64,000 nucleotides of DNA from the NCBI GenBank assembly GCA_964252035.1, contig OZ176202.1; one strand, written 5' to 3'. The DNA is from Podarcis erhardii (Eukaryota). Numbering within the stretch: position 1 is the first letter of the stretch; every line of letters begins with the position of its first letter. The notes below the pieces were generated by a model. That model was not told the DNA's origin, did not search any database, and saw nothing but the letters and a program-made list of their open reading frames with translations. Positions 1 to 64,000 of the stretch are shown here, one piece after another. Made by a program: the position numbers and the translations under genes.

Positions 1-130
1 TACTGGCATGAACATCAGTCTTGCTTCTCCTTCAGACAAACTTTAGCTTTACCTTTACCTTTCATCAGTTTATCTCATTTGTTATTTTAAGAGGAATTTC
101 TGTAAAACTGGAAAAGTTTAAATGCAAAAC

Positions 131-745
131 TATTATTATTATTATTATTATTATTTATTATTTACATTTGTATACCGCCCTTTATCCAGGGCAGTTCACA
201 ACATAAAATTACAAAATATCAACACAAACCAAATGAAAAAGCAAAATCAAACCATGTTCCAATAAACACATTTAAAAGGCCATAGATTGTTTAATCAGGC
301 AAAGGTCTGGTTATAGAAAAATATTTTTGCTTGATGCCTAAAGATATGTAACGAAGGCACCGGGTGAACACCCCTGGGGGGAGCATTCCAGAAGAGGGAA
401 GCCACTCCAGAAAAGGGTGGTTCTTGTGTTGTCACCCTCTGGACCTCATGGAGGAGCCTTACATAGAATGGCCTCAGATGAAGATTACAGGTTCTGGCTC
501 TGTTCATATTGGGGGGGGGGGGGCAGGGTGGTCCTTGAGGTATTGTGGTCCTGAGCCATTTAAGATTTTATAGGTCAAATCCAGCACTTTGAATTGAGCT
601 TGGAAGCTAACTGGCTACTAGTGCAGGCAGACCAGGATTGTTGTAATATATTCAAATTGTCTTGCTGCGCTGAGCAACCTGCTGGATTCTGCACCAGCTG
701 AAGTTTCTAAACTGCCTTCAGAAGCAGCCCCATGTAAACTACTGT
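131..745 (-). mobile_element. L2-type LINE 3' fragment with (TAA)n tail
   Basis: (TAT)n followed by tttgtataccgccc; the - strand ORF contains WNAPP...FRHQAKIFF, a degenerate L2 ORF2 C-terminus. Confidence 0.65.
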
Positions 746-1038
746 TGGTGGAAGGAGGTGCATTGGCAAACATCACAGGAGCCACTCAAACAATGGAGCC
801 GCAGTGATGGATTCCATGTTTGGGCCTTGGTTGGTCGGTATGTGCTGTGGGTAGAACTCGTTGATCTTAATATGAAACTCTGAAATCTTTTTCTTGCGCA
901 TCAGGGTAGATTAAGCACGTGGAAGTGATTCACATCAGAGGTTTAGACTAGGTACATTCCACCTAAGAATTATCCTTAGTCCTGTAATTATAAAGTAGGC
1001 TTTAGCGCTGCACTGTGGAGTTAATGAGCACCAGAAAG

Positions 1039-1084
<46 letters not shown>
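1039..1084. repeat. (GC)n-(CA)n microsatellite, alternating purine-pyrimidine
   Basis: gcgcgcgcgc followed by about 18 CA units. Confidence 0.95.
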
Positions 1085-1087
<3 letters not shown>

Positions 1088-1241
1088 CTATCTGCTGGGT
1101 TAGAACAAGTCCAGTTCTGAGGGGAGTCTGGAGAAAATGTGTAAGGCACCTGGAATTTTGAACCTGTGTGGGTTAGGCTTGCCATTCAAAAGCCATTCAG
1201 CATTCTAGGGTGTTTCTGAACTGAATGCCTTATTTTTGCAG

Positions 1242-1375
1242 TGGTATAATTGACAAGTCTGGAGGGAAAATCCTGGTTCAAAAGGTTGCTGGACAATCTG
1301 GCTACAAGGGTAGTTTCTCCAATGGCATCCGATCGTTGTCTTTACCACGGTGGCGGGAGTCCTTCATTGTTTCAG
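1242..1375 (+). CDS. VIT: VIT exon, LCCL domain C-terminal part (GIIDKSGGKILVQKVAGQSGYKGSFSNGIRSLSLPRWRESFIVS)
   Basis: ttttgcAG acceptor at 1240-1241 and AG|GTattt donor at 1376; 134 nt, phase 2 to 1; peptide closely matches vitrin LCCL. Confidence 0.96.
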
Positions 1376-3543
1376 GTATTTTTATGGCTAATCTCTTTGT
1401 TTTTGGCACTGCCATACTTTGAAAACTAAAAATCAGATGATCTGATTATTGATACTGAAACGTTGATACACAACCATTCTGGAAACATAGTTCTATGATG
1501 GGAAAGTCTCAGCATCCTTAACTATAGTCCCCCAGGATTGTTTGGGGGCAGTCATGACTGTTATCAGTGATATAATAACATTTTAAATGTATAATTCAGA
1601 TGTGGTTTAAGTCTGCAGGGGTTATCTGGAATAATTTTGCTTTGGGGTATTCTTTCAAGTAATTCAGACAAGCCAGAGATTGAAACCAGTCTGAATCACT
1701 TGAAATTCTTCCCCTCTACTCAGTAATTCCCACTGCAAATACAAAAATTGCAATAAGTCATCTGTGAGTGACATCTAAATAGCAAGCCAAGCTAAGCTTG
1801 AGCAGTTGAGCCACATCCATTGCAACTGAGCTCGTTGTCTACAAGCCAAAAATAGTGGCATTTCAAAGTTTAAAACAAAAACCATACTGGCAGCGTGTTT
1901 CCACTTAGCAAACAATTAGGAGTGTGGGATTTGCCAGCTTGGCCAATCAGGATCTGTACAAAGACCCATAGAAAAACAAAGAATTAGGGCTAGGAAGCCA
2001 AGCTAGAAAGCAGGATATTGTGAAGCGTGAAGAAGAGAGGCAAGTTCACAGGATTCAAATGATGAGCACACTAGGAGGTATGCAAATTGGCTGGTACTCA
2101 CTTTCAGAGTATTGAAATGTGCTGGCTTATGTGCAAATGAATGACTTCATTCAGATCAATGAGAGCTTCCTGCTAAAGTAACACAATCTGTTCTGGATGT
2201 CTTTGGGGAAGTTATGGACATTATATTCATCTTAGTTTTCCATGCAGCAATTAAAGTATTCATTTGAAAAATGATCAAAACTAACTATATTGCCAATTTT
2301 TTTTTTTAAATGTATTTACACATTTAGGGTTAAAACGAAAAACCAAAGAGTAGATGCTACATGGCAAGCCAATCTAATTCACTCCCTCTGATTAATTACA
2401 TGCTTAGTCTTGGGCATGTTGCAGTTTTATCACACATCAGCCTGAATTTCAGAGTTGTGTATATTTAAGCCCACTGAAATTAAGGAGCTTGATAGTGCAG
2501 TCCTATACATGCCTACTCAGATGTAAGCCACATTGAGTTCAGTGGGATTTACTCCTATTGGGTATATTTTATTTATTTATTTACCTATCAAAATTTACAT
2601 ACCACTTGATTGCAGTAAAACATCTAAGCATTATACATGAAAAATTAAAATTGTAAGATCAAATTCAGTTAAAACAGATATTTAAAAATAGTTAAAATTA
2701 AAAATAGTGATTTAAACACATCTACATGTCTGGCTAGGTCTGGCATATGATTGCTTGTTGCTATAAAAGTTCTTAAGACATTTACTTACCACTGTAAATG
2801 TTAAAAACATTTACCGTTTCTAAAAATGTTGCTTTATAATGTAGTTTGATGTGGGAAATGTCAAGAGGTAACACATGATGTGGCACAATGAAAGGTTTAT
2901 AGTTTGTACCAGACTATAACTGTCACGATCTCCCATATGTGGTTTAAATGTGAACTCAAATGTAGCTTACACATACATTGAATTCTTTCACTATTATCAT
3001 GGTAAATCATGGGCTCTAAAAACAATCTGTAATGAAATGGAACTTGATTAAAAATTATGTATGTGGTAAATAAGGGGAACCACCTAGAGACATGGTTTTT
3101 TTTGTGTGAGGTAGTGTTTTACTTGCATCCATGACATAAATCTTGGTTAGTTCAGTGGAATGAGTTTTGTTATGTTACCCTTGCAAACAACCACCACCAC
3201 CACCTCATGAGACATGGATGGCAAAGCAATGTGAAGTTGCTTGTTCTTTAATATTAAAGCATAAAAGGTACTAGGCCACCCACATGTTCTTTTGTACCAC
3301 AGAGCAGCTGGTGTGGCAGATCTTGCGGTGAATAATTGAAAGCCCTGGGGGAAATTGCAAAGGTCTGATTACCTGATGGCTGATTTAAGAACTTATATTA
3401 TGCTAAATAGGTATATCTTATACTGTGTTAGATATGTGCTGTAGATCTACTGGATTAAATGTGTTTGCTTTATTGCAAGGTCATGTACTCTCCCCAATTT
3501 GGCTTTTCTTGTTTGTTTTTGTTTCTTTGTTTGTTTTCCACAG

Positions 3544-3618
3544 AGGGCAAACCCAAAAAAGGTGTGCAGTACCCATCAACACTTGAATATTCATCTTCCT
3601 CAAACACACCTGTTAAAG
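3544..3618 (+). CDS. VIT: VIT exon (EGKPKKGVQYPSTLEYSSSSNTPVK) ending at a GC donor
   Basis: ttttccacAG acceptor; peptide matches vitrin ESKPKKGVTYPS. Donor read as AAG|GCAAGT at 3619 because the GT at 3625 would join as T|GA (stop). Confidence 0.88.
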
Positions 3619-3641
3619 GCAAGTGTAAGATTTTCTGCTGG

Positions 3642-3643
<2 letters not shown>

Positions 3644-3689
<46 letters not shown>
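3644..3689. repeat. (GT)23 microsatellite directly downstream of a VIT donor
   Basis: Direct observation. Confidence 0.97.
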
Positions 3690-3692
<3 letters not shown>

Positions 3693-4045
3693 GGTTGTGT
3701 TCTTCCATATATAGCTCCACCTATACTATACATCTTACTGCTTTAAGTAGTCATGGTTTTCCCCAAAGAATCCAGAGTCCTCAAATTTGTTAAGTGCGCT
3801 GAGAGTTATTAAGAGGCCGTATTCCCCTCTCAGAGCTTATAGGGACTGGGAGCAAAAGCTGCCATATGAGACTCAGCAACACCATGCCAAGTGTCCAATA
3901 AAGCTGGTAGCAACCACCACACACAAGCACCCCAAAGGAATGTGCGGCTGACACTAAATTCACAGCACCTATAGTTTTGCATCTCTGCAAATAGCAGATA
4001 GCATTTTCTTTGATATTAATTCACTATATTTCTATACTAATATAG

Positions 4046-4267
4046 GAGGTTCCCAACGGAAAGAGTATCAGACAACTGCAGTGCCACTACAAACCACACA
4101 AGGTGCATTTACAACAGCAAAAGCGGCTATCAGGACAATCGAATTGGTCAGCACAACTCCAAAGCCAGCAACAATCCCAACTACAGTCACGACAACCATC
4201 ACTATCCAGGCAACTACTGGTGTAGCTACAAAGCCTCCAGTTGCGATTCACAAAGTCAGGGACATAG
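4046..4267 (+). CDS. VIT: VIT Thr/Pro-rich mucin-like linker exon (GGSQRKEYQTTAVPLQTTQ...HKVRDI)
   Basis: tatAG acceptor at 4044-4045 and AG|GTGAGC donor at 4268; 222 nt, phase 1-1, open, Thr-rich like the vitrin linker. Confidence 0.88.
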
Positions 4268-4515
4268 GTGAGCAAAATGGCAGAGGTCATAGTGGCTTAA
4301 CAATGTGTTTGTGCTATAACAGGAGTGAAGAAATTTCAACCTGTGGGTCTAGTTAGGCCTCCCCAAGCTGTCACTTATAGTGTGACAAGTAAAATCTCAG
4401 CACAGCTAAATTCAAAAGGAAGACTCTGGCATGTGTTCAAGCCAGGTTGTGAATTCATAAAACTCTGAAGTCAAGCAAAGGCTGCAAAGGATTGGATTTA
4501 TAATTTACCTGATTC

Positions 4516-5111
4516 TGTAGGATGGGATATCAGTTTAGTCGACAGTTGGGTGGCCATACCAGGCAGCAAGTCAGTATGCCAAGTTCAATGCCTGAGGGTC
4601 AGTTCACACAACCAAAGTCCAAAATCCAAAGGTCAGGAAACAAGGTTCATGGTCAAGCCAAGTCCAAAGTCCAGTAGTCGGGATACAATACAGAGTCAAA
4701 CCTGAAGCTCAGTCCTGTGGCGGTCCAGAAACACCCAAATCAAGGCCCATCAACATGGGCAGCTGAGAAAAAACAGCCCCTCAGCTCTGCTTCCCTTTTG
4801 TAATTTCCATGCTGATTGCAGCATCTGGGCTTGATGAGGCACGTGACCCTCACCTGCTCCAAGCCTACTTCAGCTGAGGAATCACACCCCGTCCTCCCAG
4901 AGCTAGTTAGCCCCACCTGGTCAAGTAGGGAGCTGGACTGTGGGCCCTTACCTGTCTCAGCCTCCTAGAGTGCCACTCCCGCTGCTCCCTACACCTCAGA
5001 GCTTCTGTATTCATGGGGATAGGGGTCCCTCTGGCTCTGGTAATGGGTCTTGCTGCTGTAGTTCCTGCATTGATGTTCACCCCCTCCCCATCCTCTGCTC
5101 TTACTCTTACA
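4516..5111. mobile_element. Probable solo LTR (Gypsy-like) in a VIT intron
   Basis: Termini TGTAGGA...TCTTACA form a 6/7 inverted repeat with TG...CA ends; flanks ATTC/ATTT are a near 4-bp TSD; internal agtccaaa/ggtcag repeats. Confidence 0.55.
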
Positions 5112-5281
5112 ATTTAAAGAAGGATCATCATCTTCACAGAACAGTGCACTTTGGCCATTTGTTTTCCATCGCCTCATTCTCTGTTTTGCATACTGATTTT
5201 TCTCCTTTTCCATTTGCTATAGTGAGGGGTTCTCTGGTTTGTTCTTAGGGAACTGTTTAGGGAAGATTTAATGTTTAACAG

Positions 5282-5383
5282 AGTATTGTATTTTAATATT
5301 TTGTTGGAAGCCATACAGAGTGGCTGGGGAAACCCAGCTAGATGGGCGGGGTATAAATAATAAATTATTATTATTATTATTAG
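5282..5383 (+). mobile_element. 5'-truncated L2 3' end with (TTA)n tail abutting the VIT exon at 5384
   Basis: ttttgttggaagccatacagagtggctggggaaacccagctagatgggcggggtataaataataaa(tta)n matches the copies at 6420-6470 and 43150-43251. Confidence 0.9.
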
Positions 5384-5434
5384 GTTCTAGCAACGTCCAT
5401 CCAGCTTACTCCTCAGTAGCAGCTGTAGCATCAA
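5384..5434 (+). CDS. VIT: VIT linker micro-exon (GSSNVHPAYSSVAAVAS)
   Basis: (TTA)n-TAG acceptor and strong AA|GTAAGT donor at 5435; 51 nt, phase 1-1, in frame with neighbouring exons. Confidence 0.72.
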
Positions 5435-5964
5435 GTAAGTACAGAGGCAGTGCATTGTCATATCACGACTGCAATCCTAGGAAGCCCAGGGAAATCAGTG
5501 GGCTTATGTCTGATTATACACCATGGGAATGTGTTTAAATGGTCATTGTTTTATCTCTTTCACTAAGGAAAAAGTAGCTTAAGGAAAAAGTAGCTTCAGT
5601 TATCCCTGTTTTGTAAGATGTTCTCCATACCTTCCATCCATGCCATAGAACTACAGTTCCCAAGGTTCCCTGGAAAAAGATAATGACTGTTCAACTAGTT
5701 TGAATCTTTCTTGTGACTAGACCCATCTCCACATAACAGGGGTGGGGAACGTTTTTGGACTTCCATGTGCTGTTGGACTCCAGCTCCTACTAAGCCACAC
5801 TTGCTGAGACTGATGGGAGTTGGAGTCAAACATCTAGAGGGGCACAAGTTCCCCATTCCTGCTAAGTAATATATATCTCTCTGTAATTATTGTTTCATAA
5901 ATCCTATATTTAATCTCAGTTGGTAGAGCCTGAGAATCTTAATCTCAGGGTTATGGGTTCTGAG

Positions 5965-6470
5965 CACAATTCAAAGTGTTGATGCTGACCTTTAAAGCCT
6001 TAAACCAGGCATAGGCAAACTCAGCCCTCCAGATGTTTTGGGACTACAACTCCCATGATTCCTAGCTAACAGGACCAGTGGTCAGGGATGGTGGGAATTG
6101 TAGTCCCAAAACATCTGGAGGGCCAAGTTTGCCTATGCCTGCCCTAAACAGCCTCAGCCCAGTATACCTGAAGGAGTGTCTCCACCCCCATCGTTCTACC
6201 TGGACACTGAGGTCCAGCGCCGAGGGCCTTCTGGCAGCTCCCTCACTACGAGAAGTGAAGTTACAGGGAACCAGGCAGAGGGCCTTCTCGGTAGTGGCAC
6301 CCGCCCTGTGGAATGCCCTCCCACCAGATGTCAAAGAGATAAACAACTATATGACATTTAGAAGACATCTGAAGGCAGCCCTGTTTAGGGAAATTTAGAA
6401 TGATTGATGTTTTAATGTATTTTTAATCTTTTGTTGGAAGCCGCCCAGAGTGGCTGGGGAAAGCCAGCCA
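5965..6470 (+). mobile_element. L2 LINE 3' fragment (ORF2 C-terminus + 3' UTR) interrupted by a hAT MITE
   Basis: With the MITE removed it reads QFKVLMLTFKALNSLSPVYLKE...RAFSVVAPALWNALP...FRRHLKAALF*, then the family 3' UTR running into the N gap. Confidence 0.88.
6006..6141. mobile_element. hAT-type palindromic MITE, 136 bp
   Basis: 16-bp TIRs CAGGCATAGGCAAACT/AGTTTGCCTATGCCTG; 8-bp TSD CCTTAAAC/CCCTAAAC. Confidence 0.9.
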
Positions 6471-6606
6471 NNNNNNNNNNNNNNNNNNNNNNNNNNNNNN
6501 NNNNNNNNNNNNNNNNNNNNNNNNNNNNNNNNNNNNNNNNNNNNNNNNNNNNNNNNNNNNNNNNNNNNNNNNNNNNNNNNNNNNNNNNNNNNNNNNNNNN
6601 NNNNNN
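6471..6606. other. Assembly gap (about 136 N)
   Basis: Run of N where the L2 (TTA)n tail would be expected. Confidence 0.99.
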
Positions 6607-6809
6607 GAGTCTCACGTTGGGCAAAAGATTCTGACATTGCAAGCGGTTAGACTAGATGACCTGTGTGCTTCTATGTTAAAAACTAAAGGATTAGGACAAG
6701 AGTCTCTTACCTCCTGCAGCTATAAAATTATCACTTTTAAAAAGAAATGTCTTTTAAAAATAGTTTTGGGAACTGCAAATAACATTTTCTGTTTTAATGC
6801 ATATTTTAG

Positions 6810-6848
6810 GGCAGGTTCAAGCTGTACAAGGAAGAACCCAGAATCAAG
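6810..6848 (+). CDS. VIT: VIT linker micro-exon (RQVQAVQGRTQNQ)
   Basis: atattttAG acceptor and AAG|GTATGT donor at 6849; 39 nt, phase 1-1, open. Confidence 0.72.
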
Positions 6849-6971
6849 GTATGTCCTAACTTAAATGGATATATATTTTCTTCATTTAAGCTAAGTTTAG
6901 TTTAAAGTAATCATATTTACTAATTACAATTTATTCAAGTTTATGTGTTGACCAGTAAAATATTTTTAAAG

Positions 6972-7028
6972 CATTCAGAGGCAGTTCCAGCCATGCAAGT
7001 AACAGAAATATCGCTCGACCTAATACAG
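6972..7028 (+). CDS. VIT: VIT linker exon (AFRGSSSHASNRNIARPNT)
   Basis: tatttttaaAG acceptor and CAG|GTAAAA donor at 7029; 57 nt, phase 1-1; size and position fit the human exon ending SSQNRPRADP. Confidence 0.72.
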
Positions 7029-8912
7029 GTAAAACCTTCATATGATTTTTAAAATGTTTTCCGGTTATAAAAAGCAGCAACCAGAGCCCACTCTTAAAGA
7101 CGTTCTCTTGGAAGTTAGTTTCCCTGAGTTACCTACAATTACTACTTAGGAAATACGCCTAAGAAATACTGGATACAATTTAGCCCAAGTTAAGAATTTT
7201 AATTCCCTGTTATTTCAGTAGAAGATATTGAAACACATGCTCGACTCTCCCTGTGAAATCGCTGGGATTTAAAATAAAAAGATTTGGCTGGATTGCAGCC
7301 ATTCTGATTTTGCAGCATTTCTGTATTGTTATTATTTATTAAACTTATATACCACCCTATACCCACAGGCCTGTAGTGGTCTGCTAGTTATCCTCTAAAG
7401 TTCAAACTACTTGAGTCAAGTTATTTTGTAGGAGTTGAAATCCATAACCCATTTACATCGCCAGAGCAGTTCTAATAAAGTGAACAGGACTGACCTGATT
7501 AAATTATGTATAGATTGCAACCCAAGCCCAAGAAACGTCAATTGACTTCCGTGTGACATTATGATAGCATTTCAGGCTGTAAATGCTGAGGGGCAGAGTG
7601 CCCATCCTATTAAAAATTGCTGAAGCTAAACTGTCTTGACGTACAGGGAAGTCCCTATTAATACTACCCCCATTTTAAAACTGGTGGTTCTTAGGTAATG
7701 AAATAGACTCACCAGAATTATGCCTCTGTGTATTAAAGTTGACCCGTTTGACAAACCACACAGGTCTTCAACGGCAAGAGCCAATTGTCTCATTCCGGAA
7801 GCCTTCCACCTCTCCTGCCAATCTGGGTAAGCTTCCCCATAAACCAAGGCAGATTTTGACAGGATTTGTCACCTAGATTTCTCTGGGCTTGTTAGTCTGA
7901 ACCAGAAGCACTACTTCCTCTCACCTCGTATGGAAAAAAATCTATTGTTTTCAACAGAGCAGTGCTTGAGTCATCTGAGTATTCTTTTACATCCAGTTCC
8001 CTATGTCTGGTGCTCATTTCAGGCAGTTTCCTATATATGCAGAATAAACTTTAGTCTTGATTAAAGTATTGTTTCTAAGGGCCTGGTGTTTCATTGCAGA
8101 TCTGTACTGCAACATATTCTTGACATGATCCATGGTGCATTAGTAGTGGGTTTAGCCTGCTTTGGTTTGTTCTGCAGTGTTTCCCAAAGCTATCACATTA
8201 TTGCTATCTGGAGGGGCTGTATTGCAATAAAAGCAAAAGCAAAAATAAATCAGAACATTTCTGGTTTAAAAAGCTATGGGATTTCATCAGGAAGTGGCAG
8301 GATATGCGGTTATTGGAAATAAACCAAAAACCAAAAAACCTTTGCAGATGCAAACAGTATTGAAAAGGAGGTCACATATGACTGCCCCAATAGCAGCATG
8401 AGCACAAATCACCCATCTCACATCACAGTATCTGCCCAAACACTGGAAATTGAGGCTGACAAAAAACAACACAAAAGGCAATTTCCATAGTGCATCAGCC
8501 CCTTCTTTGAGAAACAATCATTAAAAGAAATGGGACAAGCCAAAGACCCAGGAAACAGCTGGCTTGTCACTTTTTTGTTGTTGGAACAAACAGTATGAAG
8601 AAAGCCACATAAGTACTCTCCTCAAAAGTTCATGTCAAAACTAAAAAAAAAAAATCATTTGTTTCTGGCACAGAATGTCTCTTAACTTAATATTTCACTT
8701 AAGGAAGGATCTGTCATATCCATGTCATGTTCTATTTATTCTGCTTCTTACATATACTTCTGCTTATTCTCACATATACTTCATTTTACAAAGTGTCTCG
8801 CCTAAAGGAACAGCATTTGTTCTGTTAACTTCAGATTGGTTTGGGTTAGTGGTTTGCTTTTGTTTCTTTTACTTTTAATTAATTACTGTTTTTCCCCTCT
8901 TGTGTGTGGAAG

Positions 8913-8960
8913 CTATAGAAACAGACTTGTGGAAACTGGGATCAAGCCTTTTTGACACAG
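8913..8960 (+). CDS. VIT: VIT linker exon (AIETDLWKLGSSLFDT)
   Basis: Resembles the human alternative segment GEMDSWKPGSVLLDE. CAG|GTAGTA donor at 8961. Acceptor is either AAG (start 8913) or the in-frame TAG (start 8919). Confidence 0.75.
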
Positions 8961-9586
8961 GTAGTATTACGCAAAGTTTTCTAATCACCAACTCTGTCAT
9001 TTTAAGGCTTTCAATTGGAGCTCCATCTTTACCTGCCTCACACCAGACGTAGGTGGGCGTGGCTTGGAAGAAACAGCCTCATAGGCCAAATTAGCACCCC
9101 TAATTGCAAGACCTAATTAAGTCCACAGACTAGAAGCTCCCCCACTTGCTGCTTTAGGAAGAAATTACAAGACCCTTTTTACATGAGAAGCATTTGCATG
9201 CTATATGCAAGAAATCTACCTGTATGATCATCACACACATTATAAACTTCCACAGAAATGTTGTGAACGGTGGCTATCCTGAGTATGAATTGGGCGAATC
9301 CACACTTACTTTTTGGCCTGGGCTTTCAAGGCACAGGTCTGCACTTCAAAGCTGTGTGTCCAAGCACTCTTTCTTTTGCAATTCAGTTTGGGTTTCCAAT
9401 GGATTGGTATTTGTGCCAATCCAATGGTGAGGAGTGGGTTATTGTGGGGAAAGCTCCAGAGCAAAAAACAGAGCCACTCAGACATGGAGCTTTAAAGTAT
9501 GGACCATGCCTGGAAAGTATGGAGGAAAGGGTGGACAAGCCCTGACAGGAGCAAATGGAATGTAGGAAAAGAAAATTGCATTTAAT

Positions 9587-10110
9587 ATTATTATTATTAT
9601 TATTATTATTTATACCCCGCCCTCCTCAGCCGAGGCCAGGCTCAGGGGGGCTAACACCAAATATATAATACATTCAAAACAATTAGTTTAAAATATAATT
9701 TGAATCACATTTAAAATCAAAATAAAATTAAGTGGGAACCCACAAATCACAACCATAGGAGTAAGGAATTAAAGCTCACCAGGCCCGGCCACTCGTGCTG
9801 GTCCCAAATGGAAAGAGCTGGTCCCATATAGAAAGAGCCAAGGAGGCCACTTACATACAGGGTCCTATAGAAAGAAGGGAGTCAGAGTGGGCCCGGACCA
9901 AAGGCCTGGCGGAACAGCTCCATCTTGCAGGCCCTACAGAAGTATGTCAAATCCCGCAGGGCCCTGGTCTCTTGTGGGAGAGCGTTCCACCAGACTGGGG
10001 CCAGGGCTGAAAAGGCTCTGGCCCTGGTCAAGGCCAGTCTAACTTCCTTGAGGCCCAGGACCTCCAAAGTATTATTGTTTGTGGACCTTAAGGTCCTCCG
10101 CATTAAGCTA
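9587..10110 (-). mobile_element. L2 LINE 3' fragment
   Basis: (TAT)n tail at the low end; - strand ORF RTLRS...RARAFSALAPVWWNALP...KMELFRQAF. Confidence 0.85.
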
Positions 10111-11586
10111 TGGCAAGATAGGCAATTTGTTTTCATATTTAGGTCTGCATGTATGTGCTATGAAATGAAGCCTTTCTAAAAATCAGAAAGCAGAGATTCA
10201 CAGCTGAAACGTGAGGTTGGAATGATGAATCTGCAGATGAGGGGTCAACGTTATGGAGGATCCTGCCATACATGAAATAGAAAGGGATTTTAACTTAATC
10301 TACCCAAAAGCAGATTCATCACATGAATCTTGCAGGTTGTGTAAGTCATTATGTTGCAGTTACTGAGTACATGTGCTTGTAAACACACCCTTAGTCCTAT
10401 TCCATAATGTTTTAGCTATGCTTTGCCCTTTCTTGTTTGCTTAAGTGGGAGAGTTGTTGTGTGAGGATGGGCTTGCATAGGCAATGCATCCATATACACA
10501 GGTCAGAACAGCCAAAAAGTTTACATTTCCAAGTTGAATCTCAGCACATGTATCAGGATGTTAAGAGATTACCATCAACAGAAAGTAAAAACACTCTAAA
10601 TGTTCAGGTGGATGTCTGGATACCTATTTGCAGGCAAGATTATTCATCACACAGCTTGAGGTGAGAAAAGGGAAATTTTCCAAGGGACCAGAATACAATA
10701 AAAAATTAGCTCAGTGATTAAGTTTGATGCATGCTGATTATCACTTCAAAGAGAATTATTTTTAGTTTGTATGTGACAAGTATTGCTTGAGCCTGGTATT
10801 GCTTGAGTATTGCTTGAGCCTGGACAGATTAAGGAGCCTGGACAGCTGTGACAACTCAGTGGTGAAGAAGCTTAATTGGCTTGCAGTGAAGCACCTAGGC
10901 AGAGTGAGGGAATATTCCCAAGACTGACAATAGAGTCTTCAAGCCAGCCTGGGAACCTAGAAGGGCTCACTAGAAAGGGCTGTCTTTTCAATGTATTGAC
11001 TTTTCTCAGTGATACATGATGGGTGGCATTTTTATTAAAAAGAACTATATAATTATCTAATTGCATTCAAGCAGTGGCTTGAAAGCCAAGCTGCAAAGGA
11101 AAGACCTCCCTCTACAGCCTCAGCTTAAACTCAAGCAATGGCTGCGGCTGCAAAGTCAGAATGAGAATGCTCTCCCAACTCTTTTCCAGCTGTGAATCGG
11201 CACCAAATTCAAAAAGCACCAGACCAGCCACGAAAAGGAAGAATTAGGAGTGCAGCTAGAGCACACTCTCAGTGCTTTCTTTTCAGTTTTATCTTGTGAA
11301 TTTACCTGTCCATGACACCTGGTGATGGATGGGGAGGGTAAAGGGCACGGACTAAGCCAAGCCATACTGTGAGGTGAAGATTTCCTACTGCTGATCTAAT
11401 TTTCAGCTTTCTAGAGGTATAAAGTTCAAATAAAGATAAACACCACATGGACCATGTTGTTCATGTTTCAAAATGAAATTGTTGTGGGGTAAATTCCACA
11501 GTGCATAAATACAGTCTAATGTGCGGAACAGAGCCTTGTTAGCCCCATTTTGTGGTATTCCCCAAAGTGCAAGAATACCTGGTGAT

Positions 11587-11642
11587 AATTTACAGTTCAT
11601 TGTGGCGAGACAAGAATTTACAGTTCATTGTGGCGAGACAAG
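11587..11642. repeat. Perfect 28-bp tandem duplication (aatttacagttcattgtggcgagacaag x2)
   Basis: Direct observation. Confidence 0.95.
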
Positions 11643-11819
11643 AACTCCTTTCTTTGTTTCCTCATGGCACATGTAATTATCCCACCTCTTATATCAGCAA
11701 GTAGGGCTGTGAATTTTAATCAGTAGGTGAATGAACCACACATATAACAGCCTAACATCCATGAATTCTGAAGTCAAAAAAGCTAGTAGCTACCACTATA
11801 TCTCAGATGTATGTGGTAC

Positions 11820-12035
11820 ATTATTATTTATACCCTGCCCATCTGGTTGGGTTTCCTCAGCCACTCTGGGTGGTTCACAGCACATGTCAGAACATACTAA
11901 AACATCAAACATTTAAAACTTCCCAATACAGGGCTGTCTTCAGGTGTCTTCTAAAAGTCCAGTAGTTGTTTGTTTACTTGACATCTGAAGGGAAGGTTTT
12001 CCCCAGGGAGGGCTCCACTATTGAGAAGGCCCTCA
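11820..12035 (-). mobile_element. L2 3' fragment, same family as 5965-6470
   Basis: tttataccctgcccatctggttgggtttcctcagccactctggg and agggctgtcttcaggtgtcttctaaa are reverse complements of the family 3' end. Confidence 0.8.
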
Positions 12036-12107
12036 AAAATATAATGGTGTCATCATCTCATGCCCTTTGCATTTAATAACCAACTGTGTCATTATTGATC
12101 ATTCCAG

Positions 12108-12170
12108 GTTTCAGTTCCAAGGAAGATGTGGTCCCCAAACCCCTGGAACCAGTTTCACAGGGAAACCCAA
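12108..12170 (+). CDS. VIT: VIT exon (GFSSKEDVVPKPLEPVSQGNP)
   Basis: attccAG acceptor and AA|GTATGT donor; 63 nt, phase 1-1; matches human GLVPKEELSTQSLEPVSLGDP. Confidence 0.92.
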
Positions 12171-12684
12171 GTATGTGCACCAGCCAAGTATTGGCACCAG
12201 CGAGTCTGCCCTTTCAAAATTTCAACCACTGGGAGGAAGGCAGAGCCTTCTTAGAGGGCTTCCACATTGTGATTTCTGGGGGAAGGGAAAGAATGGATGT
12301 ATCAGGAGAGTGCAGGGCCTCATCACACTCCCAAAGATGTCATCCGGGTTGCAGTGGAATCCACATTTTGATAATGAACTTGGGGGGGGGGGACTGAGTG
12401 GGTTCTTGTTTTGTTTTTAATTAATTTTTGCTGAATCCATTCCAAAGTTAGCTGAAGAGAAATCACCCAGGACTAGTTATTTGTTTTTACTTCTGCAGAC
12501 TGAGCTGCTGTTTAACCTAGTTGTGATTTTCAAGATAATATAAAGGGGATGTTTGAAGCACACATTTGCAAGAGCTGCAAAAGTTTGCCTAAAAATTCAG
12601 TGAAGCAGCCCAGGGTGTTACTCCTCTCAGCCCCAGACAGCATGCTCAACGGGCAAGGGTGATGAGAGGGTTTTAGTCCTAGAG

Positions 12685-13000
12685 CATAGGTAGGCAAACT
12701 AAGGCCCGGGGGCCGGATCCGGCTCAATCGCTTTCTAAATCCGGACAGTCCGAGAATCAGCGTGTTTTTACATGAGTAGAATGTGTCCTTTTATTTAAAA
12801 TGCCTCTCTGGGTTATTTGTGGGGCCTGCCTGGTGTTTTTACATGAGTAGAATGTGTGCTTTTATTTAAAATGCAACTCTGGGTTATTTGTGGGGCATAG
12901 GAATTCGTTCTCCCCCCCCCCCAAAAAAATATAGTGTCCCCTCCACAAGGTCTGAGGGACAGTGGACCGGCCCCCTGCTGAAAAAGTTTGCTGACCCCTG
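12685..13000. mobile_element. hAT (Charlie/Buster-like) non-autonomous element with an internal tandem duplication of about 70 bp
   Basis: Ends CATAGGTAGGCAAACT...AGTTTGCTGACCCCTG; duplicated gtgtttttacatgagtagaatgtgt...ttatttgtgggg unit at about 12762-12830 and 12833-12900; TSD not conserved. Confidence 0.75.
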
Positions 13001-15309
13001 ATCCTGGTCCCCTAACCTTGGCCTGATGCCATGGTAAAACCGACCAGGGGCTCCTGAGCAGTCATTATATATATTTGATTATACAGTAAGGTTTCTTTTT
13101 TCTGACCCAGTATAGAATTCTATTTAAAGTGACGCTTTATCCTAACTTAGGGGTTGAACTGCTATGTTGTTGGACTGCAGTTCCAATATCCATGAACACT
13201 GATTATTATGCTGGTTGGAGCTGATGCGATTTGGAGTTCAGCATCTGGAAGGCGGCAGATTCCCCATTCCTGTCTTAAAGTACAAACACAATTGGAGCAA
13301 AAGCTATCTGGTGTAGGGAAGCGTGGAGGTTTTTCTGCCACGCAAATCAGAATGAGAGTTAGTTTATATGCAAGGGTAGTGGGGGTTTTTTACAATACAA
13401 TATCATAAGAACAGTGCCATTTTACTAGAAAGAGAGGTGCCGGAACTCACTATGAATGCCTCCCTCATTGTCTTAGAATGGCAATGGCATCCACCTGAGA
13501 GGTGCCAGAACTGAGTTCTCCATCAGACCAATGGTCCAGCATCCTGTTCTCACAGTGGCCAGCTAGATGCCCATGGGAAGCTCACAAGTAGGACTCAAGC
13601 ACAGGAGCACTCTACCTGCAACTGATATTCAGAAGCACACAGCTCCAGCTGTGGAGGCAGAACATGGCCATCATGGGCCACAAGCCTGTTTATCCTCTCT
13701 CCCTGCCCCAGAGGCATTAATTTCATTCTCAAAACGTGCCCTCCTATTTATTGCTCTTAATGCCATCAATATCAATCTTAGATTATGGCTACTCAGGGAC
13801 AAAATTTATGAATCATCTTTAAATAGCTGCAGGAAAGTGCTAATTTTCCTCCTAAAATAGCAAGGCGGGTGTATCTGCCTCACCAGGTTTTATCACAGTT
13901 CTCCGCAAATAATTACTGGATTTTGTCAGGGGGTTTATGCTTCTGGAGCCAATCTTGTAATGAAAGGAATGCCATGCAGGAGCCAGGAACAATCTCAGCA
14001 CACAGTACAAATCCTGATTCGGAGTAAGGAAGTTGGAACACACTCGGAACAAGATTACTCACAAAGGGTTTTGTAAAGGGCATGGGGAATCTTTGCAAGC
14101 CTGGCACCTCTTCAGTGAAATATACCTTATTGGCACACCTGTCTTGGTGGGAGCAGTTTCAAAGAAACAAGAAGCCTGACTAAGAACAAAAACCATTAAT
14201 TGCCATTTAAGCTTATCCAAATGTTGATCCCTTTCAAGGAAACGAGTATTTTCTCAGCAGCTTAGAGCAAAAGAAGAATAGACTGCTATTTCTTGAAGAC
14301 ATCCCTTGCAGGTTATTTAAAAAAAAATAGAGAGAAGAGGTTGCTTTAGCTTTGGGTGTTTGTCTACTGCTCTGCGAGCCAAAATAGCAAGATGAGTGAG
14401 GACACGTGCATTTAAAAGACTACAATCAAGTTTTTAAATATCCAGACTGGAGAGGCAGATCTGAAAGCCACAAAGGAGATTATCATTCTTTGAATTACTT
14501 CAATGTCTGGCAAAATAGCAATTCCCACTTCAATAAAGAAGGAGATTTTTTGTTTCAGCACTAATTAAAGAACACTTTTTGCATGGGGGGGGTGTTGTTT
14601 TGCCCCCCCCCCAATAGCTATACAAGTCACAATGCAGGAATAGAGAATACAACCACAATGCACACTAAAATGCAGGAAAGAAAGAGAGGTACTCGGTGTG
14701 GTAAAACTTTCATGTGGTAAGACTGCTCCTGGACTGTACCACTTCAGACTTGGTGAGGGGGGGGGAGAACAGTTGAATGCTCCTTCCTAGAAAACACACA
14801 GTGCATATAGACAATTAGCAGAGAGGAGAAAATTCTACTGTCGCTAACTCATAATATGCTCATCTTATAGGCGCAAGGAAAATGTTGTTTATTAGTTTGG
14901 GTTCGTTCTGTGGAGGCACAACTAATTATTCAACCTCATACCACCATCCTGAAGTAGCTCAGTCCGCATGAGTCACATATAAATAATTGCTTGTCTAAAG
15001 TGCCTCTGAAGTCCAAGTCTTGCAAAGTTGTCAAATCTTACACAGTCATTTAATGACATGATTTGAATATGACTGCTCCTGATGTATTCAAATAGCCCAC
15101 ATGAAGCTCAACTCTCTTATACATCTTTTGAGAAGTTGGCCTCATTAGATTCAAATGGGATTTAGTCCCAGGTAAGTGTGCATAACAGGACTGTATTCTT
15201 AGTGTATGTGGGGACTCCTAAAAGTGCCTTCTGAGCTAAGCTTTCCTTTCAAAGGTCTGTGGGATTTCAAGGTGGCCTGTATCAGCTGAGATAGCAGAAG
15301 TAGAAGGAA

Positions 15310-15385
15310 GAATCATAGAATTATGGAGTTGGAAGGAACCCTGAGGATCATGTAGCCCAACCCCTTTGCAATGCAGGAATATTGC
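15310..15385 (-). mobile_element. CR1-type 3' tail (LINE or CR1-mobilised SINE)
   Basis: Reverse complement reads ttcctgcattgcaaaggggttgggctacatgatcctcagggttccttccaactccataattctatgatt. Confidence 0.75.
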
Positions 15386-16017
15386 AGTTGTCCCATATAG
15401 GGATCAAACCTTGGCAGATTGGGAACCATTGGTAGATATGGTGGTAGATATGGATGCAGTCTGCAGTAGATCATTAAGGGTTTCTGACTTCTGATTGTCA
15501 AACCATAGCAACAGCCAAACAACTTTCCCCACCTAGATTAGCCTGCTGAAATAAAGTGGACCAGGAGAAGAGAACTTTTGGGTTTAAGGACTGCAAACCT
15601 GGTTCAGTTCTGGTAATAAAAACACATTTCAAAGCTCGGACTGTGCTCCAAGGCACCATGTTCATGTGCATATCTTTATACTAAATTCTGGTTGGTAAAA
15701 ATTGGGGGGGGGGGAGTTGTGGGGGGAAGAAAAGTAGATTAAACAATCCTGAAGTTTCCCCAGCTCTGTGGATGGAATGTTTACAGAAACAGAATTCTTT
15801 CTGAACAGAAACAGAAACACTAGTTCTTCTCTACTTGCCAAGTAGGGTTATTGTTATCTATGTCAAGTGAAGCTTTGTAATCTTTGGTAAATTCTGTGAC
15901 TGATTGAGTACATGCTCTCTTATCATGGTTTGAGGTGTGTTTTTGTAGTCATGCAGGAAAAACACAAAATATATGCAAAAGGACCTCCAAAGTTACTGTA
16001 ATCTTTTCTTTTTTCAG

Positions 16018-16165
16018 ATTGCAAAGTTGATTTATCCTTCTTGATAGATGGCAGCTGGAGCATTGGCAAGCGCCGCTTTCAGATCCAAAAACAGTTCCTC
16101 AAAAATGTTGCTCAAGCCCTGGATGTGGGCCCAGCTGGTCCTCTTATGGGCATCATCCAGTATGG
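16018..16165 (+). CDS. VIT: VIT VWA1 exon 1 (NCKVDLSFLIDGSWSIGKRRFQIQKQF...GIIQYG)
   Basis: Long pyrimidine tract + cAG, GG|GTAAGA donor; 148 nt; MIDAS DxSxS motif (DGSWS). Confidence 0.97.
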
Positions 16166-16852
16166 GTAAGAGAGTATGATGTATTTTCATAACATCTGTG
16201 CTGCCTAACATCCATCTCCATGTCTGTGGCAACACCACAGGAACTTCTTGTGGCAAACTACTTAATACACTTTTTTTTTGTTCTACAAATTGAAGCAGAT
16301 ATGTATCTCACATTGCTAGACTGCACCAGCACTGCATCATAAAAATCATATATCTTAAGTTAGGACCTTGTTGGCTTATTTGATATATCCAACCATGGTC
16401 AAAATCCAGTCTTAATCTCCATTGTCAGAAAAAGATTTCCAAGTATAGAGATTCTTGATTGTTCCACAACCTTTCTGCAGATCACTTGAATGGAGTGTGT
16501 AGACCACCATTTGAGAACCTCTCTAATAGCCCATACTTCAGGGATTATGTGAGTCCAACAACACTGGAGGAGACCGCAGGTTCCTCACCCCTCACCCATC
16601 AAGGGCAGTTGCCCCACCTACAAATATTTTTTTTTTGTCAAATAATTGATTTTAAAAAGCAGCCACAAACGTAAGTTTCACATATGACATGTTTACACAT
16701 TTCTATGAAAACACAGGAAATATTCATGCGAAATTACTATAAATTACAACTAGTATCATTAATGTGTTAAGAGTTAGTGCCATATTGTGTAGGAACTTAT
16801 TTTCCTGGGGATAACACAAAACGAAACTGCTCCATTTTCATTTTACGAATAG

Positions 16853-16956
16853 TGATGACCCTTCAACTGAATTTAACTTGAAGACCTATACAAACTCTAA
16901 GGATCTGCAAAATGCCATAGAGAAAATACTACAGAAAGGAGGATTGTCCAATGTTG
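16853..16956 (+). CDS. VIT: VIT VWA1 exon 2 (DDPSTEFNLKTYTNSKDLQNAIEKILQKGGLSNV)
   Basis: aatAG acceptor and TG|GTATGT donor; 104 nt, phase 2 to 1. Confidence 0.96.
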
Positions 16957-17245
16957 GTATGTATCCTGCACAATACATCCACAGCTAATCAGTTTAAGAA
17001 TCAAAAGATGTTGGTATGCTAGATGTTCTAGGCAGATTGAGGTCAAGACCACAAACTGTCCTCACTCATTTCTGGTTCCTCTTCCCTTAGTTTGGAAAAT
17101 ACTTTGTCTTCCAGAGAATCAGGATTTAATATCTGAAAGTTTTCTCTGAATAGCTTGTCCCTTTCACAGTGCAAATATAGCAGATTGGTGAGACACCAAC
17201 CACCATAGAGTTCCAAACAGAAATTAAAATGCCCAATACCTTAGT

Positions 17246-17395
17246 CAGTGCTTTTTTTCTAAAAAAAAAATATTTAGGGGTACTACCATTTTCCTACTCA
17301 TATTGAAATACTGGCCCTCATTGAGGCCAAACTTAGTTTCACAAAACGTTTAGGGGTATGTGTACCCTGCTCCCCCCTCCAGAAAAAAAGCACTG
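17246..17395. mobile_element. hAT-type MITE, 150 bp
   Basis: TIRs CAGTGCTTTTTTTCT/AGAAAAAAAGCACTG; 8-bp TSD ACCTTAGT/ACTTTAGT. Confidence 0.85.
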
Positions 17396-17919
17396 ACTTT
17401 AGTTCAGTATCCCTTATTGCAAATCTATTCCCTCTTTCGGCTTTTAAAACATATCAGGCAGAAGTTAGAGACACATTTGACCAAGCAAGCAAGCAATACA
17501 AGAAGATTCCACGGTAGGTTCCGTTATTGGACGAGGGATTGCATGCAGATGTGGGATGTGAATGCACAAATGAGATTTGCATCAGCTTTGTTATGTACAT
17601 TTGGATGTGAGGCAACCCTTTGACATCACATGGCTCTGGTGGGGGCATATATGTCCATTTCCATGTGGATAGAAAAATGTATCCTCAACCAGTGACTTAG
17701 ATTGAATGTGCATTGTTGCCTGTAACTAGATCTGGGCTACTGATGATTTGAGAGAATCCTCAATTTTATTGTTTCTGTTGTTAGTTATAGACAATAATAG
17801 GCAAAACAATCATATAAATGGCAAGGAGCACAGGTTCTAAGAGATTTTAACGTTCTTTTTCATTGTTTTGCTGAGCAAGTTACAACTGTTACTTCCCCCC
17901 ACCCCCCATCTTCATGCAG

Positions 17920-18146
17920 GGAGAGCGCTGTCCTTTGTTAACAAAAACTTCTTTGAGGATGCTAATGGGAACAGAGGTAGTGCACCCAACGTTGCTATAG
18001 TGATGGTGGATGGGTGGCCTACAGATAAAGTGGAAGAGGCCTCTCGGCTGGCAAGGGAATCCGGCATCAACATTTTCTTTGTCACCATTGAAGGACCAGA
18101 TGAAAATGAAAAGCAGAATGTTATTGAAACAAACTTTGTGGACAAG
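17920..18146 (+). CDS. VIT: VIT VWA1 exon 3 (GRALSFVNKNFF...MVDGWPTDKVEEASRLARESGINIFF...NFVDK)
   Basis: catgcAG acceptor and AAG|GTAAGG donor; 227 nt, phase 1 to 0. Confidence 0.97.
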
Positions 18147-19468
18147 GTAAGGAGTACATTGGGATCCATCAAGAAAGAGGCAAAATTTCTTGATTCTGAT
18201 GAAAGGTGGGATCTGAACTCTTCATCCCATGTAGGTGAGTCAATATAAAAATGAGACATCCTTGCCAGGCCAAAAACCCACAAGTATGAGTGAGCAAACT
18301 GGCTACCACTCTGCTCCAACAATGTCCAGCTATAGCTATATAGTTCTCTCTTTGAAATATTCACATGCTACAATAGTCACCATACCGAGACTCAATACGG
18401 CAAAGTTTTACAAGATCCCCGGTATAAACAGGATGCATCTATGTACGCTTAGTTCTTCAGTGGAGTCACACAGGGCAGATTATGAAGGTTCAGCAAGTGA
18501 GACTGCAAGACTCAAGCAATCAACGCACTTCAAAGCCTCAATCAAGTTGTGTAGTGTTAGATCATGTTTACTGAACGCTGTGTACTCTTGCCTCCAGTTT
18601 TCCTCCAAAACACACAAAAGTTCTGGATACACTTCAGTTAGAACTCATTCTCACAAGCTATGTAGTATAGGTCAGGTACTCATGACAAAATGCCTCTTCA
18701 ACTGGGTGGTGTTAGTTTGGCATGTATGTAGTCTTTCCTGGAAGGTGGCAAATGAGCCCAAGTTCAGGAAGCAAAGTGGACTTTGAGAACTGTCCTTCAG
18801 AATACATCTTTTTTCTCCTCCCTCTGGACACCCTTTCAGATAATTTTGTGCACTTTCCACTGTGTCTGTGCCATGAAATACATTTCCTATGAACTTCAAA
18901 GCCCCTTAATGCCTTTAAACTGGGAAGCCTCCAGACTGAATTGGGCTGGCTGATGGTCTTGATTTCCTTTAGGTTTGAATGGGGGAAGAGCCACAGTAAG
19001 TCTCTGTGCACTTGCCAGACTGGGAAAGTAGAATGAGGCAAGAAGCCCTGTGTTCATACATAGTGACTTAATGGTAGCTGTATCTTAGAAAATGGAAATA
19101 ACTTTAAGACATGAGAGCAAACACGCCTGCAATGAATGTTAAGCCTGTTGACAGAAGTAGAGTCAATTCAGATGCTTGTTTTGCAATATGGCAGGTACTC
19201 GAGTAACAAGTATAAATGCAACAGTCTACCATTTAGCTGCCTTTAAGCTGGATGTAGACCTCAACATCTAAGAAACGATAAGGGCGGGTATTATTCAGCT
19301 GTGTTTTCTACCAGTTTGATGCAATACCAGTTTGTCTCATAAAAACGTTTCATACATAGGGACAGAGCTGTCGTAAGCTGAAATCAATGACTGACAGTAA
19401 TAAGTTGCCTCCATGAATTTTGCTGTAACTGTTCTTGAAATTCATTGCTTTTGTTTTCTCTCTTTCAG

Positions 19469-19982
19469 GCTGTGTGCAGGACCAATGGGTACTATTCCAT
19501 CAATGTGCCCAGTTGGTTCAGCTTACACAAAGTAGTGCAGCAGTTAGTGAAGCGAGTCTGTGACTCTGATCGCCTGGCATGCAGCAAGACCTGTCTCAAT
19601 GCAGCGGATATTGGATTTGTCATTGACGGGTCCAGCAGCGTTGGCACTGGCAACTTCCGCACCCTCCTCCAGTTTGTCGCTAACATCAGCAAGGAATTCG
19701 AGATTTCCGATACAGACACCCGCATTGGAGCTGTGCAGTACACCTACGAACAGAGGCTGGAGTTTGGCTTTGACAAGCACAGAACGAAGCAGGATGTCCT
19801 AAACGCTATCAAGAGAATCAACTATTGGAGCGGAGGAACCAGCACCGGAGCAGCCATCAACTATGCCTTTGAACAGCTCTTCAGCAAATCCAAACCAAAC
19901 AAGAGGAAGATAATGATTCTTATTACAGATGGCAGATCATACGATGATGTCCGGGGTCCAGCTGCAGCGGCACATCAGAATG
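19469..19982 (+). CDS. VIT: VIT inter-VWA linker + VWA2 exon (AVCRTNGYY...DGSSSVGTGNF...ITDGRSYDDV...AAHQN)
   Basis: ctttcAG acceptor and TG|GTAAGC donor; 514 nt; second MIDAS motif DGSSS. Confidence 0.98.
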
Positions 19983-20013
19983 GTAAGCCAGAAGACCCTA
20001 TAAACACCTATTT

Positions 20014-20135
20014 TAGGGGTAGGCAACCTGTAGCCCTACAGATGTCACGGAACTACAGCTCCCATCATTCACAACCATAGCTTATCCTGGCTGGAGGTGA
20101 TGGGATTTGGAGTCCTGCAACATCTGGAAAGCACT
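20014..20135. mobile_element. Palindromic hAT-like MITE remnant just after the VWA2 exon donor
   Basis: aggggtaggcaacctg...cagatgt...gaactacagctcccatcat...gatgggatttggagtcc...acatctgga; same architecture as the degenerate copies near 5740-5860, 13150-13270 and 28220-28345. Confidence 0.6.
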
Positions 20136-20565
20136 GAAGAACAGAAGAGTCCTGTTCCATCAGACCAAGGCCCATCTATGCCAGAACCCCTCATTTATTT
20201 TTAAAGAAGCTTTGCATAAAGCACCCAAACAATGGGGCTCTGGATCTAGAATATGGCATCTAAGTTTTGCAAGCCAGAAGTCCAAGTTTGGCATAATAAT
20301 TAAAACAAAGTAGTGTATTTGTATATTCTTGGTGAACATTAAGCCCTTCAATTTTTGAAACACGGGAAGGACATGTATGAGTCATTCAACAAGACAATAG
20401 GGAATGGGGAACAAGTCTGGGGATTGGAATGCCTCATTTATTTAAGTTTAAACACCTCACCACTTCTGATAATATTTTTGGGCCCTTATACGGATATTAC
20501 TTTGAATGCAATATTGTTTCAAATAAGGCATTAACCTCATTATGTACTCATGTTTCTCACTTCAG

Positions 20566-20744
20566 GAGTCATAGCCTATTCAGTAGGAATTGCATGGGCT
20601 GCCCAAGATGAGCTGGAAGCCATTGCTACAGACCCTGACAAAGAACACTCCTTCTTTGTGGACGAGTTTGACAGCCTCTACAGATTTGTTCCTAGGATCA
20701 TCCAGAATATTTGTACCGAGTTTAATTCGCAACCACGGAACTGA
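20566..20744 (+). CDS. VIT: VIT last coding exon (GVIAYSVGIAWAAQDELE...CTEFNSQPRN*)
   Basis: cacttcAG acceptor; 179 nt to TGA at 20742-20744. Confidence 0.97.
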
Positions 20745-23024
20745 AATCAGCAGCAGGCTCCAGGAAACACTGCATCACTACATGAGAAAATGTTCGGCAA
20801 GCAAAGCCAGCCAGGAGGCTCAAAGACATCTGTGGCTAAGAGCCAATGTCAGCTCTATTCTCCATGCATGGCAATAATGGGTGTAGACTGATCAATCTCC
20901 TTCCCCCCACCCTTGCTGGTTTCAAAACTGATTCAGTAGAAGAGCTGGCTACAGTCCTTGGTTAGATAATTCACTTGACTCAAATCTATAGTTTGGAGTT
21001 AACTTCCACATAGAATAGGAGACTAATAGGTCTAAGGCTGTAACCCAGATGCACTGGACTTAATGGGCATGCCGGAGATGGCATTTGTTGGGTACCACCC
21101 CATTTCGACTCTCCAGTGATGCAGAGGGGAGTAAATGGCTAACCAACAGCTGGCTTTAAAATATTGCATGGCGCTTTGGAACCCGGCCTTTAATTAAGAG
21201 TTGTTGGCAGACACATGAGGACAGGAAGCAAGCAAAGGACAAGAGACTACAACAAGCAGGGCAGATCAGGATTTGGTTATAGGGGGGAAAAATCAGTATC
21301 AACAAAGATGGAGTGTGGCACTCACACCAGCTGTCCACAATTGCTTTGTTGGGCAAAGTGTTGAAAGAATAGTTTGGGGAAAATTGAAGCTTACAGATTG
21401 TTTAATTACACATCACAGAACATTCAACTGAAGTTAGTTGCAATGCAGGCCAGGCAGACAGAGTCTGTAACCTGGCACCAAAAGAGCAAGGCAGTAAATT
21501 ATATATATGGTTCCTACCAGTTTCCTTCCTGTCTTCATAAATGAGCCCAGAGAGCAGCTTCCCACATGCCTAGTTCAGTGACATCATATTCCTTCCATCT
21601 CTTCAGATTCTAAAATCAAGCCTCCGCCTAAGACAGAATCTGCAGTTTTTACAGATGCTTCTAGGGTTGGTGCTGTGATGCATTACAAAAAGCATCAGTG
21701 GCAATTTATTATTTATTCTATATCCCATGAGCCAGAGTATTTATCATTGGACATCAGCATCAAATGCCCTCTGCTGATTTTACAACTGCTGTCACAAGCA
21801 ACAGACCCTGTCAATTCTCTTTGATTTTAATATATAGCTATTAGCACTCAGGCCCAAGAATAGTTTTATCAGCAATTTGGTCCTGAAGTGGGCCTTTGGT
21901 GTGTTGCATAAGATGTCAAATAGACGTTTATTCCTATTCTCTGCTTCCTGTTTCACAAGAGAGCTTGTTCTCTTACCCCATGACTGCTAATTTTACTCAG
22001 GAGCCTTTGGAGAGTGATCTTATGATCTTTTAAAAAGTCTTGAGTATTCACTAGGCTTCCCATATGTCAGGAAAATCCCTGACATATCCAGGTTTTCAGG
22101 TGCAAATATGGCATCAGGGGGAGTTTTGCCAGCAAAATACCAGAGAAAACCCAGGTGTTTATGCACCGCAGTGTAAACAGCTCCAAAAGCTTAAAATGAC
22201 TATTTTGGGGGGAGGTTTCTCCCCCCAAAAGCCCAACAATTTTGGGGTCTTCCTGAAAAAAGCTCAACACCTTTGCAGGTGCCAGAAATTTTACTTTTTG
22301 AAATATGGCAACCGTGGTGCTTACTGTCTAGTGGATCACACCTATGTGCTTGTTGACAGGACTCAGCCTTTAAAGAATTTGTTGTGAGTCAAAATATCAG
22401 TACTGAGGAGCATTTGGCTTTGCATATGGACTACAGCTACATGGTCAGCCTTGAGTATTGACCATGCTGGTTGGGGTTGATGGGAGATGAAGCTCAGCGA
22501 CAGCTGAAGGGTCCAAGGTTCCCTACCAATTGTGTATCTGCTAGTTGTATCTTTCATGTTTTTCATCAGTTTTCCTAGAACAGATGTTAGGTTTTTTGGC
22601 TTGTGAATTCCTGGATTTCCTCCCCCACAAGTGGTGCTGTGTTGCCTCTTTCCCAGCTCTCAGGTACAGAGGCCTCTTACATATTATTACATAAGAGCAG
22701 CAATATCGCATCTGAGATTTTAAGAACTCTTGGGTGTCTACACCATCCAGGCTTGGAGATTTATTTTTAAATCGTCATTAGGACTTAGAACTTTATCTCA
22801 TCATCATCATCTGCCTTGCCTCCCTGAAAAAGTCGGTTTATACACGGTATTTCTCCGCATCTTCTGCAATGAAGACAAGTGCAAAGAACGCAGCTGAATG
22901 CAAACATTTGCAAAGGATTTGTGGATGAAACATGAGTTTGTAAATATTATTTTAACTTTCCCCTCTCTGCACATGCACCTACATTAAAGAGCTTTTTAAA
23001 AAATAACTTGCTGTACCCTTTTGC

Positions 23025-23030
23025 AATAAA
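23025..23030 (+). promoter_or_regulatory. Candidate VIT polyadenylation signal (AATAAA)
   Basis: First AATAAA I found downstream of the VIT stop, with an ATTAAA near 22983; would imply a 3' UTR of about 2.3 kb. No transcript evidence. Confidence 0.4.
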
Positions 23031-24553
23031 AGTTACAAAAAGGGTGTCCTAGATCTCATTTGCTTTGGAGGAAAAAGAAAGCTTACACAAACCCAATAAG
23101 CCTTTCCCCCCCTCTAACTCCTGAAACTAAAGCCTGCGTATGGACTTTTTCCCTTGTAAAGAAGGCATGAGTAGACCCTTTTTGCTTCCTAGGATTGTGA
23201 ACATAAGAAGCTGCCTTGTGCTGCATCAGATCCATTGGTTCATGTTGCTCAGTCTGGCTCTCCCAAGCACTCCAGGGTTGCCGCCTGGGTCTTTCGGAGC
23301 AATACTACTGGAAATCCTAAATGGGAGGGAGACTTTCAGTAAGTCAAGCATGTGTTCCACTCCAAGCTTGGACCCTCCTCAAACATCCAGACTGGTCCAT
23401 TCTTAAATAGCCTTATAATTCTGACTAGATGGACCACTGTGTTATTCTACATTGCATTAGTGCTTAAAGTTTTACAGTGGGATTAAAGTAATGGCTGAAG
23501 AAGCCTGCACTGCATTCCAATTGCATATTCTCAAGCTTACTTGTGTGCCAGGATTCAACCCCAACATGTTTTCATGGGCCTTAGTGCAGTGTATGAAAGT
23601 GCCTTCAAATGTGTTTACTCTCAGCAGTACTTTATTTACTTGCAGTATTTATGGTCCACATGCATGAAGCGTTAGGGAAAGGGCTTCCAAATCAGTAAAG
23701 TGCTCTACATAGTTTTGTTTCAAAAAAACAACATAGAAATTATTTGTACTTCATAATCTATGTGAAATATCCCATTCACTTCAGTATTAAAGTGCAATAT
23801 AGAGCAACCCAAGACATTCCTATCTGCTATCATTATTTGTTGATGGCTCAGGCAAGATATAAGCATCAGTATTTTCGGCTTTAGCAATTAATTCACAATT
23901 AATTCCAAGAGAATGGAAGTGTCTACTTATTACATCACACAGTTTTCTCTTGTGACAAGGCAGAACATGTGTTTTTTTAAGGGAGAACCACCATTTTGAC
24001 ACTTTCATCCAGCAGCCCTCAATGCAAACTGCAATCTGTTTTGTATTTAGCAGATCCTTAATTAATTTAGCCTGCATAACACATGCTGCATAAATAACTG
24101 TTGTTGTTTTTTAAAAAAAGAATACTCCCTTGTTCTGCCAAATACCCAACTTAATTAAGAGTTCTGGAGAATTCAAATACTTACTACTTTAAGATATTCT
24201 GATCGATACGGATTAAAAGCGTTTTTTAATTTAAAAGTGCTTATAAACTGCTTAATGTTTTAAAAAATCTAAGTGGTGTACAACATAACAATAAAATAAA
24301 AATAACATAAAAACAAACAAAAACAGGAATTCAAAGAAATAATTGCCCTATGGCAGCTTTTGATATTTTTCTTTTCCAGTGGACCAACATGGTTACCTCT
24401 GAGTTTTCTGAAGTAAAAATGTAATTCATAAAGTCTGTGGAGCAAATGATGACATATAAAGAGGCTTTTTTCACCTATGGCTTGTATTTTTGGAGAGGTT
24501 CCATAAACTGTAATATACATTTAGAACACACACAAAAATGTTGAAAAATAGTA

Positions 24554-24602
24554 TTTATTAGCACCCAATTTACATAAATACATAGTACAAAGGACATTTA
24601 TT
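24554..24602 (-). promoter_or_regulatory. Candidate distal STRN polyadenylation signals (two AATAAA on - strand, 24597-24602 and 24554-24559)
   Basis: TTTATT twice on the + strand inside an AU-rich, repeat-poor block that looks like a UTR end; would imply a 3' UTR of about 6.8 kb. Mammalian STRN is known to have a long 3' UTR. Confidence 0.5.
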
Positions 24603-27600
24603 TGCTGCGGTAATATTTAGTAAAGCTGCTCTGTATAGTGTTACTTCAGGAAGGTCCATTTGATTTTACTCAACATAGAATGTAGGTACTGTACACAGAA
24701 ATTCACTTTGCAACTCTTCAGTGCCACTGCCTTCATTAGTACCTCAGCATTGCCTCATTTATGTGAGGTATTAACAGAAGTTATTTTTGTATTTAATAAT
24801 GAGAACAACTTTCTCAACCTCCAGAACAAATTTACTCAAAATCTTCCACAAACTGCTTTGCTGTTCTTTACTTTTAAAGGCAGTTAAATATTAAAAGACT
24901 GAAAAACAAACAAAAACCAGGTACTATTGATGCTTTTGCAACTTATCTGGTTTTGAGAAAAATGGCGAAATATTGAAAATGGTTCTTCAAACACACATTA
25001 CTCTGCTGCTAATGATTTTTGAACTTTTGGGGATGAAATAATGGTCTCTCAGAGGAAAGCAACAACTCTAGAGTACAAAGAGTCTTTTTCTGGTGAGAAC
25101 TTCGTGCCTAAACTGTACTACCAACACTGCTTTCCCCATTAATGCTCAATCTTCCTAAAGCAATGAAAACAATGGCAACACTGATTCTCACCCCTAGATA
25201 ACATGTTGGTCAAAATTTGGAAGAATCAATATATCACATTGTAACATTAAAACTTCCACATCAATACTAAGGTATCAATCCTATATTTACTGACTTGGGA
25301 GTAAGCCCCTTTGAACGCAGTGGGGCTTATCTCATACGATTGCACTGTAGAGATTTTCCACCAAAATGACTATTCTGTATACAAGCAAAAAGGCTGATTG
25401 TATTTAACCAAAGAGTACTGTCACATGCTCATTGAGGAGCATCCCTCCATCTTTTACTACAAGAACTATTATCAGTTGATCTATGAACAATATGCAATTT
25501 ATTACCCATGATAAAGACAGGAACCATGAGGACAGGTGAGCATGACTGCTCTTAGAAAGATTGACTAGACTAAGCAACCAGCCATACTCTGTGGGTGCAA
25601 CTGACCATTCATGCATCAGAAAATGGATAGTACACACCTCACACTGGTCCTAATTTAATCCACTCCACACATGCATTCTGTAGCCTATTCATATTTCAGT
25701 TATTCCCATATACACATTTATCTTGCTGCTATTCCCAACATGATAAAAGCGTCAAATGTTATGATCCCTAGTAACCAGCTGGAACATTCCCTTGAAACAA
25801 AACACTATGCAAGTGCAGAAGGGTGGCTACTTCCATTAAGTTTCCACATCCCTTTTCAAAATTGGTTCCGATTTAAGTTCAACTGTATTTAAGCAATGGA
25901 AGCAAGGTATAGTTACCTTGTCAGGAATGAAGAACACACCTTGCACTTCCAGGCTACCATCAGCAGCCTCTACTTTAAAGATGAGAATGGGACTTTAAAA
26001 TACAAGTGTTTAAAGAACAAGCAGTAAAAATCAAAATTATTTAAATTCAAGTGTCTTTAGTATTTGGAAGAGTAGGAAAAACCACTGCAAGAGAACAAAA
26101 GCCAGTGGTGGCCTAGCAATTTTGCTAACATCTAGCATGGAGGCATGTATAAAAAGAAAACAGCCGACCAACATGCGGAAAATACAAACTAGCCTATTAA
26201 AAGAAATGGAGATGATCTCGCAATATATAAAACAAAGATTAATACAAGTTTTCAATCTAAAATACAATGTGTTGGCTCCAGAGTTGCATGGAGTAACATG
26301 CAGATCTAACCCACCTCCGCAATGAGTTTAGTCAGTAAGACAAAGTATTCTAGTATAGTTTCCTTTCCCTTCAAAAGAACTGCTATTGGTAAATCTGCCC
26401 AGCACACATTACTGTGAAATATTGTTGTCAATCTGTGTTTTCAGCTTGCAGAGTTTCAGAAAGCCAAGAACACAGTACAAGAGACCCTTTCAGTTAATTT
26501 GGGCTGCCCAGTTACAAGATGTTACAGATTTTGCCTGGTTTCAAAAGCTGTCCTGTGCTTTATATAAAATGGCACAGATGCTGTGGCACTAAAATCTGTG
26601 TTTATCATGGACATCTGACTATCGCAGGAAATATTTTGGAAGGTGTCCACCTAGAAGCCAACTTATATTAGAACACCAGTTCTAACAGGAGCAAGAAAAA
26701 TGGTTCAGTCTGAAACCTCCAATTATTCCTTATATAATTTGGTTGGTTTTCATTAAGTTATCCATGTAAGCAATGGTGTGTTTTACTTGGCAAAAAGCTG
26801 TGTAACTTTTCTTGAGTACAGGGACAAATATGCCGCAGAACTCACATCAAATTAGGATCTCCCCATTCAAACTGAGTGCAAAGAAGTTAGAATTCTCAGA
26901 CCTCGTCCACTCAGAACCTAAAGGCAATTCTGAAACACTTAAGTTCTATGTCAACTTCAGTGTGTATCCAATACATGAACAGCAGAAAGCGTATCTTCTG
27001 ATCAACTGCAGTGTGAATTTATCAATCTATGCATGAAAAGCTTATTGGGGGAAATTGAACTTTTAAAATATTCTGGCATTCACTATGCTGCAGAAGATTC
27101 TGATTTTTAAAACTGCTCCCCCCACCCCCAAGACTACTGAATCAGCCAACATTTTCATAACTGCTTAGGCCAAATGTATTGCTCTGTCTTCCTTTGGACC
27201 ATATCAGCAACGCCGAGGGGGGTCTTGTTGTCTGGGCAGCCCAGGCCTGTGCCCTAGGGAGGTCACTTCAGTGCTGCTATCACAGTGGTTTGACTTCACC
27301 CCTGGAGGTGCACTCCACTGAATATACTCTATGTCAGGGACAGGGAAACTTTTGCAGCTCTTCCGAGCAATACGCCAGTGGTGTGCAGGGCCAGAAATAA
27401 AAGTGGAAGGAGCAACAAAGGTAAATTTTACCTCACCTGCATCCAGAAAAGAAAGAGGCATTATCAGAGTTCAAGCACATATTCCTGCTAGGCAAAGCAG
27501 GAAGAGCGAGAGCTGAGGAGAGTTCCCAAGGCCAGGGAACGAGGATTGTAGGGGCTGCTTGGGCTCCCAGGTCTGAGATAACTCTGTTCTAAGCTCACAA

Positions 27601-30600
27601 ATTCATTGCGATGTAGATTCTAAGTAAGGGTTCAAAAAGGGGGCTTAGACTCTAAAAGTAAACCACGTAAGATTTGTCTTAATATGGCAACTATGAAGTT
27701 AAGCTCTTAAGTTAAGCTGTTCAATCTTCAATACATTTGACTTCAAAGTCGTTTGGTTAAAGATCTTAAGGTCAATCAAAGCACAAGAGCAGCATCTGGT
27801 ACAACCTTTCTGGACCCTTTACACTTCATCTGATGCTGCCTTATACAGAGTCTGCTGATAATAACTGGTAGCAGCTCTCTGGTGACTTTCCCAGTCCCGA
27901 TTCCTCAAATTATTGAACCTGGGGCTTTATGACAGAGATATGTACCTATTCAGAATGTCAGTGAGGGAAGCTCTGCACACCAAGAACCCTCCCTGTGGAA
28001 AATCTAGGTCTCAAGAAGAGTTGTAGCCCAGCCTTATTCTTGAATATTTCTACTTGCAGGGTTTCTTGACGTGGGGTAACACTGAAATATTCAATTTCCT
28101 ATCTGCATGCTGAAAAGATACATAACCAGAAGGGCTATACCACATACCTTTTCTGTCTGTGTGTAGTGCTTATGTTTTTAAACTTCAGCATTTTCCTACA
28201 TTTTTCACTGTATCTAAATCAGGGGTGGACAACTACTGGCCTTCCAGATGTTGTTGAACTCCTGCCTCCCAACAATTCCAGCCACTATAGCCAATGGTCA
28301 AGGATGATGGGAGTTGTAGTCCACCAACCTTTGGAGGGTTACATTAACCATACACTTGCACACACATGTAAGACTCTGACAAAAATCAACTATGCACAGT
28401 TGTTATGAGAATGTGCTGCAATGGGTGGGCCTTGGGATGAAGCACGGATTCCTTCCCACCCACCCACATATGCGTGGGAACTTTTTAAGCATCCATTTGT
28501 GGTTTATAACAAACTGTCTCATCCAACTATGGCTCTGATCCCGGCTTGCAAAGCATCCATGTTTTGAACAAACCAGTGTTTCTCATATCCAGGAAAAAAA
28601 ATGGAAAATTGTGCTTTGTCAAGACTCTAATTTCCTCCCCTTGTTTACAAAGGAAGGAGGAAAGGGAGGGAAAGTTACGCTATGGTGTGTTCTTGTAACG
28701 AATCAGAGAAGGTACCTGTGCATTGTTGGTTCACAAGTTTCTTCTAGAATTAAGCTCATGCATGCAGGTTCCCCGCTCAACGATTACAGCATCAGATAAC
28801 GGGCATATGTACAACAGTTCCTCACAGATCAAACCCACAGGCAGAACTTTGATATCGCTGGACATGATCTTAACATTCGAATGAAGGCGGCTCACCTGGC
28901 CAGCTGCAACAGGGTCATGTAAAGGCAATAGGGGAAAGGAAAGAATGTGGTCTGGAGGTTAACCAAATGCTTATAAATCCACAATGGTAGTGCAACCCAA
29001 TACTTGCAGGTAAACAGAATAGGTCAGTTAAGGTTAGAAAGGGTCTTTTTCATCTCTAACTGAAGATAGCATCTTGAAGAAGTTATAATATTTGTGCACA
29101 GTACAATGCAGTCTATAGTACACAAGCAGAGAAGACTGACAGACACTAACAGAGTCTAGAGAAGAACACAAATACAGAGTCCACAACCTCGTGGTAAGGC
29201 TACATTTTTTGTTTGTCAAAAGGCACCTCAGCCTCTAGCTATTTGCCTGTTTTTAAAGTCGCTTCACTTGGATCAGGAGCCCACTAAGCAGGACTGAACA
29301 ACTTCCAATCCACATTTGAAAAGCAACTTTTTTCTTACATTCATAATTTAATCAAAATGGGAGTCTCCAAAATAAGCATGCTGGTCTATTAGTTGTATGT
29401 ACAGCAATTTAAACATCAGCAACTATGTATTATATTGCTTAAGCAAAAAGCACAATAACTATACCTTTTATCCTTTGTACGCAACAAAGTCTGGAGAATT
29501 TTTAATACTAAAACATTAAAATTACCGATAGAATCTTCCCTTAAGACACATTTAATACATACTGTTTACAATTTCTCTTTCTATATATATATCTATATAT
29601 ATATATGTACACACACAATATACACAACTTTATGTATTTGTTTTTCTAAATAAATCTTTGCAATATCCTTTTAAAAATAAGATCACAGAGAGAAGGGATA
29701 CATACACAGAAGTCACATATAGATAAGTATATTTGATGCAGTTGGTCTTTCTGCTTTGACTCAAAATTGGGGTTTAACGAATGCTGAACATTTTGACATC
29801 TATAGGTAATTTTTTTGATTCCATTAAAGGGAAACATGTTGCACATCAGAATCTGCAAGAGTGGAAACTTCTACAAATAGGTATGCCACATATTTTTAGT
29901 ACCAAATGCAGAAAACATGTTCAAACCTAAGGCTGGTAATGCAATGACAGAGAATAAATGGTTTCTTTTCTGGATTGTGTGGTAGTTATTCCAAAAAAAA
30001 TGAAGGCATATTTTTATGAATTTCAAATTCTTCCAAAAACCAATTCCAACCCATTGTGTCAGCTGGGGCAGTTGGGAATTGTAGTTCAAATATCTGGAGG
30101 GCACCAAATTGGTGAAGGCTGCTCTACACACCCACACCCCATGAAAACAGCTTCCTGCTGCTGTGGAGTTTGTAAATTTGGCACCACGTTGGCCAACTCT
30201 ACACCCTTTTCCTGCCAATCACCACCCTATTACAAGGGTGAGTACCAAGCAGAAAATCTCCTCCACATAGGCCCCACCCACATGGTTGATTAAATAACTC
30301 TCTCACTAGATATATACACACACTATTCTTAGCAGCCAAAGACTGAATCACAGAGAGGTCACTTCTATGCATGAGTGTGTGAGTAAGATTTGGAGAGGGG
30401 AGGGGTATCCAAGCAGGTTTATTCAAGATAATGAAAATTATTAGGATGCCAATAACATGCATTTCAACAGTAAGGCCTGTTAAAGCCTACACAGATATAA
30501 TTTCTTGTTTACTGAAAAGGGAAGAGTTTCATAATTTTACTGAGCTCAGCTATGAATAGAAGAGTCATCAACATCTGAATTAAGCCTCATCCCTGTTGTA

Positions 30601-31320
30601 AACTGTGGTGCCAGTCACTTGTTAACAAATTCTTTCAAAGGCTTAAAATAAAACATACATTTTTAAAGCATTTGTTAATATCTGCTTTAATACAATTTAG
30701 GGAAACTGCATTCATATTTGATGTTTAAACCCAATCCACCTAATGTAACAGCCAGCAGGCTGAGACAAAATCAAGCCTTATTCTCCTGTACATCATTCAA
30801 CCGTACAATACGTAAAAAAAAAGAGGAGAAGTAATAATATTTATATTGCATTTCTAAATGTTACATCACCAAATTCAGGCTTATTTTACAGAAATATATG
30901 GGTAATATTCTCGAGGGGAAAAACAGGCAGAAAAGTTTCTATCTACCCACATCCTACAGAAATTGGATTTTCTGCTTCCTTATTGCCCACACTGGACATA
31001 TTGTTAACAGAGGATCTCATTTTGCCCAAGGCCGGCCTGGACAAATACTGACACCTTCAAAAATAAAAACGGTTCTTCTGTATGGACCATTTGAAACAGA
31101 GGGTTTCCCAGCTCTCAGCACTAGCTGAGCTCATATAACCCAAGGAACCCCCTAATTTAGAAAAGAGCACCCTGAAAGAAAAGAAAGAAATATAACCCTA
31201 GACCATTTGCTAACATTCACTGAATTAAAGGGCACGAAGAGGAGGCTCTTGCCCTTGTCATTTGTACAGCTTGTTGTATATATATACACACGGCAGCTAG
31301 ACAGGGAGAGAAATATTGCG

Positions 31321-31490
31321 TCATACAAAGACTTTAGCAAGCGCATCTGCTCCGGCACTGGCGATATAACATTTCGAGGGATGGAATGCTACATCATGAA
31401 TGGATTCGTCGTGTTTCTTGCGATGAGCCGTAAACTCCTGAATGCAGGTCTTGCTTTCAAGGTTCCATAAGCGTATTGAACAGTCGTGGC
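31321..31490 (-). CDS. STRN: STRN exon 18 coding part (SHDCSIRLWNLESKTCIQEFTAHRKKHDESIHDVAFHPSKCYIASAGADALAKVFV*)
   Basis: aacctAG acceptor; 170 nt to TGA; canonical striatin C-terminus. Confidence 0.98.
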
Positions 31491-31579
31491 CTAGGTTAGA
31501 CAAAGAAGAGGAAAAACATTTAGATTTGCAGTTACGTTTAATTAAGAGTAGATTAAGAGTGGATGTGGGATGTACTTAC

Positions 31580-31666
31580 TGCCGGACATCAAGTACAAGC
31601 CATTAGGATCAACAGCGAGACTTGTGACTGCATCCAAGTGGGCCACCATGGAATGGATCAATTTTC
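31580..31666 (-). CDS. STRN: STRN exon 17, WD40 (GKLIHSMVAHLDAVTSLAVDPNGLYLMSG)
   Basis: tttcaaAG acceptor and CA|GTAAGT donor; 87 nt. Confidence 0.97.
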
Positions 31667-33296
31667 CTTTGAAATTAAAGATTTATTTTTTTAAAAAAAG
31701 AACAACTTGTCATCAGTTAATGCAATACAGAGCTTTAACAGAACTTATGGGAAATGATACTGCTATCAAGCATACTAGCAACTATTCTCACTGAAACAGA
31801 GGATCTTTATATATGAGCATAGCCCCCTTCCCTTTGGAAAGTGATTGTCTGACTGTGTCTCTGTGCTGGTCATTTTCACTTTGCCAGTTATTTCCTAGAG
31901 CTCTGCTTCCCAAACTTGGTACCTGGTTCAGGTCCCTTCCCGCAGTTAAAAAAAGTGAAAGTAGCATTCACTTTCACACTAAAAAAAACATACCAAAGGG
32001 CTCTATCCAACACTGCAGCTCCACTTGCACAATATTTTTGTGCATGCATGTGTTCCTCTCTTGTCCCTTCCAGCCCCCTGCACACCCCCAGAATCAGCTC
32101 TGGGGGCCTGGAGCAGATTTTAGGGGCAAGAGTGGAAATGAGTTGAACTCTGCTCCTGCACCATTAGGTACAACCTAGACAGGTTTTTACTCATTAGCTC
32201 CCACGGAAATAAGCAGGCATCTTCCTTACAGCTGCCACACAGATTGTTGCTGCTCTGCATCCCACTTCCCTACTTTGCCCAGTCAATCAGGGGTGGAACA
32301 GGTTGTTTCAGGGTAATGGTTCTACTTCTGGGAGCTCCCTGTACAGGCGACATCCCAGCACACCCTTGTTCACTCTTTTGTGATGTCACTGCCCATATAG
32401 TAATGGGGGTGGGAGAATTAACAATGCAGGGGGTCACACCACTCTGATGGAGAAAAGGTAGAATGCATCCATCACAGTGCGTGAGTTTTTACAAGGCACA
32501 CTTCAGCATTTTTCACAGCAGAGTGGTGTGTCCTGGCACATATCTTTGAAATCCCTATCCTGAATAGTGTTACTATCAATTGAAGTAAACTGCAGAAGGG
32601 TGGATTCTCACATAATCAGATACAAAATGGATAACGACCGCCCATCATTTGTGCTCAATACTTGCAAATAAATCCTTCAACATTCCCCTTTAAAATGGAA
32701 GCAATGACCCAATCCTGCCTTAGTTGCCATATCCATATATTATGCAGACATGCAGAGGTAAAGCAGAGATTTCTACAAGTGCTTTGATACAGTATGTTAA
32801 TCATTCATACGTACCCCCACTTTTTTGTTGTTCCAAGTGCAAAGCAAAACCTACCCTGAGCTCAGTTTGCTACATCAAAGAAAAGGTAGCTCAGTTCACG
32901 GAAAACAGAGTCTGAACTCCTAGGCAGCTTAGATATGAGCTTTTGAAAGCAAACCTTGCAAGTCACAAGGCTGAAGTTATCTAGTGGCTCAGGTTTAACG
33001 AAGTTGCTTGTATTAACTCTGCCTACTGATCCTTTGCCAAACCAAACAGGAAACACCTGGACCAAAATTTATAGAATTAAATAACAGAGTTCATTAACAC
33101 GGTGCCTAGCTTTGGAATATGATGCATTGTGTGTGTTTTTGTTTTAAGCACATAATTAAGATACCAATCGAAATGACTGCAAGTTTTCTAACAGTTATGA
33201 TTTACATATTTTCCTTCACTATGGGTGAACATGGAGAACATGGAGCTTTAAGAACAAGGGTAAAGAGTCTAAGTGCTCCTCTTTCAGATATTTAGA

Positions 33297-33677
33297 AGGG
33301 GTAAAGGTAAAGGTAAAGGTAAAGGTAAAGGTACCCCTGCCCGTACGGGCCAGTCTTGACAGACTCTAGGGTTGTGCGCTCATCTCACTCTATAGGCCGG
33401 GAGCCAGCGCTGTCCGGAGATACTTCTGGGTCACGTGGCCAGCGTGACAAGCTGTATCTGGCGAGCCAGCGCAGCACACGGAACGCCGTTTACCTTCCCG
33501 CTGGTAAGTGGTCCCTATTTATCTACTTGCACCCGGGGGTGCTTTCGAACTGCTAGGTTGGCAGGCGCTGGGACCGAGCGATGGGAGCGCACCCCGCCGC
33601 GGGGATTCGAACCGCTGACCATGCGATCGGCAAGTCCTAGGCGCTGAGGCTTTTACCCACAGCGCCACCCGCGTCCC
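33297..33677 (-). mobile_element. Near full-length Sauria SINE with (ACCTTT)n tail
   Basis: 5' GGGACGCGGGTGGCGCTGTGGG (box A region), GGTTCGAATCCC (box B), BovB-like 3' end, (GTAAAG)n on the + strand, perfect 8-bp TSD TATTTAGA (33289-33296 and 33678-33685). Confidence 0.93.
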
Positions 33678-33909
33678 TATTTAGACACACACACAAAGAC
33701 AAACACACACAAGCATCTGTAAGCTTGGGCAGCAATTCCATCTTGTGCAGTGTGGAAATTAGGGATGCATAAATTTCCCTCCATGATCCTGTGGATCATC
33801 CACTTTTCTGTAGCAAAGACAAACATCGGGATTGGCTGGGAAGGATGTTAAAGCTGTAACTCAAATGCTGAGCCACACCAATTCCTTCTGCACAGCCAAT
33901 AAGCCTTTA

Positions 33910-34142
33910 CAGTGGTACCTTGGTTTGCAACCGCTTTGGATTACAACCATGTCAAACCCGGAACCATGTGTCCCTTTTTTTAGATTACAACCCATTTTTT
34001 TATTACAACCCTTTTTTTTTATAACAACCATTTTTTGGGGGGGGGAGGCCCCATCGGCGAAAGCGCGCCTTGGATTACAACCTGTTTTGGTTTACAACTG
34101 GACCTCCGGAACCAATTATGGTTGTAAACCAAGGTACCACTG
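33910..34142. mobile_element. Tc1/mariner (Tigger/pogo-like) MITE
   Basis: TIRs CAGTGGTACCTTGGTTT.../...AAACCAAGGTACCACTG flanked by TA on both sides; internal ttacaacc repeats. Confidence 0.88.
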
Positions 34143-34284
34143 TATTCCTATCATCTGTTTTACAAGTCATAGAACTGTCAAACCTCAATTTCAAAATTTC
34201 TCTCTAAATGGGTAGGACTTCAGACAATTTCATGATATTTTTGTTTTTTATTTTAGGACCTACTGAGGGAAGAATTGGGCTTAC

Positions 34285-34392
34285 CTGTGTTATTGTCATA
34301 GAATTTGATGTGTCTATCCTCATGGGCTGTGATACTAATTGGAAGAGTTGGATGGCTGATTACTTTGTTTATTTGGCAAGAAGAGGTGACTG
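34285..34392 (-). CDS. STRN: STRN exon 16, WD40 (TVTSSCQINKVISHPTLPISITAHEDRHIKFYDNNT)
   Basis: ttcctttAG acceptor (TAGCAG tandem) and CAG|GTAAGC donor; 108 nt. Confidence 0.97.
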
Positions 34393-34453
34393 CTAAAGGA
34401 ATGAACAAGTGCAAACACAGTCAACACAGAAAAATTATTTCATTCACATAAGC

Positions 34454-34942
34454 CAGTAGTTTTTAACCAGTGTGCTGTGGCACCCTGGGGTGCCTTGACT
34501 GATCAGGAGTGCTGCAGGCAACACTGGCCTCTGTCCTTCTTTCCTTCTCTCCCTTCCTCTAATGGCCTCTTGCATCTCTGCCTCCCAAAGGTTTGCACAG
34601 CTGTTTGTTGCAAGCTCCCCAGGTGCCCGTGGGGCTGGCCAGGGGGTGCTTCCCAGGCCCCTGTGAGGCAGTGTGAGGAGGCACCTCTCTTTGGGCCGGG
34701 GTGGCAGCTCAGAGACCAGGAGTGGCAGCTGCAGCTGCCCAGAGAACAGCCCCAAGGAGAAGGGAGCAGAGAGGAGGCTGAGGGGACACGCCACAAGGGA
34801 GGGTGTTCGAAAAAGGGTGAGGGGCTGCTGGCTCTGCAGGCAAGGGGTGACATAACTGGGCTCCTGAGCTCCACAGGGGTGCTGCAAAAAAGCATGTGGT
34901 TGGTGAAGGAAACTGTGGACCCAAAAAGGTTGAAAACCTCTG
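34454..34942. mobile_element. hAT non-autonomous element, 489 bp, GC-rich
   Basis: Ends CAGTAGTTTTTAACC...GGTTGAAAACCTCTG; 8-bp TSD ACATAAGC/AAATAAGC. Confidence 0.8.
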
Positions 34943-35463
34943 AAATAAGCTATTGGAAAGACTAACGACCTGATTTAGCAGGACAATCTGGTGCAAAAAT
35001 CCCAACATGTTCAGTCCACTCAATCTACTTGTACCTTACTATGCTCATTCAATATATTGTCAACCTGCTTCTCAAACTAACCTGCGTATAATTCAGGAAC
35101 ACCATACAGTTGCATAGGGGATGGTGAAAACCTAATATTTAAGGAAGCCCAAAATACCTATGGATCATATAAGGAAGCATGGCAAGTGGGTGATGAGGGT
35201 CAGGGAGAATAAGAGAGCTAATCTGCTATTTCCTCATATTTGTTCTTTCAGAATTGTTTGTATTAGAGTACATTTATGGCTAGATTTATCAGTCCCATGT
35301 GGACTGACGCCAGCAGTCCATCAAAGACGATTAGGTGCAAACATCGGTATCCTAAATGGAAGTACACTTCATTTAATTCCCTTCTATGCATCATGGTCTC
35401 AGACTTTATCAATATAAACATGAACAATGAAAACACATGGAAATAACCCCTTTGGATACATAC

Positions 35464-35604
35464 TAGTATCTGCGTTGGACTCCAAGTTAAGGATGCGTTG
35501 TCTTGTTTCCATGTTATATATGCTTGTGTGGCCACTATTAAAGGATGCTACCATGTGGCTTGGGTCACTGCTCACAATGTCCACAGAAGATGGAATCCCC
35601 ATCT
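35464..35604 (-). CDS. STRN: STRN exon 15 (EMGIPSSVDIVSSDPSHMVASFNSGHTSIYNMETRQRILNLESNADT)
   Basis: cttttgtAG acceptor and TA|GTATGT donor; 141 nt. Confidence 0.97.
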
Positions 35605-37102
35605 CTACAAAAGCAGAAGAGTGTTAGGAAGAATAGGAAGCTTGGTCCATTAGCCACTATCTGAAAGCAGCCACATTCATTCATTTTCTTGGCACAAATC
35701 TAGAAGTCATTTCAAATTTTCCAGCCAAGTTGGTTAAAGCAAGGAATATGGTTTCGCAAGTGTCCAAACAGATGTGTGAATGTTGGAATATTAGAACTCT
35801 GTTTCAGTAATGAGCTAATCAATCCTTAAACCCATCACATTTACATAGGTATCAGCACCTGCTGTAACCTGAGATGTGCAGTGCACCCACCATGCGCAAG
35901 AAGAGCAGAGTAGCAAGAGCTAGTATACTGACTAATGCACCACAAATGTCTTATGGATTAATATTGGGTGGGCAAGTACAAAGGTTCAGAAAGGAAGGCA
36001 GAAGGGCTCTAGGTAGACAAGAAAGAGAGTCTAGGTCAGAGCTTTGGAAACTTTTCACATTAGTGACACACTTTTTAGACATGTATCATTTCACGACACA
36101 GTAGTTCAGTTTTACTAGCAAACTGGAGGTTAAACTAACCCCTTTCCAGTCCTGGGAAGAGCATGGGGAACATTCGCACAACACATTGCAGCCGACACGC
36201 TAACGTGTTTGACACACAGTTTGGAAAGCTCGGGTCTAGGCTATAGCAGCTCTGCTGTAAGGCCCATGTCATCTAGCAGAATCTCTCATGAAATCTGGTA
36301 AACTATGCACCACACATCATAGGGCAGTGACCTGAATGGAAACAGACATTTTCCATTGGCGGGAGAGAAAAACGGAGAGAGGAGATGCCTGCCTCCCAGA
36401 ATGCTATGCTCATACCCAACGAGTGAATGGATTCTCACTGACGCAAATCAGGCATTTTCTCATATTGCCCCTGACTATGGAATGCCTTTCATTCTTCCAT
36501 ATGCAAAGCAGTTGTCAACTGTTTCAGACATCTTGTGAAGCCTTGTTTTTTTGTCCAGGCTTTCCCTGAAGCCAAAATATTTCTCAAAACATGAACCTAG
36601 AATCTATGATCAAGAAGTGTTCAGTGCTCTCCAGTGTGTGTGCTACAATAATAGTTGTACATTTCTTCCATTTTAAAACTTCTTTAAACTTTAAAACTCA
36701 GGAGGAAAACATTCAAATATAGTGGTTTGCTATGTAACTTACTATTGCATTATTGCTTAAAAAATGAATCTCTCATTATATAGCAATATAGCAATATATA
36801 TAGCAATCAACATGTTCTATTAACAGTGGCTACTTTATAAAAAAAACAGTTGTGAGATTCTGCAACACACACATCCTTCAAAACAAATGCAACCGGCAAG
36901 TGGGCTTTTGATTCTCATCTCATGCTTTCCCAGCAAGCATCAATGTAGTGATGCTGGGAATCCACTAAAACTCAGTGGCATACTAAAATCAACCTACCTG
37001 TATTGCACAATTATGCCAGAGTGTGGTTATAAACAGAAGCATGGATAATTAAAAGCGACGTTCCTTTTGATAGTGTTACAATCCAGGAGATTTATTAAAT
37101 AC

Positions 37103-37270
37103 CTTGATTATCATTAAATACGTTCAGAGCTGGAGCGATCTCCAAAGCTTTCCATAAACGGATAGTGCCATCTGCTGAACAGGAGAGCAAGCGCTGGTGT
37201 GCTCCACTGTAAACCAAGCCCCACACTGCATCCGTGTGGCCTACAAACGCACCTCTTAAGACTGAAGGAT
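37103..37270 (-). CDS. STRN: STRN exon 14, WD40 (DPSVLRGAFVGHTDAVWGLVYSGAHQRLLSCSADGTIRLW...NDNQ)
   Basis: cccacAG acceptor and AAG|GTATTT donor; 168 nt. Confidence 0.97.
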
Positions 37271-37701
37271 CTGTGGGATGAAAAAAATGCACAATACAAG
37301 AGGAAATGGGATTTCTTTATAAATATTATGTGCTGCAAAGATGCTCTAATGGCGGTTTACAAACCCTCTAGTCCTTCCTTAACTGCAGAAGTCCTGACAA
37401 CACAGACTGCTGACTCAGTCTACCTCCAAAGCAATAATACATCATGACCTTCTTCCATATCTTTTTTCCTATTACTGGGATCCTAAGCCAAGATTGCTTC
37501 CAAATTACAGAACTATCCTGTGTGATCTCTTATCAGGCATTTCTCTTTCACCCGGTTCAAGCTGCATTTTGTTTCTGAATAGAACCGTTTTTCCTTTTTC
37601 ATAGTGAGTTGTACTGCATTCAATAAGCTGTTGTGCATTTTTAATGTGCTCCCTTGCCCCCTAAAAGAGAAACCTGTAAAAAAAAGGGGGGGGACACTTA
37701 C

Positions 37702-37823
37702 CATAGGAATCATAAGGGTCAATATTTGGGTTTGTAGTATTCCAGCCCTGAATGAGGCCATCAGTTCCCCCACTATAACACTGCTCACCAGTATTACTCA
37801 TTACCACACAAAGCACAGGACTG
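37702..37823 (-). CDS. STRN: STRN exon 13, WD40 (SPVLCVVMSNTGEQCYSGGTDGLIQGWNTTNPNIDPYDSY)
   Basis: cctcttgcAG acceptor (CAGCAG tandem) and TG|GTAAGT donor; 122 nt. Confidence 0.96.
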
Positions 37824-39101
37824 CTGCAAGAGGAAGCAATACTGATTTAGTGGAGTTTTATTTCAAATATTTTCATTTCTATACTGCTTTATATTTTTAA
37901 GGGGAAAAAATCTCAGAGTGGTTTACAACACATTAAAACACCAATAAAACAATCCACAATAAAACATTACTGAAGAAAATGAAATGTGACGTATACCTTC
38001 AAAGAAACGTAATTAACAGGAAACATTTTTTCCTTCTGCCCCCTGGCATGCATTCCTCCTGTACACGATCCCCCCAACAAGGTATTTACGGAACTGCCAT
38101 AACGGGGCCAATGAGGTCCATAAGCTACAGGGCTCTGGCAGTAGATCACACCCCCATCAGCAGCCCATGGCGCTATCTGCCACTGCTGCCATCCACCTGC
38201 AGAGCGCCACTTTCACTCTTGCTGCTGTGGTAAGTAAAACAGCATTTGCTTCTGCAGGGAAATGGCCAGCAGCACTCATATAGGCTGGTCTTCACCTCAC
38301 TCTGAGCAAAGCATTGTGGGCGAGGTGGCCTCAGAGAGCACGGCTCTGCTGCAACAGCAGGAAATACTGTTTAACATTAAGAATTTAAGCAGTATGTGCC
38401 AACGCTGCAACAAAGCAACGGAGGTAGTGAAGCTGCCCTCTAGGGCCACATCACGAACAATGCCTTGCGCTGCGAAGAACTCTGCGATGAGATGGCCTTG
38501 GAAGTGCTGGTGGTGCTCATGCTGATCGTTCAGGGGGAGGAAAGTGGCAGCAACCCACCTCGGGGGGGGGGGTGCATTGTCGTGGGATGGCTTTGGCCAT
38601 AACCTCGCTTTTTAGACCATTCCCAACCACTTTTAAATTGTCCCTTCCCTATCCCCACTGCACACTTATCAACCTCTTTGGCCATTCCTCTCCAATTCAC
38701 GTGCTGAAGACTTAGCCTCTTGGTAAGTAAGTATTGTATCTGTGCTCTGCGTGGTACATAGCAAGACACTAGCACCACACAAGCGAAAGGTGGAAGGAGA
38801 AAAAAGCAAAAAAAGAAAGGAAGGCTAATGCAATCTGCCTCACCAGAGGCTGAACTGCAGTTCAGATTGCACCATCACCTTGCCAGGCTGCAGCTTTTAC
38901 CAGCCCCACCCCTTTTGGAAGGAAGAGTTCACTAGCATAGTAGAGGAGTGGTGAGCTGAGCTGGAGCCACAAGATGAAGAAACCACATGACCATTTGACA
39001 GGCTGAGTCAACACACTGTTTATCCCATAAAAGGAGAACTCTGTCAGGTGCTGCAGCTATATTCTCTGATAACAGAAAGAAGTTTCTGAATGCTTACTTA
39101 C

Positions 39102-39149
39102 TTGTGTGCCCTGAAAGTGTAGATAGGTTCAACATCAAGAGAGGCACTC
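39102..39149 (-). CDS. STRN: STRN exon 12 (SASLDVEPIYTFRAH)
   Basis: ttttttaAG acceptor and AA|GTAAGT donor; 48 nt. Confidence 0.95.
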
Positions 39150-39225
39150 CTTAAAAAAGCAGAATCACAGGTTCAGAAAATATTTGTTAAGGCATAAAAA
39201 AGTTAGCTTCCAGGTTGGCCTAAAC

Positions 39226-39362
39226 CAGGCATAGGCAAACTCAGCCCTCCAGATGTTTTGGGACTACAACTCCCATCATCTCTGACCACTGGTCCTGCGA
39301 GCTAGGGATGATAGGAGTTGTAGTCCCCTAAACATCTGGAGGGCTGAGTTTGCCTATGCCTG
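39226..39362. mobile_element. hAT-type palindromic MITE, same family as 6006-6141, opposite internal orientation
   Basis: Identical 16-bp TIRs; perfect TSD GCCTAAAC on both sides. Confidence 0.92.
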
Positions 39363-39649
39363 GCCTAAACTCACAGGACGCTTTTGAACACTTTTACCTC
39401 TACATGCACACTAAGTGTTCCTGACTCCTCCTCTTTGCCCCTCCCCACTTTTTATAAGCCACAGGCAGTCATTTCTTGTTCTGCAAAGTGTCCTTGTAAA
39501 AATCAAACAAAGCATAAAAAAGGACTGTGAAAGAATCAGCAAGAGCTGATTTCAGTGGCCAACCACCAATAGCCTATATACTGTGTAAGGAAAAAGACAA
39601 AAAAGTGGCTCTTGCAAAGCTATTTTATGTGTGTATATACAGTATGTAT

Positions 39650-40050
39650 TTATGTATATCCCACTTTTCATTATGTAGGTCTTGAAGAGGCTTACAAAAC
39701 AACAAAATATACATTATTCAAAATTTTAAACATAAATTAAAACCTCTAAAACTTAAAAACTCAAGAATTTTCATTTTTGTCAAATAAAACATCTAAGAAG
39801 CATTCAGGGTGCAAAGGCCTCCTTAAATAAAACAGTTTTGACCAGGAGTCCTGAGATTTAGTAGGGGCAGAGATGGTGTTTGTCGAACTTCCTGTGGGAA
39901 GGGCTTCCCCCGATGATCCCAGTAATTAACTTGGGGTTAAGTTATGCTGGGCCTAGGTTATTCAGGGTTTTGTAGACTAGCGCAAGAACCCTGAACTTGG
40001 CCCAATAATACACAGGAAGCCAGTGCAGGTCTTTTAACACCAGTGTCATG
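39650..40050 (-). mobile_element. Older L2 3' fragment
   Basis: tatatcccacttttc tail motif, aaaggcctccttaaataaaacagttttg and aggttattcagggttttgtagact are typical reverse-strand L2 motifs. Confidence 0.55.
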
Positions 40051-40539
40051 TGTCTGTCCCCATCACCGGTCTACCCGCAAGATTCTTGTGAATATTCACA
40101 GAACCAAGCAATTCTTGTTGCGGCAACGGCTGCCTTTTTGTGTGTGCTGTAAATACCAACTGATCCTTCCTAAGATTCTTGAGATATAGGAGAATACCAA
40201 AGACTATGAGTAAGTTCCCTTTTCTTATAATGGCAACAGGTTATTACTTAAATAGTACCTTTCTTTGCTTTTATATAATTCAATATGATACACGATCACA
40301 TATATACATATACATGCGCCATTTATAAGACTTATAAATGTTTATAAGGTTTAAATCTAACTGGCATGCATTCTGGAAGAGAAACAATATTCCTTAACCC
40401 AATAAGTGAGTCAGCAGGTAATATTTATCCTTGAGAGGATTAATCAGGCCTAAACTAGTCATTATGTTTCTACCATGTTTCTACAATGATTAGTCTAAAA
40501 AATTAATCTCCACATGTCTTTTAACAATCACAATCTTAC

Positions 40540-40715
40540 TTTTTTGCTGGAGATGTTTTCTGCAAATTCCACATTTTTAATGTATGGTCTTCGGATGCCG
40601 TAATTAACACAGGTTCAACAGGATGGAAAGCAAGACCTCTTATTCCATCAAAATGACTCCTTAAGGTGAATTTGGGGTTCCAGGTCTTCCTCAGTGCATC
40701 TTTATTATTTGCTAT
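40540..40715 (-). CDS. STRN: STRN exon 11, first WD40 repeat (IANNKDALRKTWNPKFTLRSHFDGIR...WNLQKTSPAK)
   Basis: accacAG acceptor and AA|GTAAGA donor; 176 nt. Confidence 0.97.
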
Positions 40716-42399
40716 CTGTGGTAATAAAAACAAAAGCTTCAGTTTAGCCAATGCGAGGCGGGGGACTATTAAAACAGATGGTATTTCATTTTCCTACTAT
40801 CAAATGCTGAGTTCGGACTATGTGGCAGAAAAAGTAACAAAAAATAGAGATGCAACTGTTTTTTCCTATTAAAGTTAACCCTCCAGTCATTAAAGTCAAC
40901 AACAACAAAAAAAGTCAAGAGCTGTACGACCTGTATTTCTTCATTTTAACAGTGTTGCCTGCAAAACAGCATGAGATGGAACCTTGAGGGGACAAGCATT
41001 CATTTTTAAGAAATACACAGCATGCCTTATGAACAGTTGGCAGCTGTATCAATAGACTTCAAACTCTACCCCTCATTTCCCTGTTCCCCTCTTCTCATCA
41101 ATTTCTCTTTGCTCTGAATTATTATGCTTGCCTCCCCTTTCCCATAAAAGCCTGAGTATATTCTTGGATGTCCGCATACTTTCTGCTGTCCTCCCTACTA
41201 TTTCATCCACACAAGAGGTGGCTTCTTTAAATATCTGCAAACAGAGCTTCATTCTTATTCCTTCTTTAAAACATGCTTCACCATTTATTTCATATATATA
41301 TATTCCACTTTTTCATCCCAAGTAGCTTGCAAAATGGAAAGATACAATCCAAAATCACTACATTAAAATACCAGATGAAAACTGTAATAAAAGCACAGCA
41401 TGGATCAGCAAAATACAATGCAATCATTAATCAATAATGAACAGCTGGCAAAATAAGTCTGAACACTGCTCCTGAAAAAGCCCTGTCTCAAGGCAACACC
41501 AATGCTGGTGAGATAGAAAGGAAGGCTGATGACTCCAACAAGTTGATAAATTCATATGGAAAGTAATCCATTCAGTGCCTCTGAAAAGCTTTTGGAAGTG
41601 TATGCAATAAATGGTCAGCAATAAATCATTTATCTTGGCCATGCATTGGAAAGAGAAGCCACATCCAATTTTATAATAACTACTGCCACATCAGAGCATT
41701 GTCCTGTAAAAGAACATCCTCTACTTAAGGCAGCTTTGGGTAGTTCAGGGATCAGCACAGCATAGACATCATTTGTAGGACTGTAAGCAGATTATACTTA
41801 TAAGAATCGATTGCTAAAGAGATAAATGGCAGAGCGCCCTTGTGAATGCAAGCTTTCATATTCTTGCATGTTTGCATGTTTTATTAATCTTACATGTTAA
41901 ATTATGATTTTTCCGAACTATGCATTGTACAGGAACACAGCATTCCAGAAGTCTGGTCACCAAAGGAACCATACTATTAGGTCTGGCACCTCAGATAGAG
42001 AAAGAACATTCTCCCTCCCACTGCAAAGCGAAGGAACATGGCTGCATTCAAATGGTTGAGTTGCAGAGGTCAGAATTGCCTATAGATGGCACTGCAGCCA
42101 CTCCAGCCATGTTGCTTCCAAGAGTCTTTGCAAAGAGGTAGGAGATGCCCTGTTGTTGCCACAGTGCTGCTCAACCGTTTCACCAATGGAAGGGTTTCGG
42201 AAGAAAATCAGGAAAAAAGGTGGGGATGAAGAGGGAACGAAAAAGCAGAGGAAGCAGAGATCATGGAAGCGAGAGAGGGAGTGGAGAAGGCTGTAGCAGC
42301 CAGTGAGCCAGACTTTTGGGCTTATTTTGACTTTCAGAGCATCATGCAGCACTCCTACCTTAAGGAAATGTCCTTGTAACAATCCTATAAGGTAGATCA

Positions 42400-42585
42400 A
42401 AAGAACCATAGCTCAGCGGTAAAGCACATGCTTTCCATAGAGAAGGTCCAAGCCCCAGCATCTCCATATAGGGCTGGGAAAGACTCTGGTCCAAAAGCCT
42501 GGAGAGCCTCTGCCAGTCAGTGTAGACAGGACTGGGTTAGATGGAACAATGACTCATTATAAGGCAGCTTCTTCCTATTTTCCTA
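42400..42585 (+). mobile_element. tRNA-derived SINE (Squam3-like); related fragments at about 23195-23285 (-) and 61628-61720 (+)
   Basis: ccatagctcagcggtaaagcacatgc...ccagcatctcc...agggctgggaaagactc...ctggagagcc.ctgccagtcagtgtagac...ataaggcagcttc. Confidence 0.75.
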
Positions 42586-42639
42586 TCACAATTTTTACCT
42601 GTTGAACAACAGAGGCAACAGTGACAAGCTAGCACTTAC

Positions 42640-42776
42640 ATCGTACGTCAGAGAATCTGCCTCATTGGCTACTGTTAGGCCTGCTAGTTCCCCAAGACCC
42701 AGCTCGTTTTCAAGGGCCTCGTCTGCTCCCATAATGAAAGACTTTCCGGATGAAGGAGGGAATGTTAAAGCTTCAA
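42640..42776 (-). CDS. STRN: STRN exon 10 (VEALTFPPSSGKSFIMGADEALENELGLGELAGLTVANEADSLTYD)
   Basis: cttttcAG acceptor and GAT|GTAAGT donor; 137 nt. Confidence 0.97.
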
Positions 42777-43043
42777 CTGAAAGAGAAGAAATGAAAGTTA
42801 AGTACTCCATACAATCAGAAGCTTGGCATAAGCAATTCAACTGAAATTCAGTAGAGTAAGCTCTTTACAAAACAAAGTGAAATTAACATGCGCAAATCAG
42901 CACCAGCAGAATCCAATTTTTGCCAGAAATAAAGTTCTTAAATACACATACCTCGGAAGCTGATTTCTTCAGAATTGTTCAAAACAATTAAGCACTAAAA
43001 AAGGAAATACTGTTTGGCTGATTGCACTAATATTTGTGCAAGA

Positions 43044-43213
43044 GACTTCAGATGTCAAGGAGATGAGTAATTACATGACATTTAGGAAACATCTGAAGGC
43101 AGCCCTTTATGGTGAAGCTTTTTAAGGTGTAATGTTTTATTATGTTTTTATATATGCTGGAAGTCGCCCAGAGTGGCTGGGGCAACCCAGTCAGATTGGC
43201 AGGGTACAAATAA

Positions 43214-43251
<38 letters not shown>
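43044..43251 (+). mobile_element. L2 3' end with long (TTA)n tail
   Basis: Same family as 6330-6470 (cagatgtcaaggagat...catctgaaggcagccct...gaagtcgcccagagtggctgggg). Confidence 0.88.
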
Positions 43252-43252
<1 letters not shown>

Positions 43253-44832
43253 CTATGGAATCCACTCCTACAAGAGGCAGGGGTGGCCACTCTAATTCTG
43301 ACGACTTGAAAAGATTAGACAAATTCATAGAGGAAAAGGCGATCAATGACTACTAGCCATGGAGGCCAAGTTCCACCACGCCCTCTGAATACCAGTTGCA
43401 TCGCAGGTGGGATGAGTGTTCAGGTTCTGCTTGTAAGCATCCTTTGGAGCATCTGGTTGGCCACTGTGGGACCAGAGTGCTGGACTAATGGGCCTGATCC
43501 AAGTTCACTCTGATGTTTTCAAGTAGTCCCATTGATTCCAAAGGGAGAATGAAATATTCAGCCCAAAATTCAATGGGGCTGAAAAGAGGGTGGGTCACAT
43601 TCATATTTTCCTAAAAATAAAAATATTGCATTCTGAATGCTAGGAAAATGCAACAAAGTAAAAACAGTACATAGCGGTGGCCGGGGGCGGGGGATCACCT
43701 GTAAAAGCCCTAAATCTTGCCATAAGTTTGCCAAAACATCGAACACCCATTCAAAAATCGAAGGTAGCCTTCAGCCCAATTGTGTGAAGGTCAAAGCAAT
43801 GCTGAGACTGTAAGCTCAGGACACCCAACTGAGCAATTGTGGAAAAACTACCACCTAGGCCTTTCCAGCAGTGAACCCAACGTGGGATGGGGGAAAAATG
43901 TTCCAAGCAAAAGGAGATTTCCCCCCACTTCTCAAAGTGTTGCTAAGTAACATTTTGTCTTTCAAAGCATATATTTTAAGCATGTGGGCTGCTGATCGTT
44001 CAATATTCTGCTGCACTTGTTCCATGTAGTGTGCTACATCCACTTCTTAAAATGCAGCCAGCAGAAGCTGTTTTAATCAGACTAGTAGCCATTACATGAC
44101 AAATACATATTTTCTATTTATAAATATGCCCAGACAGCAATTTTAAACAGAGGAAGTTGGATCCAGTTCACGACTAGAGGTGGCTTTGCAATTGGCAACT
44201 GGGAGATTTCAGGGCCGGTATCTGGCAGCGTTCAAGTTGGAGGCATTATTACCTCTGAGGAAGAATCAGCTGCGACTTCTGCAACTGCAGCTTCTCAAAA
44301 AGTGTCACTCACAATAACTGAAATGGAAAGCCCCCATGGGGACGTGCTGGTCTACACAAATGGTACCTTCATTTGAATGCTGGCCAGGAGATGCTCATCG
44401 AGTGTAAACTGCCCCTTAAACTTAGCAAGGTTAAGTTTAATATGAAATCAAAAGGGCTTTCTTGGAAGACATGTTAAAGAAAACCAATTATTTAGCTTGT
44501 TGACAGTGGAATGGTGATGTTTTTATATATGTTTTCAGGTTTTATATGTTTTCAGGTTTTCAGAACTTGCTTAATTTTTCCCTCAAATATCTATCAACTA
44601 GAGACTGGTGCAAAAGATAAGCACCTAGAATTAAAGTCTTCTGAATCCAGACATTTATTCTGAGCACCAAAACTTATATAAGCTCACAGTCTTTCCACAC
44701 AAAAATCTATTCCTGGCTGCTTGCTTCTCTTCACCCACCCACCCATCCGCCTTCCTTTTTTTCTTCTAATATACTCCTTGCCTCCAATTTTCTTCATTCT
44801 AGCAGCATAATTTAAGACGGACATTTTGTTGC

Positions 44833-44910
44833 CATTGTGGAAGACAGGAGTGCCTGGCGTGCTCTGGTCCATGGGGTTACGAAGTGTCGGACACAACTAA
44901 ACGAGAACAC
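44833..44910 (+). mobile_element. BovB/RTE LINE (or Sauria SINE) 3' end fragment
   Basis: gacaggagtgcctggcgtgctctggtccatggggttacgaagtgtcggacacaactaaacg matches the BovB 3' terminus. Confidence 0.75.
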
Positions 44911-45836
44911 TAGTCAGAATCCTTGTCACTCTGCTTCAAATCATCCAGAGCTTCCAGTAGATCCAGATCTACCATTAATCCACTCCTGCTTTATGTATTG
45001 GTAAGGTACATTAAGAGTTGGTTCTGTAATTTGCCATGTGCTTGAAAAATACTAGCAAAGTTAAAATTTTCAGGACATAGTAATCTTGCGATCTTATTTA
45101 CTCATAAGAATTACCATGCAAAACAGCAGCTTTGCAAAACTGAAAGGAAGGAAGTTTGGTAGTATGTATACAAAGAAAGGATGGAGCATTTAATCAACTC
45201 TTAGTTGGAGTAACTGATTAAGAACATTTAATCAGCTAAAAAGATGCCCCCAAATATTTGGACAACAGATTGGTGGAGATTTCTTTTTAAAGAGAAATGT
45301 ATAGCATATGTATTTGTAATACAAATAATTATAAAAACTACAGGTAGGAAGCTCCATCCTGTGATTTCCCCTTTGTTTTCACATAGGAAGTATTATTACT
45401 TCTTGTAAGGTTATGCTTGCTACAACATGCATCTTCTAAAAATCATCTTCGCTTCAGAACACATATACATACAAAGCTGACAGAATAATAGGCAAAAGCT
45501 CAAATATCAACTAGTTCAGATTCCTTTAATTCAGGAGTAGGGACCCTTTTTGGCCAAAAATGTCAGATTGTTATTTTCCCCAGCCATCAGACCTGTCGGG
45601 CCTGAATGTCACAATGATGTCAGGTGGCTGCAGAGGCCTTCAGAAGCATCTTCCAAAGCCCTATTTTGCTAGCACCCCTTGATCAACCCATCAAAGGTGC
45701 CTGCAAAACACCCTTTCAATTTAGGGCCCTAAAGGGTGTAGTTTGGCCAAAACGGAGAGGTCTGGCAGGCTTGATTAGGCCTCGTTTTCTCAAGCAATAG
45801 CTCTAATGCACCCCTTACACACACAGCAGCCCTCAC

Positions 45837-45980
45837 CTTCATCTGTTCTATTGATTTCTTGTTCAATAAGCCGTGAAGTACTGGATCTGGTGAGAGACAT
45901 GGCTGACTGTTGTAATCCAGGCAGATCATCAACATCTCTCAAGTTAGCAAGCATATCTTGTAGTTTTGACCTGTTGGGCC
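45837..45980 (-). CDS. STRN: STRN exon 9 (RPNRSKLQDMLANLRDVDDLPGLQQ...INRTDE)
   Basis: ttttggccAG acceptor and AAG|GTGAGG donor; 144 nt. Confidence 0.97.
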
Positions 45981-48900
45981 CTGGCCAAAAACAACAAAAT
46001 GTGGGGGGAAAGTTTTGCAAACATTAATAAAAGTAGTGTTACTATTAACTAACATGTTGCACCAACAATAATGACAATGAGTGCTATTTATAGCAAAAGA
46101 AAAAGATGAACATGAGTCAAATAATGATTCCTACTTCCACCAGTAACTAAATTTATGGCATGAAATGAACTGCTTTAAGAAGGAAGTGATGAAAACTGAG
46201 GTTTTGCACGCACACTTCTGTTCACTGCATGGACTTGCTTGAGAAATGTAAAATGCATCCAAGTGACAGCAAATAAAACAAAAAATAATTTTATTTTTCC
46301 AAAGACTGTAACACTTGTGAGTTAATTTTTTTGCACAAGCTTTCAAACTTTCACAAAATTGTGCAGGACTGTGACCGTGCCACAATCTAAACAATGACAA
46401 TTACTTTTAAAAAATTGAAAAACAAAAACAATCAAGCAAGAGTCGCTGGTTTTGTTCTTCCTGAAACTACATGTGGTGAAAACCCATGCCCTTCTCAAAA
46501 CTTACCTGCATTTTGCTCCATCATTTTCCCACATCCCTGTTTTGACTGTTTTATATAGGACTGAGGCTGAAACATATCTTCGGTAGTTTTTCCTGTTGTA
46601 AGTTTAATTAAGAATGGGAAAATATCTTACCCACAGTCCATAACCGTTTTTCCTAATCTACTAAATAATATAACTATTTCTAGTCACCTTAAAGTGTATT
46701 CTAAGACAGGTCTGAACTTAGCACACTTCACAAGGACTTTTTACAGCAGCCTAGCAAAATCACAGCACTTTCCTCAAATTATTCGGTCCAAATCCTGCCA
46801 TAATAATAACAACGATTTGTAACGACTGATATTTGTTTCAGACAAACAATTCAGGATTTTGCAAGACTATAACAGAAGTGCTTGTCTGCAAATATACAAA
46901 ATTCTACAGGTGTGCACATTCATTAAAGTTATATATGCTTTACAGCTGAACATTCATGCCCCTAGATTTCCACTTTTAACCTTTCTGTCACCAAATATAA
47001 CTGATTTATCACAGTTACAAACTATTCTAGATTATGCATAACTGATGCATCTTCCAAGAGTGTTGGCCCTGAGCAGATGCTTAATTTCTGTAATGGCAAA
47101 ATGCTACTTGATTTCATTTAATTAAGATTCATAACCAGTTATTTTTCATATCAGGAAAAGCTGGGAGAGGGGGAAGCAAATTCCATTCTTTCATCCATCA
47201 CTCTTGTTTAAACATTTAGCTCTTTAGTTCAGAAAGAAGAGTGGCATGGTTTTAAAACCCAATTTGGTTATACACATAATAATTTACAGTCAAAACAAAT
47301 GCCTCATCTCAAATTTAAAAATCTATTTCTTTTCTGCTAGGTATGCCACTCTATTGAGCACGACCTTCGTGCAGTCCTCTGTGTTTTAGTTTTATCTCAT
47401 CCTGATCAATAGTTTGCTACTCACTAAATGAAACACATTCCACCAATCATGACCTGCTTGGCATTTGGCATCCCCCACCTCAGTTCTTGTAGTCTCAGGT
47501 AGGGAGCAAAAATATAGTTTTAAAGTGAGAACCTCTGGCAGGCTACACCAGGGACTAACCTACACTGGTAGGTTATAACGTTAAAAATGTGTTATAAAAA
47601 TGTGGCACCAGGGGGCGCTGCAGAGCTGCGAGTCGCCAGCAATGGAAAAATGGATTGAGTGATATATAACGTTATTTTTAATTAATGGTTTTACAGATCA
47701 ATGTAGCTCCCTATGTTGCTAGTGGGCTGGATTCAGCATGACGAGTTGCAGAGGCCCATGCTCGAATGCAAAGTGCCATAAACTCCTGTGGCCTATGCTA
47801 CCTAAGATATTCAGACCACGTATCTATACATGTTCTTTGCATGATTCTCAACATTTAACAAGCTTGTAGTGAGTCCCAAATTCTGATATTTTTTGGGTGG
47901 CAAGGAATGAATGGAAAAAGGAAGAGCAATTTGCCAAACCTCACAATGGAGAATCTAGTAAAGAACTTGAATTACTAGATCTTGTAGCAATGACTAAGGC
48001 AAGAGCATATCCCCTCATACTATGGGGCAGCACCGATGAACAGGAGAATGAATACTCTTGAAGTAGGCCTTAGGATCAGTGGATAGGACTTCATTCAGCC
48101 AGAGTAAAGCCTGTCTCAGTCCCATTAGCTGAATTGGGTGGGCTGGCAGAAGCCTTAGGGTTTTAAAACAAAACAGAATGTGGCAGGCTGCCAGGAGATC
48201 TGGACATTGTCCCAGAAAAGTGGCTAACCCTTAAATGATGTTTTGGAGGAATACATGATGTACAGCATTTTGAAAGAATGGTTTGCAAGGTGACAGGGAC
48301 AGGTTACTTGTCTTACTGCCGCTGAAGCATTTCTCCATAACCAAAAAACCTAATAAATAGAATTATCCACTTCCTTCTTTTCAATACTCAGATGTAGAAT
48401 ACAGGGAATCAATGAAGTGGTTATGCTTCAGTAAAGCACTCTCAAAAAATTCAAGGAGGGAGACCTGTATCTTCTCCTTTCCCTACAACGTCTAGGGGAA
48501 ATACCGGTAACTTGCCAGGTATCATATTTTAGAGTTTACCATAGTAAATACAGCAGAATAAATAGCTGATGTAAGGAGGACTTTCTCTCAGGTTTGTAAA
48601 TGCATGATGAATGAGTATTGCAATTTGAGCAACAAAACAGAGGAATATACAAAGTATATTCATCCAAATTTCAGACTCTATCGTGCCTTTTGCCATTAGG
48701 CCCACAAGTAATCACCAAATACATTTTAACACTACCAAAATTTGGTACTGTGATCCAATTATAATATTTTTTAGCTGAAAAATTATCTGTTCTATGATCC
48801 TAACAGTGCTAACACTATAAGGCTGCACAGACCAAAAGCCCCTGCAACATGCTGAAAGCTAGCATTTAGCAAAGTCCTCCCCAAGAATAATGGGGAAAGC

Positions 48901-50388
48901 TAATACTGTAATTTTTTAATCAATTTTGCAAAGACTAACATTAAAAATTAAGCATCTTACTTTTTTTTGTAAATCTTGATTTCTGTGTGCATTTGTTCCA
49001 TATAATTGCTACCCAAATTTTCAGAATACAACTGCTGTGTATGACATATAAACCTAGGATTTACATATTAAACATCCAAAAGGGTTGCATTGCACATTTT
49101 GAGCACACAGCTTCTACATAATGGATTTATATTGTAAGAGATGTAACACAGAAAGGAAGTATGACACACAGGGCTAGAAATTAAACTTCAAATACTGATC
49201 CAGTTGTTTGCCTGGTATAAAAATAGCACTCAACCGAATTAGGAGAAGTTTGATGAGGACTTACTGATATTATTAAAAGCCTGGCAAGATTCCACCGCCC
49301 CCCATTTCGAGCCCTGCATTCAAATTATGAGGATAGCATGACTTGCATGTAGCAAACATTACAAAGAAACAAGGGTAGAAATTAATTTGCTTTTATCTTT
49401 CACTTCTAGTTAAGGGTATGTCCAGACCAAAGATCTGTCTGCTTGTCTCATGAGTTGCTCTTTACAGGTTTGCAGTACATACATCTCCTCTTCTTCTCCC
49501 AGAACTACATTCTTAAAAAAAACAAAAACTGCTAAATATATGCACTGTACACCCTCCTATATACACACCCTAACTTCTCAGATGTGCTGAGGGGGCGCAT
49601 GAGGTATTTCCACTGGATGGCAAAGTTTATAACTTCATACAAAGCTGTTTGCTTTGTTTGGAAGGAGTTGTCTCAGGGCTGCCAAAGGGAAATAAACAGT
49701 TGAACATATCAAGTGATAGGATCAGGTTAGTCCAAAGGCCTGTGCATGGCAAGTAACTTCTTGCATGCTATCAGAACATTTTTCACTCTCCCTCAGTTTC
49801 AAAAGCATTTTGCCAGGTAGCATTGGGGAACGCTGTTCAATAAAAGCAAATGCAAACCCAAATCCTTGGGTACATGAAAATAGCTGAATGGTTCTCCTGA
49901 TCCAATTTGCATTGCCCACTGTAAATGATAGGGTGCACACACAGACTAAACTAACTTCAAAAATTAGATGGAATGATTAGCAATCATTTACTGAAGCATT
50001 AAGTTCTGCACAAAGATTCCCAGAAATACAAACCAGGAGAGATCACACAATCAACAACAGCCTCTATGGTCTCTAAGTCAAACAAAAATTGGCTGGTTTG
50101 GACAAACCTTAACAAGAAGTGTTTTATGGTAGCCAAAAATTAAATATTAATATTTTAAAAGTATTCCCCCCAATACTTTATCCAACTGGATAAAAGCAAT
50201 GACCCCAACACCTCTGGATTTTAAGTATCATTAATTTCCACCCCTGGTAACTGTGAACAGGAAAGCAGTCAGGAGCAGCAAAGTAAAAGAGTAAGTAGTT
50301 TGAGGAAAACATTGAAAGAAAGATAGTATTGGTGAAGTGAAAAGAGGCAGGAATTTATGAATTTTAAGGTGCAATGTTTTCCACTTAC

Positions 50389-50499
50389 TCTTCACCCCCT
50401 TTTTCCCCTTGCGCTCCTTTTTGTATTGCTCCTTCAGTTTGGTTATTACTCCCTGGTCCACATTCCAGGCTTCAGGCATGAGACACTGGTCTTCCTTTT
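50389..50499 (-). CDS. STRN: STRN exon 8 (EKEDQCLMPEAWNVDQGVITKLKEQYKKERKGKKGVK)
   Basis: ttgtctAG acceptor and GA|GTAAGT donor; 111 nt. Confidence 0.97.
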
Positions 50500-53009
50500 C
50501 TAGACAAAGTAAAACAAATGAAACATCTTCTTTATGTCATTTATTTATTTGATACTGAAGAAGGCAGCAGCTGCTGATCTATAAGTAATTTATTTATTTT
50601 GCACTGAAGGCGGCAGAGGTTGCTGATGTATACATTTGGGGTTTTTTTAAGGCAACAATAAACAGTGCTGCAGTTGAAGGCCAAACGGCATGTGCTTCTT
50701 TTCACATGTTCACCTTATTCATATGGTGAGGAAGAGGGAGTGTTGTTTAGCAGAGCAACAGGAGAAGAGCCCTGAACCCTTCCCCACTCAATGCCATGCC
50801 TTCCCTCAGTGTTGTTCCAGCTCCTTTTCTCTGTTCTCAGCTCACTGCTGTTATCTGAGTCAGAAATAGGATAAAAGCTGCTGGAGCAACTGATTGCAGA
50901 CAGATAAAGCATAAGTAATTTCGTTGTCCCTGAGAGGGGGCAATGACAATAAAGATATTATTATTATTATTATAAGTGGGGAAAGAGTTCAGCCCTCCCC
51001 TTGCTGCACAGCTTGTACCGTTAAAAGTAAGATCCGCCCACCCCTCTCCACTTTATAAATGGACTGAGCCAAAATATGAATGCTGGCTCCACCACAGCTC
51101 AATTGAGCCTAAGTGCCATTCTATTTCACTTCTTCAGAAGTCTTCAAAAAAGTAATTGGGGGTTGGTGTTAGCAATAGCCAGTTTCTGATCCCAACCCTT
51201 TATTCATTCTGAGTGAAAATACTTCATTTTTAATGTAATTGGTAATTACTTCAAACATTTCCCCTTTCAGTCTTCACTGTCTATGTTACTTGAGTCTTTG
51301 AATACCCACTTACTTTTGACTGGGTTTCTCTTATGTTGCGCAACATAGATAAAAATAAATTACTAAAATTCTTTAGCAAGAAAACAGGCACACAGCTGTA
51401 TTAGATAGTAACAGAAACAGTAAATCTAGGCATTATTCTTCAATGCGGGTGTGTCTCCTTTCAATAATGGTGTTCAAGAGCTGTAAGAATAACCTGGTCT
51501 CATTCATACAGTTCAAATTATGACATCTTACACCAGCTATAGATAGCAGAAGGCACACAACCCAGAGGTCCTTAGGTTCCACAAACCACACTTTACACCA
51601 AGGCTGAATCTTAGGCTGCATCAAAATGACAAGCACCCCCCAACTAGTGTAACATGAGAAAGCAAATGGAATGAAGGTTCTTTAAGCCCAGGGGTATCAT
51701 CTAATAATAGGTTCATTTAATAACTGATTTGGAGACTGCCACATTACTGATCCTGCAAGTCAATTCAGAGTAGCAAAGAGTAGCACAGGACTTGGCACAT
51801 TTTCATATGCCATGCTGGTGTCGCATAAGCCAAGTGAGCATGCTTAACACTTGCAAAAGATTCCATCTGAAAGCACACTTAAAGGTACGTTCTGTAATGA
51901 CATGTAACACAGCGTTTTGGGAACTGTTTTCCAAGCGCAGGCTGAACTTCAGAAGAATTTTGCAACTTGCCATCTGCTTATACAAGAGTGTCTGTATTAC
52001 AATGAAGCCAACATGGAGCATTGTAACATCATCATCATCATCATCATTATTAAAATTTCTATACCGCCCTTCACCCAAGGATGACAGGGCAGTTTACAAT
52101 ATAAAAACACAAAAATGCATAACATAGTAACAAAAACTAATACACCCCCCAATTATTATTATTCTTTACTCTCATCAGCAAGAAGCCAATAAAAAGGTAC
52201 AGATTGTTTGTGTTTCACGTCCCTGGTGCCAACCACCTGACTGTGTTCATGTCAGGTGCACAACACTGCTGCTACCTCTGCAGATCTTATGAAATGGCAT
52301 TCCACCTGTTGTTACCTTTTTGGGAGGGTCACAAGGAGAAGGGAGTTGCTATAATTACACATAACCCCAGATATTGTGTAGAAATGGCATTCTGACTTGT
52401 CCTAACGTGTTTTTACCTCTGGTTATACATCACCTGTGATAACACATTAAAAAATTCATTCAAGTGGCTTTTTTTAAAGTCTGTTTGTCACATGAGGCAA
52501 ATCTTGCTCTAATAAACTATATAGATTACTCAGATGTTTTCTTTCTTCCATTTCTGAATACTGATGCACAACAGTATCCAGCTCTCAGATTTCTCGTTCA
52601 TAGCATATGCATACTTACCTAGGATTAAGCCCCACAGAATTTGGTGGGACTTCCTCCAGGTAACACATGCATGTGATTGGGCTGCCAGAGTCAGTGGAGC
52701 ATAAGGTATGATGGATTCAACCTATGCCATTTGAACAGGTGTGGGAGAAAGAAAAATAAAACATAGCCAGATGTGGGCAGGATGGAGCAGAGGAAGTTCA
52801 GCAAATGGCGGTTACAAAATCCAAAGTGTGGGAAATTAAGCAAAAAGTGATTGTCAGGAAGCAAGTAGTTAATAAAGTAGGAACAGATGCAGAGTTTACA
52901 ACAACAATGCCGGATAAGAAGGACCAACCAACCATGATTGCAACAGAAACTGGCTAAGAGTGAAGTAACTGGAGTATCAGCCAGGGAGGAGAGCTCCCAA
53001 GTAAAGGAA

Positions 53010-53011
<2 letters not shown>

Positions 53012-53081
<70 letters not shown>
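53012..53081. repeat. Compound (TC)n(CA)n microsatellite
   Basis: Direct observation. Confidence 0.95.
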
Positions 53082-53083
<2 letters not shown>

Positions 53084-54307
53084 CCCCAGAGGAACAGTAA
53101 ATATGGATAGGTATGAGTTTATAAAGGATTACAAGAATATCTGCAGGAAATGGGTTAGTATGATGGACCCTTCAGAAACAGATTGTAAAGGCAAAGGCAC
53201 AATTTCAATCCCGTTTCGAATTATTTGTATTTGGCTACTCTGGAAGAAGTGAAATGCCATCAAGGATGCCATCAAGGAAGTGCCAAGTAAAAATAATGTA
53301 TATAACAACTGACATGTAAGGAGATAGGAGACAGACATTCTGCATTTTAGACACCTGCTGAAAACTTCCCTGTTTACTCTGGTCTTCCCCAGTTGTATTT
53401 TGAGTTTGCAGAGATACAATCTACAAAGGCAGCTAAATTATGTTTCATAGTTTTTATTTGATTGTTCTTATATTATTTATCCTTCTGTCCTCTTGTTCAC
53501 CACTCACAGATATTCTATATTAAACATTTTATACATTCTTAAAAATAAATCTTGGTCTGGTAGGCAAAGGGAGTGCAGAGAATGAAAGTGAACCCAACAT
53601 GCAAAACTGGCTTCAGAAGGAATGGGAAGCCCGACACTGCAGGTCAGACTCCCATCTGGCCACTTTGCCCTGACACAGGCTCACATTGTCTGCCATTTCA
53701 TACTGTTTTTTTACTCTACCATTTCACTACCTGAAGTCATGAAGCTAATGCCAAAGCAGACTCTGTGGGGCTTATTCTGGCCCAAGGGCTTTAACGCCAA
53801 GAAGTATCAAGAAGTGGAGGTGGTCTGTGTCTTGGTCGTTCTCTTATGTAACAAGATTGAATCAAGTGTTGTTTCCTTCTTGGCCAACCCATGAAACACA
53901 TAAAATCATGACAGGCACATGACCTACAACCTTCTCCTACTGGGTTACCTCTACACCCAGTTTCCGCAGCATTGCATGGCTAAGACACTGTATCTGCCAT
54001 GTTCCTAAGGAGTTAGAAGGTTTTGTATGATGTTTTCGTGGCATCCCCAAAGAATAGCCAATTTCCTTACAGAATAGAGTTTTAAAAGTTACATCTTACA
54101 ACTAACTCAAACTATTCATAGAAAATGATAACTTCAATAAAATTGTTTATTCTATCTAGATAAAATACAAAGGTGGGGAGGATCTGGCAGGGCTTGTGTC
54201 ACCCCAGAGCTACAGCAGCATATCCTTAACAATATTACAACTGCTACATTTTTTTTGCATTTAACCAAGTTCCTGCATTTCTGAAGAATTCCTTTTTACT
54301 TCCTTAC

Positions 54308-54443
54308 CCCAGTCTGTGCCGTCTCCTGAACTTCTTGACTCTCCATCTCCTTCATCAGATGTAGCCAAGAAATCAAACTCCTTCAAGGCCTCTTCAGTAT
54401 CTCGGTCTTCACTGCTATCTGATAGCACCCTTTTCCTCACAAT
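54308..54443 (-). CDS. STRN: STRN exon 7 (IVRKRVLSDSSEDRDTEEALKEFDFLATSDEGDGESRSSGDGTDW)
   Basis: ttcatAG acceptor and GG|GTAAGG donor; 136 nt. Confidence 0.96.
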
Positions 54444-54857
54444 CTATGAAGGACAGAAAATGAAATGAAACACTTGTGTCTGTATTATTTCTACATATCC
54501 CTGCACTCTAGGGGGGCGGGGACACAGAAGAGAAGGCTATATACATCACTGTTCATTTTAAATTTAACTTCAATACTAATGTACTATATAATTTTTAGAA
54601 CACTAGGGAATTTAATGTAATTTAATCAAAGCCGTGTGTAAATTGTAGAGGAGGAGGCCAAGCTAGGCTTCTTTTAATTGGACAGGAGGTAGCAATGCAG
54701 TACTAGAATACTATTTTATCAGACCGACTTGCAAAAATGTGCCACAATTAAATCCATGCATTTGCTCACACATAAGGATTGGAATATATGCCATATCATG
54801 ATTTTTAAGATCCCATCACTGAAAGTCTTGTTCTATGATTAAGAGTTCTCAGCCCAC

Positions 54858-54993
54858 CGTTGAAGTGTCCATGATTGTTCTCTCTCTTCCATCAATATCA
54901 TCATCTTCGTCCTCATCACTAAATTCTGCTGCAGCATTTTCAAGGAATTTAAATGTCTCTAGCAGCGAAGCAGAGTCTGTCAAATCTGGTTTC
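54858..54993 (-). CDS. STRN: STRN exon 6 (KPDLTDSASLLETFKFLENAAAEFSDEDEDDDIDGRERTIMDTST)
   Basis: tatctAG acceptor and ACG|GTGGGC donor; 136 nt. Confidence 0.95.
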
Positions 54994-57900
54994 CTAGATA
55001 AAAATTAAAATAGCAGCAAAGGGTTATTTTGTCTGTTTTTCTCTCTTCATTATGTTTAACAAAGCCAAACACACATAAAAAATATAGGGAAAATGATATA
55101 ATTCTCCAATAGATCTGCAATTTCTTTTTAATATATAAATGTTCTTATTTATTTTCATAATAAAACCAAACATTTACAACAATATAAAATTTGGCATCCA
55201 TGTCATTATACACAGCATCGGTTTGAAAGAGTTTTATCATTAGTCCACACGATCTCTCTCTGTGTGCTACTGGAACTTCAGTTTCACATTCATAAATGTA
55301 TATTGCGGTGCACGACAAAAACTAGAATGAGTCTCATGGCACCATCAGGACTAAAAAAAAATGACAGTACACACTCTTTTATAGACTACAGTTCACTCCA
55401 TTCAATGCACAAAGCATAACTCTCGGTTTGAAGATATACACACACAAGCAAAGGGGAAAACTGTAAATGTTTTGAGTTAAATTACAATGAAATATAAAAT
55501 GTATATTCTGATAATTCAATTAGAACTTAAATGTATGCAAAATATGCAATGATACTTCACCACAGCAGCAACTGGTTGATTACTCAACAATGCTAAGATG
55601 CTTCCATTAATGTGTTTCATTACCACTTAACTCCAGCTTCCCCTATTTTCTTTTACACGTGTGTGTGTGTGTGTGTAGATACATACATACATACACACTC
55701 CTCTGTCTATTTAGGATTGAAATTCAAGCAACTGGAGTTCACAAAAGCTTGTGACATAACGAATTTGTTAGTCTTGAATGTATCACAAGACTTAAACAGC
55801 TATTCCTATGAAAAATGACGACGAAGGGGCCTTTTATTATATTCTGGGCTGGATCCAGAGATCACATGAGCAGAGTCCCCTGGTGCCCCTAAAAATGTGC
55901 TCAGGAAGTTAGAATCCCCTCTTCCTCTTTCTCTGAATGGCAGCCTCCACTGGATTGCCAGCTCTTCCATTTGCAGAAGGCTACCTCTTGATCCAAACTC
56001 TTTAAATTTATTTACCATGCTTCGTTTAACATGGACTCCACTTGAGCAAACACTTTGAAAAGTGAAAATTTGAAATTATCCACTTTTAGAAGAAAACGCA
56101 CACACAGCACCACAAGCAGCACTACTTTTGAAAATGAGCATATATGAATCCACATTTCAACAGACTAGCCAACCACTACTGATCAGCAATATCACAATTC
56201 TCACATTGATACCTGAAATTGTCTTCTTTTGTCTTGAGATTAGAAAGCAATGTCTTCACTGATATAGTTAGATGCTTAAACCTCCAGTTTCTAGATTACT
56301 ACTTGGGACAGTAGTAATAAATAAACTTTGTTTGTTTATTTTGAAAAAAGAAGCAGCAACTTGCTGGATTTCAAGATTCTCAACACAAGGTGAGGGGTAC
56401 CTTCTTGGACAAGAATAAAATAAATGAAGCCGCAACTGCAGCTCCCCAAACACCTAGCTTTACTGATACTTTCTTCAGGTTTTCCTAAATAAACTAATTG
56501 CTGTTTTCTTCATTCACTTAGTAACTATTAAATACATTTTCTCTTATCCAGATAGTTGTATTGTTTCTTTTTCTGAAACTATGAAGAAAGTTGAGAATAA
56601 AACACTGCTGGATCCAGAGTTCGTTATTTTGTTCTTAAATGTGCACAGTTTCCAGCTACAAGCCTCTCTTATTTAACCCGTCACTTGATTCCGATTACTA
56701 GTTAAACACTAAAATGAGAGAGGATTCATTATTATTTCTACACTGCATTTTCATTTAAAATATAGCTTCAAGCATACTAGGCGGCTGTGTGGGTAACCAA
56801 GGCAGTTGCAAACAAGCATTTTTTCATTATGCAACAAAAGGCAGTAAAACAAGGAAAACGGGCCAGGTCATAATTAATGCCATGTCAGTCAGGGTATAGA
56901 AAAATGTAAAGGAAAGTTAGCAAGGCTACAATTTTTTAAATTTGAAATTTCAAGAAAAAATCCCATGCATGTTTGTCAATATATTAATAAGGCCAATAGT
57001 GCAATCCTATGCTCAAAAGTGCATAAGATTGCAGCCTAAGTGTCTCAAAAGTTCTGGAAACATACATTCAGATTTAACTGTAAGCCACCCAGAGAACTTT
57101 GCTATTGTGTGTCCTATAAATGTCATAAAACACGTTGCCTTCTGTGGCTAACTAGCACCATATTGTAGAAACATTACAGTATAACCTTTTTCAGAGATGT
57201 ACGACTATTTCTGCATGTGGTGGCAGAAAATAATTAAAATAGCTGCCTGCTCCTAAGTCATGTCTGCTTGGAATCTACGAATTGGATAGAATATTTAAAT
57301 AGGATTTCTGCACATGCAACCCTACATACATAATTTTAGGGGTAAGGCTAATGCCAATGAGGCCCACATACATTTGAAGTTGAGTTTAGGTAAAGATAAC
57401 TATGTGAACATGAGGCAGTCCAGGGAAGTGATAGGTACACACAAAGTGATCCTATTCTCCACTTTATGCAGACTGTACACACTGGCAGGTATGCATAAAT
57501 GGTGGATGTGAAGCAACAGTAATCACACTAACACTGTTAAAGCGAAAATATTGCTAAAGAAATGATATTCACTGTCCCATACAAGTCTCAAGTGATGAAC
57601 ACATTCTGAATTCTTTTATACACACTGCCCAACAAATTATGCAAATATCACATTGATTAATGCAAAATTCTTTTAAAAATGCAGTTACAGTTTACTGCCC
57701 AGATAAATAGAAATATCACAATGTGCAGAATCTTAATATTGAAAATCAGATAACATCACACAGAAAAATCCAAGAAGTATCATAAGGTTTATCTTTTAAA
57801 AGTAATAATCACATGACATGTACACTTATTCTTCTATTACATACGTTACATGGAAAAGGGCTTGTTACATCTTTTCTATACACCTTCCTTAGGTCTTATC

Positions 57901-58609
57901 TGAATTTTTTAAAAAAGGATTTCAGTTCTATAGTTTCTTTGTCTGATGAAGACTTGAGGTGGAGAGTAGAGACAGCAGAATAGCAGAATCCCTAAAACAT
58001 CAGAAAGGACGCAAATGTGGAAGAGACTCAGATTCAGCTACAACTTTTATTATTTATTTATTATTATAAGCCTAAGTGCTCATTAATATTCCCAATAATG
58101 CTATGAACAAGAGCACCCCTTCTGGCATTTGGCAAATCAACTTTGTGATGTCACACAGTCAAATCTAATTGTTGCATGATGTCATCACTAAAACCATTCC
58201 ATGTGAGATCAGGAAACATGATCTTCACTTTGAATTGGCTTTCTGACGCTGTAATGCAGCTAAATCTGATTGGCTAAGTGATGTCATCACATTTACAACA
58301 TGATTCTTGACTGGCTTTTGGTCAGTTCCAGGAACATCAAGTGGCAGTAATGAGGGGGAAAAGCACCAAAATAGCAATATAGAACCCTAAAGTTCTGCTC
58401 AAAGAAAGTGGCTTTCCCACTTCCTCCTGCCTGTGCAGCATCTTGTGACCTCAGAGCACACTTCATATTGTACAAGAATCTGCAGCTACTGGCCAGGGTG
58501 GGCAAGATCAGCAGAAATCTATGTCACTCCTTGGGCAACTGGAAGTGTTTTCAGCTCATGCAAGTTGTTTTATTTTAGCTCAAACACAGGCAGCAAATAA
58601 CAGCAGAAG

Positions 58610-58850
58610 TCTGGAACCAGGCCTTCAGAGTGGTGGCACCTACCCTTTGAAACTGCCTCCTGTTACACAACAGAGAGGCACCATCTCTATCATCTTTTGG
58701 AGCCTATTGAAGACCTTCCTTTTTCAAGGTTTTAATCCCAGTCTGTATCAGATCTGAAATTGTTTTTATATACAGAATTTGTTTTTAATTAGTTTCATTG
58801 TTGAAGTTCTCATTGTGAAGTGTTCTGACATATTTTATGGGAAGTGATTC
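58610..58850 (+). mobile_element. Degenerate L2 3' fragment
   Basis: ggccttcagagtggtggcacctaccctttgaaactgcctcc...gaagaccttcctttt corresponds to decayed RAFSVVAPTLWNSLP...LKTFLF. Confidence 0.6.
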
Positions 58851-60530
58851 ATAAACAGAATCAATCAGATAAATGAAAATAATATATGCAAAGCGCTAGT
58901 GCTTGGGCATGGAAAATACCTGGCACAACCCTAATCTTAAAATGTAAGCTTAAAAAAAAAAATCAGTCTCAGCTTTCTAGAACAGACAACTTTAAAACTA
59001 ACATTACTATTACTGCAAGATCCTTTAACAAGTTCTGATAGTTGTGTACATTCAGCTTTACCATGAACCTCTTGGAAGGAATTCCAAGTTGGAGTTGAGT
59101 CAACTAACAACTTTTATCAATTATAAAACTCATTTTGCAAGACAGTTGAAAGGCGCTTTTCATGAAAAAAGAAGAAGTAAAGCATTTATTGCTTGAAAAA
59201 CACCTTAAACATATTTTCTGATAAGATTTAGAAATGTTTACAACAATGCTTCAAAGTCAATTTGAAAATCAGAAATGTTACATGGGCTGGGCTTTATTAC
59301 TGCACACTGTGCCTCAGATAGCAGAACAATGCAGTTCCCCCAACTTTTTACTTAACTTGCAAAGGAAAAGGTAACATCATTAAACTAAAGAAGCAGGTAT
59401 TAAAATGAGAACTAACTGGTATCCCACGCAAGGCTACACCCGGTTTCATTTGTTTTTCTTCTGCCAAACATGTTAATGACAAAATGCATCTTTTACATCC
59501 ATGGCAAACACTGGAAATCCTAGATGTTAATACAAAGGTTAATTATTTTAGTGTCCCCTGCTGAGTTCAGTCATGCTGAGCTGTGGTACTTATCTTTTAT
59601 AGCACCAGTGTGCTGATCTGAAGTAGTGAACCATTTCTTTCAGTAAACATTATGAAACATGTGTGAGTAAGATTATAACTGTCAAACTATCAAGATAATG
59701 TTTCCATTGATGGATTCAATATCTTCCAGGATACATCCCAAGTCCACATGATGCTCTTGAGTGCAAAAGTTTTCACTGGGATCTGTACATTAGCAAATAC
59801 ATTGACTTGCATAAAATTTTCCATGAACAGAACAAGTAGTTCATCTTTAAGGAAGCATTACGACATATTTACATCACCTTAGAAAGCAGAAGATTAAAAA
59901 AAAAATGCTCTTGAAAATGTTTTGTCTTTTGTTATTTATCCTTGCTGATTTAGAACTACTCTCATAATAGTAAATAAGAACACACTCTTATCAACAGAGT
60001 TGTCACTAAAGAAAAATAAAGAATTCCACAGGAGTAGAAACCCCTGAACCCAAAGTTCATATGAACAATTTAAGTCTTTTCTCCCTCCAGCTTCCATCCA
60101 AATCTGCTCTAAGCCATCAGCAAAATTACTAACATACATTATGAAAGTACACTCAATTGTTGTGTTTACAGTTTGGGATGCAAGGGGAATGTTACATCTC
60201 AGGACATGACACTTCTTTCAAGACTTGCATAATATCTGCTTAGAAGAACAGGCTACTCACAAACCTAACAATGTCCTAAATTGAGCTTGATGTAACCTAC
60301 TAGAGTACTTTAAAAAAAAAAGAAAGGAGTCCACTAATTTTCCTAGACTAAGCAAATTTAGTTGCTTAGCTTACAAGGAAGAGAATGAAAAATTCAGCAA
60401 ATATACACACAAAGTTGAAATGTAATAAACTGGTGCAGTGTATGACACCACTGGAAAATTTACTTAAGTACATTACATTCAAAAGCATAATTTGTACCAC
60501 TGGAAGCATCCCACTGTCAAAAGCACTTAC

Positions 60531-60698
60531 CCAATCATCACCTTTTCTTTAATCTCAGCATCTGTGCCATTCACCATTGATTCTTGGTTTTTGTCATTTT
60601 CCCTGTCTGGACCATCACCTGAGAGACCCAGTAAAGTTCGTACCCGCTTTGACTTCACATCCAGTATGGTGTCAGTGTATCCCACCTCTTGCAGATAT
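60531..60698 (-). CDS. STRN: STRN exon 5 (YLQEVGYTDTILDVKSKRVRTLLG...KVMIG)
   Basis: tacAG acceptor and GG|GTAAGT donor; 168 nt. Confidence 0.97.
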
Positions 60699-61738
60699 CT
60701 GTATATATAGAAATCATGTCAATTGCTCGTGAGCTGTCAGCAAAGATGTTACAGTCAATCACCACAATCCACCCAGAATCAACCAATAGACTGTGGTAAG
60801 AAGAAGAATGTAGCTGTGTGCTGACACAACAGGCTTACAAATCTTCTTGTGCCAGTTTCAGAGGGGATTGTCTCTTGCAGTACCAGTCTCTACAGTCCCC
60901 AAGAAAGGCAAAGAGCTCTGCTGTCTGCATATACACAATACTTTATTCATTATACTTGCCAAAAGAAACCAAAGTTCTCCGTGCATTTTCAACCCATTTT
61001 TTCCCCATACAGTTACTTTTATATAGGCAACTCTTTATAAGAAATTTTCCACAATCAAAACCAATGCCTTACCAAAGCGTTCTTGGCCATTAGGCAAGTT
61101 TATAAGAATTTGTGTTCTCTCAACTGTCTAGTCTACCAAACAGCATTTCCTTCTAGTTTCCCTTCTCAAGTGAATACTGCCTTACAATAAAGTCAGAAAT
61201 TGGTTAAATTTGCTTTTAATCTTTTTGCAATCCTTAAACTTTTGAACAAAAAGGTTTCAAACATTATTGCAATGACCACAAAGAATAAATATTCTCATGC
61301 TTCTGAATTCCCTCACCTGTCACCCAGCCCTGCTGGTCAGTTCCAGTAAACTCAAGGCTCTTGGTGAAAGGAGTTCCAGTTCTCTCAATCTAGAACCAGA
61401 AGTTCCAAACAGGAACACTTAACATGGGGTTTTCAAGTGGGGAGGAGTAGAATGAGAAGCCTTCCATACCCAATCCTTATTGCTAGCAGGACAGCCCAGA
61501 ACTAATTTAAGAACCATCCATCAAGAGTGACACGCATTAATCCCACCCTATTTTTCTCATCACAAGCTATTCAAGTTTTAATCAATACCTCATCCTGCCT
61601 TCATTATAATTTTGCTATCTATCCTCAGGGAAGAAGCATAGCTCAGCAGGAGAGCATGTGTTTTGTCTGTAAAAAGGTCCAAGGTTCAGTCCCAGATAGG
61701 AAAGACCCTCATCTGAAACCCGTTTTTAGGTCACTTAC

Positions 61739-61817
61739 TGCCTGAGCAGCTGTCGTCCTTGTTTCCATATTAGCTGACTAGTTGGCTGTGACTGAACTTC
61801 AGTTTCATTCCCTTCAT
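61739..61817 (-). CDS. STRN: STRN exon 4 (DEGNETEVQSQPTSQLIWKQGRQLLRQ), start of the Ca2+-calmodulin-binding region
   Basis: tttcAG acceptor and CA|GTAAGT donor; 79 nt. Confidence 0.96.
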
Positions 61818-61955
61818 CTGAAATATTAAAACCAATATAGTTTTGAAGCCTGCTTTTCGTAAGCAGTCTTGTGCATTACAGCATGCTTAAAAAAATAAAA
61901 TAGTTACACTCTTAATTATTTACATCTGTAGAATATTGCACATTTAATTCCTATA

Positions 61956-62198
61956 CAGTGGTACCTCAGGTTACATATGCTTCAGGTTACATGTGCTACA
62001 AGGTTACAGACTCTGCTAACTCAGAAATAGTACCTCAGGTTAAGAACTTTGCTTCAGGATGAGAACAGAAATTGCGCAGAAGCGGCACAGCAGCAGCGGG
62101 AGGCCCCATTAGCTAAAGTGGTGCTTCAGGTTAAGAACAGTTTCAGCTTAAGAAAAGACCTCTGGAATGAATTAAGTACTTAACCCGAGGTACCACTG
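61956..62198. mobile_element. Tc1/mariner (Tigger/pogo-like) MITE
   Basis: TIRs CAGTGGTACCTC...GAGGTACCACTG with TA flanks; internal cttcaggtta repeats. Confidence 0.88.
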
Positions 62199-62764
62199 TA
62201 TATCTGTGTTTTTGCAATGACCTATACAACACAGGAGAACAAATGCAAACTGTACATAAGAATTCAGAACAGGAACATAAAAAGTTGTGATAAGTTTAAC
62301 AACAGTATACCTTCTCCACCTAGTCACAGTTTCACGCTCCCTCAAAAAGAGAAAGAAACCAAGTTGCTTTGGGTAATGAGGAAATTTTGAAGCAATGGGT
62401 GCATATGTAGCATGCCAACACAGGACAATACTGTTTGTTAAGAGAGCACAAGAATTAAAACCAACAATAAGCATCCTCTTTAACATCATTTTATTTATTA
62501 TGGGTCTGGCAGCATACAGGTGGTTTCATTTTAAGCCAAGGGGACAACAGCTATGAAGGCTAAGGTTAAATTTAGACAGACTTAATTGGAGAGAGAGGGA
62601 GATTTGCACGTGAAGAGGCAGAGGATGTGCAGGGCCAGTAGTCACACCCAACCCCTCAAAGCCTTCTATTACATACATATCAGACTAAGTCAATACATTT
62701 CACAAAACGGCAGCTTTTTCTCTTTTGCCCAGTCTCGTTTTCCTTTACACAAATCAATCCTTAC

Positions 62765-62838
62765 CTGAATCATAGTTAGGAGGCTTCATGTCTCCCTGAT
62801 TCAGCTCTGTGCCATATTTTAACTTGTGGTATTTAGCT
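62765..62838 (-). CDS. STRN: STRN exon 3 (AKYHKLKYGTELNQGDMKPPNYDS)
   Basis: ttcctttatAG acceptor and CAG|GTAAGG donor on the - strand; 74 nt. Confidence 0.97.
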
Positions 62839-64000
62839 CTATAAAGGAAAAGAAAAGGAGTAAATTAGTGTGTGAAAATGCTACCTGTCCTTTAGAAAGA
62901 GGACATGAAAATATTTTGTTTGTTCAGTGTAAAATACATACAGTGTAAAATACATGCATTTTTCCTAGAAATGCCTTCTCTAAATCATTCTTTTTTAAAC
63001 ATCAGAAGCATTATGAGCCTTTGCTGTTGTTTTTTGTCATTCATATATGCTTGACATATGAATTACTAACAATGGGCAAATTAATCTCACAAGGCCGGCT
63101 CCTACTGAAAGGACCAGTTTAGTTTGCCAAACCTGCAATCTAAAGACCTGAAAAATCCAATCCAGCTGTGCTTACCAAGTCTGCCAAACATGCAGGAGTT
63201 GCTGCCAAACCAAGAGACATAAACAAGCAACGCTGTCAGGAAAAGCACTGAAGGTTCTAATCTCGCACTGACCAGAAACATAACCCAAAAGGCTACAAAC
63301 AAAAATGGGTATTGGGGGTTTTTTAGTACAGTATAGTACTTAAGGTATGAAAGTGAGTGAGACTGATTGTGGGCATGTATGGCATCTAAAAAGATGGGTG
63401 TCTTAAGGGTTATTGTTACATTTTAATCTCCTGACAATTTTAACACTGAAATACACGAGAGCAGCTTTGAAATGTACTAGAACAGCTATAGTACTGCAAC
63501 TTGCTGGAGCATCCTGGGAGCAGTGCTCTGCTCACAGAAACTCTGGAACCAACACAATGCATAATAATTTATCAATGTGTTACTCACAAGACCAACAACA
63601 TAGGCCAGAATCCAAAGAGCCATGCAGCTACTTCTGTGACCTCATGGAAAGTGAACTTTTAAATTAAACAGTTCCCTCTAATGGAACTTGAAAATTACAG
63701 AGGCAGTTTATGACAGCATCACAATCTTCAGCTCCAAGTCAACATTTCTATTTGGTTAGCTCAAGTCCACAGGCTTTGCTGAAAGTAGCTCTTTGGGTCA
63801 CAAATTATAAAGTGTTTTTTTTTAAAAAAAACAACAACAACAAACCACTTCTACAAATTGTGTCCTTTATGCATCTTCAAAATATTCAGTAAAAGCAGTC
63901 ACCCTAAATGACCCCATAAGAATTGGCCAATTTGAGAGTTCACACAAGCAATTTATGTTTCCTGCCTGGAGACCATCTGAACATAACTGCTAACTGTTTG

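Follow-up and report, generated by a model that had tools for sequence, protein, structure and literature searches.

A retroposon 3' end abuts the acceptor of an ancient VIT mini-exon in a lacertid lizard and probably supplies its splice signals

Results

The VIT gene and its linker exons

The window, by which we mean the whole 64-kb stretch of DNA analyzed here, carries the VIT (vitrin) gene of a lacertid on the plus strand. In tblastn comparisons, the window exons are 97.2% identical to the vitrin of Podarcis raffonei, 96.9% to that of P. lilfordi, 96.8% to that of P. muralis, 96.4% to that of Lacerta agilis, and 94.6% to that of Zootoca vivipara; the source is thus a lacertid distinct from all five. 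The vitrins that match a window exon bear PF03815 and PF00092, that is, the LCCL domain plus two VWA domains by which VIT is recognized, and by both tblastn and domain content the gene is an ortholog of annotated vitrins. Correspondingly, the window ORFs run from the end of the LCCL domain (about 1240-1374) through a T/P-rich linker and two VWA domains to the terminal ...NSQPRN. The exons were searched individually (for example, the VWA2 exon at 19469-19984), with one base carried over for translation across the junction before the mini-exon.

Three linker exons frame the locus described here. A 222-nt T/P-rich exon at 4046-4267, supported by the sequence, by tblastn to P. muralis vitrin, and by mRNA-like contigs of related organisms, ends in a g that is the first base of a split Gly codon and is followed by the donor GTGAGC. 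It is followed by a 51-nt mini-exon in phase 1 at 5384-5434, which encodes (G)SSNVHPAYSSVAAVAS and is placed by protein homology and contigs. Its acceptor AG lies at 5382-5383, as judged by protein homology (RDIG/SSNVHPAY..., with slashes marking junctions), and its donor GTAAGT lies at 5435-5440. The next exon, 39 nt long at 6810-6848, encodes (R)QVQAVQGRTQNQ and is placed by sequence and protein alignment.

Two further features of the linker region were observed. The VIT exon at 3544-3618 ends in ...GTTAAAG and is followed by GCAAGT, making intron 3619-4045 a GC-AG intron, with a (TG)n tract at about 3635-3702 after the GC donor; in three related organisms, contigs have this intron removed, with a joint of about 3618 to 4046 (3616>4044 as listed, 3 bases being ambiguous). 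A 57-nt exon at 6972-7028, with the acceptor ...tttaaAG and the donor GTAAAA, encodes AFRGSSSHASNRNIARPNT, and exactly these 19 residues are absent from the X3 and X4 isoforms of both L. agilis and P. muralis, indicating a second cassette mini-exon in the vitrin linker.

The mini-exon is ancient and is annotated as a cassette exon

Protein homology indicates that 5384-5434 is a genuine and ancient exon. Squamates, crocodilians, turtles, birds, and frogs all retain its peptide, GSSNVHPAYSSVAAVAS, and in 155 of about 184 vitrins the HPAY motif immediately precedes the RQVQ...QG exon. These vitrins come from frogs, a caecilian, a coelacanth, turtles, crocodilians, birds, lizards, and snakes, and were collected by two word searches after the VWA2 exon, used in a representative search, had recovered full-length vitrins. 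In the frog Pelodytes, 16 residues separate the split G from the R, as they do in the window, indicating that the length, phase, and boundary of the exon are older than the repeat that now precedes it. The X1 isoforms of lacertids read RDIG/SSN(V/I)HPAYSSVAAVAS/RQVQ, and these protein junctions fix both splice sites of the exon, 5384 for the acceptor and 5434 for the donor. A degenerate-pattern scan for the mini-exon in metagenome contigs gave no match.

The mini-exon is a cassette exon in lacertid annotations. Its 17 residues are exactly missing (RDIG/QVQ) from the X2 and X4 isoforms of L. agilis and P. muralis and also from P. lilfordi models, and they are retained in all three isoforms of Zootoca. 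They are also absent from single models of Phrynosoma and Anser, showing that skipping is not exclusive to lacertids.

A 5'-truncated retroposon ends at the mini-exon

The intron sequence directly before the mini-exon belongs to a repeat family. A 19-mer of this element occurs 4 times in the window, compared with 0 expected, and the four copies have a common 3' end, (ATT)n tails, and 5' truncations at differing points, which identifies the element as the 3' end of a non-LTR retroposon (a LINE or a LINE-mobilized SINE). MAFFT alignment with the three other window copies extends the homology at the mini-exon back to 5253, and in blastn the copy at 5905-6470 aligns to 5253-5338 with 81% identity (E 8e-16). 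The element on the plus strand thus consists of a 5'-truncated 3' module body at 5253-5363, with a conserved A/T-rich box before the tail, as seen in the alignments of the three copies, and an (ATT)6 microsatellite tail at 5364-5382 (TRF: period 3, 6.3 copies, 100% matches), which occupies the position of the U-rich tract and would act as one. A g at 5383 directly follows the (ATT)6.3 array, and the intron ends in ...ATTATTAG. The initial annotation had described a (TTA)6 tail that ends in TAG exactly at the start of the mini-exon, and this holds (the TAG ends at 5383). It had also labelled the element L2, here a putative assignment, and had begun it at 5282, which is too short: the alignments show that gatttaatgtttaacAG is repeat, not flanking sequence. 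Its proposal that the tail serves as both tract and AG stands for the tract position, which the tail does occupy; the AG/G itself is most likely ancestral.

The other copies lie at 5905-6470 on the plus strand (the longest, whose tail runs into an N block at 6471-6606), at 11820-12040 on the minus strand (5'-truncated), and at 43047-43250 on the plus strand (5'-truncated, with a long (ATT)n tail). Window copies are 77-81% alike in blastn, and the element at the mini-exon, compared with the majority of the other copies, has 20 differences in 107 sites (about 19%); this divergence suggests an old insertion, with no calibrated date. A head-like segment at 5905-5996 of the longest copy was seen by eye, and the contigs of four runs join head to body (5996>6141), leaving out a MITE at 5997-6140. 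ARAGORN and Rfam called no tRNA for the head-like segment, no window copy extends to a reverse-transcriptase ORF, target-site duplications are not evident at the other window copies, and a literature search gave no name for the family.

The MITE inside the longest copy is palindromic and about 144 bp long, and a second MITE copy lies at 39221-39370. The copy at 5997-6140 gives sub-threshold hairpin matches to several miRNA families on both strands (mir-5408, 54.9 bits with a gathering threshold of 90; mir-584, 52.2 bits with a threshold of 80), and the very high contig depth over it indicates a highly repeated element. Just past the N block, 6607-6665 is part of another, distinct SINE-like repeat (...ttagactagatgacc...).

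Acceptor contexts around the element

All 4482 AGs in the window were scored with a rough matrix covering the pyrimidine tract at -20 to -5 and positions -3 and +1, and the scores are approximate. On this scale, the real mini-exon acceptor (first exonic base 5384) scores -0.8 (88th percentile), like the neighboring VIT acceptors at 4046 (-1.1, 86.5th percentile) and 6810 (+0.2, 91.5th percentile). Two sites just 5' of the element, the best in the region, score far higher: the AGs at 5221-5222 (first exonic base 5223) and 5247-5248 (first exonic base 5249) both reach +5.7, within the top 0.83%. Sites as good as these occur about once per 1.7 kb in the window, so that the probability of finding one right at the insertion's edge by chance is low (about 1-2%). 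Together with a branch-like ctgat motif and a long pyrimidine tract, they suggest that the ancestral 3' splice region, since displaced, may lie at 5199-5248 on the plus strand. Splicing at 5249 would be in frame and would reach a TAA after 7 codons.

The pentamer TTAGG occurs at 5245-5249 and again at 5380-5384, and the first occurrence could be the 5' copy of a target-site duplication of 5 nt that includes the old AG/G. As a duplication it is statistically weak, being 5 nt long with 3 of these coinciding with the TTA phase of the tail. The octamer TTAGGGAA occurs twice, at 5245 and 5257, so that a small duplicated piece of the element is an alternative origin for 5245-5252. GTTCT(T)AG, present at 5241-5248 and 5384-5390, was considered as a target-site duplication and rejected, since it would leave the old exon with no AG.

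Upstream of the acceptor there is an AG-free zone at 5342-5381 on the plus strand, all of it retroposon-derived, which is the predicted branch-point region; the last AG before the acceptor lies at 5340-5341.

Contigs of related organisms fit splicing at 5384

Contigs of four runs were aligned to 3400-6470, the runs having been chosen for a word share of about 0.2 that matches the exonic fraction. By this word share the contigs are mRNA-like, and they come from relatives of the source species that differ by about 4-5% in the mini-exon. Organisms A and C each provide one long contig (3869 and 2833 nt) over 4044-4269 with 8-11 differences, and the same contigs lack the upstream intron, the joint 3616>4044 with its 3 ambiguous bases being equivalent to 3618>4046. 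The alignment extends two bases beyond the end of the exon at 4267, and these bases are GT, which fits the next exon starting with GTTCT (5384), not AGTAT (5282) or GGAAC (5249). In the bin 5357-5459, the mean depth in both runs corresponds to 45 nt at exactly the depth of the A and C contigs; 5352-5390 was masked as repeat in the contig alignment, and the 45 nt thus match 5391-5435. From these piece ends and depths, we infer the joint 4267>5384 in the contigs of the relatives. In the bin 5151-5253, the contig depth is zero in all four runs.

The internal AG and the open frame

A further AG lies inside the element at 5280-5281 on the plus strand, where this copy reads CAGAG whereas the other copies read TGTTT. 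An exon extended from 5282 would gain 102 nt in frame. The initial annotation had regarded this AG as an acceptor-like copy of a duplicated ancestral AG, had placed the landing site of the element there, and had proposed a tandem-acceptor switch that adds 34 residues to the linker. The reading frame was described correctly: 5282-5383 is 102 nt long and stop-free in the VIT phase, and its translation gives 34 residues with two Cys. The AG, however, lies within the element and so is not a duplicated ancestral AG, and its context is weak, with a score of -5.9 (60th percentile of window AGs) and a weak pyrimidine tract. The landing of the element at the ancestral 3' splice site is probably right, given a motif in the top 1% at 5230-5248 and TTAGG at both ends, but the place was not 5280-5281. 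As to the switch, and to the suggestion of comparing junctions 4267>5282 and 4267>5384, the contig end of the relatives at 4269 fits 5384 alone, although contigs are unable to prove the absence of a rare splice form, and no annotated vitrin carries the extension. What annotations do contain as an alternative event is skipping of the entire mini-exon. Seven to eleven peptide words of the extension were sought, and it was found in 0 of about 184 vitrins, among them 13 lacertid models (four isoforms each from L. agilis and P. muralis, and five from P. lilfordi).

The open frame is shared by the family. All four copies are without stops in one common frame over the last 100 nt or so (...CWKPPRVAGETQPDG...LLLL), at 5282-5383, 6407-6470, and 43116-43250 on the plus strand and 11820-11930 on the minus strand, and only 3.9% of shuffled versions of the 102 nt lack a stop. 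Since none of the four copies has a stop in the homologous part, openness belongs to the family, and the local part is limited to a 1-in-3 match of phase. The common frame may derive from composition or from descent from a coding 3' end.

Discussion

The explanation that we consider probable overall is that a retroposon came to lie against the acceptor of the ancient mini-exon and supplies its splice signals, with AG/G being ancestral. An old, 5'-truncated retroposon 3' end (at least 131 nt, 5253-5383, sense strand) lies in the last bases of the VIT intron, with the mini-exon still being spliced at the conserved boundary 5384. Bases -1 to about -130 are now retroposon, and the nearest upstream AG is 42 nt away. 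The first AG downstream of the branch point is usually the acceptor. Because the last AG lies at 5340-5341 and the zone after it is all retroposon, we infer that both the branch point and the U-rich tract must be retroposon-derived. The conserved A/T-rich 3' box would provide the branch point, predicted in 5342-5365 where ATAAT-like motifs occur, and the (ATT)n tail would provide the tract. On its sequence, the site appears to be a TE-derived 3' splice site, in which the retroposon fills the tract and the putative branch region of an acceptor that, by the proteins of orthologs, is in use.

The old 3' splice site would have read ...gtttgttcttAG/GTTCTAGC. Its AG/G beside the exon would have been kept, either via a TTAGG target-site duplication or because the tail was primed on a TTA-like target, and the original tract and AG would now lie some 135 nt farther upstream, at 5230-5248. 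The AG at 5280-5281 would then be a weak internal AG, and the 34-residue frame a by-product of the open frame of the family. As a hypothesis, the insertion may also be a cause of the skipping of the mini-exon. The full sequence of events, in which the element inserted into the 3' splice site, TTAGG regenerated AG/G, the signals were replaced, and the exon became a lacertid cassette exon, is a less probable reading, put forward tentatively.

Displacement of the old signals also raises the possibility that they are still used. The acceptors at 5223 and 5249 score far above 5384, the product of splicing at 5249 would soon meet its TAA, and exon-skipped isoforms are present in lacertid annotations, so the displaced acceptors might still be chosen in many transcripts, which would then include retroposon sequence and a premature stop. 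The main effect of the insertion would in that case be to reduce productive VIT output or to favor skipping, and the replacement of signals would not be neutral. We regard this as unlikely: the four runs show no contig depth over 5151-5253, although contigs lose NMD targets and rare forms, and the skipped models are also found in Phrynosoma and Anser.

It is also conceivable that the AG was created de novo, the tail having reached or overrun the previous acceptor and TAG/G having arisen by T>G within ATT-ATT, which would make both tract and AG retroposon-derived; ATT ATT A-GG is one or two changes away from a continued ATT repeat. This course of events would require that a boundary conserved to the base from frogs to lizards, with the same exon length and phase, was lost and then restored exactly, and the retention of the original AG/G is simpler, which makes de novo creation quite unlikely. 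That the element comprises 5282-5383 alone between duplicated ancestral AGs, both of them used in a lineage-specific switch adding 34 residues, is highly improbable despite the stop-free 102 nt in frame and the cAG at 5279-5281, because family homology continues through 5280-5281 to 5253, the tract is weak (60th percentile), the extension occurs in none of the vitrins, lacertid models included, the contig end of the relatives reads GT rather than AG, and the open frame belongs to the family.

The preferred reading, a retroposon supplying the signals of an ancestral acceptor, has parallels in known systems. In the exonization of antisense Alu elements, which Sorek in 2002 and Lev-Maor in 2003 are said to have described, the poly-U of the Alu reportedly serves as the polypyrimidine tract. 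Exonization of Alu is also treated in PMC2330237 and PMC2639721. As there, U-rich simple sequence of a retroposon would stand before an AG at VIT and function as the 3' splice-site tract. The two cases differ in that VIT has as its tract the (ATT)n tail, in sense orientation, of a retroposon from squamates, and in that the VIT exon is not TE-derived: it is ancient, and its own signals appear to have been displaced.

Effects on a neighboring exon offer a second comparison. In canine HCRTR2, a SINE insertion reportedly leads to exon skipping; unlike it, the VIT insertion appears to be fixed and old, not pathogenic. Intronic repeat insertions have been found to shift a flanking exon from constitutive to alternative splicing (Lev-Maor et al. 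2008, PMC2533698). The VIT locus resembles both this work (PMC2533698) and the canine case, with a SINE-type insertion near the 3' splice site of an exon that is a cassette exon in lacertid annotations. In the Alu mechanism of PMC2533698, two inverted copies must pair as dsRNA, whereas the two copies flanking the VIT mini-exon share one orientation, so that this dsRNA mechanism is not directly applicable. The locus also resembles tandem alternative acceptors, both NAGNAG and longer in-frame pairs, in having two AGs a multiple of 3 apart with the frame open, but its upstream AG is weak, 102 nt away, inside a repeat, and without evidence of use.

The squamate tRNA-SINEs Squam1/Sauria, Squam2, and Squam3 are built of a head, a body, a LINE-derived region, and a simple-repeat tail (PMC10702118). 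The longest window copy is similar to these Squam SINEs in its head-like segment at 5905-5996. Their tails are An, (AC2T3)n, (TA3)n, and (CT2)n, with lengths of 190-350 nt (PMC10702118), and the family in the window has (ATT)n.

The VIT case is a single-locus example of a known phenomenon, the supply of 3' splice signals by a TE, and its twist is a putative one: an acceptor preserved by a target-site duplication together with a branch point carried by the retroposon. Splicing usually fails when an insertion falls this near a conserved acceptor. One that is old and tolerated would be a natural experiment in which the 3' box and microsatellite tail of a retroposon replace a branch point and a tract, and the locus would offer a concrete example in which a target-site duplication has kept a splice site intact. 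If the replacement of signals is true, each copy of the family would be a ready-made module of branch point and tract that lacks just the AG. For the gene itself, the insertion is a candidate cause of lineage-specific skipping of a 17-residue segment of the vitrin linker.
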